A DNA stretch of 64,000 nt, taken from contig CAWFJP010000015.1 of assembly GCA_963816145.1 (NCBI GenBank), forward strand, positions 96,001 to 160,000, written 5' to 3'. Below the pieces are notes generated by a model, which worked only from the letters and a program-made list of their open reading frames with translations, searched no databases and was not told the origin of the DNA. The stretch is from an uncultured delta proteobacterium. GTDB lineage: Bacteria > Desulfobacterota > Binatia > UBA9968. This document shows, piece by piece, positions 1-64,000 of the stretch (positions within the stretch are counted from its first letter, which is position 1; the number at the start of each line of letters is the position of its first letter). A program made the translations under genes and the position numbers.

Positions 1-570
1 ACCAAGGTGACGAAAGACGATAAAGGATTCATTCACTGCAACGCCCAGCAGCAGACCGAAGATCCCAATATCTACGCCATCGGCGACGTCAATGGCGGCG
101 CGCTGTTGGCGCACCGCGCGACCCGAGAGGGCAAGATCGCCGTCGAAGCGATGCTCGGTGAACCAAGCGCCTTCGAAAACATCGTCGTCCCCGCAGTCGT
201 GTACACCGATCCCGAGGTGGCCTGGTGTGGTCTCACCGAAGCCGAAGCCAAGCAGAAGAGCATCGACATCAAAGTCGCCAAGTTTTTGTGGGGCGCCTCG
301 GGGAGAGCCCTGACGCTCGACCGACCCGATGGTTTGACCAAACTGATCATCGAGCCCGAGACCGAACGGATTCTCGGCGTCGGTGTCGTCGGCGCGGGAG
401 CCGGCGAACTCATCAGCGAAGGCGTCCTTGCGGTCGAAATGGGCGCCACCGCACGCGACATCGCCGATTCGATCCATCCGCATCCGACGCTCTCGGAGAC
501 ATTCATGGAAGCGGCGGAGTCTTTTTACGGCACGGCGACCCATACCCTCTCCCGGCGCAGCGCGTTATGA
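1..570 (+). CDS. lpdA: Dihydrolipoamide dehydrogenase, C-terminal part (5' end outside window)
   Basis: [29 protein letters not shown] motifs. Confidence 0.92.
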
Positions 571-1451
571 CCGATCAACCTCCGCGGCTCTTTCTGATCG
601 ACGGCAGCGCCTATATCTTTCGCGCCTTTTTCGCCATCCCACCGCTTAGCAATGCCGCCGGTCTGCCGACCAACGCAATCTTCGGTTTTACCAATATCCT
701 GCTCAAGTTCTTGAAGCAGTATCAGCCCCACTACGTCGCGGTGGCGTTGGACGCCGGGCGGGTGACGTTTCGCAATGAAATGTTCGCCGACTACAAAGGC
801 AACCGCCCCGAAGCACCGGCCGATTTGATTCCGCAGTTTCCCTACTTCCGCAAGGTCCTCGACGCGCTTAATTTGCCGCTGCTCGAGCTCCCCGGTTACG
901 AGGCCGACGATATCATCGCCACCTTATGCGAACGGCTGGCCAATCAAGGCTGCGAACTCGTCGTCGTTTCAAGTGACAAAGATCTTATGCAATTGGCCAC
1001 CAACGGCATCAAATTATTGGACAGCGCGAAAGATCGCTGGATCGGCAAGGATGAAGTGCGGGAAAAATTCGGGGTCAGCCCGGAACAAGTGATCGAAGTC
1101 ATGGGTCTGATGGGCGACGCGGTCGATAATATTCCCGGGGTCAAAGGCATCGGCGAAAAGACCGCCGGCGCACTGATACAGCAGTTTCAAACCCTTGAGA
1201 ACTTGTTCGAACATTTGGACGACGTGGAAAAGATGAAAATGCGCGGCGCCAAACGTATCCGGCAGATTCTTGAAGACGGCAAGGGCAAGGCTTTTTTGAG
1301 CCGGGATCTCGCCACCGTGAAGCGCGATGTGCCTATAGAGATCGCTTTGCCGGAGCTTCGATTTACCGGTTTCAATTTGGAAAAAATCCGCACCCTGTTT
1401 ACCGAATTGGAATTTACCAACCTGATCAAGCTCATTGAAAACAACCGTTAA
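567..1451 (+). CDS. Stand-alone 5'-3' exonuclease/flap endonuclease (PolA N-terminal-like)
   Basis: [46 protein letters not shown]; ATG at 567 overlaps the lpdA stop (ATGA). Confidence 0.9.
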
Positions 1452-1592
1452 CTCCGCCGCTTCGAGCGGTAAAATCCGCTGTTATCGGCGTGGCTTTGAA
1501 CCCTGAACTATGGCAGATTGAATCAGTCAGGGCAGAAGCCCCTGCGGAGTTTAGCTTGAATCTATCCCCGCCGATCATGCGAGGAGCCTACT

Positions 1593-2747
1593 GTGATTAA
1601 CCGAGAACGGCTAAAAAATTTCCTCATCGAACTGATCAAGATCGACAGTCTATCGCGAAGCGAATACGACGTCGCCATGCGATTGAAAAGCGAGCTGGAA
1701 GAACTCGGCGCCGAGCTAACGATCGATAACGCCGGCGAAATGGTCGGCGGCAATGTCGGTAATTTGATCGCGAAATTTGCCGGCACCGTCCCTGGGAGCC
1801 AACCGCTGCTGCTTTCCGCCCATATGGACACGGTGGTACCCGGTGAAGGCATCGTGCCGATCCTCGACGGCGATATCCTGCGCACCGACGGCACCACCGT
1901 GCTCGGCGGCGACGACAAGAGCGGCGTGGTGATCATTTGCGAAGTTTTGCGGGTCATCAAAGAAAACGCCATCCCCTGCTCCGCCATCGACGTCGTCTTC
2001 ACGATCTGCGAAGAGGCCGGGCTCATCGGCGCCAAATGTCTTGACGTCACCAGTCTGCGCGCACGCACCGGCCTAGTGCTCGACAGTGACTCGGTGGGCT
2101 TCTTGTTTACTAGAGCACCGGCCGCAAACCGCATGGAGTTTCGCGTCCACGGCTTGGAAGCCCATGCCGGGGTCTGCCCCGAAAAAGGCATCAACGCGAT
2201 CAAAGTCGCCGCCGAGGGCATCGCGCAAATGAACCTCGGTCGCATCGACCACGAGACCACGGCCAATATCGGCGTGATCGAAGGCGGCATGGCGGTCAAT
2301 ATCGTGCCCAATCAAGTCGTCCTCAAGGGCGAGGCGCGCAGCCATGATCCCGATAAACTCAAACGGCAGACGGAACATATGCAGCGCTGCCTCGAAGAAG
2401 CCGCGGCTAAACATGCGCTTGAGTTCGACGGCAAGCAACACCGAGCGCGAGTCGAAGCCAAGATCGAACGCGATTACGACCGCATGGACGTGCCGGAAAG
2501 CGCGCCCATCGTCCAGTTGGTGCACGCCGCCGCGAGGAATTTGAATCTCGAAGTCAAAACCCGCGCCACCGGCGGCGGTTGCGACGCTAACGTGCTCAAT
2601 CAAAAAGGGCTGGTGGTCGCCAATCTCGGCACCGGCATGCGTGAAATTCATACGGTCAACGAATGGCTCGATCTGAAGGATCTCTATCTATCGGCGCAGA
2701 TGGTTTTGGAAATTGTCAAACTGAACGCTGAAACCAACTTTGGTTAG
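1593..2747 (+). CDS. M20/M25/M40 metallopeptidase (peptidase T-like)
   Basis: SAHMDTV, GGDDKSG, CEEAG, GGGCDAN, IHT motifs. Confidence 0.9.
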   Translation: MINRERLKNFLIELIKIDSLSRSEYDVAMRLKSELEELGAELTIDNAGEMVGGNVGNLIAKFAGTVPGSQPLLLSAHMDTVVPGEGIVPILDGDILRTDGTTVLGGDDKSGVVIICEVLRVIKENAIPCSAIDVVFTICEEAGLIGAKCLDVTSLRARTGLVLDSDSVGFLFTRAPAANRMEFRVHGLEAHAGVCPEKGINAIKVAAEGIAQMNLGRIDHETTANIGVIEGGMAVNIVPNQVVLKGEARSHDPDKLKRQTEHMQRCLEEAAAKHALEFDGKQHRARVEAKIERDYDRMDVPESAPIVQLVHAAARNLNLEVKTRATGGGCDANVLNQKGLVVANLGTGMREIHTVNEWLDLKDLYLSAQMVLEIVKLNAETNFG

Positions 2748-2812
2748 GGGTGAAGGGTAAAGGGTTAGGCGTTGGTCCCCCCTCCCCTTGCCCCTCAACC
2801 TTTACCCCTTAC
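2745..2812. repeat. Inverted repeat with ~7-nt periodic arms (GGGGTGA/AGGGTAA ... TTACCCC)
   Basis: Same family as 51400-51473. Confidence 0.7.
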
Positions 2813-2824
2813 CGATATAAAAAC

Positions 2825-4270
2825 ATGCAAGCTGACGAAATCGGACTCTTACTCAAACAAGACCGCGGTCAATTCCTCGAATTCATCAGCGCCTTCGAGT
2901 ATCGCCGCAGCACGGGCCAGAAAAAACGCGAGGAGGAGCTTGCGCGGGAACTGGTACGTGTCCTGTCCGGCATGGCCAATGCCGACGGCGGCACAGTTTT
3001 AGTCGGCGTCGAACCCGACAAGAGCGTAACCGGCATTCCGCACACGGGTGATGAGTTACAGACGTTGACCCAAGCGCCGCAGAACCTGCTGCGCCCGCAG
3101 CTCTCTCCTGCCTGCGAAAAGATTCGCCTCGGCAATCTCCAACTGCTCAAGTTCGAAGTCGCTTCCAGCATGGACATTCACCGCATCGCCGGCGGCCGTT
3201 CGTTTTATCGCATCGCCGCCGAAACGCCGGCCCTGCCCAGCGAGCAAATCCACTCGCTCAAAGAAGCCAAACGCAATGTCTTTTATGAGCGCCAGCAAAC
3301 GCTCAACGCCACTTGGTACGACCTCGACATCGATCTGCTGACCCAGTTCGTCAACAAACTTCATCCTGGCCAAGATCCGCAAACGGTCCTGAGCCAAACC
3401 TATCATCTGCTCGATAACTCCCGCGCCATCCCCTGTCCCAATATGGCGGCGCTATTGCTCTTTGCCAAAGATCCAACGCGTTGGCATCCGCGCGCCGGCA
3501 TAGATTTCGTCAAGTACGAGGGCAACGAACGGCAGCACGGCGCGTCGCTCAACGTCGTCAAACGGATCCGCTTCGAAGCGCCGCTGGTGCGCTTGATCGA
3601 CGAGGCGGTGGGCCGGATCAAAGAACAAATTCGCGAGCGTACGATCTTGCACGACCTATTTTTCCGCGAGCGCTTGGAGTACCCGACCTTTGCCTGGCAG
3701 GAGGCACTGGTCAACGCCGTCGCCCACCGCGATTATTCCCTCGCCGGCGCTCCGGTGGAAGTGTGGATGTTCGACGATCATATCAGCGTGCGCAGTCCCG
3801 GTTTGCCGCCGCCGCCGGTCACTCTCGAACACTTGCGTCAGCAGAAAAGCATCCACTTCTCGCGCAATCCCTTGATTGTTCGGGTTCTCGCCGATCTGGG
3901 ATTTCTCCGCGAGATGGGCGAAGGCGTGCCGCGCATTTATCAAGAAATGGAAACCTACGGCCTCCATCCGCCCGAGCTTTCCGCCGAAGGCTTCATTTTC
4001 ACCGTGACCTTGCGCAACGCGCCGGTGTACGACGAGGCGACGCTGCGCTGGCTCAGCCAGTTCGCCAACAATCAAGTGAACATGCGCCAACGTCGGCTTT
4101 TGGCCTACGCCTACTGCCATGGCAAGACGTTCTCGACCACCGAGTATGAACGAATCGCCGAGGTCGACCGCGATACCGCCTATCGGGACATTCGGCTGAT
4201 GGTGAAAAGCGGCATCGTCGCGCCGCTGAAGCCGAAAAGCCGCAGCTACCGCATCGTCGAAAAACTCTAA
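2825..4270 (+). CDS. Schlafen/AlbA_2 domain + HATPase_c_4 (RecG-C-like) + HTH protein
   Basis: MANADGGTVLVGV (AlbA); EALVNAVAHRDY, RNPLI, GEGVPRI; C-terminal TAYRDI HTH; start taken at MQADEIG. Confidence 0.85.
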   Translation: MQADEIGLLLKQDRGQFLEFISAFEYRRSTGQKKREEELARELVRVLSGMANADGGTVLVGVEPDKSVTGIPHTGDELQTLTQAPQNLLRPQLSPACEKIRLGNLQLLKFEVASSMDIHRIAGGRSFYRIAAETPALPSEQIHSLKEAKRNVFYERQQTLNATWYDLDIDLLTQFVNKLHPGQDPQTVLSQTYHLLDNSRAIPCPNMAALLLFAKDPTRWHPRAGIDFVKYEGNERQHGASLNVVKRIRFEAPLVRLIDEAVGRIKEQIRERTILHDLFFRERLEYPTFAWQEALVNAVAHRDYSLAGAPVEVWMFDDHISVRSPGLPPPPVTLEHLRQQKSIHFSRNPLIVRVLADLGFLREMGEGVPRIYQEMETYGLHPPELSAEGFIFTVTLRNAPVYDEATLRWLSQFANNQVNMRQRRLLAYAYCHGKTFSTTEYERIAEVDRDTAYRDIRLMVKSGIVAPLKPKSRSYRIVEKL

Positions 4271-4282
4271 CCTGGAACGCTC

Positions 4283-5272
4283 ATGGATTTTACCGAATTG
4301 ATGGGTCTCGCCAGCGGCCATGTCGAGGCGCGCATCGTTCAGACCGCCGTCGAACTCAAAATTTTCGACGCTATCGAAGCGCGACCACTTTCATCGGCCG
4401 CCGCTGGCGCATCACTTCAACTCAAGGAGCAGGCTTTAGAACTGCTGCTCAACGCGCTCACCGCCCTCGGTCTGCTCGAAAAACATGGCGATCAATTCAC
4501 TCTCACGGAACTGTCGCGCCGTTATCTGGTGCGCAATTCGCCGTACTATGTCGGCGGCATGATCGGCTTTGACGCCATGCTGTGGCGCGCCTGGGAAAAG
4601 CTTCCCGAAGCGATTCGCACGGGTTTGCCGACGCGCCCGCCCAATATGTATCAAGCCGATCCGCGGGAAACCGAAGTCTTCGTCAACGCCATGGATTCAC
4701 TGGTCAAAGCGCGCGGCGACACGGAAGTGCTGGCTAGCGCCATCAATTGGTCGAAGATCGGCACGCTCCTCGATGTCGGCTCCGGTCCCGCCACCTACCC
4801 GATTGCGCTGTGCGAACGATTTCCCCACTTACGCGCTGCCATCGTCGATCTGCCAGGGACTTTGAAAATAACCGGACGGTTTGTCGCGAGCGCCAATCTC
4901 GCCGCGCGTATCGAACTGATCCCGGCGGACTACCGCAGCGATCCGATCCCCGGCACCTATGACGCGATCTTTTTATCGAACATTATTCACGGCGAAAATG
5001 ATGGCCGCAACGCCGCGCTGATGCGCAAGCTCATGGCTAATCTAAATCCCCGCGGACGCTTGATCGTCAAAGACCATATTCTTGACGACAGCCGCGCCGA
5101 GCCGGCGGCGGGCGCGATCTTCAGTCTGCTCATGCTGCTCACCACCGACGGCGGCCGCTGTTATAGTTTCGCCGAGATCGCAGCTTGGATGAAACAGGCA
5201 GGACTCAGCCGCGTTGAGCGCATCGACCTGCCGGCGCCGCTGACCTCGTCTCTCGTCATCGCTTCCGAGTAG
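4283..5272 (+). CDS. SAM-dependent O-methyltransferase with dimerisation domain
   Basis: AVELKIFD N-domain, LLDVGSGPA, LSNIIH. Confidence 0.88.
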   Translation: MDFTELMGLASGHVEARIVQTAVELKIFDAIEARPLSSAAAGASLQLKEQALELLLNALTALGLLEKHGDQFTLTELSRRYLVRNSPYYVGGMIGFDAMLWRAWEKLPEAIRTGLPTRPPNMYQADPRETEVFVNAMDSLVKARGDTEVLASAINWSKIGTLLDVGSGPATYPIALCERFPHLRAAIVDLPGTLKITGRFVASANLAARIELIPADYRSDPIPGTYDAIFLSNIIHGENDGRNAALMRKLMANLNPRGRLIVKDHILDDSRAEPAAGAIFSLLMLLTTDGGRCYSFAEIAAWMKQAGLSRVERIDLPAPLTSSLVIASE

Positions 5273-5336
5273 TTAGTTTCGCAGGGATATGTGTTAAACT
5301 GGCAGTTATCGAACAGCAAAGGCAAGGTATCTCGCC

Positions 5337-5636
5337 ATCGACGAGCAAGAACAAAAAGCCAGGCAGCAAGCGGTCATCGACAACCTCAAACCGGCCTGTA
5401 TCTGTAACAAAATTCGCAGAGGCACCGTCGCCAAAGCTATTCAATCCGGCGCCAAAACCTTCGAACAGATCAGTAAGCGCACTGGCGTCGGCACCGGGCC
5501 CTGTGGCGGTCGGCGTTGCGGGTCGTTGGTCCGCGGCATGTTGGGCGAGCCGGTCACCACTTGCAACGATTGCGGCTGGCCGGTATTAGTCGGCGCCGCC
5601 TGCCCGCGCTGCGAGTACGCCAAACAAGAGAGCTAA
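5337..5636 (+). CDS. BFD-like [2Fe-2S] protein with C-terminal Zn ribbon; non-canonical start (missed by ORF track)
   Basis: Own translation IDEQEQKARQQAVIDNLKPACICNKIRRGTVAKAIQSGAKTFEQISKRTGVGTGPCGGRRC..CNDC..CPRCEYAKQES*; in-frame TAA at 5295; start codon uncertain. Confidence 0.8.
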   Translation: MDEQEQKARQQAVIDNLKPACICNKIRRGTVAKAIQSGAKTFEQISKRTGVGTGPCGGRRCGSLVRGMLGEPVTTCNDCGWPVLVGAACPRCEYAKQES

Positions 5637-5705
5637 AGAGACTCCTCTTTCCGACAATTTCATCGTCTAGCGTGTTTAACTATTTATCCGATCATCCTGG
5701 GTTGG

Positions 5706-6146
5706 TTATTTCTTCAGGCTGGCAGCCTTGCGCATGAAACGCTTGCGCTGGCTGAGGCACGCCTTCTTTTTGTCCTCGTTAGCATCTTCGGTACGGCAAC
5801 CCTGGCAAGCCGGGCAGATCCAGCCGCCGCAGGTGCACCGACCACCGGGTTTTCCGGCCAAGCCCGGCTTGGTGTTAAAACTCTTCTGACAGCGAACACA
5901 GACAATGGCCGAAGAGGCATCGAGGATCTCCAGATCCTCGGCGGGTGCAATGCATCGCGAGGATTCGCCGTTGATGACGACGCGATACTGAAAGGCTTCC
6001 TTCGACATCGGCGCATCCATTAGCATCCCGCCACGAGTAAAGCACGCTTTGATCGCTGTCGTTCCTTCAATCTTGCCCTCGTATCCCTTATTCTTATGGC
6101 GCACCACCGTACCGTCGCGCAGATTGATCTCATGCTTATCTTCCAT
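5706..6146 (-). CDS. Hypothetical protein, YccV/HspQ-like N-terminus plus Cys-rich C-terminus
   Basis: GTVVRHKNKGYEG; CVRC..CTCGGWICPACQGC; GAGG RBS. Confidence 0.65.
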   Translation of the reverse strand: MEDKHEINLRDGTVVRHKNKGYEGKIEGTTAIKACFTRGGMLMDAPMSKEAFQYRVVINGESSRCIAPAEDLEILDASSAIVCVRCQKSFNTKPGLAGKPGGRCTCGGWICPACQGCRTEDANEDKKKACLSQRKRFMRKAASLKK

Positions 6147-6263
6147 AGTTACCTCAGATACCTCTTTCCAAATATAGCACTTCAGCCCATCGAACGATGG
6201 GAGTCATTTTCATAGCAAAATCTAACCCTTGCCGACCGATTGCTCTGCCCGGCCTATTTCAGC

Positions 6264-6554
6264 TCACGAGGAATAAATATGCACCTCGTTCTCCTCGATG
6301 CGTCTGCCACGGGCAATTAACTTGACGATACTGCAAATATTGCGGCTCACATCCGTGATCCCAGCGGCGGGGTAGCCGCTTTTGATATAGCGGCCGATGA
6401 ATTTGTCTTCGCCCATGTCGATGATCTGAAGATACTCTTTGTTCTCGCTACCCTCGAAGTAATGTTTCGTTCCCGGTGCCGGGCTGTCGAGGTCGTTCTG
6501 CAATGCTCTGGATATCTTGATCCCCACGAACAATGACTTAGCGTCATCAACCAT
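6264..6554 (-). CDS. Hypothetical protein
   Basis: ORF with GGAG RBS before MVDDAK. Confidence 0.65.
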   Translation of the reverse strand: MVDDAKSLFVGIKISRALQNDLDSPAPGTKHYFEGSENKEYLQIIDMGEDKFIGRYIKSGYPAAGITDVSRNICSIVKLIARGRRIEENEVHIYSS

Positions 6555-6680
6555 CTGCGCTCCCTTCACACTTCACGCGCTCCCAGCGGCACCAGAGCTA
6601 GGCAGCCCGCAGCCACCAATCGAAAAGCGCCCATCGTTGCGCCGACGCGGTTCGCGACCGCGTCGGCGCACTCGCCTCGC

Positions 6681-7223
6681 TTAGTTCGTAATTTTCAACG
6701 CGACGCCTAGAGGCAAAGCGCTATCGCCGACGCTCATGGCCGTGGTCAATTTTTCCAATTCCCAAGAAGATACCTTCTCCGTCGAGACCGCGTCCTTAGC
6801 CGTGGCATCGGTCTTTTGATTAGCCGCAGGCGATTTTATGATGTACTTGACGTTGCTGCCGTCGATCAGGGTCACCGAAAGCACCAAATCCTTCACCTCT
6901 TGGGCGCCGAGCGTCTGCAACGAAGAGATGCGATTGAGCGCCACGGTCTTATCGACAGTGTAGTTATACAGCCAGATAAACGAGCCGGTGGTAGCGATCA
7001 GCAGCAACCAAGCGTACTGGCCGACCCGCTGCTGCCGCTTTGTGACACTGGAACGCTGGCGGTCAAAAAACTGGCGAAAGGTGTCTCGTTCGATGGTCAA
7101 GCGTTTGGTCGGATCCTGTTCGGCGGAACTGGGTGGTTGATCGAACGATAAACCGATGCTGTTGAGTACCATGCCGATAACAATTAAAACCAGGGGCACA
7201 AGCACGATAACGATAGGATGCAT
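6681..7223 (-). CDS. Hypothetical membrane protein (2 TM)
   Basis: Two hydrophobic segments; GGAGG RBS. Confidence 0.7.
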   Translation of the reverse strand: MHPIVIVLVPLVLIVIGMVLNSIGLSFDQPPSSAEQDPTKRLTIERDTFRQFFDRQRSSVTKRQQRVGQYAWLLLIATTGSFIWLYNYTVDKTVALNRISSLQTLGAQEVKDLVLSVTLIDGSNVKYIIKSPAANQKTDATAKDAVSTEKVSSWELEKLTTAMSVGDSALPLGVALKITN

Positions 7224-7513
7224 AGGTCTCCCTCCGAATGCGGATGCTAAAAGTCCGCCGATATAGGAAGAGGGAGGAGTTGCAAAACCGGGGAAGTCTT
7301 ACGGCGAAGTGTCGACTTCGCCCGTCATGTCGTAGGAGTGATTGTCCCCAGTCTTCGACCTCTTGCGCGCCATTAGGATCGAGACATGACTACTAGTGCA
7401 TACTCTATAGGAACGCCTGGCACGTAGCAATCCTCGGTCCAACCGGCCTCGTGCTGCATTTGGGCAATGTCGCGATTGCAATCGCGCGTGCACAAGTCTA
7501 TACAAATTGCGCC

Positions 7514-7882
7514 ATGGTGATTCGCTACGCATCTGCGGTTATTACCCTTGCGGGATTACTCGCACTCGCCTCCGGCCTAACTTTCTGGTTCGGCGCTGCC
7601 CCAGGCCTAGTGTCGATGCATATGCTGCTGGGTTTCCTAACCGTGGCGGGATTGTGGACAATCGGCATCGCACAAGCTCGTTCGACCGGTGGGAGTTCGA
7701 TCTTGGCGGCCCTCGCAGTTATCGTCGGTGCGCTGACGATCTACATAGGCATGAATCAAGCCGCCATGTTTCCCGGAGCGCATCATTGGCTCGTCCAAAT
7801 CAGCCACTTAATTCTGGGTATCCTATGTATTGGCTTGGGCCATATGGCTGCCGCGCGTCAGCGCCGTGCGGCCGCGCGCTGA
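7514..7882 (+). CDS. Hypothetical 4-TM protein with His residues in helices (possible heme-b binding)
   Basis: HMLLG, HLILG in hydrophobic helices. Confidence 0.65.
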   Translation: MVIRYASAVITLAGLLALASGLTFWFGAAPGLVSMHMLLGFLTVAGLWTIGIAQARSTGGSSILAALAVIVGALTIYIGMNQAAMFPGAHHWLVQISHLILGILCIGLGHMAAARQRRAAAR

Positions 7883-7935
7883 CGCCAACCATCCCGCTCA
7901 CAGCTTCAATTGTTGGAATCGAATTCGCTGAATTT

Positions 7936-8607
7936 CTAAACCGGCCAGCTTTCCAATCGATAAGCCTGCTCCCAAAACAAATACTCGTAGCGGCTGCTGA
8001 GCATAAACAACTCCGCCATGCGCTTTTTCTCGGCGCTACCCGCCGTTGCGCCAAGGCGATCCATGAGCCGGATCTGCTCGCGCACCGGCTGCCAAAACGC
8101 CTCTGAAGCGTAGGTCTCGATCCACTCGCGATAGATCTTCGGTTTGACCGGCCGGCGTCTATATAGGCGCTTGCCGGTCGCGCCATAGATCCAGTAACAG
8201 GGCAACACCGCGGCGACTAGCTCGCCCAGGGTTCCGCCGCGCGCCACCGACTGTAAATGATCGATATAAGCCTGGGTGCGCGGCCCCTTGGGCACCGCGT
8301 CGAGTTGCTTGCGCGACAGCCCCAAGCTCTTGCCGAAGCTCGCGTGGAAGCTCCGCTCAACTTCCACCGCACCCAAAGCGTGCCGGCAAAATAGCTCCAA
8401 AATCTCCAGATTTGGCGACTTGGCGCCGCCCAGGCAGAGCACCTGGGCGAAGTCGAGAAGATACACATAGTCTTGCAAGATGAAATAGGTAAACCGATTC
8501 ATCGGCAGACTGCCGTCCTGCAATTCTTTCAAAAACGGATGACCGTCGATCGCCCGCCAGATCCGCTCGCTGCGCTGCCGCAGCTGACTGCTAAAGTTTT
8601 TTGTCAT
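7936..8607 (-). CDS. tenA: Thiaminase II / TenA
   Basis: HPF, FILQDYVYL, VLPCYWIY, WIETY, SRYEYLFW. Confidence 0.9.
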   Translation of the reverse strand: MTKNFSSQLRQRSERIWRAIDGHPFLKELQDGSLPMNRFTYFILQDYVYLLDFAQVLCLGGAKSPNLEILELFCRHALGAVEVERSFHASFGKSLGLSRKQLDAVPKGPRTQAYIDHLQSVARGGTLGELVAAVLPCYWIYGATGKRLYRRRPVKPKIYREWIETYASEAFWQPVREQIRLMDRLGATAGSAEKKRMAELFMLSSRYEYLFWEQAYRLESWPV

Positions 8608-8651
8608 GCGCCAGGATTAGCGAAAAATCCTTGGGAAGAAAAGCTGATGCA

Positions 8652-8722
8652 ACCACGAAACGCACGAAAAACAACGAAAGGCTAAAATCTCTATTTCGAA
8701 TGCTTGGGGTTTTTTATGGTTT
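8652..8722. repeat. Degenerate CACGAA-periodic inverted repeat
   Basis: AACCACGAAACGCACGAAAAACAACGAAA with a decayed right arm; family of 33339-33420. Confidence 0.5.
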
Positions 8723-8734
8723 AAGATTTCCGGA

Positions 8735-9751
8735 CTATTTCAATCCGTAACTCGCTGCTATTTTGTCGATAAAACCACTCTCATCGAGCTTGCGAATCAA
8801 GCGGCCGTCGATCAGCTCCTCGACCTTCACGCTGGCGATCTTCGGATTGAGCGTGGCGAGCAGCCGGCGAATGTTGTGCATGCCGTCCACCATCGGTATC
8901 GGCCGGCGCTCGACACCGGTCAAATAATCTTGATAGCCTTCCTCCGCCACCGCCGGGTCGTTGATCTGAAAGCGCCGCATCATGATTTTGATCACCACCG
9001 CTTTGTTCGCCGGCGCCATGCTATAGGCCAGACTATCGACCAGCGTCATAAGCAATTTCTCGGCGATATCCGCGCGCTTTTGCAGGAACTCCGGCGACAC
9101 CACTATCGCTTGACTGAGCAAGGGAATTTTCGCCGGCTGCAACTCGGCGACAATGGCGAAACCTTTACTGCGCAGTCGGCGCACCAACGCGCCGTCGAGC
9201 ACCGCCGCGTCTACCCTGCCGACCTCTAGAGCCTGGCCGACCAAGACTGAGTCGCCGATCGGTAGTAAATTGATGTTGTCACGCTTGTAATCTAAACCGA
9301 CATGTTCCAAAGCCAAGATCGTATTGATCCAGGTAGTCCCGCCGGGGTTTTGAATACCGAAGCGTTTACCGCGCAACTCTTCGGCGCGTTTGAGACTCGG
9401 ATGAGCGACCAGCGTATGCGTCAAAGTATTGGAGATCGACGAGAGAATTTTCAAATAAGAACCCTGGCCCGCCGCGCCCAAGACAGAGGTGCCGCCAGTG
9501 TAACCGACATCCATCTCGCCAGAGACCAAAGTCGCCACCAACGTCGCCGCGGCGCGCACCAATACGATCTTGGGATCCAGGCCGTACTTGGAGAATATAC
9601 CCTGCTCTTGGGCGAGATAGAGCGGCGTGGTACGCGGGCTGACGGCGGCATAACCGATGGTGAGCTTGGTTTGCGCCGATGCACGGTCAAAATGGATGAG
9701 GGCCGAGACGACAACTGCGCTCAATGAAACGACCAGTCTGAATTGATGCAT
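8735..9751 (-). CDS. ABC substrate-binding protein, NMT1/SsuA-like
   Basis: Signal peptide, GIFSKYGLD, LRGKRFG, LDESGFID. Confidence 0.88.
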   Translation of the reverse strand: MHQFRLVVSLSAVVVSALIHFDRASAQTKLTIGYAAVSPRTTPLYLAQEQGIFSKYGLDPKIVLVRAAATLVATLVSGEMDVGYTGGTSVLGAAGQGSYLKILSSISNTLTHTLVAHPSLKRAEELRGKRFGIQNPGGTTWINTILALEHVGLDYKRDNINLLPIGDSVLVGQALEVGRVDAAVLDGALVRRLRSKGFAIVAELQPAKIPLLSQAIVVSPEFLQKRADIAEKLLMTLVDSLAYSMAPANKAVVIKIMMRRFQINDPAVAEEGYQDYLTGVERRPIPMVDGMHNIRRLLATLNPKIASVKVEELIDGRLIRKLDESGFIDKIAASYGLK

Positions 9752-9813
9752 GACATCCCTCCGCAAAGCACGAACGACTATAAACCCGCAACAGTCCTTA
9801 ATGGACTTGCCTA

Positions 9814-9899
9814 CCCCTTTAGAAAAGGGGGATCGTGGGGGATTTATTCTCAGCCTTCGCCTGAAATCCCTCCTAACCTCCCTTTTTCAAAGGGAGGGA
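9814..9899. repeat. REP-like paired palindromes
   Basis: CCCCTTTAGAAAAGGGGG..GGGGGATTT ... AAATCCCTCC..CTCCCTTTTTCAAAGGGAG. Confidence 0.7.
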
Positions 9900-9964
9900 T
9901 CGGACCGGTAGTTCTACCAACCGTTCAGCATAGCCTTCAACGGTTGATCTATTTTGCCGCGCGC

Positions 9965-10807
9965 CTACTTATTCTCCGCCGGACGCTTCACCGGCTCCAG
10001 ACCGGGCCGGTATTTCTTCTCGTCGAGGAATTCGCGCATGCCCCGTTCGCGGGTGCGTTCCGGATCGGCGGCGCGCAGGGCCATGCTTTTGGCGCCGAGA
10101 TATTCGTACGCTTGGTCCATATCCATTCCGCGCACGGCGCGAATCGCATGCTTGGTATAAGCCAGAACCATCGGGCTCTTGGCCATCAATTCGCGGGCGA
10201 TCGTGATAGTCTCCTCGCGCAGCTTGTCGGCCGGCACCGCCATGGTGGCGATACCCATCTCAGCCGCCTTGCGGCCGTCGATGGTGCGGCCGGTCATGGC
10301 GTAGAACATGGCATTGCGGAATCCGACCAGCTCACCGAAAACTTTGCTGACATTACCGCCGGGAATGATGCCCCAATTGACTTCGGACAAACCGAAGGTG
10401 GCATTGTCCGCCGCGACGACAATGTCGCACGCCGCCAGCGAGACAAACGCACCACCGTAACAGTAGCCGTTGACCATGGCGATGGTCGGTTTGCGCGACC
10501 AGGTCAGCAACTCAGTCGCCCAACGCCGATGCGCCGTCGCCGCGCGAAAGCGCGCCACCGGATCTTTATCGGTCTCGCGGAAGTACTGCTTCAAGTCCAT
10601 CCCAGCGCTCCAGCTGTTCCCTGCGCCCGTAAGCACGATGACTTTAGTGTCTTCGTCGGTTTCCAGTCCGTAAAGGATCTCTTCCATCTCGACATGGAGC
10701 GTCGGGCTCATGGCATTACGCTTCTCCGGCCGATTGAAAGTGATCCAGGTAATTCCTTCGTCGTCGGTCTCGACAAGCACGCACGAGTATTCTTTTTTCT
10801 TAGCCAT
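9965..10807 (-). CDS. p-Hydroxycinnamoyl-CoA hydratase/lyase-like crotonase
   Basis: NRPEKRNAMSP, SAGMDLKQYFRE, SEVNWGIIPGG, FLDEKKYRPGL resemble HCHL/Ech. Confidence 0.85.
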   Translation of the reverse strand: MAKKKEYSCVLVETDDEGITWITFNRPEKRNAMSPTLHVEMEEILYGLETDEDTKVIVLTGAGNSWSAGMDLKQYFRETDKDPVARFRAATAHRRWATELLTWSRKPTIAMVNGYCYGGAFVSLAACDIVVAADNATFGLSEVNWGIIPGGNVSKVFGELVGFRNAMFYAMTGRTIDGRKAAEMGIATMAVPADKLREETITIARELMAKSPMVLAYTKHAIRAVRGMDMDQAYEYLGAKSMALRAADPERTRERGMREFLDEKKYRPGLEPVKRPAENK

Positions 10808-10865
10808 TGGAGTTCTCCTTTTTTTGAATCGTCGGAATGAATCGCTAGCGCGGATGGTCAAACTG

Positions 10866-11747
10866 TTAGCTCACATCAGACCACGGATCGGCCATCAAGC
10901 TCTCAGGACGTATTCCACTGGCGCGTGAATCTTGCAAAGCAACTTCCGCAAGCACAGAGGCAAGCGAGCCCGGGGCGGGAATCAGACTCGGCTCAAACAA
11001 GTTTGCGAATACGTGGTAACATTTGTCGAGCACTTCCGGGTTGCTGCGCAATACCGGCAGTTGGCGCCCAATCGCATCGAGCGCTAATGGCGCAGCGCTC
11101 TTGAACAACTGAATACTGTCACGATAAATCGTTGCGACTTTCCCGACCAGCTCGCGATTGGCGTCGAAATAACGCCGCGTGGTCGCCAGCGGCACCCAAT
11201 GGCATTCGAGATCGAGAGTGTCGGCGATGATCCGCAGCCCCGCCGACTCGGCCAAAAAGGCTTTCTCCGGCGGCAACAGCGCAGCACCGAGACCGCCGGT
11301 GCAAAGCGCTTCGTAACTGCGATCGTTAAGACCGAGATCGACGAGTTCAAGATCTTTCTCCCGGTCGAATTTCCAACGGCGCAAAAGCGCCAGCATCATC
11401 ATGCCTGCCATCCGGCGCGGCTGGTTGATGCCGACCCGTTTCCCTTTCAGGCTTCCGATTGATTCGATCGCAGGATTCGCTATCAAGTAAAACGCTGGCC
11501 GGTTCAAGACGCCGCCGATGATGACTAGGTCGTTGCCGGTGAGCTGGGAGAAGATCAGCGACGGCGCGTTGGGCGTGCCGATCGGCGTTACTTGATTGAC
11601 GATGTCGTCAACGACTTTTTCTTCATCCAATTGATTGACGATGTCGACGGCAAGATTTTCCTTTGTGAACAAACCCGCCGCCTCGGCCACATAAGGCAAA
11701 AACCGTCCGATGCTCGAAGTGCCGATGCCGATTTTGATGTGATCCAT
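10866..11747 (-). CDS. NMT1/SsuA-like substrate-binding protein without signal peptide
   Basis: GLFTKENLAV, LKGKRVGI. Confidence 0.8.
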   Translation of the reverse strand: MDHIKIGIGTSSIGRFLPYVAEAAGLFTKENLAVDIVNQLDEEKVVDDIVNQVTPIGTPNAPSLIFSQLTGNDLVIIGGVLNRPAFYLIANPAIESIGSLKGKRVGINQPRRMAGMMMLALLRRWKFDREKDLELVDLGLNDRSYEALCTGGLGAALLPPEKAFLAESAGLRIIADTLDLECHWVPLATTRRYFDANRELVGKVATIYRDSIQLFKSAAPLALDAIGRQLPVLRSNPEVLDKCYHVFANLFEPSLIPAPGSLASVLAEVALQDSRASGIRPESLMADPWSDVS

Positions 11748-11755
11748 TTAGAGCC

Positions 11756-12286
11756 TCAATCCAACTGCAAAGTCGCCGGCTCGTTGGCCAGGCGCTCACC
11801 CATACCGACATGGCGCAACCGCACCCATAATGCGTCGACCTCCGCCATCACCGCCTCATCGGGCCGATGGATATCGATCACATGTGCGACCGGCACCCAG
11901 CAAGCCCGCCCGGTTACCCAGAACACTTCCGAACGGTTGTCTTCCGGATCGAAGTAGTAACAGCCGAGAGCGCTGACATGGTTGACCACGGCATCGATGC
12001 GCAATCCGGCGGCCTGCAGTTTCTTGTGCATAGCGCGCAAATCTTCCAGGGTCGCAAGCCGCAGGGATATCTGATTGATCAAGCGCGAGTCGGCATCCTC
12101 CGGCCGGCCGCGGAACAGCGCGATCTCGTGATCCGCCTTCTCCGGATCCGCGCTAAAGAAGACGATGCCGGCGCGCCAGTTCTGCTTGGTGATGCGCATG
12201 CCGAGGGTGTCCCGGTAAAATGCCGCCATTTTTTCCAGATCCTTAACGTAGATACCGACATGTCCCAAACCCATCACGGCTGCCAT
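11756..12286 (-). CDS. VOC family (glyoxalase/extradiol dioxygenase-like) protein
   Basis: LGHVGIYV, FYRDTLGM, YFDPEDNRSE; GGAGG RBS. Confidence 0.88.
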   Translation of the reverse strand: MAAVMGLGHVGIYVKDLEKMAAFYRDTLGMRITKQNWRAGIVFFSADPEKADHEIALFRGRPEDADSRLINQISLRLATLEDLRAMHKKLQAAGLRIDAVVNHVSALGCYYFDPEDNRSEVFWVTGRACWVPVAHVIDIHRPDEAVMAEVDALWVRLRHVGMGERLANEPATLQLD

Positions 12287-12437
12287 CGGTGCCTCCAAGC
12301 GCCCAAGCGACGATCAAGTTATTGCCGTTATCTAGCGCCGAAGCGTGAGCGCAATCAAGCCTTGTCGCCGGCATCGCGCAAATTTTGCCCGCGTGCCGGG
12401 CTAGACAACAGCGGATACTTGCGCTACTGGGTTGGCC

Positions 12438-13190
12438 ATGAAACCGGATCAATTTATCGAAGAGCTCTGGAGTTACGCCGCCGAAGTGCCGATGGAGCGG
12501 CATCCTTGGTTCGACGGCATCATCAAGCATCGTTGGACCAAGGAGCAAATCGTTCTTGGCGAGGTGCAGCATTACCTCCGGGTCAGGACCAATCCGATCT
12601 TCTTCGGCCATATGGCGATCAACGCGGTGTCGGCCAAGGAATACACGGTGATGGAGACGGTGCTGGAAAATTTCATGGAGGAGTTGGGCGGTAAGCGCAC
12701 CCACGTCGACATTATGCTGCAATTTCTCGAGGAAGGCGGCATCTCGCGCGAACAGGCCGACAATGCCGAGCCCGCCCCAGGCACACTGGCGGCCATCGAA
12801 ATGATCATCGGCTGTTGCCAGCGCCGTTCAGCCCTCGAAGGCGTCGCCATGCTCGCCTTTGTCGAAAGCCAACTCGGCGGCGCCGGCAAGATTTCCGAGA
12901 AAGTTTATCGCGAACTCACCGGCCATTATGGCTTCTCACCGCGCGCTGCGGCCACCTACCAACTCCACGCCGCCCAGGACGAGGGCCATGGCAGCCGCCA
13001 GATCGAAGCCATCCGCTTGCTCGCCAGCGATGAGGCAACTCAGAACAAAATACGCGCTGCAGTGAAACTTGGCTTGACCGCATTCACGCTCGAGTGGGAC
13101 GGCCATGTTCAGGCCATGACGGGTAAGCGAGAGTTCTGGGGCGGCGTTAAAGATTTACAATTACGCCAACCGAAGGTGAAGCTCTCGTAA
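12438..13190 (+). CDS. Heme-oxygenase-like diiron enzyme (CADD/PqqC-like)
   Basis: EE-x6-H, FVE, H-x3-D-x2-H ligand set. Confidence 0.8.
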   Translation: MKPDQFIEELWSYAAEVPMERHPWFDGIIKHRWTKEQIVLGEVQHYLRVRTNPIFFGHMAINAVSAKEYTVMETVLENFMEELGGKRTHVDIMLQFLEEGGISREQADNAEPAPGTLAAIEMIIGCCQRRSALEGVAMLAFVESQLGGAGKISEKVYRELTGHYGFSPRAAATYQLHAAQDEGHGSRQIEAIRLLASDEATQNKIRAAVKLGLTAFTLEWDGHVQAMTGKREFWGGVKDLQLRQPKVKLS

Positions 13191-13195
13191 CCGCA

Positions 13196-13260
13196 GTTTC
13201 GCGTCTCGGGTTACGAGTTTCGGGTTAGCGAACTCAAAACCCGATACTACAAACTCGAAA
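13196..13260. repeat. Inverted repeat with 7-nt periodic arms (GTTTCGG ... ACTCGAA)
   Basis: Seen directly after the stop codon. Confidence 0.65.
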
Positions 13261-13265
13261 TAGAT

Positions 13266-13397
13266 TCAGATCGGCCACTCCTTCGGGAGATCCTTCCTAA
13301 GCTTTTTGTATTCCGCATCATCGCCGTGCTGGGCGCGCAATCGCTTTAGCGCTGCGACGACTTCCTTCTGATCCTGCTTCACCGTGTTTGAGACCAT
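13266..13397 (-). CDS. Small protein, 43 aa
   Basis: MVSNTVKQDQKEVVAALKRLRAQHGDDAEYKKLRKDLPKEWPI*. Confidence 0.55.
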   Translation of the reverse strand: MVSNTVKQDQKEVVAALKRLRAQHGDDAEYKKLRKDLPKEWPI

Positions 13398-13498
13398 ACC
13401 CGTGGTCTCTTCGAAGCCGAGGCCTCAATTGCTGTGTCAACCACGCATCCGTTTGAGGATGTAAAGATCGTCATCTTTGCTTGCCATGTCGCTCCACC

Positions 13499-13912
13499 TC
13501 AATTCGAAATTCCGGAAAAACCCACTTTCTGTGCCGTGATCCGCTCGGTCGCTGTATGCGGTTCGCCAGCCGCATCAACTTCAACCCGTATGCGCACGAA
13601 GATCCGCCACGCTTCGCCGCGCCATTGACAGTGAAAAATCACAAAGGCGTTTTCAGTAACCAGCCCGGCCTGCTCATAACACTGGACAAGACTTTGGAAC
13701 TGTTCGCTTGCGCCCGCTGCCACCTCGAGCGCCGGCGTGAAATCCCGCACTGCCGATTTGAATTGACCATGGGGCAAGTGCACCGCAGTGATTGTTAACG
13801 CATCGCTATCAGGATTGTCTACTTGCCAGCGAATGTTCCAACATCCCACCGTCACATCCCGGGCGAGCGCAATCTGTTGCAATGCAATCCTCGGCTTAGA
13901 AGTCGATTCCAC
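13499..13912 (-). CDS. Hypothetical beta-rich protein
   Basis: ORF; TTGCAC-N18-TAAACT lies 6 nt before the GTG. Confidence 0.65.
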   Translation of the reverse strand: MESTSKPRIALQQIALARDVTVGCWNIRWQVDNPDSDALTITAVHLPHGQFKSAVRDFTPALEVAAGASEQFQSLVQCYEQAGLVTENAFVIFHCQWRGEAWRIFVRIRVEVDAAGEPHTATERITAQKVGFSGISN

Positions 13913-14305
13913 CGGGGCAGTTTATGCGAACCTACCTCCCTTGTGCAATTCATTCCCGGGAAGCTCGATAATCCTATCGTCGATGACAACGATTCACGCT
14001 AAACTTGCCGTCGATCACAGTGAGGCCGAGCCTGCGGGTCAGAAAGAGTTAGCATCTCGGCCCGGAAACCCGCACTACAAAATGGAGATTTTCTCATCGT
14101 CATGCCGACGCGGGCCGGCACCTCGCCTTTGTCTGACGGAGCTTCCGTCTACCATCCAACTGGATACCGATTTTCAACGCTATTACGGACACTGTCCGTC
14201 ACCTGGAGTACGGTTTCCGCCGGAGTGACGGAAGATCTTCGACGTTGAGCCGACAGATTCCGACCGCCTCGGCTTAGAGCTGGGGGTTGTTCGGTACGTT
14301 CCGTT

Positions 14306-14767
14306 TCAACCGCGCGGTCCGACCCGCAGCGGACGGACTCGCGTTCGGGATAGACGGGAACTCCCCTTCCATTCCCGACCGCTTTTTAGTTTGCGCTTGA
14401 TATTGCGCCGCTGGTTCGGCTGCGCGCCTCCAGGATCGACACTTCCGATTGCCGGCGCCGTCCGGCCTACCGCCAAGATACCGCGGCGAATATAGCCCGG
14501 ATCCAGCTCCAATGTTTCGCAAACGTCTTTAAATGAAAATGGCAGCGAATCGTTTTCAGAAAAAATCCAGTTCTTGGCATCGTGGTAAAGGCGAATTGCC
14601 GCACGCTTCGCCGAGTTCTGGTACTTCCAATAACATTCGATGGCGTCGCTCAATACTGCGAGCATAAGCTCGCGCTCCGCCCCCGCCGGACCGTTTCTAG
14701 CACTCGAACCAAACAAAGAATCCGCAATGATCGGATCGACGCTCACTACCTTGGCAAACTCGCTCAT
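14306..14767 (-). CDS. Hypothetical protein
   Basis: ERELMLAVLSDAI..WIF..FSFKDVCETLELDPGYIR; GAGG RBS. Confidence 0.75.
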   Translation of the reverse strand: MSEFAKVVSVDPIIADSLFGSSARNGPAGAERELMLAVLSDAIECYWKYQNSAKRAAIRLYHDAKNWIFSENDSLPFSFKDVCETLELDPGYIRRGILAVGRTAPAIGSVDPGGAQPNQRRNIKRKLKSGREWKGSSRLSRTRVRPLRVGPRG

Positions 14768-14862
14768 AAGAATTCCTCTCGCTATGGAGCACTAAACCAC
14801 GGGCGCGGGTAAGCTCCCGCCCGGTCAACTTGACAAGTCGAGATTATATTTCCGAAATGAAC

Positions 14863-15219
14863 TCAGGCAGCGGCAGTGCGAGGCGGCGAGCGACTGGAGC
14901 GAAGCGATATCAACGGCGTGCGAACAAAATCCTGCTGACGTGCGACACGGACGAAGGTAAAATAAAATCCCGGCGTAAACAGCCGGCTACCGACCGCCAA
15001 GGAGAGGTGCAGGTTATGGGTCAAACCGCTCTTGGAGGCAGGTTCTAGCTTGAAAACCTTTGTGCTAAGAGATCGCGCTCCGACGAGCGGATTACGGTCA
15101 TCGAGTTCAGGTTGGCCGATGAGCTGCAGTAAAAAGAAGAACGGCAAGGAGTATAAAAAAATCCGCGCCGCCACGCGGCGCGCGCTCCCCACCCGCTCAA
15201 TTGCAACACGAACCTTCAT
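14863..15219 (-). CDS. Single-TM protein ending in RSPP (candidate arrest peptide)
   Basis: Basic N-terminus, hydrophobic IFLYSLPFFFLLQLI, C-terminal SSRSPPRTAAA. Confidence 0.5.
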   Translation of the reverse strand: MKVRVAIERVGSARRVAARIFLYSLPFFFLLQLIGQPELDDRNPLVGARSLSTKVFKLEPASKSGLTHNLHLSLAVGSRLFTPGFYFTFVRVARQQDFVRTPLISLRSSRSPPRTAAA

Positions 15220-15228
15220 GCGCGACGG

Positions 15229-15257
15229 AACATATACGACATGGGTCAGGGCGTCAA
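15229..15257 (-). promoter_or_regulatory. Putative sigma70 promoter
   Basis: TTGACG-N17-TATGTT, 9 nt before ATG 15219. Confidence 0.5.
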
Positions 15258-15421
15258 GAACCGTCGAGAGCGCCACTTATAAAGACGAAATATCCCCGGC
15301 AAAGTACGTCCGAAGCGAGGTCGAAGGCACAACGCAAGGGGAAATGTTCTTCCGACTGAAAGCAGCTAACTATGCCTGCAGCGGGTTGTCACTGCCTGAG
15401 ACGTGCCCTAAGAGACGCGGC

Positions 15422-15521
15422 AAAAAAGGGCCAGCCTCCCTCTAATCGGAGAGGCTAGCCCATGGCGAGTCGCCTTACAATCGAGATTTACAACGGCCTC
15501 CCGTCTAACCGGTATTTGCAC
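15422..15521 (-). ncRNA. Repeated attenuator-like RNA, copy C, with intrinsic terminator
   Basis: GTGCAA-ATAC-CGGTTAG..CGTTGT..GGCGACTCGC then GGGCTAGCCTC..GAGGCTGGCCC-T6. Confidence 0.65.
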
Positions 15522-15547
15522 GACAACTCAGCCAAACCAACTCATCG

Positions 15548-16396
15548 CTACGCGTCCGACCCCACCTTGGGGCGCCATTTATCGAACTTGCCTTCTGCCC
15601 GGTCGAGGATTTCGGTACAAATCATGCCGGTGATAGCAAAGATCAAGACGCCGACAAAAACCTTATCGGTCTGAAAAGTCGCCCCCGCTACTGTGATCAT
15701 AAAACCGATCCCCGCCGTGGCGGCATAGAGCTCGCCCACCATGACACCGATCAAGGCCCGGCCGACCGCCAGTCTCAAGCCCGTAAGGATAAAAGGCACA
15801 GTCGAAGGAAGGACAACGCTTTTGAAAATTTGCCATTCCGAGGCGCCAAAGCTTCGGGCAGCGGTAAGAAGATTGTGCGGCGTGGTCTTCACGCCATCGC
15901 GGGTATTGATCAGCAGCGGAAAGACTGCCCCAAGAAAAATAATTCCGACTTTTGAGAGGATGCCGATACCCAGCCAGATGATAACCAATGGCAAAAGGGC
16001 GACGCGCGGGGTCGCGTTCATGGCGTTGACAAACGGATCACAAACGTAGGCGAACTTTCTATACCAACCGATCGCGATCCCGAACGGGACGCCAACGAGC
16101 ACCGACAAAAAATAGCCCCAAGCAAATTCGATCCCGCTAACCCTAAGATCATTCCAGATCTCTCCCGAACTGAATAGCTGCACGGCAGCTTTCCAGATCA
16201 AGGACGGCGCGCTCATGAACATAGGGTTGATGAGCTGAAAAGTCGAACCGACCAGTTCCCATATCGTGAGAAAAACCACGACCGATGCTGTGCCTAGGAT
16301 TTTTTTCTCCTGGTTAAGATAGAATTTATAGAGCTTAGATGCCTCCGCTACTCTAACGTCTAATAAGACTTCTTCTTGTGCCGTTTGGTCAGCCAT
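15548..16396 (-). CDS. ABC transporter permease, NitT/TauT/CmpB family
   Basis: ATPRVALLP, AARSFGA (EAA region), VGELYAATAGIG; GGAGG RBS. Confidence 0.92.
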   Translation of the reverse strand: MADQTAQEEVLLDVRVAEASKLYKFYLNQEKKILGTASVVVFLTIWELVGSTFQLINPMFMSAPSLIWKAAVQLFSSGEIWNDLRVSGIEFAWGYFLSVLVGVPFGIAIGWYRKFAYVCDPFVNAMNATPRVALLPLVIIWLGIGILSKVGIIFLGAVFPLLINTRDGVKTTPHNLLTAARSFGASEWQIFKSVVLPSTVPFILTGLRLAVGRALIGVMVGELYAATAGIGFMITVAGATFQTDKVFVGVLIFAITGMICTEILDRAEGKFDKWRPKVGSDA

Positions 16397-16450
16397 GGTT
16401 ACCCTCCTTTTTGGGTTAACACTCTTTGCGGTTCACAACTCCTTTTCCAC

Positions 16451-16506
16451 GCCCACGAATCGCCTGAACTGAACAGCAATCACGCTCACTTTGCCCGTAC
16501 GTTCAA
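16451..16506 (-). ncRNA. Repeated RNA element, degenerate copy D, no terminator
   Basis: TTGAAC-GTA-CGG-N13-GATTGCT..GGCGATT-CGT; spacing matches copies B and C. Confidence 0.45.
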
Positions 16507-16523
16507 CCGAACCGATCGCCAAT

Positions 16524-16620
16524 AAAAAAAGCCAGCCTCTCCCTTGCGGGATAAGCTGGCCTGCCTATAAGCTGGTCGCCGCATGAAGCAACCGTCGAAC
16601 TGGCTTACCGCTTATTGCAC
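16524..16620 (-). ncRNA. Repeated attenuator-like RNA, copy B, with intrinsic terminator
   Basis: GTGCAA-TAAG-CGGTAAG..GGTTGCT..GGCGACCAGC then GCCAGCTT..TCCC-GCAA-GGGA..AGGCTGGC-T7. Confidence 0.7.
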
Positions 16621-16625
16621 CTAAC

Positions 16626-16716
16626 AAAAAAGCCGACCCGATGTTGCCATCGAAAGGCCGGCCTCCGCCCCAACTGATTGCCTTTTGCTTTCGGCAACCC
16701 TTTGGGCCGTCTGCAA
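16626..16716 (-). ncRNA. Repeated attenuator-like RNA, copy A, with intrinsic terminator
   Basis: TTGCAGACGG..GGTTGCC..GGCAATCAGT then GCCGGCC..CGATG-GCAA-CATCG-GGTCGGC-T6. Confidence 0.7.
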
Positions 16717-16726
16717 ATCTTCGCAA

Positions 16727-16755
16727 ACCTTAATTCTGACTCAGAATAAAGTCAA
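16727..16755 (-). promoter_or_regulatory. Putative sigma70 promoter with palindrome in the spacer
   Basis: TTGACT-N17-TAAGGT; spacer holds ATTCTGA-G-TCAGAAT. Confidence 0.6.
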
Positions 16756-16758
16756 GGG

Positions 16759-17130
16759 CTATTTTTTGCGCGGTAGGGTCTTCTCTAAGTCGGACTCCAA
16801 GGCAAAAACAATAATCCTTTCGCTGCGGGTCGCGCTTATGTCTGTATAGAGACTCAACACCTGGATTCCGCAAATATCACCGATGACTTGGAATAGAACG
16901 GGCCGAGCATTTTTTATTAACGTGGTGCGGAGCATCTTAATCAGGTCGACCCCTTCAGAGCTTTTGGCTAACTGTTGCTCCGCTTGGGTTAGCACGCCTT
17001 TGAGTCGCACCAAAATCATATCCTCAACAATGAAAGAGCGAACCTCCTTGGGGCCGCGGCCCATGTATTCGACTTCAAACTTCACCATCGCTTCGCTAAT
17101 TTCCGCTTCGACCTCGCCTTTTGTTTTCAT
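16759..17130 (-). CDS. DUF2294 / MpsC (YbcI-like) protein
   Basis: KTKGEVEAEISEA, YMGRGP, RLKGVLTQAE, SLYTDIS..ERIIVF. Confidence 0.88.
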   Translation of the reverse strand: MKTKGEVEAEISEAMVKFEVEYMGRGPKEVRSFIVEDMILVRLKGVLTQAEQQLAKSSEGVDLIKMLRTTLIKNARPVLFQVIGDICGIQVLSLYTDISATRSERIIVFALESDLEKTLPRKK

Positions 17131-17186
17131 CGCGGTATTAATCCTATCGATACTCAACAAGTGTGGGTTCCTGGGGTTTGCGGCCG

Positions 17187-18230
17187 TTACGGATTGAGGC
17201 TGATTAATTTCCGCTGCGCTTCGTCCATAGCTGCTGGCCAGGCGCTGCGTTCTTTGTAGAACTGCACTGCCGCTGGATGGTAGGGCATCGTCACATCGGC
17301 GTCCACCGCCCGTTGCCGGGTCCAGTCTTTGAAGCTCGGGTGGAGCGGCAGCAGCTTATCGGTATTCTCCCAGATGTTTTTAAGTATCGTTTGCACGACC
17401 CGATCGTCGACCGCTTTGGAACTGGTCAGATAGATATCGTAGGCGTTGACGCAGGTATCGTCGGCGATCCCCGCCGCTTGGCCGCGTTTGAGCCAATGGG
17501 GATAGTAGCCGGGCACTGCCGCGCGCAGACGTTTCTCACCCTGCGCCGAACAGTCGAGCGAGATATGGCGCACGCCGATCGCGGCATCGGCTTCTTTGAC
17601 TTTGGCGGAATCGACCGCGTGCAGCGCAACGTCGGCGCGGCCTTGGATGAGCGCGTCCACACCTTCGTTGGCGCCCGGCACCGGAACTATCTTCACATCT
17701 CCAAACTTCATCCCAGCGCCGGTGAGAAAGCCAAAAATATTGTACCAATTGGCCAGCTGCGCCGGGTACTCACCGGTCAGTCTCTTGCCCCGGATATCGA
17801 GCACGCTCTTCATCGGCGCATCCTTGCGCACCAGCAGCGCCGTCATCAAAATCGCCCCGCGCATCACTAACCGGACATTGGGCGTATGCTGAAACGGATT
17901 GCGCCCGCCGATCTTCAAGCGCTCCGGCCCCTGATACGAAAGCGCCATGTCGACGGCATTGTTGATGCCGAAATCGACCTCGCCGCTATCGAGCAGCGGT
18001 AGAAACGTGCTCGTGCCCGAATAAGGCTGCACCACCATCTGAAACGGCGCCCCCTCGCTGGCCACCTTGGAAAGCCCGCTGGCCAGCGCATAGAAAACCG
18101 TCCCCGGCGGATTGGACCCCACCGTCACCGAGCGCGGTAACGGCTGCGCATTGGCGGTGGCGCAAAACCCAACGCTGAGAAGAATCAAAAAGGTAAGAAA
18201 CCGCCAAGACCCGCATGAAGTTGAACCCAT
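17187..18230 (-). CDS. TAXI-family TRAP solute-binding protein
   Basis: GSNPPGTVFY, YHPAAVQFYKE; signal peptide. Confidence 0.88.
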   Translation of the reverse strand: MGSTSCGSWRFLTFLILLSVGFCATANAQPLPRSVTVGSNPPGTVFYALASGLSKVASEGAPFQMVVQPYSGTSTFLPLLDSGEVDFGINNAVDMALSYQGPERLKIGGRNPFQHTPNVRLVMRGAILMTALLVRKDAPMKSVLDIRGKRLTGEYPAQLANWYNIFGFLTGAGMKFGDVKIVPVPGANEGVDALIQGRADVALHAVDSAKVKEADAAIGVRHISLDCSAQGEKRLRAAVPGYYPHWLKRGQAAGIADDTCVNAYDIYLTSSKAVDDRVVQTILKNIWENTDKLLPLHPSFKDWTRQRAVDADVTMPYHPAAVQFYKERSAWPAAMDEAQRKLISLNP

Positions 18231-18365
18231 AGCGTTTTCTCCTTGGATGGCCGACTTTTATAGAGAAGGACCGCGCGCTGTCAAGGCGCACGTATTGGCA
18301 GTGTCAAGAGTGGCGGCGCACGACCATCTAAGCACGATTTAAATTGCTGAATCCGACGATGCTGG

Positions 18366-19010
18366 CTAGCGAAAGACGGATCTCGCAGCGCCGCTTACAA
18401 TGGCTAGATAAGCGCCCAAAAGCAGCAGCGTGATCAGAAGATTTCTTTTCCAATGATCGCTCAGGGCGATTCCGAATGGGAGTCCCACGAGAAATCCGAT
18501 GATATGTGCGACGTAGGCGACCTGCGGATCGTAGCCGGGTATCCGGCTCTTTTCGTAGACTACGACGACGTTGTAGACAAAATACAGGACCGCGATCAAT
18601 CCCTGCGGCGCGAGGAAAAGCCAGGAGAACTTCAGCGGTCGCACGAGCATGACGCATCCTGCCAGAGCGAAAATCGCGGCCGAGGCACCGAGCATTCCGG
18701 TAGCGCGGGGCAAATAGCCGACGCTGAGAATAAAGCCAGTGAAACCGCCGGTGAAAAAAATCATCAGAAGCTTTCGCGCACCGACGGTTTGTTCCAACGT
18801 GTTGCCGAAGACGAATAGAAAAAGCATGTTGCCGAATAGGTGGAAGACGTTGGCATGGACAAACAGGGCTGCGACCAAGGTCCAGACTTTGCCCTTTTCG
18901 AGGTTGTTCAGACTAAATATTAGATTTGTTTGGGCAAACGCCGGGTCCTGCTGCCATGCCCAGACACTGGCCCCGATGCAACCGAGGATGAGCAGTGAGT
19001 TGGTTTTCAA
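18366..19010 (-). CDS. Rhomboid intramembrane serine protease
   Basis: FVHA..HLFGNM, GASAAI, AHIIG; start approximate. Confidence 0.9.
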   Translation of the reverse strand: MKTNSLLILGCIGASVWAWQQDPAFAQTNLIFSLNNLEKGKVWTLVAALFVHANVFHLFGNMLFLFVFGNTLEQTVGARKLLMIFFTGGFTGFILSVGYLPRATGMLGASAAIFALAGCVMLVRPLKFSWLFLAPQGLIAVLYFVYNVVVVYEKSRIPGYDPQVAYVAHIIGFLVGLPFGIALSDHWKRNLLITLLLLGAYLAIVSGAARSVFR

Positions 19011-19357
19011 GGAATTGACGCCAGGGCGATCATACACATACCCATGTATGTGCTTGCTACCCGCTCGCCGTCTTCGCTGCAAGCCCTAAATACCATCCGG
19101 AACGGGAAATAATGACGGGACGTTAAAGAGGCGGAGGAAGGGGGTCGCGGTCTTTAATTGCCGTGCGTTGCACGCAAATAGACCCTACTGTAACGTTTTC
19201 CTGCCAAGATCAACTCGCTACAGATTTAAAATCGTCGATTTCCATTTTGTGACGCTAGCTGCTTTGCGATGCGCGGCAACCCGCCGTAGTCGCTTTCTTC
19301 TAGTCCAAGGCTCAGACCGGAGAATAAATATCACCAGACCAGCGACGCGGGGCGACA

Positions 19358-20101
19358 TTACCTTGCGGCGGCGCTCACGGTGACGTTGTCCGCCGTCGGC
19401 GCCGCCGCGCGATCATTGTCGAACGACAGATCAAACGTCACAACGGTTTCACCGGCGACAAACGTCAGCTCACCCAAGAAATGGCTCAATATGCCAAAGC
19501 CACCCACTCGAACCAACCCTTCCGGTTCATAATAACCTGCCCCGTCCGTTTGTCGCAAAAGGAGCTGGTTCGGTCGCCCATGAAAGAAGCCAAGCACAGT
19601 GCGCTTTTCTCCCCACACACCCGTCCTTGATCCTTCATTGCTTGGTTGCGGCTGCAGATGCAGCGCCGTATGGTAGATAGCTACTAGCGCCGGTTCACGG
19701 AGCAGTGCCGGCAACAACTCCCCGCTCGATAGGTGTTTATATTTACTCTCGTAAAGATCTCCTGGGACAGCCAAGTCGGCATAATCGACATCCAGCGGGA
19801 AGAGATACTTGGCGGCACCCGATTCCAACAGCTCTCTTAACTGGCGAACTGTTTCGCTGAGGAACCGGCACGGCGCCACGAACGGCCTACCTTGCGACGA
19901 CGCGGAGAATTCCATGCGGCCGTGCAAACAGGCACGGGGTTCAATGGGATTGTGCAGACGGGCGCCGAATTGTTGCTGATAGCGATAGGCATTGGCGATC
20001 TCGTTGGCGGTGAAGAACCAAGAATCAGCTTTAGCAAAGGAATGTCCGAATGAACCCACGAGAACAAAGGCTACGATTACCAGTGATTTGAGGTCAAACA
20101 T
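19358..20101 (-). CDS. Hypothetical secreted protein
   Basis: Signal peptide; GGAGG RBS. Confidence 0.7.
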   Translation of the reverse strand: MFDLKSLVIVAFVLVGSFGHSFAKADSWFFTANEIANAYRYQQQFGARLHNPIEPRACLHGRMEFSASSQGRPFVAPCRFLSETVRQLRELLESGAAKYLFPLDVDYADLAVPGDLYESKYKHLSSGELLPALLREPALVAIYHTALHLQPQPSNEGSRTGVWGEKRTVLGFFHGRPNQLLLRQTDGAGYYEPEGLVRVGGFGILSHFLGELTFVAGETVVTFDLSFDNDRAAAPTADNVTVSAAAR

Positions 20102-20414
20102 ACATACCTCCACCGATCGTCTGCTCCAACTCAGTCCGTTAAGCCGCCGGTGAAGTGGCTCAATCGCCATGAGCGGAAGTCCTTTAAGAACCGTCAAGTG
20201 CTCGCTACCTTGTTTCCTAGCGCAAAGACTGTGCCTGGCCAAAAAATCACTCGTAATAATCCAAGTGGCGGTTACGAAACGCTATTATCGCGAATTAGAA
20301 TTCTGCGCCGCTGCTCGAACAACCATAAGCGCAACTTTCGGATACATAGTGTATCCAAAAGTTGCGGTTCTATCCGGCAATGCCGCGGTTAAATCCATCG
20401 GGAAAAGCTGTTAG

Positions 20415-20894
20415 CTAATGGCTGCGGTTGAACTCTGGGACATTGCGGTTAACGGTCTCGGGCAGGACCCTGAACTGAGCGCTGGGGAATTGCGGCAGCG
20501 CGCCGGTGTGCAACCTAAGTGCTGTTTGAAGCGAGCCGTAACTCACGTCGGTCATGAGCACATCGGCGAGATGGCCGCCGCTGCGAAACTCGCTCATGGC
20601 TTTGTTGAGAATCACCTGGCGCACGCCATCGAAATGCTTGAGCTCGACAAACGGATAGCGCGCGTTGAAACTTTTGCGCAATACCGCGACCTGCGCCACC
20701 GGCGTGGTGCCGTAGAAGAGAACTTCCTTCTCTTCCCGCGCACCCTTGATAAGCAGCGCCTCGCACTCGCTCCGATTCGTCGACTCAACGCGGCTCGCCA
20801 GCTCAGGCAGCGTGACAGCTGTGGCAGGATCAGTGACACTGAGACAAATTGCGAAGGGGATTTGCATCAGCCAACGTCTCCCAAGTCGAGTCAT
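20415..20894 (-). pseudogene. Truncated extracellular solute-binding protein (AfuA/thiamine type)
   Basis: GAREEKEVLFYGT..SEFRSGGHLADVL parallels the N-terminus of 29879-30892, then diverges and stops. Confidence 0.7.
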
Positions 20895-21058
20895 GTATCC
20901 TCCGCTCACGAACAGCTCCGAAGATAATGCTAAGGAAACATCGATACTCTGATTAAACCAGAAGATCCTGGAAGAAGCCGCCAGCTGATATAAAACTATT
21001 ACGAGCCTACGTCGTACGTATGAAACATGGTGACGACACTGATCCTGCCCCAAACCGG

Positions 21059-21856
21059 CTAGCGCTCGCCGATAAACTCCAGCACATTGCGGTTGAACGC
21101 CTCAGGTTGCTCCCAATTTATCGAATGAGCAGCTTCGGGAAGGACAATGAACTTGGCACCGGGGATGCGGGCTTGTTGCCGACGCATGACCCAGGGCGGT
21201 GCTTGCAAATCTTGATCTCCGGGCATCAACAGCGTCGGCACGCGAATCGTTTCGAGCTTGGCAAACGTGATGGTCGTGCGTTGGGGTTGTGCCGACGCAG
21301 CCGGCTGTTTCGAATTGTGGTGAATCTCTAGCCAGAGCTTCAAACCCTCCGGTTTGGTTGCCATGTACCCCATGCTGACTTCGCGAAACTCCGGCGGCCA
21401 GCTGCGAAAATTCGGCAGCGATGTTTTCTCGCGCAGTTGGCTCAATTCCTCGTCGACGATCGCGCCGCCGCTGGCGGCGACCACCAAGCTGCGCAACCGC
21501 TCCGGATGCCAAAGCACGTAGTCGTACGCCGCAAAGCCGCCGCCAGCCACGCCGACGAGATGAAAACGCTCGAGTTTTAGATAGTCCGCCAGTGCGTGCA
21601 AATCCTCCGCGATCGTACCCGGCTGAGGCCCGGTGTCCGGATTCGCCGTGCTGCGTCCCCAGCCGCGCCGGTCGAAGGTGATCACCCGATACCCGGCTTC
21701 GACGAACCCCGGAATGTTGTATTGCCAGCTATCGGCATTGCCGGTATTGGCATGAAGTAGAATGAGTGGTACGCCGCTGCCACCGCTGTCGGTATACCAA
21801 AGACGCACACCCGGCAGATCGGCGAATTCTCCATTTGGAAGATCTGTCTGTTTCAT
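21059..21856 (-). CDS. Alpha/beta hydrolase
   Basis: LLHA, FDRRGWG, GVAGGG in place of GxSxG, AHSINWEQPEAFN. Confidence 0.88.
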   Translation of the reverse strand: MKQTDLPNGEFADLPGVRLWYTDSGGSGVPLILLHANTGNADSWQYNIPGFVEAGYRVITFDRRGWGRSTANPDTGPQPGTIAEDLHALADYLKLERFHLVGVAGGGFAAYDYVLWHPERLRSLVVAASGGAIVDEELSQLREKTSLPNFRSWPPEFREVSMGYMATKPEGLKLWLEIHHNSKQPAASAQPQRTTITFAKLETIRVPTLLMPGDQDLQAPPWVMRRQQARIPGAKFIVLPEAAHSINWEQPEAFNRNVLEFIGER

Positions 21857-22785
21857 ACTTTCGTATACACCTCCTTCGCCATCCACTCCATCCGCTCCAA
21901 GGTCTCCGCCGAGGTCGGCCGGCGCACGTCGAAGATCATCGTGTTGACGCCCGCCGCGCCGTACTCGCGAATGTCGCCCGCGATCTCTTCGGCGCTGCCC
22001 ATGAAGCGGCGGCGACGGTCGGCGATTTTTTTCTCCCTGTCGAAGAGCGAGCCTTTAAGGGCGACGTGGATCCTTTGCGGATCGCGGCCGGCTTTGACGG
22101 CGTACTCGCCCACAGTTGTTAAATCGCTTTTGACATCTGCCGGTTCGAGGGGAATCGTCGGCACGCCGCCGATGGGATGCCAGCCGTCGCCCAACTCGCC
22201 GGCGCGCTTGAGCGCGGCTTTGCTATGGCCGCCGATCCAAATCGGAATGGACTTCTGCACCGGCTTGGGCAGAAAGATCAAATCGGAAAAATTGACGAAC
22301 TCACCTTTGAACCTCGGTCGATCGCTTGCCCAGAGTTCGCGGAAAGCGCGGATATATTCGTCGGTGACCCGGCCGCGCGCGGCGTAATCCGGCGCCTGGA
22401 GATTTTCAAATTCTTCTTTCATCCAACCAACACCGACGCCGACGATCACCCGGCCGCCGGAAAGGACATCCAAACTCGCCAACATCTTGGCGGTCACGAC
22501 GGCGTTGCGGTAGGGCAAGATCATCACGCTGGTGGCAAAGCGAATCCGCCGGGTCGCACCGGCGAGAAAACCCATGGTCATCAAAGTTTCCAGATGGAAA
22601 CCCGTGCCGGGATATTTACCATCGACCGTGTACGGATACGGCACCGATATATTGGTCGGCACGATCACGTGGTCGGCGACCGTGAGCAGCGAAAAGTTCA
22701 ACGCCTCGGCGTGCTGGGCAAATCGCACCAAATCATCAGGTTTCACCGTCGCACTGGAAGCCGGAAGATGTAAGCCGTACTGCAT
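21853..22785 (-). CDS. LLM-class (F420-dependent-type) oxidoreductase
   Basis: VADHVIVP, LDVLSGGR, GVGW, PIWIGG, GDGWHP. Confidence 0.9.
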   Translation of the reverse strand: MQYGLHLPASSATVKPDDLVRFAQHAEALNFSLLTVADHVIVPTNISVPYPYTVDGKYPGTGFHLETLMTMGFLAGATRRIRFATSVMILPYRNAVVTAKMLASLDVLSGGRVIVGVGVGWMKEEFENLQAPDYAARGRVTDEYIRAFRELWASDRPRFKGEFVNFSDLIFLPKPVQKSIPIWIGGHSKAALKRAGELGDGWHPIGGVPTIPLEPADVKSDLTTVGEYAVKAGRDPQRIHVALKGSLFDREKKIADRRRRFMGSAEEIAGDIREYGAAGVNTMIFDVRRPTSAETLERMEWMAKEVYTKV

Positions 22786-22829
22786 GAAATGTTTCCTCGT
22801 TGTTTTGAAATGATCGAGACTAATAGTTT

Positions 22830-22923
22830 TCCCCGCAAAGGCGCAAAGGTCTAAGATAGATTTCTCCCTTCGATCGAAATGACAACGATTCCGAATTTGG
22901 CGTCTTGGCGCCTTTGCGGGAGA
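22830..22923. repeat. CGCAAAGG-periodic inverted repeat with an internal REP-like hairpin
   Basis: CCCCGCAAAGGCGCAAAGG ... GATTTCTCCCTTCGATCGAAATGAC ... GGCGCCTTTGCGGGAGA. Confidence 0.65.
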
Positions 22924-22943
22924 TATTCCGGTTTCCGTAGCGG

Positions 22944-23510
22944 TTAGCCCGCCGCTGCGACCGCCGCGCTGGCCGACTCTAACACAACTGCGTCGCCGAC
23001 TTGAATCTCGCCGTCGCTCAGCACCGCGGCTTTGAGTCCGCTGCGATGCTCCAGCGCTTTGAAGATCGCCGGGATTTTGGTCACGGCGACCAGATGGCCG
23101 CAGGGTTCGAACAGGCGAATGCCGCGCATGCGCACGTTGCCGAGGGTGAACTCACGGCCGAGTAATTCGATCAGCGGCACGCCCCGGGTGACGATGTTGC
23201 GCCGGGTGAGAATACCGATCGCATCGACGCCGATCTCCTTGGCGGCAAGCGCCAAGACCTCATCCTCGATAAGGCTCACCGCCTTGTCCGAACGCTTCAC
23301 CGCATCCCAGGATTCGCGATAGAAACGGTCGCCCTGCAATCCGCGGTCGGCAAACGCACGCACGCTGGGAACTGCCACCATCGCCTGCGCTGAAGCAGGC
23401 GTGATAAAAATCTCTTTGACAGTCCCGTGCCACACCGGGACCGCCGGCTGAAAGCCGCGCCATAGTTCGCGCGGCATTTCCTCGGGCATCGGTCGAATCG
23501 TTTGTGCCAT
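22944..23510 (-). CDS. MOSC domain protein
   Basis: GLQGDRF, RRNIV, EPCGHL, GEIQVGD. Confidence 0.88.
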   Translation of the reverse strand: MAQTIRPMPEEMPRELWRGFQPAVPVWHGTVKEIFITPASAQAMVAVPSVRAFADRGLQGDRFYRESWDAVKRSDKAVSLIEDEVLALAAKEIGVDAIGILTRRNIVTRGVPLIELLGREFTLGNVRMRGIRLFEPCGHLVAVTKIPAIFKALEHRSGLKAAVLSDGEIQVGDAVVLESASAAVAAAG

Positions 23511-23588
23511 TTGATCTCCCAAAACGACACCGGCCACTGATCTCTCAGTGGCCGGCGGTTACTCACATAGCTGGGTCGAAGCGAAAAC

Positions 23589-24071
23589 TTATCCGGCCTC
23601 GTCCGCGTAGAAACGGCTATCTTCGATCGGCGGCACGGTCTTGTTCTCTTCTGAGGAAGCGATTAACGGCTTGCCGTCCGGGCGCACGCGCATCTCTTCG
23701 CCGCCCTGGGCCTTGCCCTTGATGCCGGCGCCGACACGCAGCACCACCAGGTTCTCGCTGCCGGTGTTAAGATAGCGGTAGTACGCACCCCGGGGGATCA
23801 TCACCCCTTGGTGTTTGCCGACTTTGATCTCGCCGCCCTTTTCATCGAAGACGCTCATTTGGCCTTCGAGGACGATGAAGGAATGATCTTCGTCGAGATG
23901 GGTGTGAATTTCGTTCTCACCGCCCTCGTAGTTGATCTTGGTGTGGATCCACATGTTTTCGGTTTCCGCCACCAACTGGGTGATGCGGCCCTGCTTCATG
24001 TAGGGCGTGCGCAGAGAAAATTTCTGCGTGCGCGGTTTCTCGGTCGGTGCTATTTTCTTTGCTGGTTCCAT
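23589..24071 (-). CDS. Cupin domain protein
   Basis: HTHLDEDHSFIVLEG, IPRGAYY. Confidence 0.85.
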   Translation of the reverse strand: MEPAKKIAPTEKPRTQKFSLRTPYMKQGRITQLVAETENMWIHTKINYEGGENEIHTHLDEDHSFIVLEGQMSVFDEKGGEIKVGKHQGVMIPRGAYYRYLNTGSENLVVLRVGAGIKGKAQGGEEMRVRPDGKPLIASSEENKTVPPIEDSRFYADEAG

Positions 24072-24096
24072 CGTTCTTCCTTTCTTGGTGTTTATT

Positions 24097-25158
24097 TTAG
24101 TTGTTAATGCCGTCTACTTTGATGTGGTACAGATCGAGGACGTTCTGGCGCACCACCTTGTCGATCACGTTCTTCGGTAGATGGCCCAACTCGTCGGCGA
24201 TCACTTGGCGCGAGTGCGGCCAGGTGGAAGCGGCATGCGGGTAGTCGCTCGACCACATGAAGTTGTCTTCGCCAAACCAGTCCATCATCCGGCCGCCGGC
24301 TGGATCGCTGAAGAAGGTCGCGAACACTTGATCCTTGACATACTCGCCGGGCAGCTTCTTCATATACGGCAACGGCGCCTTCGGGCTGTGCCTGATATAG
24401 TATTTGTCCCATTCGTGACAGTAGAATGGAATCCAACCCACTTCGTTTTCGACGTAGACGAGTTTAAGCTTAGGGTATCTCGCCAAGGGGCCGCCGAAAA
24501 CGAAGTCGAACAACGTGTTCGCCGCATCGGTGAGCTTTTGATTGACGGTCATGCGATAAGTATCCAAACCCTTGCGGTCGAAACGGCTGTAGTTGAAACC
24601 GGTTAAGATATGCACGTTAACCGGCATATCGAGTTCGCCGGCGGCTTCCCAGAACGGATTGTAATAGTCACTGGTGAAGGGCAGATTTTCCGGCGGCACC
24701 TGCCAGATCATGCAGCCGACCATGCCGTTCTTCTTGCAACGTTCGAGTTCCTTGATCGCGTTGGGGATGTTGTACATGGAGATCATCGGTATGCCGAACA
24801 AGCGGCCCGGCGCGGCCTTGCAGTACTCCATCATCCAATCATTGGCGATCTCGAAGCAAGCCTCCTGAAGTTGCGCATCTTCCAGCGCATATAACCGCAA
24901 ACCATAGGTGGCGTAGAGAACTTCGGCGCTGACGCCGTCTACCGCCATCTCATCCAAACGCGCCTTGGGGTCATGGCCGCCAGGCTTCTCGCCGGGTGAA
25001 TTGCGCGGCGGGAATTTCGGGAATTTAGCCGCGAGGCTGGGCGTAAGGTTCTTCAGCCAGAGGTCTTCGGGTTCCATGATATGCGAATCCGACGACACGA
25101 TCTTATCTTGGCCGAGCACCTGTTCGGCCGTGCGCTTGACACCTGCTGCGGTGGTCAT
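24097..25158 (-). CDS. Amidohydrolase-2 family protein
   Basis: SSDSHIME, VNVH, WSSDYPH. Confidence 0.9.
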   Translation of the reverse strand: MTTAAGVKRTAEQVLGQDKIVSSDSHIMEPEDLWLKNLTPSLAAKFPKFPPRNSPGEKPGGHDPKARLDEMAVDGVSAEVLYATYGLRLYALEDAQLQEACFEIANDWMMEYCKAAPGRLFGIPMISMYNIPNAIKELERCKKNGMVGCMIWQVPPENLPFTSDYYNPFWEAAGELDMPVNVHILTGFNYSRFDRKGLDTYRMTVNQKLTDAANTLFDFVFGGPLARYPKLKLVYVENEVGWIPFYCHEWDKYYIRHSPKAPLPYMKKLPGEYVKDQVFATFFSDPAGGRMMDWFGEDNFMWSSDYPHAASTWPHSRQVIADELGHLPKNVIDKVVRQNVLDLYHIKVDGINN

Positions 25159-25289
25159 AGGTATATCCTCCTAACGTTTTAACTCTAATTGTTCCTTGAT
25201 TTATTCCTTTTTGGACCATTTGTCCAGGGCAAATCGGTCGCTGCCAGATTGGACTTTAGTCTATCCATGGGTTAAACGTTTTGACAACC

Positions 25290-26123
25290 ATGAGAGCCGT
25301 CAAGCGTTATTTCTGGAGTTGCTTGTCAATCCTGCTGATTCCCGCCGCGCTCTTCGCCGCCGAAGCACAGAACGCTTTCAACGAAGGCGTAAAATTTTTC
25401 AAAACCGCCAAATATAAAGAGGCGGTCGCTGCCTTCAACCGGGCGATCAAGGCGGCGCCGAAATCGGACGAAGCTTATAACAACCGCGGCCTGGCCTATG
25501 CGAAGTTAGGCCAGCAGGACAATGCGCTCAAAGACTACGACGAAGCGCTCAAGTTGAATCCCAATCTGACCGACGCCCAGCTCAACCGCGGCAATATTTT
25601 TTTCGCGCAAAAGCAGTACGACCGCGCCGTCAAAGACTTCGATGAGGTGATCAAACAGGACCCCAAAGCGCCGCGGGTGTTGGTCCAGCGCGGCCTGGCC
25701 TATTTGAATCTGAAACAGTTCGACAAGGCGGTGCAGGATTTCAACCAGGCCCAGAAGCTCGACCCCAAGGATACCGAAATCTACTATGGCCGCGGCCTGG
25801 CCCATCGCCGTCTCGGCAAGAATGACTTGGCGGTGCAGGACTACAGCGAAGCGATCAAGCTCGACCCGAAAAACGGCGAGAACTACAACAACCGCGCCAA
25901 CGCCTACTCGCTCTTAGGAAAATTTGACGAAGCGGTGAAAGACTACGACGAAGCGATCAAGCTGAACGATAAGGACGCTAGAATCTACGCCAATCGCGGC
26001 GTCATTAAGCAGCGCTTGAAGAAGGAAGACGAAGCGCAGAAAGATTTTCAAAAAGCTGTGGAGTTAGACCCTACTCTGAAAGACAAACTCTCTTCATTCA
26101 TTGCACCGGCAAAGGCTCGATGA
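25290..26123 (+). CDS. Secreted TPR protein
   Basis: Signal peptide, repeated AYxNRG..A..DY..A..L.P. Confidence 0.92.
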   Translation: MRAVKRYFWSCLSILLIPAALFAAEAQNAFNEGVKFFKTAKYKEAVAAFNRAIKAAPKSDEAYNNRGLAYAKLGQQDNALKDYDEALKLNPNLTDAQLNRGNIFFAQKQYDRAVKDFDEVIKQDPKAPRVLVQRGLAYLNLKQFDKAVQDFNQAQKLDPKDTEIYYGRGLAHRRLGKNDLAVQDYSEAIKLDPKNGENYNNRANAYSLLGKFDEAVKDYDEAIKLNDKDARIYANRGVIKQRLKKEDEAQKDFQKAVELDPTLKDKLSSFIAPAKAR

Positions 26124-26126
26124 ACC

Positions 26127-27182
26127 ATGGCGCATGTCTTGGTAATTGTTGGTTTACTGCTCGGATTAACGATCAACGGCCAATCCGCTCGCGCGGGCCA
26201 AGCGGAAGATCCGCTCAAGACCGCCCTCGAGCTGCACGACGGTGGCAAGGTCAAAGAAGCGATTGTCGAATACGATAAAGTCATCAAGGCCAATCCCAAG
26301 CTTGCCGAAGCATATTTCAACCGCGGCAACGCTCATTTCGACTTGGGACAAAACCAACAAGCGGTAAGAGACTACAGCGAAGCGATCCGACTCAACCCCA
26401 AGGACGCCGAGGCCTATTTCATCCGCGGCAACACCTACCGGCGTTTGAAACAAGACCCGGCCGCGCTCAACGATTATACCAGCGCCATCAAGCTCAATCC
26501 CGACGACGCCAAGAGTTATACCAATCGCGCCAGCATTCACTTCGACGCGCGCCGCTATGAGGCCGCGCTCAAGGACCAAAACGAAGCGCTGCGCATCGAC
26601 CCGAAGGACGCGCAGAATTATTTTAACCGGGCCAACAGTTATCTGGCGCTCGATAAAAAAGACGAAGCGATCAGAGACTATGATGCGGCAATCAGCCGCG
26701 ACCCCAAGCTCGCCGATGCCTATTACAACCGCGGCATCGTCTATGCCGATCTGTTGAAGTACGACGATGCCATCCGCGACTTCGACGATTCGATCAGGCT
26801 CAATCCCAAGAATCCCGCAGCGTTTTACAACCGTGGACTTGCCAAGGGCAAGCTCGGCAAGTACGACGCGGCGATCGACGACTACGGTGAAGCGATGCGG
26901 CTGAACCCAAAAGATGCCGAGGCGGCGTTCAATCGCGGTCTGGCTTACATGCGCATCGACAAACATGAGTTCGCCGCGCGGGACTTCACCGAAGTGATTA
27001 TCCTGCAACCGAAATACGCCGACGCCTACGTCTATCGCGGCCTCATCCGTGTCTACCAGGAGCGCGACAAGGAAGCCGACGCCGATTTCCAAAAAGCCTT
27101 TCAATTGAATCCAGCTTTAAAGAAAAAACTGGAACCAGTCATCGCCGAGGCCAAAGTCAAGGCGAAGAAATTGGCGAAATAG
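26127..27182 (+). CDS. Secreted TPR protein
   Basis: Signal peptide, ~9 TPR repeats. Confidence 0.92.
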   Translation: MAHVLVIVGLLLGLTINGQSARAGQAEDPLKTALELHDGGKVKEAIVEYDKVIKANPKLAEAYFNRGNAHFDLGQNQQAVRDYSEAIRLNPKDAEAYFIRGNTYRRLKQDPAALNDYTSAIKLNPDDAKSYTNRASIHFDARRYEAALKDQNEALRIDPKDAQNYFNRANSYLALDKKDEAIRDYDAAISRDPKLADAYYNRGIVYADLLKYDDAIRDFDDSIRLNPKNPAAFYNRGLAKGKLGKYDAAIDDYGEAMRLNPKDAEAAFNRGLAYMRIDKHEFAARDFTEVIILQPKYADAYVYRGLIRVYQERDKEADADFQKAFQLNPALKKKLEPVIAEAKVKAKKLAK

Positions 27183-27204
27183 ACTCCCACGCGGGAAAAC
27201 ATTT

Positions 27205-27624
27205 ATGGCGGAAGCCAATCTATATGGGGGTTTGATCGGCGGCCTGCTGATCGGCCTTGCCGCAAGCCTGTTCCTGCTCGTCAACGGTCGCATCGCCGGC
27301 ATCTCCGGTATTCTCGCAGGGTTGATAACTTCCAAATTCACAAGCGAATGGTTCTGGCGCGCTGCCTTCGTCATCGGTCTTGGCTGCGGCGCGGCCATCT
27401 ACGCTTGGCTGCGCGGCGCATTACCGTTGCAACATCAAGCTGGAAATGCACTATTGGGGCTCGCCGGACTGCTCGTCGGGTTTGGCACCAGATTGGGTTC
27501 CGGCTGCACTTCCGGCCACGGTATATGCGGCTTAGCGCGCCGTTCACCGCGCTCACTCGCCGCCACGGCGACTTTCATCGCTTGCGGCATACTGACTGTC
27601 TATCTAACGAGGCGTCTTTTCTAA
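27205..27624 (+). CDS. YeeE/YedE sulfur-transport family protein
   Basis: [20 protein letters not shown]. Confidence 0.9.
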
Positions 27625-28037
27625 TGCTGCCGACGATCAGCAGTTTCGCTTTGGGAATCCTGTTCGGCTTGGGCCTGAGCATTTCAGAAATGACCGATCC
27701 CGCGCGGGTGATCGGTTTTCTCGACATCGCAGGCCGCTGGGACCCGACATTGATATGCGTCATGGGTGGGGCGCTGGCGGTGACGCTGCCATTGTTCCCC
27801 TGGATTCAGAAACGGCAAAAATCCCTTCTCGGCGAACCGCTTCAATTGCCAAGCCAAACCCGCATCGATGCGCGTTTGATAATCGGCGCGGCGATCTTCG
27901 GTATAGGGTGGGGCCTCGCCGGTCTCTGCCCCGGACCGGCGCTGGCGAATTTAGCAAGCGCTTCTCCGGGCATCGCCTTGTTTGTCCTGGCGATGATCGC
28001 CGGACAGTGGCTGGCGATTCGCTTCGGCTCACGATAG
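27624..28037 (+). CDS. YeeE/YedE (DUF6691) family protein
   Basis: MTDPARVIGFLD, GLCPGP; TAATG coupling to the previous gene. Confidence 0.9.
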   Translation: MLPTISSFALGILFGLGLSISEMTDPARVIGFLDIAGRWDPTLICVMGGALAVTLPLFPWIQKRQKSLLGEPLQLPSQTRIDARLIIGAAIFGIGWGLAGLCPGPALANLASASPGIALFVLAMIAGQWLAIRFGSR

Positions 28038-28166
28038 CCCGCAGCGCATTAAAGAATTCGCCGGTGATCGAAAGGGAGCCGAGTTCGGCCTATCAATGCC
28101 CTATTGCAGCAATACTTGGTAAATTATCTCCAAATCGCAAAACAACTACAGTTATAGGAAATCCAA

Positions 28167-29756
28167 ATGGGCGAGACACGTGTCGATCTGCAACATTTAC
28201 TAGAAGACCTACGGGACGCCTACCCCGGTTCCATCGAAGAAACCATTCTCACCGAGATCATGGCCAACTCGCTCGACTCCGGCGCGACAACGATCCGATT
28301 ATTTACCGATCCCGCCGCGCGCACGCTGACGGTTATTGACAACGGCAGCGGCATGCAGCGCCGCGAATTGTCGCGTTTTCACAATATCGCGTCGAGCACC
28401 AAGACGCGCGGCGAAGGCATCGGCTTTGCCGGGGTCGGCATCAAATTGGGACTTCTGGTCTGCGAGGAAGTCCTCACCGAGACCCGCCGGGGTAAAACCC
28501 ACATTGCGAGTTCATGGCACCTGGCGGCGCGCAATCGCGCGCCGTGGAAGTGGGTCACGCCCTTGGACTTGATCACCGAGCGCGGTACAGCGGTGCGCTT
28601 GCGCCTAGAAAATCCCTTGTCGCCGCTCCTTGATCCCGGCTTTTTGGCGGTGACTCTACGGCGCCACTATCAATCCCTGCTCGACCCAAGCTTCGATGAT
28701 TTTTTGCGCGGCCATTATCCCAGTGACATCGCCATCGAGGTTGACGGCCGCCGACTGGAAAAGCTGCACTGGACCGCGCCGCGCTCGGCGCCCTTGGAAA
28801 TTCGCCTCATGCGCAAACGCAAAGCCTCCGCGCTGGGCTATTTGATCCGCGCCGATCAACCCCTGATCGAGGAACGCCAAGGCTTGGCGATCAGCACCTA
28901 TGGAAAAGTCATCAGGCGTGGCTGGGACTGGCTCGGTCTGACACCGTCTGCGGCAGACTGTGTCGGCGGTATCATCGAAGTGCCGGAGCTCGCCGCTTGC
29001 TTGACCCTCAACAAAGGCGACTTTATCCGTGCCGGTTCCCGTGGTGCGACCTATTTGGGCTTTCGCAAAGCGATTCAAGAAGCGGTCGGCAGACAGCTCG
29101 CCGTTTGGGGCGATGGCCGCAGCAGTGCCGAACAAGCGCCGCCACGTGAAGTGCGGCCGCTGCAGCGCGATTTGGTACAAGTGTTAGAAGATTTGGCGGT
29201 GGAGTTTCCCCTGTTGGGCGCTCTGGTCGAGCATAGAGCCGGCGGTCAAAAGCGTCTACCGTTGGGCGTGCGCGGTGCCGGCAGCAATGGCCGCGGTTTC
29301 GTCGCCGCCTCGCTAACCGCGGCAGCGGAGAGTGAGGCAAGCGGGACTGCATCTTCGACCACGCCAGCATTGAACGATGCGAGCCAAAGCAATCCGCCGG
29401 AGGCGGTCAGTGAAACGAACGGCGGTTACGGCCCAACCAACCCCGGCATTCACTTGCCAAGCGAAACAGTCACCCGCCGTCCGGCGCATTATGGGTTGGA
29501 CATTCAGTTCGACGACCGACCCGACGACATCGAACTGGGCAGATTGACCGAGTCGACGGTGTGGGTCAATCGCGCGCATCCGGCCTACCGGCGTGCCCAA
29601 GCGTCGCATTCGGTCGGCTATCACATCGCCTTGGCGGTGGCGCTGGCGCTGGCGCCCCTCGCCGTCGAAGCGCCGCGCCAGCATGGCTTCGTCAGCACAT
29701 TTCTGTCACGTTGGGGTGAAGCCATCGATAAAGCCAAACCGCGCGGCCGGCGGTGA
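28167..29756 (+). CDS. GHKL (HATPase_c_3, MORC/MutL-like) ATPase
   Basis: EIMANSLD, DNGSGM, GFAGVG, GTAV Bergerat motifs. Confidence 0.85.
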   Translation: MGETRVDLQHLLEDLRDAYPGSIEETILTEIMANSLDSGATTIRLFTDPAARTLTVIDNGSGMQRRELSRFHNIASSTKTRGEGIGFAGVGIKLGLLVCEEVLTETRRGKTHIASSWHLAARNRAPWKWVTPLDLITERGTAVRLRLENPLSPLLDPGFLAVTLRRHYQSLLDPSFDDFLRGHYPSDIAIEVDGRRLEKLHWTAPRSAPLEIRLMRKRKASALGYLIRADQPLIEERQGLAISTYGKVIRRGWDWLGLTPSAADCVGGIIEVPELAACLTLNKGDFIRAGSRGATYLGFRKAIQEAVGRQLAVWGDGRSSAEQAPPREVRPLQRDLVQVLEDLAVEFPLLGALVEHRAGGQKRLPLGVRGAGSNGRGFVAASLTAAAESEASGTASSTTPALNDASQSNPPEAVSETNGGYGPTNPGIHLPSETVTRRPAHYGLDIQFDDRPDDIELGRLTESTVWVNRAHPAYRRAQASHSVGYHIALAVALALAPLAVEAPRQHGFVSTFLSRWGEAIDKAKPRGRR

Positions 29757-29762
29757 TTGAAA

Positions 29763-29860
29763 TTCCGTCATGCCGGTGCAAACCGGCATCCATCTTCTTT
29801 CTACTTTTTTTGCCCACCAGTCAGAAACACTGGATTCCGGCGTGCGCCGGAATGACGGAA
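29763..29860. repeat. RPE/REP-like bipartite palindromic element, copy 1
   Basis: CGTCATGCCGGTGCAAACCGGCATCCA..TGGATTCCGGCGTGCGCCGGAATGACG. Confidence 0.85.
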
Positions 29861-29878
29861 AAAAAGAATAGCACTGCC

Positions 29879-30892
29879 TCAGTACTTTAAACCGAGCATT
29901 GAAAGAAATTCCTGATTCAGTTCGGCGTAGCGGTCGGCGATCGAAATATCCACCGGCGCAAGCTTAGCTTGCATCATGCGCTCGAGCCGCTTGTTCTTGA
30001 TCGGCACGTCCCTGCGCGCCGGCACCCGGTCGGAGATTTCGTTCATCGCCTTGAGTCCCTCGACGGACAACCCCCAATAGAGAAACAGCCGCGCCGCGTT
30101 GGGGTGGGGCGGCTTGGCGCCGATGCCCCAGGCCAAGACATTCACCGGCACAGGCTCGAAAGTGACCCAATCGATGGGCGCCCCTTTGGCGCGAATGTTT
30201 TCGATCACCGACGCATAAGCGCTGATACCAAGGTTAAACTCGCCGGCACTGACGAGCTGCGCTTCCATCGTATGGCCGCGCCGCGGCCGCAAACCGTTGG
30301 CGACAAGCTTTTTAAACCAGTCTCGGCCGCGCTCGCGGCCCATTAGCTTGAGCCAGGTGGCGTAGAGATCGACGTCCTGCTCGTCCATCGTCAGTTTGTC
30401 TTTCCATTTGGCACTGGCCAGATCCTCGTAACTCTTCGGCAACTCGTTGGGCTTCACCATGTTGGTGTTGTAGGCCACCGACCAGAATTGAATATAGTAA
30501 GCCGCCCAATAATCGTCCGGATCCATGAAGCCTTCGAGAAAGCGGCCACGCTCCGGGTAATTCATTTTTTGCAGCCAATTTTTGCGCCGATATAATTCGA
30601 GATTGCTGGCGCGATTCATGACGACATCGAAACCCCAGCGGCCCGCGGGAATTTCGGTTTGCAGCTTCTGGGTCATCGCCGTGGCGCCGGCGCGAAACAG
30701 GCTAACTTTGATGCCGTATTTTTTCGTGAACAGCGCGGCCCATGCCTGGGTCTCCGGCAATGGCAAGGTCGAATACCAAACCACCTCACCTTCGGCTTTG
30801 GCCTTGTCGACCAGATCATTGCCCGCGATCTCGGCGCCATGCGCCACTCCTTGCAACAACAAGACGACAGCTAGAGCCACCCGAAGTCGCAT
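29879..30892 (-). CDS. Extracellular solute-binding protein (AfuA/thiamine type)
   Basis: AKAEGEVVWYST, AYNTNMV, PHPNAARLF. Confidence 0.88.
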   Translation of the reverse strand: MRLRVALAVVLLLQGVAHGAEIAGNDLVDKAKAEGEVVWYSTLPLPETQAWAALFTKKYGIKVSLFRAGATAMTQKLQTEIPAGRWGFDVVMNRASNLELYRRKNWLQKMNYPERGRFLEGFMDPDDYWAAYYIQFWSVAYNTNMVKPNELPKSYEDLASAKWKDKLTMDEQDVDLYATWLKLMGRERGRDWFKKLVANGLRPRRGHTMEAQLVSAGEFNLGISAYASVIENIRAKGAPIDWVTFEPVPVNVLAWGIGAKPPHPNAARLFLYWGLSVEGLKAMNEISDRVPARRDVPIKNKRLERMMQAKLAPVDISIADRYAELNQEFLSMLGLKY

Positions 30893-30912
30893 TGATTCAC
30901 CCTCCATTTTTA

Positions 30913-32070
30913 TTAATCGCGCAAAATACTGCCGGCGCTGGTGCGCACAAGACGGGCATCCGTCGCATCGCGTAGGATACCTTTGGGATCTCGCCCTTCG
31001 CGCACGTCTTGAATCGCGGTGCGCAGTATCTTTCTGAACAACAGCACGCCTCTATCCGAACTAACCAGATGTTCCAAGCCATGCAGCGCGATCGGCCCCT
31101 GCCCCTCCACCGCTTCCTTGTCGTCGGGATGGCGCTGTGTGTATTCGAAACTGCGGTCCTTGCGTCCGGCGGGCGCGAGCTGCTCGCGCCCGGACAACGA
31201 CTCAACTTCGTCATCGGCGAGCCAGCGCACGCTCGCGCCCAATTGATGCGTGTCGTCGACGGGCACGCAATAGGTCACGGCGCGCACGCGTTCACTTTTG
31301 GGTTCATCGGTGTAAACCAGATGGACGTTGAGCGGCATGATCATCTCCCAGATAAGCTCCCACCATTTGCCGTTTTCGAGCTTGCGAGCGAGGACAAAGC
31401 GCATTCCCGTCTGAGTTTCTTCATAGCGCAAGTCGTCGGGATTGGCGCCGTAGGCTCGCGAGGGAAACTGCGGTCCGCTGTGCAGCGTGTGCAGCCAAAA
31501 CGTGTGCAGCGCGTCCATCAAATTTTCTTCGGCCTGCAACCAGTTGCAATCCACCGGCCCGCCGACCCGCGGCCCCATGCGCGCTTTCAGAGTGCCCCCG
31601 GGACGCTGCCAAACATCGTAGAGGGGAAATTCCGGCAGCCGCTCCAACGGCCCCATGTAGGCGAACACCAAACCGCCGAACTCACGCACCGGATAGCAGG
31701 GCTGTTGGATTTGTTTGAGAAAAGGATTGGGCGCCGGCTCCAGTGGCATCTCCAATATGTTGCCCTCCACGTCATACAGCCAGCCGTGATAGCAGCAACG
31801 CAGGCCGCGCTCCTCCACTCGGCCATATTCGAGAGAAGCGCCGCGATGACTGCAACGAAAAAAGAGCAGCCCCGCCCGGCCTTGGCCGTCGCGAAAGGCG
31901 ATGAGATCCTCGCCGAGAATTTTCACCGGCTTGGGCAAATCCTTGAGATCGGCGGAAAGACAGATCGGTTGCCAATAACGGCGCATCAGCTCGCCGCAAG
32001 GCGTGCCCGGTCCGACCCGCGTCAACTCCGGATCGGGTTCGGGAATCTTGAGACCATAGGCGCTCTTCAT
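30913..32070 (-). CDS. Rieske non-heme oxygenase (phthalate 4,5-dioxygenase-like)
   Basis: CSHRG..CCYHGW; ENLMDALHTFWLH; GPGTPCGELMRRYW. Confidence 0.9.
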   Translation of the reverse strand: MKSAYGLKIPEPDPELTRVGPGTPCGELMRRYWQPICLSADLKDLPKPVKILGEDLIAFRDGQGRAGLLFFRCSHRGASLEYGRVEERGLRCCYHGWLYDVEGNILEMPLEPAPNPFLKQIQQPCYPVREFGGLVFAYMGPLERLPEFPLYDVWQRPGGTLKARMGPRVGGPVDCNWLQAEENLMDALHTFWLHTLHSGPQFPSRAYGANPDDLRYEETQTGMRFVLARKLENGKWWELIWEMIMPLNVHLVYTDEPKSERVRAVTYCVPVDDTHQLGASVRWLADDEVESLSGREQLAPAGRKDRSFEYTQRHPDDKEAVEGQGPIALHGLEHLVSSDRGVLLFRKILRTAIQDVREGRDPKGILRDATDARLVRTSAGSILRD

Positions 32071-32217
32071 TAGTTGTCCCTCCGGTTGAACGCTATCGGC
32101 GCGATCATATGCCGGCGCTACCCCGAGTCAAGGCAAAACTGTACTGTATGGCTTGACAGCGTCGCGCGACAAGCACTAGTTTCGAACATTCGATTTCGGT
32201 CGAAGGGAGATCTTTCA

Positions 32218-33318
32218 ATGGCTCATTCATTTCCGATCATCGATGCCGATGCCCATGTCATCGAAACCGAGCGTACCTGGGACTACCTCGATGATTCCGA
32301 CCGCAATTACCGGCCGCGACTCTACTCGACACCGAACGATCCGATGCGCCAGTATTGGGTGCTAGAAGATAAGATCGCCGGATTTCGTTTCCTGACCTTG
32401 AGCGAGCGCGAGCTCCAGGAGTTTGCCGACCGCGCCGGAAGAAACTTTACCACGCCGCAAGCGGCGCGCGAGCTAGACGATGTCGAGTTGCGCCTCAAAC
32501 ACATGGACGAACTGGGCATCGATATTCAGGTGTTGCACAATACCTTTTGGATCGAACAGGTGACGACTAAGCCCCAAGCCGAGGTTGCCGTGTGCCGCAG
32601 TTGGAACCGCTGGCTCGCCAACATCTCCAAGCAAAGCCACGGCCGCCTATTCTACTCGTGCGTGGTTCCCGCCATGGACATCGAAGCAGCGATCGGCGAA
32701 ATCAAGTTCGCCAAGGAAAACGGCGGCGTGGCCGTGTGCATGCGCCCCCTCGAAGGCGAGCGCCATCTCTCCGATCCATATTTTTATCCGATCTATCAAG
32801 CGGCCAGCGATCTCGACTTAGCGATCGCCGTGCATATCGCCAATGGCAATCCGGCAAACGCCGATCTCTACCGCCAAGCGCCCGCAGGCCGCTTCGCCCA
32901 GTTCCGTGTGCCGACCGTCACCGCCTGCTTTGACGTTATCATGAGTGAGCTGCACCAGGAATTTCCCAAGCTGCGCTGGGGTTTTATCGAAGCCTCGGCC
33001 CAATGGGTGCCCTGGATCGCCCGCGAGACCGCGATCCGCTACCGTGCCCAAGGACGGACGTTCCCTGAGAATGTATTCGCTGAATACAATATTTACGTCA
33101 CCTGCCAAACCAACGACGACGTGCCCTACGTGGTCAATTGCTGCGGTGAAGATCGGCTGGTCATCGGCACCGACTACGGCCACACCGATCCGTCGAGCGC
33201 GGTGACCGCGTTGAACGAATTTCAACGAATGGAAGGGTTAGACGCCGGAGTCAAAGAAAAGATCCTGTCGCACAACGCCAAGGCGCTCTACAATCTGCTA
33301 GCGAACAGCGTGCATTAG
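32218..33318 (+). CDS. Amidohydrolase-2 family protein
   Basis: DADAHVIE, AVH, GTDYGH. Confidence 0.9.
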   Translation: MAHSFPIIDADAHVIETERTWDYLDDSDRNYRPRLYSTPNDPMRQYWVLEDKIAGFRFLTLSERELQEFADRAGRNFTTPQAARELDDVELRLKHMDELGIDIQVLHNTFWIEQVTTKPQAEVAVCRSWNRWLANISKQSHGRLFYSCVVPAMDIEAAIGEIKFAKENGGVAVCMRPLEGERHLSDPYFYPIYQAASDLDLAIAVHIANGNPANADLYRQAPAGRFAQFRVPTVTACFDVIMSELHQEFPKLRWGFIEASAQWVPWIARETAIRYRAQGRTFPENVFAEYNIYVTCQTNDDVPYVVNCCGEDRLVIGTDYGHTDPSSAVTALNEFQRMEGLDAGVKEKILSHNAKALYNLLANSVH

Positions 33319-33338
33319 GCAGCAGCGAAAGATTAAGA

Positions 33339-33420
33339 TTCACCACGAAGCGCACGAAGGACACGAAGTGTCGGATCTTTATAATTCCAACCTTCGTGCG
33401 CTTCGTGTTCTTCGTGGTGA
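33339..33420. repeat. CACGAAG 9-nt-periodic inverted repeat
   Basis: TCACCACGAAGCGCACGAAGGACACGAAG..CTTCGTGCGCTTCGTGTTCTTCGTGGTGA. Confidence 0.85.
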
Positions 33421-33497
33421 GAACGAATTTCTGAATCAGCCTGAGAGTAGGAATGCCGCTTGGTAGACCTTGCGCAATAACGATTCTGAACGAAGCG

Positions 33498-34781
33498 CTA
33501 CTGCCAAGATGAGATTGGCGATTGCACGATACGCACGGCGGAACCGCGCAGCGCGGATAGCCATTTCGCCTGTTCGCGCCTGAATTGACTGAGCTTATAT
33601 CCTGACAGCGATTCCATGCTGGGAATTTTTACCGACAAGTAGTCGAGCTTCTCGCCATCGCGAGCGAATTCGAAATGAAGATGCGGACCGGTGGCATAGC
33701 CGGTCTGGCCGACTGCGCCAATCGTATCACCAACATTAACTCGGCGCCCTTCTTCGATCCCCCCGGCGATACGAGACAAATGAGCATAACTCGAGGTGTA
33801 ACCTCCGGCATGTTTCAGCTCGACCATGAGGCCGTATCCGGGACGCCACCCGGCAAACTCTACGGTCGCCGATCCGACGGCAACCACCGGCGTACCCTGG
33901 GCCGCTTGAAAATCGATCGCTTCATGGGGTCTCAACACACCCGTGGCCGGATCGGGCCGCGCTAAATCGAATGTCGACGATATCCGATCGAACTTCAACG
34001 GCGCCGCCAAAAACGCTCGCGGCAACAAGTGACCATCGGCGTCGTAATACTGCACGACACCACCTCCAACGTTGAAGCCGAAGGCATCGAATAACCGTCC
34101 GCCATGCACCACTCGAATCGCCGCCATCGAACCTTGGACCGCATGTCCATCGAAATATTGTTTTTCCGGCAGGACCAACAGTACCTCATCGCCCGCACCG
34201 AGGTCCGCCAACAAATCCACTTCGGCGCTGAAGATCCGCTGCAACTCAGCGATCTGCGCCGCGGATATGCCGGCACGAGCGGCGCTCTGCGCGAAATTAT
34301 CCGTGACGCGTACCCGAACGCTATTCGATCCCGCCACATGGGCAAGCTCTTGCTTTTCGACCGACCAGCCGCCCAAGCCATCGCTCACACGTACGAGATG
34401 TTCCTGCATTACAAATTCGACGGCGCGCACGTTTCTATCCAGTGGATCGACAAGAATGCTGAACGCCTGATCGCGCGGCATACGCCGCAGATCGACCGCG
34501 ACATAAATTTTTCGCAACAATTCCTGTGCCGAGGAAGGACGAAGACCGAATCGATGCAAAAGTCCTTGAAGCGACTCGTTGCGGCCGAGGCGCACAGCAA
34601 TCCGTTGTTCGGACCCGCGGCTGATACTATGCAGTGGAGAGATTTTTTCTCCGTTGCTCGACGGATCTGAAACCGGCATAAAGGTCAGTGCAAACAAAAC
34701 CAGCGCTGCGCAAAACGCCGCGCCAATCGGCAGTCCAGCGAAAACCTCGACAACAAAAATCCGTAGCTGTTTTTGGAGCAT
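33498..34781 (-). CDS. M23 family peptidoglycan endopeptidase
   Basis: HEAID, YAHL, TGPHLHF; N-terminal TM. Confidence 0.9.
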   Translation of the reverse strand: MLQKQLRIFVVEVFAGLPIGAAFCAALVLFALTFMPVSDPSSNGEKISPLHSISRGSEQRIAVRLGRNESLQGLLHRFGLRPSSAQELLRKIYVAVDLRRMPRDQAFSILVDPLDRNVRAVEFVMQEHLVRVSDGLGGWSVEKQELAHVAGSNSVRVRVTDNFAQSAARAGISAAQIAELQRIFSAEVDLLADLGAGDEVLLVLPEKQYFDGHAVQGSMAAIRVVHGGRLFDAFGFNVGGGVVQYYDADGHLLPRAFLAAPLKFDRISSTFDLARPDPATGVLRPHEAIDFQAAQGTPVVAVGSATVEFAGWRPGYGLMVELKHAGGYTSSYAHLSRIAGGIEEGRRVNVGDTIGAVGQTGYATGPHLHFEFARDGEKLDYLSVKIPSMESLSGYKLSQFRREQAKWLSALRGSAVRIVQSPISSWQ

Positions 34782-34961
34782 GAAGGAGCAGAACGAAACA
34801 GTTTTGCAGTTTAGTATGCGAGAAATGACCTAACGTCAAGCGATTTTTATCTAAAATCGGTCTATTCTTTAAAACGCAATCAGGAATCACCGTAGTTCCA
34901 GTTACATAACTGACAACAGCTCGCAAATATTTTTTATTCGAAATAAATTTGCGCGATTCAA

Positions 34962-35471
34962 TCAAGCACAAAGCTCAAAGGCGCGATGATACTGGACCTT
35001 GCCGCACGGGTAATCGCCGGTAAATGATTGCGCTATAAAGAATTGCGCTGGGACATTTTCAAAAATCAATTTATCACGAGCGACAAAACCAAAGCGTCCG
35101 TAATAGTCCGGTTCGCCCAAGACCACACAACCTTTTGCCTCGATGGCGCGCAGCGACCCCAAACCCGCATTGACCAAGCGTGATCCGATGCCGGTCCTTT
35201 GGTAGATTGGCGACACCGCCAGCGGCGCCAACCCGAACCAATCGCACAACAGGCCATCGACTGTCACCGGCGAGAAAGCAACATGGCCGACAATTTGACC
35301 CTTGATTTCCGCGACTAACGAAACCCTCAGCGCTCCACAATCACGCAATTCGTCGACCAGTAACGATTCTTTTTGATCACTCTGAGCCACGCCAGCGAAA
35401 GCCGCTGTGACGACGCACCGAATTGGCTCGATGTCGGAGACTTGTTCAGCGCGGATCAATACCTCAGACAT
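34962..35471 (-). CDS. GNAT N-acetyltransferase (YhbS-like)
   Basis: LAPLAVSP..QRTGIG, VLGEPDYYGRFGF. Confidence 0.88.
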   Translation of the reverse strand: MSEVLIRAEQVSDIEPIRCVVTAAFAGVAQSDQKESLLVDELRDCGALRVSLVAEIKGQIVGHVAFSPVTVDGLLCDWFGLAPLAVSPIYQRTGIGSRLVNAGLGSLRAIEAKGCVVLGEPDYYGRFGFVARDKLIFENVPAQFFIAQSFTGDYPCGKVQYHRAFELCA

Positions 35472-35493
35472 TATTCTTTCATCGGTAGGACGA

Positions 35494-36435
35494 TCACGAG
35501 CGGAGCGCTTGGTAGATCGCTGTGACATGGCGATGATCGGTGCCGCAGCAGCCGCCAACCACATTCAAATTCGGCAGCCTGGCCATGAGCGCGCGATAAC
35601 GTTCAGCGAGGTCTACAGGGTCGCCGGCGTCCAGGCTGATCGCTTCATCGAGTTCTTTGTGGCTCTTGGTCGAGGAATTGGCTCGCAGGCCGCGGATTCG
35701 GGTGAACCAGTTCTCTCCACCTTCGAGCAAGTTGGCGAAATGAATCGGATGAGCGCAATTGATCATGTAATAAACCGGGCCGTTGCCGGTGGCGGCATCC
35801 ACCTGGGCAATTGCCTCGCCGAGCATTTGGCCGTTCGGCAAACGTCCATCGGTTTCAACGGTAAAAGATATGGCCACGGGCATGCCGACCGCCTGCGCCG
35901 CGCGCACGATGCCGATCGCTTCCTCCGGATAGGTCATGGTAAACGCCGCAATCATGTCGGCGTCGGCCTCACAAAATATCTGAGCTTGCGGTCGGTGATA
36001 GGCCTCGGCCTCAACGTCGCTCATAAAACTCGCCGGATTGTAACCGTCCCCCCGCGGGCCGATGCAGCCGCTGATTACCATCGGCGTCGCCGGTGCTTCA
36101 AATTCACGGCGCAGATCGTGTAGCATCGCGATAGCCCGCCGGTTGAGGTCCCCGAGCTCAGCTTCCGAATAACCCAGCTTCGCCCCCCAATCCGCGCTGG
36201 CGCGCCACGTCGCGCTTTCTAGGATGAAGCCTAGACCGCTCTTTTGCGCGATTTCGATGTAACGGCGAAAATACTGGTTCAGAATCGCTAGTCCCGCGGC
36301 ATCTTTGAGAAGATTGAAAGCGGCGAAACATGGCAGCTCCATTCCTTCATGAAAGATGAGCGTGGTCTCCAATCCGCCATCGGTTAGAAACAATTTGCCC
36401 GCAAGCTGCGGTAAACGATCCCGGTACTTCGCCAT
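35494..36435 (-). CDS. Homocysteine S-methyltransferase family protein
   Basis: TDGGLET, INC, GGCCGT. Confidence 0.9.
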   Translation of the reverse strand: MAKYRDRLPQLAGKLFLTDGGLETTLIFHEGMELPCFAAFNLLKDAAGLAILNQYFRRYIEIAQKSGLGFILESATWRASADWGAKLGYSEAELGDLNRRAIAMLHDLRREFEAPATPMVISGCIGPRGDGYNPASFMSDVEAEAYHRPQAQIFCEADADMIAAFTMTYPEEAIGIVRAAQAVGMPVAISFTVETDGRLPNGQMLGEAIAQVDAATGNGPVYYMINCAHPIHFANLLEGGENWFTRIRGLRANSSTKSHKELDEAISLDAGDPVDLAERYRALMARLPNLNVVGGCCGTDHRHVTAIYQALRS

Positions 36436-36456
36436 CGATGACCACCTCGTTAAGGA

Positions 36457-37431
36457 TTATTTGAGTTTATCGAAAAATTTCTCTTTCTCTAGTTCCTGCA
36501 ACAGGCTTAGATCGATGAACTGTTCCGGTTTGGCATGGGCAGCCTGGGGCATGCTCTTGTACTCCTCGAGCACGGCCCGCGCTTCGTCCAGCGTCGGATA
36601 GGGCCGCTGTTGAAAAAATTTCACCGCATAGCGGTACCCGTCTTCAAGGATATCGGGATCGTTGATGCGCATATATTTTTTCAAAACATTGATGGCCAGG
36701 TTTTTTTGTGTGCGAATGGCATGGATGCCTTCGATTTCGCCGCGGACGAAATTGAGCGCCGTCGGCCGGCTGCGCTGGATGAAACTTCTCGTCGATGCGA
36801 TGGTCACCGCCGGATATTTGTAATCGAGGCTTTCGAAATCGGACAGTTCTCTGAAGCCGGCCTTTTTCGCCACCGTCAACGCCGGCGGCGAGATCGACCC
36901 GCCCGAAATTGCGCCCGCCTTCATCGCCGTCACCAGTTCGGGGATACCGCCGATTTGCACGATGGTGACATCCTTCGCCGGGTCGAGGCCGAGCTTGCGG
37001 AGATAGCGCCGAATGACTAGATCGCTGAGCGCGCCGAAGCGGCTCACGCCGAGCCGCTTGCCGCGCAGATCGTCGGCGGTTTTGATATCCGGCGTCACGA
37101 CCAAACTTTGCGGGATCAGCGGCACCAGAGTCAGGACGTTGACCGTGTCCGCGCCTTGCAAGCCCGCTTGGATCGTGCCGTTGCCGCCGAGCTGGATCAT
37201 CGGCGCTTCGCCGGCGATCAACGCCGACGTGATCGTCGAGGCGCTGCGGATCAACACCAGATCGACATCGAGGCCGTACTTTTTATACAAACCGCCATCG
37301 AGAGCGATCCATGTCGCCAACGACCAAGAACTCTCGGCGGAATAGGCGGCGCGCAGTTTAGTCAACTGCGCCTGTCCATCGGAGCTCGTCGCGAGCAACG
37401 ACAGCAAAGCCAATAGGGAAATGGTTCGCAT
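36457..37431 (-). CDS. ABC substrate-binding protein, NMT1/SsuA-like
   Basis: KKYGLDV, LRGKRLGVSRFG. Confidence 0.88.
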   Translation of the reverse strand: MRTISLLALLSLLATSSDGQAQLTKLRAAYSAESSWSLATWIALDGGLYKKYGLDVDLVLIRSASTITSALIAGEAPMIQLGGNGTIQAGLQGADTVNVLTLVPLIPQSLVVTPDIKTADDLRGKRLGVSRFGALSDLVIRRYLRKLGLDPAKDVTIVQIGGIPELVTAMKAGAISGGSISPPALTVAKKAGFRELSDFESLDYKYPAVTIASTRSFIQRSRPTALNFVRGEIEGIHAIRTQKNLAINVLKKYMRINDPDILEDGYRYAVKFFQQRPYPTLDEARAVLEEYKSMPQAAHAKPEQFIDLSLLQELEKEKFFDKLK

Positions 37432-37566
37432 TGCCAAATTTCCTCCCGGTTAATTCTGCGCCAAGCAAATCGCTTTACGGCGGTTTTCCATCGGTGCGCG
37501 GCTACCGTTACGTTACCGTTGACCGCACCGCAAGGCAGCCAAATATCAACTATCGTTTCATGGCCG

Positions 37567-38661
37567 TTAACTCACCCCGTAAAGCCGGCGCGGATTGTCG
37601 CACAGGATTTTTTCAATCACCGCCGGCGCGACATCTTCCCGCGCCCTCATGTTTTTGACGAAGTCCGGCTCTTTCGATGGATCGTTGTGACCGTAGTCCG
37701 AGCCGATAACGATATGGTCTTCGCCGATATAGCTGAGCAGATGGGGCAATTCTTCGTCGGCCTCGCAGGCGACCCAGAAACGATACTCGCGGAACAGCTC
37801 TTGTGGGTTCTTGGTCTTGAAATCCGGGCGCACCGAACGACGCAGCACATGCCATATATAGGGCACCCAGCTCGCCGCCGCCTCGATGTAACCGAAGCGC
37901 AGCTTGGGAAATAACTCAGGTATCCGATTCGCCACCAGATCGCGGAAAGCTACCACCGGCAAGACGCGATTATGGGCGAAGGTGTGATTGCGCTCGACAT
38001 CGAAATGCTGCATCAAGTGGCGGCTGCCCGAACCGGTATGGATGCAAAGGGTTAAGTCCAATTGCTCCGCCAAGGCATAGACCGGATGAAGCTGCGGGTT
38101 ATCGAGTGTCAAATTGCCCTCCATGCCGCGCAAGAAAATTCCCACCGCGCCCTGCTCCTTGGCCCACTTCATTTCTGCCAAAGACGCCGCCAAATCGCGC
38201 AGCGGCAGGATCACCACCCACTTGAGCCGATCCGGAGCCTTGGCGCAGGCGTTGGCGACAAAGCGGTTATAAGCGCGGCAAAGCGCCACATCCAATTGGG
38301 CATCATCAGTGAGATAGACCAGAAATAGCGTCGGATAAATCACCTGGACATCGACGCCGATCTTGTCCATGTCCTTCAACCGCGCCATGGGATCGGTCAA
38401 CTCGCGCACCGCCAGATGGATGTCGCCGCGGCCGGATTCCTTTTTCTGCGCTGACGGCGTGATCAAACTGAAACTCGCCTTGCCGGCGGGCTTGGGAAAG
38501 ATCTCACCGTCGATCAGCCAAAATGCGTTGCGCTCACGGTACCAGGTATCGTCAGGGATGCGCGCCAAGACCGGCCGGCGCGGATACATCTCTTTGTCGA
38601 TAAAACTCCACATCGCCTCGGACTCGGCGATATGCGTGTCGGCGTCTAAAACTCCGGGCAT
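37567..38661 (-). CDS. Amidohydrolase-2 family protein
   Basis: DADTHIAE, CIH, GSDYGH. Confidence 0.9.
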   Translation of the reverse strand: MPGVLDADTHIAESEAMWSFIDKEMYPRRPVLARIPDDTWYRERNAFWLIDGEIFPKPAGKASFSLITPSAQKKESGRGDIHLAVRELTDPMARLKDMDKIGVDVQVIYPTLFLVYLTDDAQLDVALCRAYNRFVANACAKAPDRLKWVVILPLRDLAASLAEMKWAKEQGAVGIFLRGMEGNLTLDNPQLHPVYALAEQLDLTLCIHTGSGSRHLMQHFDVERNHTFAHNRVLPVVAFRDLVANRIPELFPKLRFGYIEAAASWVPYIWHVLRRSVRPDFKTKNPQELFREYRFWVACEADEELPHLLSYIGEDHIVIGSDYGHNDPSKEPDFVKNMRAREDVAPAVIEKILCDNPRRLYGVS

Positions 38662-38683
38662 TTTGAACTCCTTACTTCTAGAA

Positions 38684-38845
38684 TCCGTTCCATTTGTTCC
38701 AGTCGTTCCAAAGGTTCCATCCTCCTCCTGTGTCCTCCGCCGCGATGCGGGGGAGGACCGAGTGATTTCGACCCTTTGTGTTCTTTACGGCCAAATCTTC
38801 CGACTCTGAATCTAGTCACCGCGAACTCCGCGCCGCCGCGGTGAA
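38684..38845. repeat. Composite intergenic repeat cluster
   Basis: GTTCCA x4, CCTCC..GGGGGAGG hairpin, TCACCGCG..CGCGGTGA hairpin. Confidence 0.55.
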
Positions 38846-38852
38846 TGCGTCC

Positions 38853-39848
38853 CTAATTCTTAAACTTGTCGATAAAGCCGCTCTTCTTGATTTCGTCGAG
38901 CACGCTGGAATCCAATAGGCGCAGGCTATCGGGGGTCTGGCCTTTGGCTTTGGGGTTCGTCGGCACCAACTGGGACAAGATGAATTCCAAACCTTTGCGG
39001 TCGGGCATGACCATCACGCCGGCGCCATGTTTCGCCAAATAGTAATCGTAGCTGATGTTGGCGTCCTCGCCGTCGACACGAATATATTTCTTGATTAGTT
39101 GCAGGCCAAGGGCTTTATCGTTTTTCACCATGAAATAGCCTTCAATAATCGCCTTCATGGCGTTGACGATCTTGTTTCGATTTGCCGCGAGGTAACCGCG
39201 CCGGACGATAAAGCAGTTTTGCGGGAACGGCACGCCGCTTTCCGCCAAATCGATCAACGAATTCATCTTATGGTCGCGAATGCCCATCGTGGTCAGCGGC
39301 TCCGCCAATAATGTCCCGTGGATGGTCCCATTCATCAGTGCAGCGAAACGGGTTAAATTTCCGCCAACCTGAACGATCGTAACGTCTTTCGGATTGAGGC
39401 CGATCTTTTCCAATGCGACTTGGGTCGCGTAATCCGACGCAGAGCCGAAGCGGCTGATCGCAACGCGTTTTCCCTTCAAATCCTCGGCTCGCTTGACTTC
39501 GGGCCGAACAAGCAATTTATTGGGAATGAAGTTGATACCGCCCGCGATGATCGTCGTGTCGGCGCCCTGAAGATTCGCCGTAATCGCCAGCGCCCCGGTG
39601 GTGAAAACAATCTGTAGCTCATTCGCCAGCATGGCCTGCATCGCCGGCGTGCCGCTCTCCAGGGCCAGATACTCGCCATCGAGCCCGTACTTTTGAAAGA
39701 TTCTCTTCTCGTACGCCGCCCACGCCACGGCATGAATCGCCGTTGAGAAGCCGCCGCTAGCGACGCGGAATTTCTCCTGCGCCGCAACCGGCGCGAAACG
39801 CCCTACGAACAAAAATGCCGTCACGATTAGAACGTCGAGCAATCTCAC
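38853..39848 (-). CDS. ABC substrate-binding protein, NMT1/SsuA-like
   Basis: QKYGLD, LKGKRVAISRFG. Confidence 0.88.
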   Translation of the reverse strand: MRLLDVLIVTAFLFVGRFAPVAAQEKFRVASGGFSTAIHAVAWAAYEKRIFQKYGLDGEYLALESGTPAMQAMLANELQIVFTTGALAITANLQGADTTIIAGGINFIPNKLLVRPEVKRAEDLKGKRVAISRFGSASDYATQVALEKIGLNPKDVTIVQVGGNLTRFAALMNGTIHGTLLAEPLTTMGIRDHKMNSLIDLAESGVPFPQNCFIVRRGYLAANRNKIVNAMKAIIEGYFMVKNDKALGLQLIKKYIRVDGEDANISYDYYLAKHGAGVMVMPDRKGLEFILSQLVPTNPKAKGQTPDSLRLLDSSVLDEIKKSGFIDKFKN

Positions 39849-40182
39849 AATACCTCCCCCTTCGAGCGCTAGTAGCATTATTGATGCTGCCTAAAAAAAG
39901 TGGTCGCCGCTGAAAACCAACATCGGCGCCGATCATACTCCTCACCTAGGAATCCGGTAAAGACACTCGGCGAAGTTATTTTGACCGCAATCGGAGCTGT
40001 GAGATTCTAATGCCGATTATTGGGATGGCCGCGAGGAAAAAATACAATCGTAGAATAACTACCCCGCTGCACGCCGGGGGCAGCGACAAAACTCTGATTC
40101 TCTTATCCGAGATATCCCATAGGCGTGAAGACGGTCCCGTCCTGCCACGCCAAGAATAGTGCCGGCATAGTTGGTCGCTCGA

Positions 40183-43100
40183 CTACTTGGTTTCTTTTTC
40201 AACGAGGTGCAACGCTTGCTCGTCGGAGAGCGATTCTACCGCTGCCAATGCATCGGACAAGTCCGCCTCATCATAATTTGTCAATTCTTGACTGCTGATC
40301 ATTTCTGCCATATGGGCGACGGTGGGTAATTCAAAGAACTCGCGAAAGGGAATTTCGATTTTAAATACTTCGTTTGCGCGAGAGATTATGCTCATGGCGT
40401 GTAAGGACTGTCCGCCCACATCAAAAAAGTTTTGGTCGATTCCCAGACTGTCTATGCCTAACACATCGATCCAGATTTTCACCAGCTTGTTTTCAACAGG
40501 CGTGCGCCCTTCGGCGATCGGTGCGTCCGCGTTAGGCGCCTCAATGTTCGGCTCCGGAAGTGCTTGCCGATCCACCTTGCCGCTCGGCGTGCGAGGCAGA
40601 ACCTCCAAGCGCACGAAGGCCGAGGGCACCATATAGCTAGGCAACCGAGCTGCCAAAAAATTCCGCAGCATACTGCTGCTGGGCGGTGGCGCATCGGTGC
40701 AAACGTAATAGGCCACCAGGCGCTTGCCCTCCAGGTGATCGGACCGAGCCGCGACCACAGCCGTCGCAATAGCCGAATGCCCGAGCAACATCCTTTCAAC
40801 TTCACCTACCTCGACGCGGTAGCCGCGGATCTTGACCTGAAAGTCTTTGCGCCCTAGATGCAGTAAGCATCCATCCGGCAGAATTCGTCCCATATCTCCG
40901 GTACGATATACCCTTGTCTCCGGTTCCACGGGGTCTGACGAAAACACTGCCGCGGTCAAATCCTGCCGGCGCCAATACCCCGGGGACAGGTAATGGCTCT
41001 TGACCGCGATCTCGCCGATCTGATCGTTTTCCAGCTCGTTACCCGTCTCGTCGAGCAAGAGCACCGTGGTGTCCTCTACGGCGTAGCCCACCGGCACCGA
41101 TCCGCTCGGAGTAGCGGTCTGTTTGTCCACGAAATACCAGCGGATATTACCTGTTTCAGTCGTGCCGAAGCGGTTCACCAGAACACAACCTGGAGAAAAA
41201 TGCTGCTTATACAGATCGACATCCCGCGACGAAAGGGGTTCGCTGCCGAGCACAAGCAAACGGAGCTTGGGAAACAAGTCGCCCTTATCGAGAGTATTGG
41301 CAAAGTGACGAAATGCTGTCGGCACCCAATGTAATAATGTTATCCCTGCGTCGCGAAGCAAGCGAGCAAAACGGCCAAAACCCTCCTCCGCGACTGAAAT
41401 GGGAAATAACGCGGCGCCATTGAGCAATGCGCCGAAGATATCTAGGCGAGAGGCACTAAAACCATGTGAATGAAGCTGCGTAACGCGGTCCTCTCGTGCA
41501 AGCTGAAGACCATTGGTATAGGTCATAATTTGATGGAGGACGTTGCGGTGGTTTTGTACGACGCCTTTGGGGCGACCGGTGGAGCCTGAGGTATAAAAGA
41601 GATAGGCCAATGAGTCCGGAGAAATTGTTGGACTCAGGTTGTCGGTTGGTATGCCGCCGTCAAGCCGATCGATATTTAGAATCATGCTGGGCTCGCGCAC
41701 AAATGCCATCGTCGACGACAGATCGGCGCCATTAGTAACGATCAGAGAGGCCTGAGACTCCTCCAGGATGCTGACCAGCGTGGCATCAGGATAGGTAGGG
41801 TCGAGCGGAACATAACACTTCCCCGCTTTTAGAATACCGAGGATCGATGTCACGGCAGGAATGCCTTGCCTTAGTAGCAATGCCACCGGCTCTGGTTTAC
41901 TACCGAGTCGGTCGATGATAGCCCGCGCGAGCTGATTGGCCACGCGGTTAAGTTCCCCATAGCTTAACAAGAGATCTCCGCTCTTTAGCGCCAATTGATC
42001 GGCATACTTTTCGACTTGCTGCTCGAAGCGAGCCGGAATCGATTGTTCGATGTCCGCCCGGGTGAACGGTACAAAGGAAGGGGCTGGTTTGACGCGCACC
42101 CGCCGTGGCGCAATCTCCGCAACATCCCTGTCGATGATTCGGTGGGTTCGTTTCGCTTGTCGCCCCTCGAACTTTACTAAACGGAGCTTGCCGGTCTTCG
42201 GGTCATTCTCAATGGCGCGTACGTTTCGGACGTCGACAGTCGTCCTCGCGCCACCCTTTGCGTCAAGCATTTTCTGAAACTCTTCTCGGACGGCGGTGTC
42301 GATGTTCCGCGGCGCGACATAGTCGATGCGTACATGTCCGGGACCCTCCGAAACAAACTGGAGCTTATCGATTGTAGGTACGAAGAGTGTTGTCAGCACG
42401 AGGGGGTGAATGCTGTCGTGCACGCCACTCGATAGCACAATGGGTAACGCATCGTTCACTCTACCTCTGATATCGCGAAGCGTTGAAAAGGGCCGATCGG
42501 GGAGTGGTGTCCCTTTAACGACATAGTCGCCAAGCTCATACCGCAGCATTGGCAACGTGTAGTTGTAAAGATTCGTAAGGACAACCCGACCTTCTTTGCC
42601 ATCACTTACGCCTTGATCTTTGTCATCGAGCACCTCGACGATGTTCAGATCATCCATGACCATCATCTGATCGCATTCAGGCGTTTTTATCGCAATGTAT
42701 TTCGACTCCGACGCGGCATAGAGCACATAAATGGGCGCACGCCACGCCTCGCGAATATTTCTTTCCATGCTTTGGGTCAGTTTATCCCCGTAGACAATTA
42801 CTCTCTGCGGGTAAATTCGAAGGCTTCCCTTAAGCGCGAGTTCCGCCAACTGGGCTACGCTGCTGGAATAGCCGCTGAGCCGATGCGGTTGAAAATCATT
42901 TAATTGATTGACCGTCTGTTCCGATGAGCGCAGCAGTGACAGTATCAAAGTGTCGTAGATATTCTTCGGCATGGAATTGACCATGGTCGCAGACGCGAAA
43001 TGGCCAGTCCCTACAATATAAAAAGCAACCTTCGTCTTGCCCTTCGGATAATTTTCAGGCGACGGCAGACGTCCTGCTACAGTTGCGTCCGCTATGGTCC

Positions 43101-43488
43101 AGGCGCCTCGATCGTAAGGAAAAATACCAATATCGCCGGAAGTGCCGGAACCGTGAATTACGACTATGTCCTTGGAGAAAGTCTCGCCCGGATCACGATG
43201 GCCCTCAAACCAAGCTTCCAGTTCTTTTTTCCTGAGTCTCGGATCGGTCACTGCCTTATCAAAATTATCAATCAAGGTTTTTTTTGGCAGTAAAGGTAGA
43301 TCGCTTATCGAAACGTCGGCAAAATCTTTTTCGCGGATACCATGGCTCGAATAATAATCCCGATAAAATGCCGATCGGCTCCAAACATAATCGAGCAATC
43401 TTTTAAGCTGCCGGTTTTGATATTGAAGCATCGCTTGGCGTGACCCAGGGGTAGAGCCATCCCCTTTGGAGTGCACAGCTGTAGTCAT
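40183..43488 (-). CDS. NRPS-like hybrid: PaaK-like adenylate-forming domain + A domain + PCP
   Basis: HGSGTSG, YAASE, RYELGD, KTGK; YTSGSTGRPKG, YRTGD, KIRGYRVE, PSGKVDR; FFDVGGQSL. Confidence 0.9.
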   Translation of the reverse strand: MTTAVHSKGDGSTPGSRQAMLQYQNRQLKRLLDYVWSRSAFYRDYYSSHGIREKDFADVSISDLPLLPKKTLIDNFDKAVTDPRLRKKELEAWFEGHRDPGETFSKDIVVIHGSGTSGDIGIFPYDRGAWTIADATVAGRLPSPENYPKGKTKVAFYIVGTGHFASATMVNSMPKNIYDTLILSLLRSSEQTVNQLNDFQPHRLSGYSSSVAQLAELALKGSLRIYPQRVIVYGDKLTQSMERNIREAWRAPIYVLYAASESKYIAIKTPECDQMMVMDDLNIVEVLDDKDQGVSDGKEGRVVLTNLYNYTLPMLRYELGDYVVKGTPLPDRPFSTLRDIRGRVNDALPIVLSSGVHDSIHPLVLTTLFVPTIDKLQFVSEGPGHVRIDYVAPRNIDTAVREEFQKMLDAKGGARTTVDVRNVRAIENDPKTGKLRLVKFEGRQAKRTHRIIDRDVAEIAPRRVRVKPAPSFVPFTRADIEQSIPARFEQQVEKYADQLALKSGDLLLSYGELNRVANQLARAIIDRLGSKPEPVALLLRQGIPAVTSILGILKAGKCYVPLDPTYPDATLVSILEESQASLIVTNGADLSSTMAFVREPSMILNIDRLDGGIPTDNLSPTISPDSLAYLFYTSGSTGRPKGVVQNHRNVLHQIMTYTNGLQLAREDRVTQLHSHGFSASRLDIFGALLNGAALFPISVAEEGFGRFARLLRDAGITLLHWVPTAFRHFANTLDKGDLFPKLRLLVLGSEPLSSRDVDLYKQHFSPGCVLVNRFGTTETGNIRWYFVDKQTATPSGSVPVGYAVEDTTVLLLDETGNELENDQIGEIAVKSHYLSPGYWRRQDLTAAVFSSDPVEPETRVYRTGDMGRILPDGCLLHLGRKDFQVKIRGYRVEVGEVERMLLGHSAIATAVVAARSDHLEGKRLVAYYVCTDAPPPSSSMLRNFLAARLPSYMVPSAFVRLEVLPRTPSGKVDRQALPEPNIEAPNADAPIAEGRTPVENKLVKIWIDVLGIDSLGIDQNFFDVGGQSLHAMSIISRANEVFKIEIPFREFFELPTVAHMAEMISSQELTNYDEADLSDALAAVESLSDEQALHLVEKETK

Positions 43489-43774
43489 AAATTGCGCTCC
43501 TTTCTGTTTTGAAGGCTAGGAGTTTGTCAAGCATTAACTTCACTTCAAAGACCTTAAGACACGAAGCAATGAATCTCAATTGGGGTATGGAATTTGTCGA
43601 GGAATTTCTGGAGGGGTCATCGCCAAAGATTTTAGCAATTTGGGGTGGCAGGTTTTTTTGAACCTCGGTGACAACAGATGTCATGGTTTTCGACGACGGT
43701 TTACACGCCAAGACGGAAGGGGTATACGAACGACTTGTGACAATATTGGAGAAATTACGTAAGGAGCCGCGCAG

Positions 43775-44872
43775 ATGATTTTTCTCACCAACGAACAGAT
43801 CGAACAGGTCCTCGACATGAAAACCTGCATCGACGCCATGGAAGACGCCTACCGCGAACTGAATGAGCTCAAAGCCGGCTACCGCCCGCGCATCGACTTC
43901 TACGTGCCACAAGAACCGCACTACTATCGTTGGGGCACCATGGAGGGCGCGTCGCGCAAGTTAGGCGTCTTCGCCATCCGCATGAAGTCCGACATGCTCG
44001 CCTGGGAAAATCAGGACGGCTTCATGGTCGAGGACAAGTATTGCATGGAGCGCGGCACCTACTGCGGCCTGATCTTCCTGACCAGCACGCGCAACGGCGA
44101 GCCGCTGGCGATCATGAACGATGGCTACCTCCAGCATATGCGCGTCGGCGCCTGCGCCGGTCTCGGCACCAAGTATCTGGCGCGCAAAGATGCCAAGGTC
44201 ATGGCGATGATCGGCTCCGGCGGCATGGCGCGGACCTACGCCGAGGCGATCAAACATGTCCGACCCCTCGAAGTCATGCGCGTGTTCAGCCCGACGAAAA
44301 AGAACCGCGAAGCCTTTGCCGCCGAGATGACCGATAAACTCGACATCGAAGTGATCGCCGTCGACTCGCCGGAAAAGGCGCTCAAGGGCGCCGCGATTGT
44401 TTCGCTGACCACCGACTCGCTCGTACCCGTGATCAAAGCCGAATGGCTCGAACCGGGAATGCATATCAACAACGTGCGCAACAACGAAGCCGGTCCCGAC
44501 GTCCTGGCCCGCGCCGACGTGCGCGCGCGTCTCGGCACTTCCACGCTCTACGCCGATCGCAATTCACCAGAAGTCGTCACCGGTAGCGACGGCATGTTCG
44601 GCTTCATCGCCGGTAGCCCGGAGGAAAAGCAAAAGATCCCATCCTCACCGCACCATGAGATCGACAACCCGAATATCGGCACCGTCCCCGACGTCATGGC
44701 TGGTAGATGGATCGGCCGGGCCAATGACCAACAGATCACCTTCCTGAACAATCAAGGCACCCAAGGCCTGCAATTTGCCGCCGTCGGCGGTACGGCGTAT
44801 AACTTGGCCAAAGCCAAAGGATTAGGCCATGCATTGCCTTTAGAATGGTTCACGCAGAATATAAGAGATTGA
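43775..44872 (+). CDS. Ornithine cyclodeaminase/mu-crystallin family protein
   Basis: MRVGA, IGSGGMA, LEPGMHI. Confidence 0.88.
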   Translation: MIFLTNEQIEQVLDMKTCIDAMEDAYRELNELKAGYRPRIDFYVPQEPHYYRWGTMEGASRKLGVFAIRMKSDMLAWENQDGFMVEDKYCMERGTYCGLIFLTSTRNGEPLAIMNDGYLQHMRVGACAGLGTKYLARKDAKVMAMIGSGGMARTYAEAIKHVRPLEVMRVFSPTKKNREAFAAEMTDKLDIEVIAVDSPEKALKGAAIVSLTTDSLVPVIKAEWLEPGMHINNVRNNEAGPDVLARADVRARLGTSTLYADRNSPEVVTGSDGMFGFIAGSPEEKQKIPSSPHHEIDNPNIGTVPDVMAGRWIGRANDQQITFLNNQGTQGLQFAAVGGTAYNLAKAKGLGHALPLEWFTQNIRD

Positions 44873-44879
44873 GAACAAC

Positions 44880-44981
44880 GGAGTGATGGAATACTGGAAT
44901 CTTGGGCACTGATCGAATTCCAATCTTCCAAACCTTGAACTCTTGCCTTCGATAAACTCAGGCCCTGAGACCGTCGAAGGG
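44880..44981. repeat. Composite intergenic repeats
   Basis: GGAGTGATGGAATACTGGA..TCCAATCTTCCA plus CCTTCGATAAACTCAGG-CCCTGAGACCGTCGAAGG. Confidence 0.6.
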
Positions 44982-45022
44982 AACCTTTGAACGAACGAAT
45001 TCCCAATCCCCGGAGGTTTACC

Positions 45023-45817
45023 ATGGCTATACTGCGCTACGTCGCCTATCTCGCTGAAGATCCCGCTAAATTAGTCGATTTCTACCACCGTTTTCTCGGC
45101 ACCGAAGAACTCGGTCGCACGCCGGACGGCGATATCACCATCACCGACGGTTTTTATAATTTGACCTTTTTCAAAAACCGTCCAGAGCTGGGCGAGATGC
45201 AAACCAACAACGGCTTGCACCATATCGGCGTGCAGGTCGACGATCTCGAAGAAGTGAAAGGCCGGTTTATCCGGATGTTCCCGCGCGGAATAATCATCCA
45301 GGAGTCGAACGATTTGCAGCATGGCCAAATCCGCCTGCACGACCCGGAATGCCGGCCGGTCACGGTGTCGACGACGAGTTACGGCGTGCCGGCGAGCAAA
45401 GAAAAACGTTTCCCGCGCGTGCGCCATATCGCCTACAACGCGCTCGATCCCGAAACCATGTTGCAGTTCTACACCCAGGTGTTGGGTCTGCGCGAAGTGC
45501 CATCGAGCTATCTGCGCCGCCAGCAGGGACGCGGCAACCGCTTCTGCGCTGATGGTAAAACCAACCTGGCGATCCATCCGTTCTACAGCCAGGTCGAAGG
45601 CCATGAAGCCAAGTACGGCATCAACCATATCGGCTTTCTGACCAACACCATGCAGGCGACCATGGCGGAATTGAGCAGTATGTTGAAAATCGCGCCACGC
45701 CCGTCGACCCGCCCTTACGCCGAATTTCGTTTCCGCGATCTGGAAGGCAATGCCTTGGATTTGTCGCAGACTAAAGGCTGGGAAGTCGACGTCGATAAGT
45801 GGGAAACGGCGGCTTAA
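45023..45817 (+). CDS. Two-domain VOC family protein
   Basis: GLHHIG, RHIAY, GINHIGF; GGAGG RBS. Confidence 0.85.
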   Translation: MAILRYVAYLAEDPAKLVDFYHRFLGTEELGRTPDGDITITDGFYNLTFFKNRPELGEMQTNNGLHHIGVQVDDLEEVKGRFIRMFPRGIIIQESNDLQHGQIRLHDPECRPVTVSTTSYGVPASKEKRFPRVRHIAYNALDPETMLQFYTQVLGLREVPSSYLRRQQGRGNRFCADGKTNLAIHPFYSQVEGHEAKYGINHIGFLTNTMQATMAELSSMLKIAPRPSTRPYAEFRFRDLEGNALDLSQTKGWEVDVDKWETAA

Positions 45818-45824
45818 AAAAGCC

Positions 45825-45893
45825 GTTCAAGGTTCAAGGGTTCAAAAAGTTCAAAGTAGGACTTGTAGGATCGGTGGAGCGCAGCGATACCCA
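45825..45893. repeat. GTTCAA tandem run plus GTAG-type REP
   Basis: GTTCAA x4; GTAGGATCGGTGGAGCGCAGCGATACCCAT. Confidence 0.6.
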
Positions 45894-45922
45894 TTGATTC
45901 TGAAGAGAAAAGATTTAGTTTT

Positions 45923-46939
45923 ATGCTGAAATTAAAATTTACAGTTTCGATCGTTTCAATCATTGCACTGTTAATCACGGCATCGCCACGCACGGCACTA
46001 ACGGCCTCGGCGCCGTTGGAAAAACTGACGCTCGGCTGGAGCGCCATCGCCGGCTCGCAGGCGCCGTTCTGGATCACCAAGGAAGCCGGCCTGTTCGAGA
46101 AAAACGGCCTCGACGTGATCATGATCTACCTCGACGGCGGTTCACGGGCTACTCAAGCGATGATGTCGGGCGATCTACCGATCGCTCAGGTCGGCGGCAA
46201 TGCTCCGGTGGTTGCCAAACTGCGCGGTGCCGATATCACACTGATCGCGGGCTTACTTAATATCCTCGCCTACAGCATGGTGGTTTCACCAGAAATCAAA
46301 AAGCCGGAAGACCTGCGGGGCAAAAAGCTCACGGTCAGCCGCTTCGGCTCCAACTCCGACTACGCCACGCGCAAAATATTATTGAAATGGGGATTGAAGC
46401 CCGACGTCGACGTGGCGGTCCTGCAGATACCAGGCGGTCAACCGACTCGCCTGGCGGCGATACAAACAAATCAAGTGCAAGGCATGGTGGCACAGCCGCC
46501 GGTGACCAATCTGGCGCGCAAGTTCAAAATGAATATCATCGCCGAGCCCGAAGACTTCGGCGGCGCCTACCCGACCACACCGGTGGCGGCGCGGATTTCC
46601 TTCATCAAGGATAAACGCGACACCGTGCGAAAATTTACCCGCGCGCTGTTGGAAGGCATTCACCTCTATAAAACCAACAAGGAGTTCAGCAAGAAAGTCA
46701 TCGGCAAATACGTCAAGACCGACGACAACGATGCATTGGAAGACAGCTATCAATTTTTCTCCCGGCTCGTGCCGGCCAAGCCCTATCCGTCCCTCGAAGC
46801 GGTCAAAGAAGCCCTTGCCGAACTCGGTGAAAAAGATCCCAAGGTCCGCGCGGCGAAACCGGAGGACTTCGTCGACATGAGTATCATCAAGGAGTTCGAC
46901 GACAACGGATTTATCGACGGGCTGTATAAGAAACGCTAA
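45923..46939 (+). CDS. ABC substrate-binding protein, NMT1/SsuA-like
   Basis: GLFEKNGLDV, LRGKKLTVSRFG. Confidence 0.88.
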   Translation: MLKLKFTVSIVSIIALLITASPRTALTASAPLEKLTLGWSAIAGSQAPFWITKEAGLFEKNGLDVIMIYLDGGSRATQAMMSGDLPIAQVGGNAPVVAKLRGADITLIAGLLNILAYSMVVSPEIKKPEDLRGKKLTVSRFGSNSDYATRKILLKWGLKPDVDVAVLQIPGGQPTRLAAIQTNQVQGMVAQPPVTNLARKFKMNIIAEPEDFGGAYPTTPVAARISFIKDKRDTVRKFTRALLEGIHLYKTNKEFSKKVIGKYVKTDDNDALEDSYQFFSRLVPAKPYPSLEAVKEALAELGEKDPKVRAAKPEDFVDMSIIKEFDDNGFIDGLYKKR

Positions 46940-47020
46940 CGGACGAACATCGAACTGCACCGGGACGAAAGTTCATTTTGTGAATCATTTCCATTAGTGG
47001 GCTTTTTACAGGAGCGATTT

Positions 47021-48010
47021 ATGAACAGACAATTTAATCGGTTTATGTTCGCGCTCGTGCTCCCGTTACTTTCCTTGAGTCATTTCGCTACAGCAGCCAC
47101 GATCACCGTAAAGGTCGGTTACCCTCAACTAAGCGGCGGCTCCATGCCGCTCTGGGTGATCAACGACAGCAAGCTCGATCAGCGCTACGGCGTCGATGTC
47201 AAAACCGTCTACATCGCGGGTGGCGCCACTCTCACCCATTCTTTAGTCGCCGGCGACATCGATATCGCATTGACCGGCGGGGCCGTGGTTGGCGCCGTGC
47301 TTAGCGGCGCCGATCTCGTTTACGTCGGCATCGGGCTTTCGACTTATGGCTTTACCGTATACGCCAAGCCGGAGACCAAAAGCATCGAAGATCTGCGCGG
47401 CAAGATTTTTGGCGTGATCACCCGCGGCGCTTCCTCCGACCACGCAGCGATCGCGCTTTTCAACCGATACAACATGAAGGTCGGCCAAGATGTGAAATTT
47501 CTTTACTTCTCGCGGCAAGGTGATCTTCTCGCGGCACTGGACAAGGGCGTGGTGGTGGGTGGAGTGTTTTCATCGCCTACGACCGTGATGGCCAAACGCA
47601 TGGGCTACAAAGAGCTCGTCAATATCGCCTCTTTCAAGCTGCCCTATCCGCACAACGCCATCGCAGCTCGCAAGACCTTAGTCCGGCAAAATCCGGAGCT
47701 GATTAAGGGCTTTCTGAAGTCCTACCTGGCGGCGATAAAAATCATTCATGAGGAGCCGGCGATCGCAAAGCGCGCCCTGTCCCGCTATCTCGGCACCAAA
47801 GATCCTGAGATGATCGATGACTCCTACACCAGCCTTGCGCCGCTGTTCTTGAAGGTCCCGTACATGCCCGAGGAAGCGATTCGCACCGTCCTTTCCCTCT
47901 CGGACCATCCAAAGGCGTCGCAGGCGGATCCCAAAGATTTCTTCGACAATCGTCCACTGAAAGAGCTGGAGGATAGCGGCTTCGTCAAGGAACTGTATGG
48001 TCAGCGCTAG
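47021..48010 (+). CDS. ABC substrate-binding protein, NMT1/SsuA-like
   Basis: DLRGKIFGV, LEDSGFV. Confidence 0.88.
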   Translation: MNRQFNRFMFALVLPLLSLSHFATAATITVKVGYPQLSGGSMPLWVINDSKLDQRYGVDVKTVYIAGGATLTHSLVAGDIDIALTGGAVVGAVLSGADLVYVGIGLSTYGFTVYAKPETKSIEDLRGKIFGVITRGASSDHAAIALFNRYNMKVGQDVKFLYFSRQGDLLAALDKGVVVGGVFSSPTTVMAKRMGYKELVNIASFKLPYPHNAIAARKTLVRQNPELIKGFLKSYLAAIKIIHEEPAIAKRALSRYLGTKDPEMIDDSYTSLAPLFLKVPYMPEEAIRTVLSLSDHPKASQADPKDFFDNRPLKELEDSGFVKELYGQR

Positions 48011-48080
48011 CGCCGCCGCGCATCACGCTGGTCGAAGAGTAAACGATCCTCGGATCGAATCCGAGTGAGTGTGAGCGTCG

Positions 48081-49028
48081 ATGGGCAATAGCCATACTTC
48101 GCGCGGCGCCCCGCGAGCAGCCGCGTTCTTGCGAAATCTTATACTCGCTGCCGGCTTGCTAACTTTAGGTCTTGGCGCTATCGAGAAAGCACATAGCCAA
48201 ACCATAACTAACTCTATGAAACCCATCCCCATTCCCCCGCAGGCCACGGCCAAAGACGGCTTGGCACAAATTCCCGACACTCGTCTCTGGTACTGGGACA
48301 CCGGTGGACCGGGGGTGCCGATCGTGCTGCTGCATCCGGCCACCGGCAGCGCGCTCATCTGGGGTTACCAGCAGCCTGTGTTCGCCAAGGCAGGCTACCG
48401 CGTCATCGCCTATTCGCGCCGCGGCTACTACAACTCCGCGCCCTTCGACGCGAAAAACCCAGGCATCGGCTCGGAGGACCTTCGCCACCTAGCGGACACA
48501 TTGGGGCTTGGACGATTTCATGTGGTGGCGTCGGCAGCCGGCGGCAGCATCGCGTCGGACTTCGCGTTTTCTTACCAGGAACGGTTGCTGAGCCTGAGTA
48601 TTTCAAGCAACTCCTTCGGCGTGCGCGACGGCGAGATCGCCAAGGCGGCCGCCGCCATTCGTCCCGAGGGCTGGGAAAAAATGCCGGCCGAATTTCGCGA
48701 GCTCGGTCCATCATACCGGGCGGCAAACCCTGCGGGCGTGAAGGCGTGGATGGAACTCGAACATAAGGCGCTGATTGGACGTGACTACCGGCAAATCCTA
48801 AAGAATGAAATCACCCAGGCAAAGCTTAAAGATCTCAAGCTGCCGACGTTGGTTATTTCCGGGGCCGCAGATTTATCTACGCCGCCATCGATTGCGCGGA
48901 TGATCGCGGCCGAGATTCCGAACAGCCGCGTGGCGCTGATCCCCGAGGCCGGCCATTCGACCTACTGGGAACAGCCAGAGATTTTCAATCGCGCCGTGCT
49001 CGACTGCATCGCCGGCCAGTCGAAATAA
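48081..49028 (+). CDS. Secreted alpha/beta hydrolase (paralogue of 21059-21856)
   Basis: LLHP, YSRRGY, ASAAGG, GHSTYWEQPEIFN. Confidence 0.88.
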   Translation: MGNSHTSRGAPRAAAFLRNLILAAGLLTLGLGAIEKAHSQTITNSMKPIPIPPQATAKDGLAQIPDTRLWYWDTGGPGVPIVLLHPATGSALIWGYQQPVFAKAGYRVIAYSRRGYYNSAPFDAKNPGIGSEDLRHLADTLGLGRFHVVASAAGGSIASDFAFSYQERLLSLSISSNSFGVRDGEIAKAAAAIRPEGWEKMPAEFRELGPSYRAANPAGVKAWMELEHKALIGRDYRQILKNEITQAKLKDLKLPTLVISGAADLSTPPSIARMIAAEIPNSRVALIPEAGHSTYWEQPEIFNRAVLDCIAGQSK

Positions 49029-49134
49029 CAATCGTGATAGCGCCCAGAGCGATGCTCACTTTGATCGAGAACTGACAGACCCTAGGCTCCAAGCCGAGGG
49101 GTTCTGAATTCGTCGACTGGAACTCGATTTCCCA

Positions 49135-49224
49135 TCCGTCATTCCCGCGCACGCGGGAATCCAGACGTTTTTTGTGTTCAACTTCGTAATAAACCTGGAT
49201 GCCGGCCTTCGCCGGCATGACGGA
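49135..49224. repeat. RPE/REP-like bipartite palindromic element, copy 2
   Basis: CGTCATTCCCGCGCACGCGGGAATCCA..TGGATGCCGGCCTTCGCCGGCATGACG. Confidence 0.85.
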
Positions 49225-49344
49225 ATTTCACTTTCGTCCGAAGAATGTGCTGCGCCCTGACGAAGGGACGAGAGATTTCAACCAGCCCCGATAAAGATAT
49301 TGAACACCTGCGGTTACGAACAAAACCTTGTCATGATAAGGATC

Positions 49345-50403
49345 ATGTCAGCTATGGAGAACCTCGAAGTGTTGGTCATGCAGCAGGTTCCGGATTCAGT
49401 CCTCGCTCGCATTTCCAAAATCGATCGGCGCATCAAAGTCGTCGATGCCAGGGGGTGGTTCGATGTCGAACTTCGCGCCACATGGCCGCAGTGGACCGTC
49501 GACCGGTATCTTGGCGCGCGCAAATATCCCGCAACCACGGTTGCCCAGCGGAATGAAGCGCTCGCATCGGCCGAAGTCATGCTGGTGGGCTGGCCACCGG
49601 TCAAAGACATGCGCGTTCGCTCGCCTCGACTGAAATGGGTCCATGAACTGCCGGCCGGCGCTAGCAACTTCCTCGATACCGACCTGTGGGGCTCGGATGT
49701 TATCGTAACAACCTCACGCGGGCTGACGAATAGACGCCCGATGGCGGAGTATGTATTGGCTAGCTTCCTCCACTTCTCGCGTGGCTTCCACTGGAGCTAC
49801 CGCGATCAACGGCGGCACAAGCTCGATCATCAGACCTATGATCCGATTATTATCCGCGACAAGACCGTTTGCGTTGTTGGTGCCGGCGGTATCGGCGTCG
49901 AAGTGGCCAAACTTTGCGCCGCGGCCGGGATGCGGGTCGTCGGTACCAGGCGGGATGCTGCAGTGCGGCCGGAAGGTTTTGCGCGCTTGGAACCTGCCCA
50001 CGCCTTGCGCGAAGTACTGCGCGAAAGTGAGTTTGTCGCTATCTGCTGTCCGTGGACCAAGGAAACGACCCATCTGATCGGTCGCGACGCCTTTGCCGCG
50101 ATGAAACCGGGAACGGTTTTGGTCAACATCTCGCGCGGTGAGATCATCGACGAAGAAGCTTTGATCCTCGCGTTAAGCCAAGGCAAGCTGCGCGGCTTCG
50201 CCACCGATGTCTATGACGGTGAATTCGAGCGACCGCCTGACGCTCGCTTGTGGGATGACGAACGCGTCGTCATCACACCGCATGTTTCCGCAGTCGCCGA
50301 CATCTCCGAGCATCAAGGCGTGCAACTATTCTGCGACAACTTGCGCCGCTGCCTGGACGGCCAGCGATTGGAAAACGTCATCGACTGGCAGCGCGGGTAT
50401 TGA
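49345..50403 (+). CDS. D-2-hydroxyacid dehydrogenase family protein
   Basis: GAGGIG, VNISRG, TDV, ITPH. Confidence 0.9.
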   Translation: MSAMENLEVLVMQQVPDSVLARISKIDRRIKVVDARGWFDVELRATWPQWTVDRYLGARKYPATTVAQRNEALASAEVMLVGWPPVKDMRVRSPRLKWVHELPAGASNFLDTDLWGSDVIVTTSRGLTNRRPMAEYVLASFLHFSRGFHWSYRDQRRHKLDHQTYDPIIIRDKTVCVVGAGGIGVEVAKLCAAAGMRVVGTRRDAAVRPEGFARLEPAHALREVLRESEFVAICCPWTKETTHLIGRDAFAAMKPGTVLVNISRGEIIDEEALILALSQGKLRGFATDVYDGEFERPPDARLWDDERVVITPHVSAVADISEHQGVQLFCDNLRRCLDGQRLENVIDWQRGY

Positions 50404-50414
50404 AGGCCTGTGAT

Positions 50415-50496
50415 CGTCATGCCGGTGCAAACCGGCATCCAGGTTTCGTTCCCGATTACCAACCAAAGATGGATTCCGGCGTGCGCCGGAATGACG
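50415..50496. repeat. RPE/REP-like element, copy 3, flanked by a 22-bp direct repeat
   Basis: Arms identical to copy 1; direct repeat at 50383-50404 and 50501-50522. Confidence 0.85.
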
Positions 50497-50549
50497 CATG
50501 GACAGGCAGCGCGGGTATTGAAACATGTCAATGGCCTGTGTACTGCTCA

Positions 50550-50614
50550 AAGGGCGAATGCAATTCGCCCCTACGTCTCGATCGTGACTTTGCGCCTTCG
50601 CGCCTTTGCGGGAG
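50550..50614. repeat. GTAG-type REP plus half of a CGCAAAG-periodic element
   Basis: GGGCGAATGCAATTCGCCCCTAC; CTTTGCGCCTTCGCGCCTTTGCGGGAGA. Confidence 0.6.
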
Positions 50615-50632
50615 ACATTTCGGATTGTATTT

Positions 50633-51379
50633 TTAGCCGACGAAATGAAACCCACCGTCGACGTTCAACAACTGGCCGGTCATAAAGTCGCTTTCGTTCG
50701 ACGACAGAAACAACACCGTTCCCACCAGATCGCTCTCCACCTGGGTCTTTTTCAAGCTGCGCTGCTGGGCGCGGATCTTTTCGTATTCGGGATCGACCTC
50801 GCGCCCTTCGGTAACGACGAAGCCGGGGCTCACCGAGTTGACGCAGATGTTCCAGTCGCCCAGCTCTTTTGCCATGGCTCGGGTCATGGCGATCAGCGCG
50901 CCCTTTGACGTGACGTAGTGGATGTAGTTAGGGTTGCCGGTGAGCGCCACGTTGGAAGAGATGTTGATGATCTTGCCACTTTTTTGTTTCATCATGTAAG
51001 GCGCTGCCGCTTTGGCGCACAGCCACGAACCGCGCACGTTGACCGCCATCGCCTTGTCGAATTCCTCGACAGTCATCTCCCAGAACGGTCCCTTCCACAC
51101 CGACATAAAATAGGCCGCGTTGTTGATGAGGATATCGACCGTGCCGAACTGCTTGACGGTTTCAGCGACCATCGCCTTGACGCTCTGCTCGTTCGACACA
51201 TCGCAGGCCATGCTGATCGCCGTGCCGCCCATGTCTTTAACCGTTTTGACGATCTGATCCGCGCTGGCGATGTCCGGCAGACTCAACTTCGCCCCCTCCT
51301 TGGCAAACGCCAGCGCATACGCCTTGGCGATCTTGCCGCCGCCGCCGGTGATGATCACGGACTTATCTTTGAAACGCAT
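50633..51379 (-). CDS. SDR family oxidoreductase (tandem copy 2)
   Basis: TGGGGKIA, NNAA, YVTSK. Confidence 0.92.
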   Translation of the reverse strand: MRFKDKSVIITGGGGKIAKAYALAFAKEGAKLSLPDIASADQIVKTVKDMGGTAISMACDVSNEQSVKAMVAETVKQFGTVDILINNAAYFMSVWKGPFWEMTVEEFDKAMAVNVRGSWLCAKAAAPYMMKQKSGKIINISSNVALTGNPNYIHYVTSKGALIAMTRAMAKELGDWNICVNSVSPGFVVTEGREVDPEYEKIRAQQRSLKKTQVESDLVGTVLFLSSNESDFMTGQLLNVDGGFHFVG

Positions 51380-51399
51380 GGATACCCCTTAAAGATAAA

Positions 51400-51473
51400 C
51401 GTAAGGGGTTAGGGGTAAAGGGTGAGCCGCTCAATTTCCGGAGACGCCTTACACCTAACCCTTCACCCCTTAC
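51400..51473. repeat. Inverted repeat with ~7-nt periodic arms
   Basis: GTAAGGGGTTAGGGGTAAAGGGTGAG..CCTAACCCTTCACCCCTTAC. Confidence 0.7.
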
Positions 51474-51478
51474 CATTC

Positions 51479-52225
51479 TTACCCGACAAAATGCGCGCCG
51501 CCGTCGACGTTGAGCAACTGGCCGGTCATGAAATCGCTCTCCGGCGACGCCAGGAACATTACCGTACCGACCAGATCGTTCTCGACCTGCACGCGTTTGA
51601 TGGCGCGGTTGCCGACGCGGCTGGCGTTGAACGCCGGATCGACCGCGCGTCCTTCGGTAACGACGAAGCCTGGACTGACGGTGTTGACGCAGATGCCGTA
51701 GTCGCCGACCTCGCGGGCCATCGCCCGGGTCATGGCGATCAGCGCGCCCTTGGAAGTGACGTAGTGGATATAATTCTGCCCGCCGTTGAGCGCGGTGCCG
51801 GAAGATATGTTGATAATCTTGCCTTTGCCTTGCTGCTTCATATGCGGGAACGCCGCCTTGGCGCAGAGCCACGAGCCGCGCACGTTGACCGCCATCGCTT
51901 TGTCGAACTCATCGACTGCCATTTCCCAGAATGGACTTTTCTTCACAGTCATGAAGTAGGCAGCATTGTTGATCAAGACGTCGACGCTGCCGAATTGCTT
52001 GGCCACGCTGTCGACCATCGCTTTGACGCTCTTCTCATCGGAGACATCGCAGGCCATGCTGATCGCCGTGCCGCCCATGTCTCGAATCGCTTTGACGACA
52101 TGATCGGCGCTGGCGATATCGGGTAATGCTACCTTTGCGCCTTCTTTGGCGAAACCCATCGCATAAGCTTTGCCGATCTTGCCGCCGCCGCCCGTGATGA
52201 TCACCGACTTGCCTTGGAAGCGCAT
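51479..52225 (-). CDS. SDR family oxidoreductase (tandem copy 1)
   Basis: TGGGGKIG, NNAA, YVTSK. Confidence 0.92.
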   Translation of the reverse strand: MRFQGKSVIITGGGGKIGKAYAMGFAKEGAKVALPDIASADHVVKAIRDMGGTAISMACDVSDEKSVKAMVDSVAKQFGSVDVLINNAAYFMTVKKSPFWEMAVDEFDKAMAVNVRGSWLCAKAAFPHMKQQGKGKIINISSGTALNGGQNYIHYVTSKGALIAMTRAMAREVGDYGICVNTVSPGFVVTEGRAVDPAFNASRVGNRAIKRVQVENDLVGTVMFLASPESDFMTGQLLNVDGGAHFVG

Positions 52226-52300
52226 AAAGTTCTCCTTTAACTTAGTTTAAGTGTCACTTAACACCCGCTCCCAGGTGTGTCAACGAAATCACCGGCTTGA

Positions 52301-52329
52301 TTGACAGCAGCACGGTCGACTCTTATGAT
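52301..52329 (+). promoter_or_regulatory. Near-consensus sigma70 promoter, probably leaderless transcript
   Basis: TTGACA-N17-TATGAT, 7 nt before ATG 52337; divergent TTGACA-N17-TAAGTG at 52283-52255. Confidence 0.65.
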
Positions 52330-52336
52330 CGCGACA

Positions 52337-53335
52337 ATGCACCGAAAATACTTAATTTTCTTCCTAGTACTCGCAGCGGCCCCGCTGGTGATCACGGCGC
52401 GGCTGTGGAGCAAAGATATAAACATCGCCTACTCGACTATCGGCGCCAACAACACGGTCGTCTGGGTCGCCCGCGACATGGGCCTTTTCAAAAAGCACGG
52501 CCTCGACGCCCAAGTGCTCTACGTCCAGGGCGGCGGTATCCTGATTCAGGGCATGCTCAACGGCAACATTCCGATTTCGATCACCAGCGGCTCCCAGGCG
52601 ATCGTCAGCAACCTGGCCGGGACCGACTTGGTATTGTTCTCGACGTTTCACTCCGCTGCCGGACCGCGCTATCTCGGCGTTGCCAAGGACATTCAGAATG
52701 CGGCCCAGCTCAAAGGCAAGAAGCTGGCGGTTTCCCGCTTCGGCAGTTCATCGGACTTTATTTTGCGTTTCGCCTTGCGCAAAGCCGGGCTCGATCCGGA
52801 GAAAGACGTTGCGATATTGCAAATCGGCAACTCACCGGACCGGCTGGCGGCCATGCGCAACGGGCAAATTTCCGGCACCATGCTCACGGTGGAAGATCGC
52901 TGGGCGGCCGAAAAGTTTGGCTTCCGCACGCTGCTCGATGTCTATGACTACGGCTTCGAAGCCCTGACCGTGTCTGCGATCGCGAGCAAGAAGTACCTAA
53001 CCGAGCAGCGAGACATGGCGCGGGCATTCATGCGCGGGCTGGTGGAAGCGATTCATTTCACCAAAACGCGTCCCGAAGAAACCAAGAAGATCATGGCGAA
53101 GAACACCCGTATCTCGGACCCCGGAATTCTCGATCAGGCCTATAAATTCATCGCCGCCGACTATCTGCAAAAGCCCTATCCGTCGATCAAAGGCATCCAG
53201 TTCACCTTGCAAGATCTCGATCGCACCCGGCCCGGCACCGCGGAATTGAACCCGCTGCGATTTGCCGATATGGAATTGGTAAAAGAGCTGGAGACCAATG
53301 GATTCATCGACCGGATCTTCGGCAAGAAATCCTGA
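52337..53335 (+). CDS. ABC substrate-binding protein, NMT1/SsuA-like
   Basis: GLFKKHGLD, LKGKKLAVSRFG. Confidence 0.88.
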   Translation: MHRKYLIFFLVLAAAPLVITARLWSKDINIAYSTIGANNTVVWVARDMGLFKKHGLDAQVLYVQGGGILIQGMLNGNIPISITSGSQAIVSNLAGTDLVLFSTFHSAAGPRYLGVAKDIQNAAQLKGKKLAVSRFGSSSDFILRFALRKAGLDPEKDVAILQIGNSPDRLAAMRNGQISGTMLTVEDRWAAEKFGFRTLLDVYDYGFEALTVSAIASKKYLTEQRDMARAFMRGLVEAIHFTKTRPEETKKIMAKNTRISDPGILDQAYKFIAADYLQKPYPSIKGIQFTLQDLDRTRPGTAELNPLRFADMELVKELETNGFIDRIFGKKS

Positions 53336-53352
53336 TAAACGAGGCAAACTCC

Positions 53353-54312
53353 ATGGCTAAACTGAAACTCACCATCGCATTCGACAAATACGACTATCTG
53401 CAACCGTTGCGCGACGGCAAGATCGAAGCTCAAGGGCTCGACTTGAACATCATCACGGTGGAAAGCGGCATCCGTCATGAACGGATGTTTCATTACGGCG
53501 AGTATGACGCCTGCGAGTTCTCCATGTCCTCATACCTGGTCGCGCGCGGCGGAGATATCGACCGCTTGCAAGCGATTCCGTTTTTCCCGCGGCGCATGTG
53601 GGCGCATAAGTTTTGCTTTATCAAAGCCGGCTCCGGCATCAAGAAGCCGACCGACCTCAATGGCGGGCGCATCGGCCTGCGCAGTTACGAGAATACTCTG
53701 GCGTTGGTCGCCAAAGGCATGTTGATGAACAGCTACGATCTCGGCGTCGGCGATGTCACTTGGGTGATCGTCAACAAGGAGCATGTCGGCTTCAACCCAC
53801 CGCCGCATATCAAAGTCGAATACGTCGAAGGCAATCGCAAGCTCGAAGATCTGCTGGTCGAAGGTAAGGTTGACGCCGAAGTCGAACCCGACCTGCCGCA
53901 GCGCTGGATTCGCGGCGAAGGCACCGTCGAGCGGCTGTTTCCGGAGTTCGAGAAAGAAGAACGCGCCTACTACAAAAAGACCGGCATCTTCCCGATCATG
54001 CATCCGGTGGTCATCAAGAAAGAAATCCTCGACCGCGATCCATGGGTGGCGACCAGCCTGTACGAAGCCCTGCTCGCGTCGCGCAAGGCCTACAACGAAT
54101 TCATGGAACAGCCGCACCGCTTGAGTTTCGCCTGGGGTCGCTCCTATCTGGAAGAAGAGCGAAAGTTTTTCGGCAAGGACCCGTTCTACCAGGGTCTGAA
54201 AGAAAACTATAACGACATCGAGAATTTGATCAAGTTCGCCGGCCAGCAAGGCATGCTCGGGCGGAATTTGAGCGTGGAAGAATTGTTTACCGAAAATACT
54301 AGAACGACTTAA
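53353..54312 (+). CDS. 4,5-Dihydroxyphthalate decarboxylase-like protein
   Basis: YDACEFSMSSY, AIPFFPRR, TGIFPIMH. Confidence 0.8.
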   Translation: MAKLKLTIAFDKYDYLQPLRDGKIEAQGLDLNIITVESGIRHERMFHYGEYDACEFSMSSYLVARGGDIDRLQAIPFFPRRMWAHKFCFIKAGSGIKKPTDLNGGRIGLRSYENTLALVAKGMLMNSYDLGVGDVTWVIVNKEHVGFNPPPHIKVEYVEGNRKLEDLLVEGKVDAEVEPDLPQRWIRGEGTVERLFPEFEKEERAYYKKTGIFPIMHPVVIKKEILDRDPWVATSLYEALLASRKAYNEFMEQPHRLSFAWGRSYLEEERKFFGKDPFYQGLKENYNDIENLIKFAGQQGMLGRNLSVEELFTENTRTT

Positions 54313-54363
54313 CGTCGATTTTCGGCATGTTTGAAATCCGTCGCCTTTAGGCCAAGAGAAGAT

Positions 54364-54454
54364 TTGTCATGCCGGCGTAGGCCGGCATCCATCTTCATTA
54401 CGTGTGCTGCAAGGCCAAAACAACCTGGATTCCGGCCTGCGCCGGAATGACGAA
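54364..54454. repeat. RPE/REP-like bipartite palindromic element, copy 4
   Basis: GTCATGCCGGCGTAGGCCGGCATCCA..TGGATTCCGGCCTGCGCCGGAATGAC. Confidence 0.85.
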
Positions 54455-54466
54455 CGGGAGGAGATT

Positions 54467-55561
54467 ATGGCTGATTACAGAATTATCGACGCCGACGGGC
54501 ATGTGATGGAGTTGGATTCCGAATTGCGCGAGTTTATCGGCGCGCCGTACAACGACCTTGAATGGCATCACAGCTATTCATTTTGGCCCGGTCTGACGAT
54601 GGACGGCTTCCTACGCTCGCTGCGCAAAAAAGGCGGCTGGGCCGGCGGCGGCACCGGGCCCAACGCTCAAGATTGGCTTCGCTTCCTCGACATCAATAAG
54701 ATCGAGATGACAGTGCTGTATCCGACCCAGGGGTTGACCCATGGCGCGATTCAAGATCACGACTGGGCGATCTGCATGGCGAGGGCCTACAATGATTGGC
54801 TTTACAATAAGTTCATGGCGGTGAGCCCGCGCCTGGTCGGTGTCGCCCTCTTGCCGATTCAAGACATCGGCGAAGCCGTCAAGGAACTGCGCCGCGCGGT
54901 TACGGAACTGGGCATGGTCGGCGCGGTTTTGCCGGCGGTAGCGCCCGGCGGGCGGCTCTACAGCGGCCCGGAGTTCTATCCGCTCTGGGAAGAGGCGCAG
55001 AAGCTCGACGTGCCGGTGTCAACGCATGGCGGCCTGAGCATGCCAGCGCTCGGCTTGGATTCCGTCAATAACTTTACCGTTGGTCATACGCTGGAGCATC
55101 CGTTCGCGCAGATTCGCCAATTCACCGCCTTGATGTTCGAAGGCGTGTTTGAACTTTTCCCCAATTTCAAATTCGGCTGCATCGAGTGCGGCGTCGGCTG
55201 GGTGCCCTACATGATGGACCGCATGGACGAAGAACAGGAACGCAAAGGCCACTACTCGCCGCGCTGCAAGTTGAAACCCAGCGAGTACGTCAAGAAAGGC
55301 AACATCTACTTCGCCGTCGAAGTCGAGGAGTCGGCCTTGCCGCTGGCCGCCCAGGTGGCCAACGACAACGCCTTAATCTGGGCCTCGGACTACCCCCACG
55401 AACGCGACCAACGCGATTTCAGCCATGACATTCCCAACTTGATCAATCGCAAGGACATTAGCGATGAGCTGAAGCGCAAGATCTTCTGGGACAACCCGCT
55501 GCGCTTTTATCCGCGCCTGAAAGCTCGCGTAGACAAGACCGACAAGCGAGCCGTAGCTTAA
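54467..55561 (+). CDS. Amidohydrolase-2 family protein
   Basis: DADGHVME, STH, ASDYPH; GGAGG RBS. Confidence 0.9.
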   Translation: MADYRIIDADGHVMELDSELREFIGAPYNDLEWHHSYSFWPGLTMDGFLRSLRKKGGWAGGGTGPNAQDWLRFLDINKIEMTVLYPTQGLTHGAIQDHDWAICMARAYNDWLYNKFMAVSPRLVGVALLPIQDIGEAVKELRRAVTELGMVGAVLPAVAPGGRLYSGPEFYPLWEEAQKLDVPVSTHGGLSMPALGLDSVNNFTVGHTLEHPFAQIRQFTALMFEGVFELFPNFKFGCIECGVGWVPYMMDRMDEEQERKGHYSPRCKLKPSEYVKKGNIYFAVEVEESALPLAAQVANDNALIWASDYPHERDQRDFSHDIPNLINRKDISDELKRKIFWDNPLRFYPRLKARVDKTDKRAVA

Positions 55562-55577
55562 TTAGTAATAGTTTTTC

Positions 55578-55658
55578 TCACCGCGAAGGCACGAAGGACA
55601 CGAAGGTTTCGGAGGATTAGATTTCCGAACTTCGTGGCACTTCGTGCCTTCGTGGTGA
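55578..55658. repeat. CACGAAG-periodic inverted repeat
   Basis: TCACCGCGAAGGCACGAAGGACACGAAG..CTTCGTGGCACTTCGTGCCTTCGTGGTGA. Confidence 0.85.
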
Positions 55659-55670
55659 AGGGTCTTATCC

Positions 55671-58600
55671 TCAATGGAAATCCCGGCTCGGCACATTCGC
55701 GGGTTTCAATTCTACGCTCGGTTTCCATAAGCTCTCCGCCACTAGATGCACCACGCCATCTTCGACTTGCAGTTTGCCGGTGATGCCGAGAAAGCTCACC
55801 GTCTTCGCCAGCACCGCGTAGCGTTGGAAAACGCTTTCCCAGATCACCACGTTGACGAAACCGGTTTCGTCCTCCAGTGTCATGAACACCACGCCGCCGG
55901 CGGTGCCCGGCCGCTGCCGGCAGATCACCAAGCCGGCGTAACGAATGGTTGCACCGTTTTGCATCGTCGCCACAGTGCTCGCATCGGGCATACCCTGGCG
56001 GATTAAATCCCGGCGCAGCGGTTCCAGCGGATGGCGCCGCGCGCTGTGCGCTGTCCGCCGGTAGTCCCAACCGACTTCTTCGAAGTCGCTCAAGGGATCA
56101 AATCCAGGATTGGCGCTCCTGCACCGACATCGTCAGCGATTGATCGCGCGTCTGAACCAATCGGCGCACCTCCCACAAAGCGCTGCGCCGCGCTACGGCC
56201 AAACTGTCAAACGCCCCCGCTTCCGCCAGCGCGCTCAAGCTTCCCTTCGTCGAGTCGAGTACGCCGGACGAAATCTTCCAACGAGACGAACGGCTTTCGC
56301 CCGCCGCGCCGCTTCGACATTCCGCCAGTCAGCTTCACCCAAACTTTTGACATAGCGCAGCCCCATGCGGAGGGCGAAGCCGCCGGCACTTTCATGGCAA
56401 CACTCCAGCGTACAATCCCAGTCACTGGTTTGGACATCGATGGAGCGAACCACGACGCGATGGCGCTTGGCGTCTTCGACGATGGTCGCGGGCGTGTAAA
56501 AACCCATCGGCTGGGCGTTGAGCAACGAACAGGAATATTCGGCGTGATAGTGGCACTTGAGCCAGGCGGTCGCATAGGCGATCAATGCGAAACTCGCCGC
56601 ATGGCTTTCCGGAAAACCGTATTCTCCGAAGCCGCGGATCTGTTCGAAAACCCGTTCGGCGAATTCTATCGCGATGCCCTTAGCCTGCATGCGCGTGATC
56701 AAGCGTTCGCGGTGACGCTCCATCCTGCCGGTGCGATGCCACGCCGCCATATCGCGGCGCAGCTGATCCGCTTCGCCGGGCGTGTAATCCGCGGCGATCA
56801 TCGCCAAGCGCATCACTTGTTCTTGAAACAACGGCACGCCGAGAGTTTTTTCCAGTACCGGTTTCAACGATGGATGGGGAAATTCCACATCTTCCTTACC
56901 TTGGCGCCGGCGCAAATAGGGATGCACCATGCCGCCGGTGATCGGCCCCGGTCGCACGATACTGATCTCGATGACCAGATCGTAGAAATTTTTCGGCCGC
57001 AGCCGCGGCAACATCGCCATCTGCGCCCGGCTTTCGATCTGAAACACGCCCACCGTGTCGCCTTTGCAGATCATGTCGAAGGTCGCGACATCACGGGGCG
57101 GAATCAGCGCCATCGACAGCTCGACGCCGCGCTGTTGGCGCAAGAGTTTAAAGCAAAGATCGAGCTGGGTGAGCCCGCCCAGACCGAGCAGGTCGACTTT
57201 AAACAGGCCGAGATTCTCGACGTCCTCTTTGTCCCACTGGATCACCGTGCGCTCGGCCATGGTCGCATTCTCGATGGGCACCATGTCATGCACCGGTTCA
57301 TGGCCGAGGAGAAATCCGCCGGGATGAATCGACAGGTGGCGCGGAAAATCCAAAATCTCGTTGGCGAGCTGGAGCAAATGCTCATGCAGTCCGGCGGCCG
57401 GATCGACACCCAACGCCGCCAGCACTTCCGGCCGGACGTTTTCATAGGACGACAGAAACTTCGCCACGCGGTCGAGCGCCGTCTCGGAAATCCCCAAAGC
57501 CTTGCCGACATCGCGCAGCGCCGAGCGCGACCGGTAACGCACCACGTTGGCGACCATGGCGGCACGGTCGCGGCCATACTTTTGATAAACATGCTGGATC
57601 ACTTCCTCGCGCCGGCCATGCTGAATGTCCAGATCGATATCCGGCGGCTCGGCGCGCTCCATGGAAATGAAACGCTCGAAGAGCAGTCCCATTCGCACCG
57701 GATCGATGGCGGTGATGCCGAGACAGTAACAGACGACGGAATTCGCCGCCGAGCCGCGTCCCTGGCAAAGGATATCGTTGGCCCTGCAGAACTCGACGAT
57801 CTCCCACATGGTCAGGAAGTAGCCGGGATAATCGAGGGCCTCGATGATCTCCAGCTCTTTTTCCAATAGCGCGGCAACCGTTTCAGGAATGAGCTCGCCG
57901 TAACGTCCGCGCGCGCCGCGGAACACATGGCGGCGCAGCCACTGCGCCGAAGTCGCGCCGCCGGGCAGCTTTTCCGAGGGATAGCGGTAACGAATCTCCG
58001 CAAGCGAGAAGTTACAGCGTTCGGCAATCTCGATGGTCCTGTCCACGGCGGCGGGATCGTCGGCGAACAGCCGGGCAAAAGCATAGGGCGCTTTCAACCC
58101 GAACTCGGCATTGGGCTTTAATTTCCGGCCGCAGGCGCCAACCGCAACGCCATGGCGAATCGCCGTCAGGACATCCTGCAAACGCCGCCGCGACGGATTG
58201 TGATAAAGCACTTCGTTGGCGGCGACCAAGGGAATGCCAAAGCGCCGCGCTCTTTCGCGCAAACAGATTTCCTGGGCGACTTCCTGCTCGCAGCGATGGC
58301 GCGCGATCATGCCATACAACCGATCCCCAAAAGCATCGCGCAGGTTTCCGGCAACCTGATCCACATCCGTCTTGCTGTCAGCTAAAACAGTCCTGGCCAT
58401 CCCTCCGTCATTCCGGCGAAAGCCGGAATCCAGGTTGGTCTTTCTTGATCCGCTAGAAACCGCCTGGATTCCCGTTTTCACTGGAATGACGGACATCATC
58501 TCCCCACTCCATAGCGCTATCATTCGCGGCGCATGCGCACATACTTCATCCCAACCGACAGCGCTCTCCCCTTTCTCCGACCGCCGCCGCCCTTTAGTGA

Positions 58601-58877
58601 TGAGCTGGCAAAGGTTGGCGTAGCCGCAGCGATCCTGAGCCAACAGAACGATTGTCGAGCCGTCGTCGACCGAGATCTCCGAACCGATGATCAGCCTCAG
58701 CCCGACTTCCCGGGCCTTCATATGCGCCCGCACCACGCCGTAAACCCCATCCCGGTCGGTCAAAGCCAACGCCGGCAAGCCGAGGCGAACCGCTTCCTCC
58801 ACCAACTCGTCCGGATGGCTCGCGCCTTCGAGAAACGAAAAATTACTTTTGCACCAGAGGGGAACGTAGGCGGACAT
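55671..58877 (-). pseudogene. dnaE2: Error-prone DNA polymerase DnaE2, interrupted by three +1 frameshifts (pseudogene or assembly error)
   Basis: [43 protein letters not shown]-terminal SRDFH. Confidence 0.88.
58404..58493. repeat. RPE/REP-like element, copy 5, in frame inside dnaE2
   Basis: 90 nt encoding [30 protein letters not shown]. Confidence 0.85.
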
Positions 58878-58939
58878 AGGCGGAAACAATCCTACAAGAA
58901 GATCGAGACAGAGATAGAGACGAGTGGAAAGACCGTCAA

Positions 58940-59539
58940 TTACTTATGTGGAATAGACTGCAATTGCCGATCATGCAGCTTGGCCAAGAATAGTAGCGCG
59001 AGACAAGCTCCCAGCAGCGCCATCGCCATGTCGGATTGGGTGTCCCACATATAGCCCTGGGTGCCGAGAAAGCTCTCGGCGGAATCGCCGGTCGCCGCCG
59101 CAACGCCCCATTCGAACAATTCGTACAGCGCGCTGAACGCCAAGCAGATCGATATCACAAACAGGTTCAGCCAGGCGCGGCCGTTCACAACGCCATGCCG
59201 CATCAAGACTTCGCGCGCGACGATCGCCGGCACGAAGCCCTGGGCGAAGTGGCCGATCTTGTCGTAATTGTTTCTTTGCCAGCCGAAAAAGTCGCGGACA
59301 AACTTAAAGGTCTCGACTTCGGCGTAGGTATAATGCGCGCCGAGAAAAAGAATCAGGCAATGCATCAGTATCAGCGCGTAAGCCAGAGTCGTTAACCGAA
59401 AGCGTGTGTAGGTCGCGGCAAGAATGACGAAGACGATCAGCGCCGGCAGCGCTTCGAGAAACCAGGTGAAGTAATCCTGCGGCTGGATCGCCGACCAAAC
59501 TAGAGCGCCCCCATAAGCGGCAAGCCAGAGAAGTTTCAT
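58940..59539 (-). CDS. DUF2238 (YjdF-like) membrane protein
   Basis: [34 protein letters not shown]. Confidence 0.9.
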
Positions 59540-60144
59540 CGCCTCGATGATGGTCCGTGCTCGGCGATGATCGGTTTACGGCGAAAACAACCCTCGACGT
59601 GATCGTTGACCATGCCAGTGGCTTGCATGTGGGCGTAGATGATCGTCGGGCCGACGAACTTGAAACCGCGCTGCTTCAAATCTTTGCTCAAAGCGTCCGA
59701 CTCCCGGCTGGAGGCCGGGTAATCTTTCAGCGTTTTGAGACGATTGACGATCGGCTTACCGTCGACGAAGCGCCAGATGTAGGCGTCGAAGCTGCCGAAC
59801 TCGTTTTGAACCTGTAAAAATTTACCAGCGTTGTTGACGGCGGCAGCGATCTTCAACCGGTTGCGAATGATGCCGGGATTTTTCAGCAACGCCTCGATCT
59901 GCTTCTTGCCGAAGCGCGCAACTTTCTGCGGATCGAAACCGGCAAAGGCGTCGCGGTAAGAATCACGCTTGCGCAGCACCGTATACCAGCTCAGCCCCGC
60001 CTGCGCCGCTTCAAGAGTAAGAAACTCGAAGATCGCACGATCGTCATGCACTGGCACGCCCCATTCGCGGTCGTGATACGCGACATAGTCCGGCTTGGTC
60101 ATGTCGACCCACGGGCAGCGGTTTTTGTTGTCAAAGCCTTGCAT
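59536..60144 (-). CDS. tag: DNA-3-methyladenine glycosylase I
   Basis: RCPW, YHDREWG, LEAAQAGLSW, NDHVEGC. Confidence 0.95.
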   Translation of the reverse strand: MQGFDNKNRCPWVDMTKPDYVAYHDREWGVPVHDDRAIFEFLTLEAAQAGLSWYTVLRKRDSYRDAFAGFDPQKVARFGKKQIEALLKNPGIIRNRLKIAAAVNNAGKFLQVQNEFGSFDAYIWRFVDGKPIVNRLKTLKDYPASSRESDALSKDLKQRGFKFVGPTIIYAHMQATGMVNDHVEGCFRRKPIIAEHGPSSRR

Positions 60145-60157
60145 AAAGAAGAATATT

Positions 60158-60410
60158 AACCACGAAAAACACGAAGTTTAATATACCTCATGTCCGAGAT
60201 TTTCATACGACATAGTTGACAATTTGTGCGGCTTCCGCAAATTCTCGGAAGATGTACCACAGAGGGCGCAGAGGACACAGAGAAAAAGACAGAAAGATGT
60301 TGTTAATAATTTTCCGAAAATTCTTTCTTCCCTCTGCGATCTCTGCGTACTCTGCGGTGAACATTCCGAATCTTTGGTTGCGGCTCTACCGCGCTGGGTT
60401 TTTCGTGGCT
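60158..60410. repeat. Nested periodic inverted repeats
   Basis: Inner ACCACAGAGGGCGCAGAGGACACAGAG..CTCTGCGATCTCTGCGTACTCTGCGGTGA (60256-60360) inside outer AACCACGAAAAAC..GTTTTTCGTGGCT. Confidence 0.7.
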
Positions 60411-60414
60411 CATC

Positions 60415-60966
60415 TTAATCATTCGGTTTCGGAAACCGGCGGTAGAGCCGCACGATCCACCAGATGAGCGCCAAGGCGAAGCCGAAAAGAACCGCCGAGA
60501 AGGCCGACACCGGCAGCGCCGGCGGCTGGATGTGATTGGCTTTGAGAATGACGTAGTGCATGCCGAGCATCATCATAACGATCAAACAGCCGAGACGCTT
60601 GCCGTGGGCCGACAAGTAGCGCAGCGACTCTTCACGGCGCGCCGGCGCCAACCAGTAATCACGGTTCGGCACGTTGGTCCAATGGGGAAACTTGCGCGGC
60701 AAGGTGCCGACCATGAAGCTGACAAAACTAGAAATGCCGATCAGAAACGCCAGCATGAACAGCAGATATCCCTCACGGCTCATCCAGCCGTTGGCCCGGT
60801 TATCGCCGCCAAAATGGGTCGCCACTAGGTCCGGCAGATAACGCGTCGTGTAAATAACAAACACAACGGCAAACACCGCCAGGCAGATCAAGGTAACCAA
60901 GGCGCCTGAACCGTCGTCGCGCCGCACGCTAGTCTCCCTGCTGATACCAGCCATATCGCTTGCCAT
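60415..60966 (-). CDS. DUF1648 membrane protein
   Basis: LPDLVATHFG..ANGW, NVPNRDYW. Confidence 0.85.
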   Translation of the reverse strand: MASDMAGISRETSVRRDDGSGALVTLICLAVFAVVFVIYTTRYLPDLVATHFGGDNRANGWMSREGYLLFMLAFLIGISSFVSFMVGTLPRKFPHWTNVPNRDYWLAPARREESLRYLSAHGKRLGCLIVMMMLGMHYVILKANHIQPPALPVSAFSAVLFGFALALIWWIVRLYRRFPKPND

Positions 60967-61213
60967 CCCAATAGATTAACGCGCGACAGCCGCGGTCTTG
61001 ATGACCAGGATCGCGTCGCTGCAGAACTTTTGAAGGTATACTCGCCACCCTTGGCCATCTATCTCAACAGCGACGGACCGTCGAGTCGGGCAACGCCAGA
61101 CACACCACAAGCAGCGCCCAGAAGTAGAATTTATGGACAATCAATGGCGAGGAGAAATCGAATCGCCGGCCAAAGACCGACCAGCGATCCTATGAATTTC
61201 GCGAGCAGATTTA

Positions 61214-61714
61214 TCAGCCCAGGCTGCGCGCCAAAGCATCCAAGCCTTCGGCGACGGAATTTTCGGAATCCGGCGTCACCTGCCCCTTCGGTGTCAGTTG
61301 ATTGATCAACTCGGGCAGCACCTGCGACATCGCCGAGCCCGCTTGATCTTGGGACATGCCGAGCTTCGAGGCGATATCGCTCAACGACCCGGAGCCGAAC
61401 ACCTGCTCCAACTGATTCGGTGAGATATTCATGTTCTGCCCGCTGCCGACCCAGGAGTCGGCTTGGGCGCCCATGCCGGCTTCGCGGAACTTGCCCAGCA
61501 CGCCGCCAAGCCCCCCCTGTTGCTGAAGCATCGAAAGCGCGAGCTGCAATAAAATATTTCCCGTGCCACTGCTGCTACCAGCGCTGCTGCCGCCGGTGAG
61601 TCCGCCGAGAATGGCACTCAACGGATCTTGCGCCTGTTGATCTTGTGACTGTTGGCGATTGCCACCCAGTGCGGCGCCCAGCACATTGCCCAAAATGCCG
61701 TCTAATAGTCCCAT
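61214..61714 (-). CDS. YidB/DUF937 family protein
   Basis: GGLGGVL, DSWVGSGQN, LPELINQLTPKG. Confidence 0.88.
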   Translation of the reverse strand: MGLLDGILGNVLGAALGGNRQQSQDQQAQDPLSAILGGLTGGSSAGSSSGTGNILLQLALSMLQQQGGLGGVLGKFREAGMGAQADSWVGSGQNMNISPNQLEQVFGSGSLSDIASKLGMSQDQAGSAMSQVLPELINQLTPKGQVTPDSENSVAEGLDALARSLG

Positions 61715-61898
61715 GCGAGTCTCCTTTTATGCTGAGGTGAAGTTAGCAATCCACACACCCAGATACTATCCCAACCGAGAACATGGCTACAAGAGAGCAA
61801 AGTCCGATGACGGCGTAACTGCGCCGGGTCGGATTCGGACTCTAAAACGAAACAGCCCTTGCCCTGCATTTTTACCCGATGCCCTGAAGCACGCGATA

Positions 61899-62318
61899 CT
61901 ATTTTATGTAATACCCAGCGGCCTTCCACTTGCCGTCTTTTTCTTGCATGAAGGTCACGGTTTCGACCGCGTTCTTTTTATTTGCGAAACTAGAGTCGAA
62001 CTGCATGACCACGTAGTTGCCATCCGGCGCGCCCGGCAGCGACGTGGCGCTTTGCGCTTTGGTGAGCTTACGCGACAATAGCTTGCCCAAAGGTTTGCGC
62101 GCGCCAGCCAACGCATCCTGCCAACCCTTCTCGCTCACCGCACCCTTAAAATATGCCGAGGCATCCCTCCAACTATTGGTGTAACTCCCCGCATCGATCT
62201 GGCTCAACCATGCCGGCGCCGCCGCCGTGGCGGCCTTTTCGGCAGCTTCGTCGGCGTAGGTTGGGAAAATGTTCCAGCCCAACAGTAAAATCAGCGCAAT
62301 GAGAATAGTTCTGTTCAT
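61899..62318 (-). CDS. DUF4019 secreted protein
   Basis: WL..IDAG.Y..SW, LPGAPDGNY, ETVT, GYYIK. Confidence 0.88.
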   Translation of the reverse strand: MNRTILIALILLLGWNIFPTYADEAAEKAATAAAPAWLSQIDAGSYTNSWRDASAYFKGAVSEKGWQDALAGARKPLGKLLSRKLTKAQSATSLPGAPDGNYVVMQFDSSFANKKNAVETVTFMQEKDGKWKAAGYYIK

Positions 62319-62351
62319 GTTCCTCCTGGATGTTTTCTTATCGTAAACAGT

Positions 62352-62792
62352 TTATCGCTTAATACCGAGAAGCACCACGCCGGCAGCGACGAGAAATATT
62401 CCAAACCAATCTTTAGGTACCGGCCGCTCGCCGAGAAATATCACTGCAAAAATGGCGACCAGGACGACGCTCAATTTGTCGACCGGCGCAACCTTGGCCG
62501 CCTCGCCCATTTGCAACGCGCGAAAATAACATAACCAGGACGCCCCGGTGGCCAGGCCGGACAACGTGAGAAAGTTCCAATTCTTGGCGCTCAAAGACGA
62601 TAGCTCGCGCCACTTGCCGGCGTAGTAGACAAATCCAGTAATTGCCAGCAGGATGATCGCTGTCCTAATCAACGTCGCGAAGTCGGAATCGACTCCTTCG
62701 AGGCCGATCTTGGCGAAGATCGCGGTCAAGGACGCGAACGCCGCCGACAGCAGCGCCCAGTAAAACCATGACTGCACAGATGCTCCCAACAT
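62352..62792 (-). CDS. EamA family transporter (single domain)
   Basis: SGLATGASWLCYFRAL, VAPVDKLS. Confidence 0.88.
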   Translation of the reverse strand: MLGASVQSWFYWALLSAAFASLTAIFAKIGLEGVDSDFATLIRTAIILLAITGFVYYAGKWRELSSLSAKNWNFLTLSGLATGASWLCYFRALQMGEAAKVAPVDKLSVVLVAIFAVIFLGERPVPKDWFGIFLVAAGVVLLGIKR

Positions 62793-63208
62793 TATTTGGA
62801 TCCTTCCGGTTTGCGCCGCGCTTTTCGTTCGAGGCCTTCTAAATGCACGCGCCGCGACTCAGCGCTCTGCTCCCGCTTCTTGCGCCGGCACAGCCGGCAG
62901 CGAACCGCGGTTGTGTAAACAAACCCCTTAGCTACTTCATACCACCACTTCTGCTGCGTGCCGGTCCACACTTCTTCCTTGCCGCAATCAACACAACGAA
63001 ACGGCCGATCGACATAATACCCGCGATAAACAAAATCCGGCGCGCCGTAACTGTTGTTCGGCGCCAACAACGCCTCGTTCACCGGCGGACCCAGCACGGG
63101 ACGAAGCCAGAGTTCCTGTCGTTTGTTGCTGGACTGAATCTTGGCGCTTTGCTGTTTTCTTTTGGCCTTAATCTCAGTACGTTTTTGTTTGCCGCTTTTC
63201 ATTTTCAC
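62792..63208 (-). CDS. Zinc-ribbon domain protein
   Basis: CVDCG..QKWWYE..RCRLCR. Confidence 0.8.
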   Translation of the reverse strand: MKMKSGKQKRTEIKAKRKQQSAKIQSSNKRQELWLRPVLGPPVNEALLAPNNSYGAPDFVYRGYYVDRPFRCVDCGKEEVWTGTQQKWWYEVAKGFVYTTAVRCRLCRRKKREQSAESRRVHLEGLERKARRKPEGSK

Positions 63209-63288
63209 TTGGCGGGCTCAATCTTGGTCTCGGTGATCCAAAAGCCGCGCGCCGCCCCAACAAGGCGCGAATAGCATGACAGCTAAGA

Positions 63289-63678
63289 TTACGCTGAAAT
63301 GATTTCTCGTAGCCATATCTCAATGATCAAGACGGCGTTCGGCGCTATCAGCTCGCCCAACCCTTCGTCCCGATAGGCCAGGTGCGGGCTGACGCGAATC
63401 TTTCGGTAGCCGCCGGTTTTCATGTCATAGAGCGAGTATTCCACCCCAGCCATCGTCTGGCGCCGGCCCAACGTTGTTTTGTGATCGACTAACGGCCGGC
63501 CATCGATATGGCGGATCATTTCCGGAGGAAGGATTTCTGCCTGCTGCTCGTTAAGCGGAATCTCATCGCCGTGATTACGATAGAGCCGCCAATTAAAAAT
63601 GACAGTATCGCCTTTCTTGGCCGGCTTGCCTTGGCCTTCGATCTCCGCTAGCAGTTTGATGCCCGACTTGATTTTCAT
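63289..63678 (-). CDS. FKBP-type peptidyl-prolyl isomerase-like protein
   Basis: EGQGKPAKKGD, MKTGGYR, PHLAY, PNAVLIIEI. Confidence 0.85.
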   Translation of the reverse strand: MKIKSGIKLLAEIEGQGKPAKKGDTVIFNWRLYRNHGDEIPLNEQQAEILPPEMIRHIDGRPLVDHKTTLGRRQTMAGVEYSLYDMKTGGYRKIRVSPHLAYRDEGLGELIAPNAVLIIEIWLREIISA

Positions 63679-63685
63679 TGCGCCG

Positions 63686-64000
63686 CTAATGCGGGGGAAG
63701 GACTTCTTCGAATCGAGACTCTTCCCACTGCGCCCCATCGCCGACGACAATTTCGCCGCCGGCGAGGACCCGCGCATAGGCGCCGCCGCGCCAACCGGCG
63801 TACATCGCGTTCTGCAACCCCGGCAAAACCTCGTCCATCCTCTCGCAAGGTTTGGTTTCGCCGCCAATCAGCAGCCGGGCCGGGCCGATGTGAAGAACCT
63901 TGCCGCGTGCATTGGCGAGCCTAATGCCGCTTACCAATAGATTCGCCCGCCGCGCGCTCGCTTGCGCTGCTCCACCCAACTGCTTCATTAGCCGATCCCA
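63686..64000 (-). CDS. MOSC domain protein, C-terminal part (5' end outside window)
   Basis: [22 protein letters not shown]. Confidence 0.8.

Follow-up and report, generated by a model that had tools for sequence, protein, structure and literature searches.

On the minus strand of the stretch of DNA analysed here (the window, 64 kb at its full length), a gene for a small DUF2294/MpsC protein is followed by two intrinsic terminators in series and then by the gene of a transport permease. The question raised by this arrangement is what the two terminators do there, and whether the protein encoded ahead of them governs their read-through by RNA polymerase.

Genes of the locus

The DUF2294/MpsC gene (17130-16759, minus strand) encodes 123 amino acids and is the only PF10057 copy in the whole genome. 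Its product, regarded here as the candidate trans-acting factor, belongs to the family, matching PF10057 with E 1.4e-35 and 122.1 bits (cut-off 23) over profile positions 1-110 of 111, and PF10057 was the sole domain returned by a Pfam scan at E<=0.01. The upstream neighbour (18230-17187, minus strand) encodes a TAXI/NMT1_3-type solute-binding protein (Pfam NMT1_3, E 1.1e-24), scoring 109.8 bits with the NCBIfam model TIGR02122 TRAP_TAXI, above the cut-off of 84.35. Its position is not kept; relatives show UbiD and ArsC-family genes there. Downstream of the leader, at 16396-15548 on the minus strand, lies a BPD_transp_1 ABC permease gene (E 3.1e-29), the product of which is of the TauC/SsuC/SaoP kind.

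The first-pass annotation had described the DUF2294 and permease genes correctly, as judged from Pfam matches and the minus strand, but its placing of the permease among the kin of CmpB found no support. CmpB groups with NrtB, and the nitrate ntrB model gave only 90.8 bits; the best scores came from the NCBIfam models SaoP (150.7 bits), TauC (146.9) and SsuC (121.3), all four values being below cut-off. Inspection of the neighbourhood found no ATPase gene near the permease. Among relatives the permease is 83-96% identical and DUF2294 59-95%.

Two tandem leader RNAs and a promoter

Two covariance models were used, R1 from the window's lineage and R2 from sequences of a Clostridia-type phylum only. 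The core of the family consists of GAAGGG-hairpin-CCAGU with a 2x2 AG/AG loop, a conserved 5' strand, and a terminator that follows immediately. When R2 was run over both strands of the window, it returned two elements only, A and B, with A the better. Element A, the first leader copy (16721-16626, minus strand), matches R1 with 81.1 bits and R2 with 24.7 bits (E 0.0031), and thus belongs to the family even by a model from which the window's own lineage was left out. It starts with the 5' strand AUUUGC (16718-16713), followed by helix P1 (CCCAA/UUGGG, 16706-16702 with 16673-16669), the 2x2 AG/AG internal loop, and helix P2 (GGUUGCC/GGCAAUC, 16699-16693 with 16682-16676), and it ends in the terminator GGCCGGCC...GGUCGGCU plus U6 (16663-16626). 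In 15 of 16 gene-carrying relatives it stands directly 3' of the DUF2294 stop, whichever gene comes next. Of the 27 pairs that RNAalifold derived from 14 copies, 12 show compensatory double changes; P1/P2 within the window's lineage are 94.9% paired, and five of their 11 pairs are doubly changed. The length of the apical region varies widely among 16 copies, and GGCCGAC/GUCGGC, the stem of the terminator, hardly varies, even where the match is 34% or 65% GC.

Element B (16623-16524, minus strand) is probably a second, diverged tandem copy, found by R1 with 30.4 bits (E 1.1e-5) and by R2 as the second-best match in the whole window (15.9 bits, E 0.35). It lacks the P1 of A and consists of the 5' box CGGUAAGCC, the hairpin GGUUGC/GCGACC within an outer helix, and the terminator AGGCCAGC...GCUGGCU plus U7 (16562-16524). 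An alignment of 12 copies supports 25 pairs, ten with double changes. In other permease loci the ribosome-binding site comes directly after the B terminator. A and B are real, conserved structured leader RNAs, each ending in an intrinsic terminator, and the coordinates first assigned to them were right to within a few bases.

A sigma70-type promoter is predicted just past the DUF2294 stop (16755-16727, minus strand), with the -35 box TTGACT at 16755-16750, a 17-nt spacer, the -10 box TAAGGT at 16732-16727 and a start near 16720. Its geometry is fixed in 16 of 17 related loci as TTGAC[A/T], exactly 17 nt, TAnnn[T/A/G], followed by exactly 7 nt before the conserved 5' motif, so that the conserved RNA begins where the predicted transcription start falls. 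The -35 box, as CCTTGAC, lies beside or overlaps the DUF2294 stop and is kept across families of the window's phylum. Because the -10 box of the window matches three of six consensus bases, the promoter was missed by a generic promoter scan. A is a unit transcribed from its own, predicted promoter, which sits where the DUF2294 gene ends.

The locus had first been read as an array of four related elements, A to D. This stood for A and B, and was not upheld by models and relatives for D and the 5' part of C, and both C and D were rejected as family members (no R2 match; D and the 5' part of C unconserved in relatives). All of A, B and C do lead into intrinsic terminators, a GC-rich stem followed by a U run, as had been claimed (16663-16626, 16562-16524 and 15461-15422). 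Element C (15535-15422, minus strand) is the permease terminator (stem 15461-15428 with 13 pairs in the terminator scan, then T6) together with a species-specific hairpin carrying a short B-like word. R1 matches it in the terminator part only (11.7 bits, E 0.53), R2 does not match it, and in the closest relative nothing but the terminator and the GACTCGCCAT ahead of it survives. Element D (16506-16451, minus strand) is a local hairpin in the spacer ahead of the permease start, with no match to R1 or R2 at E<=10, no counterpart in other permease loci and no likeness to A, B or C above shuffles. Plain-sequence likeness of the four elements inside the window is not significant. The score of the 5' parts of B and C was matched by 275 of 1000 shuffles; that of whole B against C was reached by two of 1000 and rests on the 3' arm of the terminator. 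The word GTGCAA-N4-CGGTWAG, which had been noticed in B and C, occurs in the 7.8-Mb genome exactly twice, in those two elements; with one mismatch allowed it is not enriched (seven matches against 22 for the reversed control).

Occurrence of the RNA family beside DUF2294

Scanning species-representative genomes with a sequence pattern yielded 27 loci. DUF2294 was found directly upstream on the same strand at 14 of 14 loci with a strong R1 match, and at none of the 13 pattern loci without one. Among 150 other genomes of the window's phylum, PF10057 was found in five, and R1 matched downstream of the gene in each, with 39.8, 31.1, 22.7, 17.3 and 9.7 bits, the last not being significant. R1 also finds the motif beside DUF2294 in the Clostridia-type phylum, where it lies within 1.5 kb at 21 of 30 DUF2294 loci and no motif is nearby at the other nine. 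With R2, 12 of 151 Clostridia-type genomes had a match and all 12 were DUF2294-positive (background 79 of 251); co-occurrence counts such as these and the preceding ones overstate the significance, since related genomes are not independent. Of the 18 matches, 17 lie at most 2.6 kb from a DUF2294 gene or fragment. RNA-positive genomes without DUF2294 numbered none of 12 in the Clostridia-type phylum and, for model matches under strict filters, none of two in the window's phylum. The alignment of R1 matches from the Clostridia-type phylum (A7) had left out loci L081, L083 and L067 as poorly aligned and was made without looking at L068, L074, L075, L091 and L094; R2 later recovered L067, L074, L075, L081 and L091.

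It is clear that the RNA family adjoins DUF2294 genes across phyla. The tie between conserved attenuator leaders and DUF2294, put forward in the first-pass annotation, holds up comparatively and is much wider than the sequence of one locus could show. The family also matches none in Rfam 15: the whole window gave no match at gathering score, the region 15200-17300 gave two chance-level rows only at E<=10, and 20 Clostridia-type loci gave only three rows of miRNA models (E 0.03-0.078). A literature search found no publication on a DUF2294-linked leader RNA, though supplementary tables of motif-discovery studies might list it.

Genes downstream of the leader

The genes downstream of 16 aligned Clostridia-type copies are mostly those of an SbtA-type transporter, PEP carboxylase, AIR carboxylase and CODH/ACS (Sbt_1 twice, PEPcase_2 three times, AIRC three times, CO_dh once). 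MpsC follows three copies, L073 and L076 being examples of copies upstream of DUF2294 itself, and others precede DUF4914, MFS or a Na_sulph_symp/CitMHS transporter; for one copy no ORF was found. These inorganic-carbon genes fit the original guess that CO2 or bicarbonate is involved. Other targets in the window's phylum are HtpX, Usp and an uncharacterised protein, and the target in the window is the TauC-like permease, whose link to inorganic carbon is a prediction.

Read-through and alternative pairings

Metatranscriptome contigs from three studies span the B terminator into the permease gene, and those of one of the three also span the A terminator, with the reservation that RNA libraries can contain DNA. 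The earlier view that two terminators in series imply regulated read-through is borne out comparatively. Positions 16707-16974 are uncovered by the contigs of all four runs. Contigs of two studies end at 16692 and 16703, leaving 17-28 nt to the predicted start; a hole in contig cover being no proof, this is a weak hint.

In a possible antiterminator helix, P0, the 5' strand would pair with the terminator's 5' arm. In the Clostridia-type alignment of 16 copies, 80.2% of P0 is paired and four of its six pairs are changed on both sides, although it was proposed after viewing the same sequences that were counted. The whole read-through structure is 86.1% paired, compared with 72.2% in shuffled alignments (reached by 0 of 500) and 24-41% when slid. 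Within the window's lineage P0 is 69.6% paired, shows no double changes and never forms its middle pair, and in the window itself four of six positions are able to pair. The calculated energy of A is -46.1 kcal/mol for the terminator fold and -33.9 kcal/mol with P0 enforced.

No covarying antiterminator was found for B; a helix between its GGYAGGYC 5' box and the 3' arm of the terminator was rejected (84.5% paired against 82.8% shuffled, with 62 of 500 shuffles reaching it). A pseudoknot that would join the 5' strand to the loop of the terminator (UCAG/CUGA or GCAA/UUGC), seen by eye in some copies, was discarded as inconsistent in L013, L018 and L019. An antiterminator formed by the P1 3' arm GUCGG with CCGAC of the terminator (-29.7 kcal/mol enforced in the window's lineage) was likewise dropped, showing no covariation and having no counterpart in the Clostridia-type phylum.

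The DUF2294 protein

PF10057 was found in 1371 clusters at E<=0.001 among 1.84 billion representative proteins, and in 79 of 251 sampled Clostridia-type genomes. The AlphaFold2 model of DUF2294 has a pLDDT of 97.1. Searched with Foldseek it gave nothing at E<=0.001 (best E>=0.012), and the best VIA Z was 6.9, a value that may reflect a mere common arrangement. Bet3/TRAPP, H-NOX, V4R, RbfA and phage neck proteins appeared in weak rows only (Foldseek E>=0.012, VIA Z<=6.9) and were not taken as fold kin. Neither program revealed a likeness to known RNA-binding regulators, and a sequence search of the PDB gave nothing below E 0.8. In the account of PMC6689103, deletion of mpsC in Staphylococcus aureus caused no growth defect, mpsC was dispensable for MpsAB activity and mpsA was down-regulated at 5% CO2. 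As far as that account goes, the three observations fit a regulator better than a transporter subunit.

Proposed mechanism and alternative explanations

A and B are best explained, on comparative sequence evidence, as two members, in tandem, of a leader-RNA family that is not yet catalogued and would work as a transcription attenuator. The presence of this RNA beside DUF2294 in distant bacteria, often ahead of CO2- or bicarbonate-handling genes, makes DUF2294 a good candidate for a new RNA-binding gene regulator. We lean somewhat towards the reading that DUF2294 acts in trans to let RNA polymerase pass these terminators, with inorganic carbon as a possible signal. By default the leader would fold into the terminator and the permease would be off. 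For read-through, the 5' strand at the start of the RNA would pair with the terminator 5' arm as P0, enclosing the hairpin and blocking termination, and DUF2294, possibly after a signal related to inorganic carbon, may bind the hairpin and junction and stabilise this fold. Switches A then B in series could sharpen the response, the output presumably being the permease here, and small membrane peptides and a membrane protein in relatives. A more specific version, in which DUF2294/MpsC senses CO2/bicarbonate or a direct proxy and binds the leader RNA to antiterminate bicarbonate transporters, carboxylases and associated membrane proteins, is advanced as a tentative possibility.

The main rival, which we judge unlikely, is a true riboswitch whose hairpin and junction bind a small ligand (bicarbonate, an ion or an intermediate of carbon metabolism) with no protein, DUF2294 being a mere co-regulated or related neighbour. 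The ON layout, with the outer helix P0 set against the terminator, the conserved junction GAAGAC/GUAA and the AG/AG loop would suit such a switch, but only one short hairpin is conserved, which is little for a pocket that has to select an anion or a gas. Copies upstream of DUF2294 would mark the gene as a member of the regulon, but it usually stands upstream of both RNA and promoter and so is not controlled by the RNA. In the Clostridia-type phylum the genes downstream form a coherent set, and tandem copies are known among riboswitches; against this, DUF2294 keeps its place as the genes after the RNA are exchanged, as a regulator beside its site would, and no RNA-positive genome lacked it (0/12 and 0/2). 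The literature search found no riboswitch for CO2 or bicarbonate.

That DUF2294 instead binds DNA as a transcription factor, with the promoter at the 3' end of its gene as its target and the leader as a separate attenuator for another signal, is quite improbable. The -35 box at the DUF2294 stop is indeed conserved across families, but TTGAC-N17-TAnnnT is simply a good sigma70 promoter, with no extra conserved palindrome seen. The conservation that tracks DUF2294 across phyla is that of a transcribed hairpin and terminator with covariation, which argues for RNA, and in several Clostridia-type loci the RNA begins 12-20 nt past the DUF2294 match. Slightly less probable still is that A is a free-standing trans-acting small RNA of about 95 nt with the downstream genes under their own control, for despite its own promoter, its very stable terminator and one copy (in genome G233) that runs towards DUF2294 and after which no ORF was found on the same strand, the copies occur in tandem, most are followed within 16-100 nt by co-oriented genes that show a ribosome-binding site but no promoter, and RNA contigs span the terminators into the permease gene.

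Comparison with known regulatory systems

The proposed read-through factor resembles HutP of Bacillus subtilis, a small single-domain protein encoded directly upstream of the terminator-bearing hut leader, which when bound to its effector binds the RNA and gives read-through, as is proposed for DUF2294. However, DUF2294 has no Pfam match beyond PF10057, HutP is absent from the Foldseek and VIA rows (families not listed there are not excluded), and the DUF2294-linked leader has no run of UAG triplets and has its own promoter after the regulator gene. In the BglG/LicT/SacY/GlcT systems the antitermination element RAT shares nucleotides with the terminator 5' arm and termination is likewise the default. 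BglG, LicT and SacY carry a CAT RNA-binding domain followed by PRD domains, whereas the 123-aa DUF2294 is a single domain with neither in Pfam, and its RNA is unrelated to RAT in sequence and structure, has no Rfam match and shows no sign of PTS control.

With the ANTAR proteins EutV, NasR and AmiR the proposed system would have in common that a protein prevents termination in the leaders of genes for transport and assimilation. As a statement of membership, the earlier term 'ANTAR-like' fails: a Pfam search at E<=0.01 detected no ANTAR domain (PF03861) in DUF2294. An ANTAR target consists of two adjacent short hairpins with six-base loops, whereas the present RNA has one long P1-P2 hairpin whose loop lengths vary widely, and no dual-hexaloop target was found. 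The guanidine-I (ykkC) and Na+ (DUF1646 motif) riboswitches set an outer helix against an intrinsic terminator, as is proposed here for P0, and occur in tandem copies, and ykkC also stands, according to PMC7266159, ahead of nitrate/sulfate/bicarbonate-type ABC transporters and carboxylases. Neither these nor the NMT1 motif gave an Rfam 15 match in the window or in the 20 Clostridia-type loci, and strict physical linkage to one protein family is atypical of riboswitches.

Biological meaning

The data define an RNA family absent from Rfam 15, and PF10057, a widespread domain without assigned function, gains a concrete and testable role as the putative partner of a conserved terminator switch. 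For the window, the prediction is that the orphan TauC-like permease, with its high conservation, takes part in an inorganic-carbon response. If the signal is inorganic carbon, the model would explain why mpsC lies beside mpsAB in staphylococci yet shows no transport phenotype in the account of PMC6689103, and it would bear on a long-standing gap, the sensing of CO2/bicarbonate at the level of gene expression in non-photosynthetic bacteria. Should the tentative sensor version prove true, this would be the first RNA-level gene switch responsive to CO2/bicarbonate, and one found across several bacterial phyla.

Genomic context of the leader region

On the minus strand, the gene for a TAXI/NMT1_3 solute-binding protein (18230-17187) is followed by the DUF2294/MpsC gene (17130-16759; 123 aa; PF10057, E 1.4e-35), an intergenic region of 362 nt and an ABC permease gene (16396-15548) with a strong terminator after it. 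The DUF2294 gene is single-copy in the genome (7.8 Mb, 31 contigs), and public records carrying the same element are labelled as Candidatus Binatia or Deltaproteobacteria MAGs. For the permease the best-scoring models were SaoP, TauC and SsuC, ahead of that for the nitrate permease, every score lying below its cut-off, and no ABC ATPase gene was found within about 15 kb of it. In a comparison of the window with L043, L046, L047, L053 and L057, this orphan TauC-like permease is 83-88% identical between genomes whose DUF2294 proteins share only 59-67% identity, and its N-terminal extension (MADQ..EEVLLDVRVAEASKLYKFYLNQEKKILG) is conserved. Two minus-strand ORFs downstream of element C (14306-14767 and 13499-13912; 153 and 137 aa) had no Pfam match. 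The cluster at 7936-13190, with TenA/THI-4 (7936-8607), two NMT1/THI5-like binding proteins (8735-9766 and 10866-11747), an enoyl-CoA hydratase, a glyoxalase-family protein and a Haem_oxygenas_2/TenA-like protein (12432-13190), looks like a neighbourhood of the pyrimidine- or thiamine-salvage type and is unrelated to the leader RNA.

Conservation and structure of the elements

The intergenic RNA folds better than its shuffles (-140.8 kcal/mol, z -3.86). The first-pass annotation had described four related elements here, whose coordinates in the present analysis are A (16721-16626), B (16623-16524) and D (16506-16451) before the permease and C (15535-15422) after it. Their plain-sequence likeness is not significant, B and C being the sole pair to exceed shuffles; that alignment, matched by 2 of 1000 shuffles, covers the terminator 3' arm, and for the 5' parts 275 of 1000 do as well. 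Exact copies of the word GTGCAA-N4-CGGTWAG are indeed confined to B and C in the genome, but when one mismatch is allowed it has fewer matches than its reversed control (7 against 22). With such weak internal likeness, an alignment within the window could not by itself have supported the claim.

The comparison with relatives separates the four. DUF2294 occurs in 16 of 60 related genomes (16/36 of the same family, 0/24 in two sister families), and in 15 of these 16 element A directly follows its stop codon, the sole exception being L021, in which the 3' end of the gene differs. A is kept whether the next gene encodes a permease, a 52-aa two-helix peptide, a 32-34-aa peptide (MGxWEPIFWI start) or a membrane protein of 192-234 aa. 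RNAalifold on 14 copies gave 27 pairs, 12 with double changes: helix P1 (CCCGA/UCGGG, one pair varying between GC, AU and GU), a 2x2 AG/AG internal loop, a variable yet covarying helix P2 and a nearly unchanging terminator stem (GGCCGAC/GUCGGC). B, found in permease loci and some peptide loci, has 25 pairs in 12 copies, 10 with double changes, and ends in a terminator of conserved sequence (GGCAGGCCAGC...GCUGGCC). A and B are thus conserved and covarying, whereas D had no counterpart in relatives, the ribosome-binding site coming straight after the B terminator in several loci, and of C the terminator alone is kept in the closest relative (DUF2294 95% identical).

In L044 (326-435) the 5' half of the A terminator is joined to the middle of a small-peptide reading frame, B and the peptide start being gone, a fusion that seems to have arisen by deletion. 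In L023, L024 and L025 the place of C, just past the permease stop, is taken by a long hairpin (GGCCAATGACGCGC...GCGCGTCATTGGCC) that is conserved but lacks a T run.

Linkage to DUF2294 in two phyla

R1, a covariance model of 16 window-lineage copies of A, gave one match in the window's genome. One row of the alignments behind it (14-row A1 and 16-row A3) is L011 from genome G035, which is marked unpublished; L011 has a second A copy, and no conclusion rests on it because L012, from a different genome, is arranged in the same way. Scanning species-representative genomes with an exact pattern yielded 27 loci. In all 14 with a strong R1 match (62.5-103.6 bits) the gene immediately upstream, in the same orientation, is DUF2294; the remaining 13 come from unrelated taxa and show neither the match nor the gene. 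Some loci (L057, L046) carry a second A+B pair farther along, preceding a small peptide and a DUF2294 paralogue. PF10057 was found in 5 of 150 other genomes sampled across the phylum. Only one of the five scored with R1 under strict filters; with filters off, the best match in each lay downstream of DUF2294 in the same orientation, at a distance of 90-170 nt (39.8, 31.1, 22.7, 17.3 and 9.7 bits, the last not significant), was preceded by a CCTTGAC-type promoter and ranged in GC from 34% to 65%. The terminator GGCCGAC...GUCGGC is retained in L059, L061 and L062 and varied in L063 (GGCCGGA...UCCGGC) and L060 (GGCCGAAG...CUUCGGC). L062 and L063, GC-rich and from other families, share about 130-230 nt past the DUF2294 stop a second element (CCCAACGGCGCAAGGG..CCCGGGCGCCCGACGGCCGG, then a terminator-like CCGGCCGUUU), which may be the counterpart of B.

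In the Clostridia-type phylum (that of an Oscillospiraceae genome), PF10057 occurs in 79 of 251 genomes sampled, and R1 with filters off gave motif-like matches in 3.3-kb loci round the 30 best DUF2294 genes. Sixteen align cleanly, with the consensus UUGGAAGAC-N-P1-AAGGGU-hairpin-ACCAGU-P1'-N-GUAAxCCAACAC-terminator; R2, built from those 16 only, found five more among the remaining 14 loci (21/30 in total). Run against the whole 64-kb window on both strands (filters off, E<=10), R2 returned just A (24.7 bits, E 0.0031) and B (15.9 bits, E 0.35). R2 contains no window-lineage sequence, and this reciprocal detection is our main argument for placing A in a family that long predates its lineage; B is probably a diverged second copy, and the grouping of all four elements as one family is not supported. 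At E<=0.001 R2 matched 12 of 151 genomes of that phylum, all 12 DUF2294-positive, although nine had contributed to the training set of R2 and related genomes do not count as independent. Counting gene fragments as well as genes, 17 of its 18 matches lie no more than 2.6 kb from DUF2294, and 11 follow it in the same orientation at a distance of up to 400 nt. A good copy in L065 (1303-1392, plus strand, genome G233; R2 76.4 bits) faces the 3' end of a convergent DUF2294 gene, and the strand of that copy yielded no ORF downstream of it.

The system is absent from Rfam. Rfam 15 gave no match in the window at gathering score, two chance-level rows around the locus at E<=10 and, in 20 loci of the other phylum, three miRNA-model rows on hairpins and nothing else. 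A literature search, supplementary tables of motif-discovery papers not covered, found no publication on the leader RNA or on DUF2294 function.

Promoter and proposed switch

In 16 of 17 loci A is preceded by a promoter of fixed geometry: exactly 17 nt separate TTGAC[A/T] from TAnnn[T/A/G], and exactly 7 nt separate the latter from the conserved 5' motif of A. In most relatives the TGA stop of DUF2294 is overlapped by the -35 box; in the window this box lies 6 nt past the TAG stop, outside the coding frame, so its conservation is not a coding constraint. This geometry indicates that A is the 5' end of its own transcript, with a predicted start near 16720; the -10 box of the window (TAAGGT) is weak. 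Metatranscriptome contigs of 90-99% likeness from three studies span the B terminator into the permease gene, one also spanning the A terminator, though they give neither ends nor strand and RNA libraries may contain DNA; promoter and 3' half of DUF2294 are uncovered in all four runs, gaps that prove nothing.

In the Clostridia-type copies a 5' strand UUGGA can pair with the terminator 5' arm UCCAA, forming a putative antiterminator helix P0 with compensatory variants (GUUGGU/ACCAAC, GUUGAC/GUCAAC). In their alignment A7 the pairing of P0 reaches 80.2%, with double changes at 4 of its 6 pairs, and that of the whole read-through structure 86.1%, against 72.2% in shuffles (0/500 reach 86.1%) and 24-41% when slid, values biased in favour of P0, which was proposed after inspection of the same sequences. 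The equivalent in the window's lineage (GUYUG.. with ..CCGAC) is 69.6% paired, with zero double changes and one position never paired; there P0 would be only compatible with the alignment. As the terminator fold of the window's A is more stable (-46.1 kcal/mol, against -33.9 with P0 enforced), termination is presumably the default, and a factor would be needed to favour read-through. A covarying antiterminator for B was looked for and not found.

Candidate effector and target genes

The placement of a regulator gene next to its site favours DUF2294 protein as the read-through effector, judging from gene order: it stays upstream of the leader's own promoter while downstream genes change, and no RNA-positive genome without DUF2294 was met among those sampled. 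A serious rival is that the leader is a direct riboswitch; the two readings are compatible, as DUF2294 may itself need a small effector. The AlphaFold2 model of the protein (pLDDT 97.1, pTM 0.88) predicts one helix followed by two strands, two helices and two further strands, and suggests no convincing structural relative: Foldseek gave nothing at E<=0.001 (leading rows Bet3/TRAPP, H-NOX and designed proteins), the best VIA Z was 6.9, and a PDB sequence search found no relative. DUF2294 is not assigned to the ANTAR, HutP or BglG families. The first-pass annotation was half right in observation, with A and B but not C and D, and in interpretation right in kind, an attenuation system tied to DUF2294, and wrong in family, having called the protein ANTAR-like.

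It had also suggested a possible link to inorganic carbon. In the other phylum, the genes that follow the 16 aligned copies encode the Sbt_1 bicarbonate-transporter family (2), archaeal-type PEP carboxylase (3), AIR carboxylase (3), a CODH/ACS subunit (1), DUF2294 itself (3), DUF4914, an MFS transporter and an Na_sulph_symp/CitMHS transporter, one copy having no ORF found; here the theme is clear. It is only suggestive in the window's phylum, where the genes that follow encode HtpX, Usp, a monomeric isocitrate dehydrogenase, a protein of unknown kind and a weakly scoring paralogue of DUF2294 (22.7 bits, cut-off 23). The open frame behind that paralogue has, by eye alone, an SbtA-type permease look. 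Most loci of the window's relatives (L013, L014, L020) run UbiD-family (de)carboxylase, ArsC-family protein, DUF2294, leader, and L020 has SAICAR synthetase (PurC) downstream (2372-3367). Two families of very small membrane peptides lie behind the leader in relatives, 52-54-aa two-helix peptides and 32-50-aa peptides starting M(G/E)xWxPIFWI (L014, ~2055-2215; L035, 7243-7401; L020, ~2131; L040, 4004; L057, 3380-3532, where the gene start of a DUF2294 paralogue is overlapped by the latter type); no Pfam match was obtained for either family.

In Staphylococcus aureus, according to an excerpt of PMC6689103, deletion of mpsC causes no growth defect, MpsAB can function without mpsC, and 5% CO2 lowers the expression of mpsA, which is compatible with a regulatory role of MpsC.

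Follow-up and report, generated by a model that had tools for sequence, protein, structure and literature searches.

The locus described here raises the question of what a second acid-activating domain contributes to a protein that holds a single carrier. The window, a stretch of 64,000 nucleotides from an uncultured delta proteobacterium, contains an open reading frame (ORF) whose product joins an N-terminal ligase-like domain (hereafter X) to an NRPS adenylation (A) domain, a PCP, and an acidic tail. A sequence-only reading of the window had described two different adenylating domains and one carrier, which were recovered by Pfam, TIGR01733, and fold matches, and had suggested that X may replace a condensation (C) domain, which stands only in part.

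Feature coordinates are provided in the table below. A Pfam scan of the 1101-residue protein (E ≤ 0.01) returned AMP-binding at residues 488-839, AMP-binding_C at 896-971, and PP-binding at 1001-1064, and nothing further. At this threshold no match to PF00668, PF00975, or a reductase was obtained, as expected from the earlier remark that C, TE, and R domains are lacking in the protein. The C and TE/R parts of a complete elongation or termination module were also missing from the 21 neighbouring ORFs and from the contig. Some homologues carry an MbtH-like insert at the position of the linker between X and A. The ORF is a real, conserved gene and the fusion is no artefact, given that 113 homologue clusters share it, nearly all with the same architecture, that the source genome holds two paralogues, and that a metagenome contig (L121) carries a syntenic, 93% identical copy.

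Table. Features of the X-A-PCP gene and its flanks, with positions counted from the first nucleotide of the window
Feature	Position	Strand	Basis
Whole ORF, 1101 aa (X, linker, A, PCP, acidic tail)	40183..43488	-	ATG start
X domain, aa ~16-445, PaaK/CapK/F390-synthetase-like adenylate-forming ligase	42154..43443	-	Weak NCBIfam, PDB sequence, and AF2/Foldseek matches
X P-loop, H112-G-S-G-T-S-G118	43135..43155	-	H 80, S 91, G 92, S/T 93, S 86, G 93 of 93 homologues
X Lys434 in T-G-K, putative A10 catalytic lysine	42187..42189	-	K in 92/93
Basic linker, aa 446-487	42028..42153	-	10 K/R, 5 D/E; pLDDT <50 at aa 452-465
NRPS adenylation domain, aa 488-980	40549..42027	-	PF00501 1.5e-68, PF13193, TIGR01733
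A4 motif, F677-S-A-S680	41449..41460	-	Ser678 at Asp position of alpha-amino-acid A domains (GrsA D235)
PCP, aa 1001-1064; phosphopantetheine Ser1028, codon 40405-40407	40297..40488	-	PF00550 4.4e-15
Acidic C-terminal tail, aa 1065-1101, motif VESLSDEQALHLVEK	40186..40296	-	10 D/E vs 2 K/R in 37 residues
Ribosome-binding site GGAG, 8 nt upstream of ATG	43497..43500	-	Alignment with L121, where conserved
Terminator-like hairpin (weak), ~105 nt past stop	40062..40079	-	Consensus match only; 6 sites found vs 4.7 expected

No Pfam model matched residues 1-470. NCBIfam matches to this part came from F390-synthetase-related, DVU_1553, FlxY, and PaaK models (1e-12 to 5e-20), all far under their cut-offs: 45.7 versus 646.3 bits and 53 versus 700 bits for the PaaK models TIGR02155 and NF041878, 72 versus 251.9 bits for the F390-synthetase-related TIGR02304, and 18.2 versus 700 bits (E 9.8e-4) for NF041596, the DdaG fumarate-Dap ligase. 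The 16 stand-alone X relatives scanned were likewise under every curated cut-off. Because X reaches no curated family cut-off, the chemistry of characterised enzymes is not transferable to it. In the PDB, sequence matches were to PaaK-family structures (AjiA1, NatL2-type, PaaK), the best being benzoxazole-pathway ligases at 5.6e-8 and 1.6e-7. An AF2 model of X (pLDDT 89, pTM 0.86) was compared with the PDB using Foldseek, and the best match was PaaK1 (2y27, 8.5e-23), followed by BT_0428, PaaK2, AjiA1, NatL2, HCL, and ClxA; the first six had a probability of 1.00 over 436-485 columns. The two-lobed PaaK-type fold spans the whole X domain in this comparison, and the atlas clusters that contain X are named 'Coenzyme F390 synthetase family', with CapK_C on some members. 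The PaaK/CapK-like ligase that had been placed at about residues 1-440 was therefore confirmed by three kinds of match (PDB sequence, NCBIfam, Foldseek).

Motif conservation in X was counted over the 93 homologues with residues in the motif columns, out of 99 aligned. Under what we take to be the corresponding ANL names (P-loop, aromatic..E, hinge R-Y-x-x-x-D, C-terminal lysine), the motifs are H-G-S-G-T-S-G at 112-118, Y257/E261, R316-Y317..D321, and T432-G433-K434, and their columns are kept in 86-93 of the 93, with H112 at 80; Lys434 is assigned its putative role because it falls where ANL enzymes have the A10 motif. Since the P-loop, Y..E, GR, TN, RY...D, and TGK are invariant or nearly so in these homologues, X very probably works as an adenylate-forming enzyme.

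The A domain was identified by Pfam and by TIGR01733 (343.3 bits, cut-off 317.4), in agreement with the earlier assignment, and its A10 lysine is K971 in P-S-G-K-V-D-R (K in 99/99 homologues). For the A-PCP part, LgrA was the top match in the PDB (6mfz, 3.7e-163), and PvdL was also among the matches. PF00550 scored 56.1 bits against a cut-off of 20.8, with Ser1028 in GGQS and Ser in all 99 homologues; the codon that had been proposed for it, 40405-40407, is TCC (minus strand). The specificity-pocket residues, placed by motif offsets, are approximately S-A-L-T-L-L-R-N-I-K.

The A4 motif FSAS aligns with FDGS and FDIS of LgrA. At the Asp235 position the homologues have S (73), G (8), A (7), I (5), N (2), and M (1), and Asp in 0 of 99, and the A5 Pro (NxYGPTE) was mostly lost, being kept in 6 of 99. 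As a control, the C-A-PCP modules of three related loci (L019, L020, L025) have both FD and NxYGPTE. The A domain of the window thus shows neither mark of an alpha-amino-acid-activating domain (Asp235 equivalent, A5 Pro). Passages of PMC11253843 describe D235 and K517 as binding alpha-amino acids, the Asp as replaced in alpha-hydroxy-acid, alpha-keto-acid, and aryl-acid A domains, and the A5 Pro as replaced too in the keto-acid domain StsA. With the Asp235 equivalent missing throughout and the A5 Pro mostly lost, the tethered unit is probably no alpha-amino acid. A-PCP proteins without X occur in the same clade and lack Asp235 as well, so the missing Asp is not explained by the presence of X.

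In order to place the protein among its relatives, architectures and gene neighbourhoods were compared. The X family comprised 353 representatives at E ≤ 1e-30, mostly in MAGs of uncultured Acidobacteriota, 'delta proteobacterium', Binatia, and Chloroflexota. Nearly all of the 113 fused-form clusters list A and PCP Pfam domains, with TE in 14, MbtH in 5, and C in 2; other architectures were X-A-PCP-TE (no C domain at all), X-X-A-PCP..TE, and A-PCP-X, and split X and A-PCP gene pairs were seen at L024 and L082. In a tree of 213 X domains, the fused and stand-alone states were separated by only 6 changes, one of them the query fragment itself. Stand-alone X accounted for 92 of the 213, and most of these homologues have no adjoining A-PCP gene, which suggests that the wider X family acts on free substrates and may just make CoA thioesters.

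The X-A-PCP genes of L019 and L020 adjoin a C-A-PCP-TE gene, that of L025 precedes TubC_N-C-A-PCP and then a PKS, and one paralogue in the source genome (contig C17) lies directly downstream of an AsnB-like gene and is followed by a PKS and later C domains. In a further homologue (P0109, N-terminally incomplete), a C domain comes immediately after X. X thus occupies the position held by a starter C or F domain in other initiation modules, and the C-A-PCP modules beside or behind X-A-PCP argue that X adds to the initiation module and is no general C-domain replacement. The source genome encodes eight A-PCP-tail proteins: three with X (the window copy and two paralogues) and five stand-alone A-PCP proteins, which are without Asp235 and lie amid transport and catabolic genes. 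Two of the stand-alone loci have in common a small ORF and genes for a UbiD-type decarboxylase and a molybdopterin hydroxylase.

The best explanation, to which we give about an even chance, is that the protein is the starter-loading module of an NRPS/PKS-type line, with two ATP-dependent acid activations on one carrier and X joining a second acid into the starter. The A domain would select a carboxylic acid, most likely one without an alpha-amino group, and tether it to Ser1028 of the PCP. X would most likely activate a second carboxylate as acyl-AMP and place it in an amide or ester bond within the same starter unit. This could happen before loading, with the A domain then tethering the X product, as the separate DdaG and DdaD do in dapdiamide synthesis, or after loading, on the PCP-bound unit. 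Docking of the module to its partner would fall to the acidic tail; in relatives this partner is a C-A-PCP-TE protein, a PKS protein, or a TE within the same polypeptide. For the source-genome copy, which has no partner in cis, the partner may be encoded elsewhere, or the protein may work alone. A narrower reading is rather doubtful. In it, X would be a cis-acting, ATP-driven bond-former on the carrier-tethered unit: it would adenylate either an acid in solution or, in a di-acid held by the PCP, the carboxylate that is distal and free, and the amide or ester would form on the PCP. Chain building would then have a second route independent of C domains, widespread in uncultured soil phyla and iterated in X-X-A-PCP. 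A predicted complex from the alignments of the X domain versus the PCP, run without controls, gave scores of 0.10 and 0.24 where the mark is 0.32, values that favour neither side.

Known NRPS initiation modules use F domains, starter C domains, acyl-ligase domains, or GNAT domains. A similar layout is seen in LgrA (linear gramicidin synthetase, F-A-PCP; PDB 6mfz and 5es5, among others), where a tailoring domain is likewise N-terminal to the first-module A-PCP. Its F domain is a formyltransferase and no ATP-dependent ligase, and LgrA has the Asp of FDGS and loads valine, in contrast to FSAS here. In lipoinitiation and PvdL-type AL-T-C-A-T loading a second acid is ATP-activated at the start of the assembly line, as proposed here, but the ligase there is of the PF00501 type and works with a carrier of its own plus a C domain; the present protein has a PaaK-type ligase and a single carrier and lacks a C domain. 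PaaK1 and PaaK2 (PDB 2y27, 2y4o), the top fold match of X (TM 0.60-0.66 over ~460 columns), are catabolic CoA ligases, whereas X scores far under the PaaK models. NatL2, AjiA1, and ClxA of benzoxazole pathways (PDB 6siw, 6wuq, 9s45) have the fold of X (Foldseek ~1e-20 to 1e-17); unlike X, they are stand-alone aryl-acid enzymes with no A-PCP fusion, at ~20% identity. The dapdiamide pathway also has an amidotransferase (DdaH), with which the AsnB-like gene directly upstream of the C17 paralogue may be compared.

PaaK-family enzymes are themselves known to make bonds. PMC7204872 reports for NatL2 that two acids are joined as an ester, with ATP and without a C domain, and PMC12519233 describes ClxA as an ATP-dependent amide ligase, also without a C domain. 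In dapdiamide synthesis, according to parts of PMC12568646 and PMC12451424, DdaG is an amide bond synthetase whose acylated product is then adenylated and tethered by the A-T protein DdaD. Bond formation by NatL2, ClxA, and DdaG is therefore a precedent for CoA-free bond-making in this family. The pairing of a PaaK-type ligase with an NRPS A-T resembles the present protein in working logic only: DdaG and DdaD are separate proteins, unlike the fused X-A-PCP, and the DdaD substrate retains a free alpha-amino group, unlike the unit predicted here.

In the full-text literature searched, with subscription journals mostly outside it, no initiation module was found described in which a PaaK/CapK-type ligase is joined to an A domain for non-amino acids. 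The X family is hosted mostly by uncultured phyla with unexplored chemistry. Should X make its bond in cis, starter units could be capped or extended by a compact, ATP-driven domain in place of a C domain, which would be useful for engineering, and the reading of such clusters would change, since prediction tools would overlook X and miscall the A substrate. Were X only a CoA ligase, the fusion would be an ordinary one.

For the tail, which the earlier reading had called acidic and COM-like, the analysis showed the acidity and a conserved motif. Among 78 homologues without TE, its motif was found in a loose form in 39 and in a strict form in 24, and the same tail is present on the five stand-alone A-PCP proteins of the source genome. 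The tail is probably a docking element. TubC_N is an unlikely docking partner for it, because the only TubC_N in the genome follows a different NRPS gene (on C29) and because L025, where the next gene has TubC_N, is without the tail motif. The partners in L019 and L020 have a basic N-terminal head, 'L[SP]PxKRxLLE', which was not found in the source genome among 6 C-domain-first ORFs or in a six-frame scan, a weak search with one regular expression.

The 21 neighbouring ORFs between 28167 and 55561 encode solute-binding proteins (SBPs), amidohydrolases, an OCD/mu-crystallin protein, a glyoxalase, a hydrolase, and SDRs. NRPS and PKS genes are absent from this set, and none of the genome's 32 C-domain matches is on the source contig, so the earlier statement that biosynthetic neighbours are lacking holds over this range. 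The OCD/mu-crystallin gene and other flanking genes are syntenic in relatives without the NRPS gene, and the X-A-PCP gene is a single-gene insertion into a variable slot. The divergent OCD/mu-crystallin gene (43775-44872) was rejected as a biosynthetic partner on account of this synteny and of its absence from the L018, L019, and L020 contexts. The NMT1-type SBP and Amidohydro_2 genes were also rejected as functional partners, since they are abundant enough (367 and 113 genomic tblastn copies of the SBP and amidohydrolase families) to put co-location at chance level: SBP genes were within 3 kb of 3/8 A-PCP loci versus 29% of random sites, and Amidohydro_2 genes within 3 kb of 2/8 versus 12%.

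Codon usage had been described as more AT-rich than the flanks, and the calculated GC3 agreed: 0.578 for the gene versus 0.56-0.81 for the 21 neighbours, the majority at ~0.70. This value falls in the lowest 7.8% of the genome's 1694 ORFs of at least 400 aa. As proof of recent transfer it was rejected, given that other NRPS/PKS ORFs of the genome have a GC3 of 0.55-0.64. Relative to L121, dN/dS was 0.157 for the whole ORF, 0.131 for X, and 0.153 for A, and the gene is under purifying selection. Its distribution is patchy, with an X match in 5 of 24 same-genus genomes (the unpublished G005 included), and the copy in G004 is split into two frames with a TAA stop.

Several other explanations were weighed against the starter-loading module. 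The suggestion that X replaces the C domain, by acylating the amino group of the A-loaded aminoacyl-S-PCP to give an N-acyl amino acid thioester, keeps some support in the intact motifs of X, in the X-A-PCP-TE proteins that have no C domain, and in a placement N-terminal to A like that of the F domain of LgrA. It is nevertheless unlikely, because a tethered unit that is probably without an alpha-amino group offers no place for plain N-acylation, and in the closest intact relatives the module that follows still has a normal C domain. Acylation by X of another nucleophile (e.g., a hydroxyl) of a tethered non-amino acid was counted within the best explanation. About as improbable is that X is an ordinary acyl-CoA ligase feeding another enzyme (e.g., an acyltransferase or a starter C domain located downstream) and fused for co-expression only. 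True CoA ligases (PaaK1/2, BT_0428, HCL) are among its nearest structures, stand-alone X is common, and P0109 has a C domain straight after X, but the X-A-PCP-TE forms contain no domain able to use acyl-CoA, and fused X domains cluster strongly in the tree. Dual loading, with X and A putting different acids on the same PCP as alternative starters and X forming no bond, has a low probability. AjiA1, a PaaK-family enzyme, loads aryl acids onto a carrier protein, and the fusion places X near the PCP; yet two loaders that compete for one carrier and condense nothing would not account for conservation of the fusion in more than 100 clusters, the X-X-A-PCP form is left unexplained, and purifying selection is similar on X and A.

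Two further explanations were considered. The scattered A-PCP-tail family might activate acids for nearby catabolic or tailoring enzymes, as could be read from the surroundings of the five stand-alone proteins with the same tail, from the genes shared by two of those loci, and from the window copy having no NRPS neighbour. This is quite unlikely, given that the closest intact relatives and one of the genome's own paralogues sit in clear NRPS/PKS clusters and that the SBP and amidohydrolase neighbours are at chance level. That the gene is a functionless, decaying orphan of a lost cluster would fit the lack of a cis partner, the patchy distribution, and the broken G004 copy. The intact frame, the conserved GGAG, the low dN/dS versus L121, and the retention of all catalytic motifs make this very improbable.

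Around the A-PCP loci of the source genome, TctC-like genes were near 3/8 versus 8% of random sites, a marginal difference.

The target gene, which has a GGAG site 8 nt 5' of its start codon, is best filed as a variant NRPS initiation module in which two distinct acid-activating domains, both apparently active judging from their motifs, are served by one carrier. The sequence-only reading had described an NRPS-like protein with two adenylating domains, a single carrier and an acidic tail, standing without C, TE or R domain and without biosynthetic neighbours, and this observation was confirmed in each item. A Pfam scan of the whole protein placed the three domains listed in the table and no others. 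The A-PCP part passed the NCBIfam amino-acid-adenylation model TIGR01733 (score 343.3 bits, cut-off 317.4), and PaaK-type structure and sequence matches identified the N-terminal domain, here called X. The carrier serine is Ser1028 within GGQS, in exact agreement with the codon proposed (40405-40407), and the final 37 residues hold 10 acidic against 2 basic residues. No C, TE or R domain was found in the protein, in the 21 neighbouring ORFs (28167-55561) or elsewhere on the contig; all 32 C-domain matches in this genome lie on other contigs.

Features of the target, stand-alone A-PCP loci of the same genome (L122-L125; C3, C17 and C30 are contigs) and example NMT1/THI5-like solute-binding protein (SBP) genes in the window
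Feature	Position	Strand	Remark
Whole ORF	40183..43488	-	1101 codons, ATG start, frame intact
AMP-binding	aa 488-839	-	Pfam
AMP-binding_C	aa 896-971	-	Pfam
PP-binding	aa 1001-1064	-	Pfam
Stand-alone A-PCP	C3:76840-78849		
Stand-alone A-PCP	C3:259813-261987		
Stand-alone A-PCP	C3:262587-264548		
Stand-alone A-PCP	C17:106268-108250	-	
Stand-alone A-PCP	C30:233918-235789	-	
NMT1/THI5-like SBP	36457-37437		
NMT1/THI5-like SBP	38853-39878		
NMT1/THI5-like SBP	45923-46939		
NMT1/THI5-like SBP	46997-48010		
NMT1/THI5-like SBP	52301-53335		

Residues 1-470 matched no Pfam family, and their NCBIfam matches were weak and far under cut-off (F390-synthetase-related, 4.5e-20; DdaG, 1e-3; also DVU_1553-family ligase, FlxY, PaaK and BagE/FevW). 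The best solved structures by sequence were AjiA1 (6wuq, 5.6e-8), a NatL2-type ligase (6siw, 1.6e-7) and PaaK-type ligases. An AlphaFold2 model of X (31 sequences; pLDDT 89, pTM 0.86) was searched by using Foldseek, where PaaK1 (2y27, 8.5e-23), BT_0428, PaaK2, AjiA1, NatL2, 2-hydroxyisobutyryl-CoA ligase and ClxA came at the top over ~440-480 columns and classical NRPS A domains ranked below the PaaK-type structures. The nearest protein atlas clusters are named 'Coenzyme F390 synthetase family', and, of the four listed, two have CapK_C on 11-14% of their members. Motifs were aligned across 99 homologues of at least 1000 aa, with the X-motif columns filled in 93 and gapped in 6. Given that the P-loop H-[SGT]-S-G-[ST]-S-G and Y257, E261, G300-R301, T305-N306, R316-Y317, D321 and T432-G433-K434 are nearly invariant across those 93, X looks like an adenylate-forming enzyme in an apparently active state.

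The best PDB match of the target A-PCP was LgrA (3.7e-163), with F-S-A-S aligned to F-D-G-S and F-D-I-S. Passages of an A-domain review describe the alpha-amino acid as held by D235 (GrsA numbering) and K517, the Asp as replaced in alpha-hydroxy-acid, alpha-keto-acid and aryl-acid A domains, and the A5 Pro as replaced too in the StsA keto-acid domain (PMC11253843). Across the 99 homologues the Asp235-equivalent position holds S (73), G (8), A (7), I (5), N (2) or M (1) and D in none, the K517 equivalent (K971) is present in all, and the A5 Pro, absent from the target's N-R-F-G-T-T-E, is kept in just 6. The ordinary C-A-PCP modules adjoining relatives at loci L019, L020 and L025, taken as controls, read FD[IA][AS] and N[MG]YGPTE. 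From the role of D235 and these substitutions, the tethered unit is probably a carboxylic acid that lacks an alpha-amino group. We take the pocket to be approximately S-A-L-T-L-L-R-N-I-K, using motif offsets; its Arg, placed by those offsets and present in 40/99 homologues, points tentatively to a substrate that is acidic or rich in oxygen, as a lead only.

The X-A-PCP fusion is old, widespread and genuine. A word-indexed search with residues 1-470 returned 113 homologue clusters, nearly all of 1000-1200 aa with A and PCP domains listed and some with TE (14), MbtH (5) or C (2). Orders verified in a subset were X-A-PCP-TE, X-MbtH-A-PCP(-TE), X-A-PCP-C..., X-X-A-PCP..TE (P0116) and A-PCP-X (P0121). 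P0116 (2121 aa) carries tandem X domains, A-PCP, a hydrolase, a second PCP and a TE; the inverted P0121 has 1099 aa. X and A-PCP also occur as split gene pairs (L024, L082). An exhaustive search for X reached 11252 proteins at a threshold of E<=1e-3 and 353 at E<=1e-30, with numerous stand-alone forms (~440-470 aa) among them; none of 16 stand-alone homologues scanned reached an NCBIfam cut-off. On a FastTree tree of 213 X domains the fused or stand-alone state could be explained by 6 changes (one being the query fragment itself), against a mean of ~70 under label shuffling. Two paralogues (48% identity in X) lie on contigs C31 and C17 of the same genome, and a metagenome contig (L121) carries a copy 93% identical to the target in the same synteny. 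At least half of the target's sampled words occurred in 20 public soil/wetland runs from 18 studies. Contigs from three of four examined runs covered 28-30 of 30 gene bins, the X-A linker included, with no rearrangement; no single contig from the four runs crossed the entire gene. In run X6, one contig (depth ~6) is short of one base at window position 43440, codon ~17 of the gene, and Met20, 3' of this deletion, could be the start codon of that variant. The architecture matched no curated family, and no published description was found in the searchable literature.

Both flanks of the target were recovered on one contig in 5 of 15 same-genus genomes searched (G006, G007, G008, G014 and G015). 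The gap between the flanking NMT1 and OCD/mu-crystallin (OCD) homologies is ~1.5-1.8 kb in the three with both inner flank pieces listed, versus 4.0 kb in the window, and the slot equivalent to 39879-43774 holds an OCD paralogue in G008 (L118:2896-4005) and an M23 peptidase in G006 (L119:2916-4211). The shorter gap and differing contents indicate that the target was inserted as one gene into a variable slot. X is present in 5 of 24 same-genus genomes including the unpublished G005 (4 of 23 without it); the G004 copy is broken and located elsewhere. The AT-rich codon usage noted in the sequence-only reading was borne out by a GC3 of 0.578 (genome mean 0.688, sd 0.070; lowest 7.8% of ORFs of at least 400 aa), though other NRPS/PKS ORFs of the genome are similar (0.55-0.64). 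Comparison with L121 gave a dN/dS of 0.157 overall (X 0.131, A 0.153; neighbouring OCD gene 0.046); purifying selection acts on the target, which is not in decay.

The closest intact relatives, L019 and L020, carry Acidobacteriota titles and have 67% and 62% identity in X, respectively. A C-A-PCP-TE gene adjoins in both, in L020 with a GNAT gene between; their A domains share FSASRLD and NR[FY]G[ST]TETGN with the target. At L025, PEP-mutase-family and other genes are followed by X-A-PCP, TubC_N-C-A-PCP and a PKS. The C17 paralogue (1138 aa; L015 and beyond, C17:262000-287000) heads a hybrid cluster ordered AsnB-like, X-A-PCP, KS-AT-KR-DH-ACP PKS, with C domains following at C17:273336, 281477 and 284774. 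From these gene orders and the TE-bearing forms, X-A-PCP is a first module, passing to ordinary C or KS domains or ending in its own TE. At locus L016 (G006:C30) X-A-PCP lies together with three other A-PCP proteins that lack the Asp, with a TPP-dependent enzyme and with a GT2 glycosyltransferase; no C domain was found within this 15.9-kb contig. The C17 cluster is immediately preceded by a transposase pair of the IS21 type (Mu-transposase C-terminal domain and IstB). The tail motif [LV]ES[LM]S[DE]E[EQ]A..L[LV] occurs in 39 (loose pattern) or 24 (strict) of 78 homologues without TE, and the L019 and L020 partner proteins start with the basic sequence 'L[SP]PxKRxLLE', which suggests an acid-base docking pair. 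The genome's sole TubC_N (C29:133722-135243) precedes a C domain split across two overlapping frames (309 and 910 aa), which may be a frameshift or assembly error.

Selection acts on both X and A (dN/dS against L121), and the starter unit would receive, through X, a second ATP-dependent activation of an acyl group. X might join two free substrates, with A then tethering the product; alternatively, A might tether an acid first, with X then acylating a nucleophile on it or activating its free second carboxylate. Both orders fit the data. The C17 paralogue adjoins an AsnB-like gene, and the dapdiamide pathway has an amidotransferase, DdaH. The first order is paralleled in accounts of dapdiamide, where the amide bond synthetase DdaG acts before the A-T protein DdaD tethers the N-acylated product (PMC12568646, PMC12451424), and the second has a precedent in the PaaK-family NatL2, described as linking two acids through an ester bond with no need of CoA (PMC7204872). 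The proposal that X replaces a condensation domain stood in part: X-A-PCP-TE forms and intact X motifs favour it, whereas the ordinary C domains in relatives' next modules and the Asp-less A domain speak against it. Rival readings are still X as a CoA ligase, dual loading of the carrier and a function other than in assembly lines. The initiation-module reading is open to test by per-domain adenylation assays and carrier-protein mass spectrometry.

Five A-PCP didomains of the same genome (623-724 aa; table) lack Asp235, carry the same ESLSDEEA-type tail and are 39-45% identical to the target A-PCP. Since this Asp-less unit occurs without X, X is an addition confined to a subset. SBP and amidohydrolase families are common to the neighbourhoods of these loci and the window; the association was rejected as chance level because both families are hugely expanded, tblastn (at least 60% query coverage, E<=1e-10) giving 367 copies of NMT1/THI5-like SBPs, and tblastn copies of Amidohydro_2 and TctC-like receptors numbering 113 and 98. 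Two of the A-PCP loci have in common a molybdopterin hydroxylase (~765 aa), a UbiD-type decarboxylase (~485 aa) and a 169-182 aa ORF.
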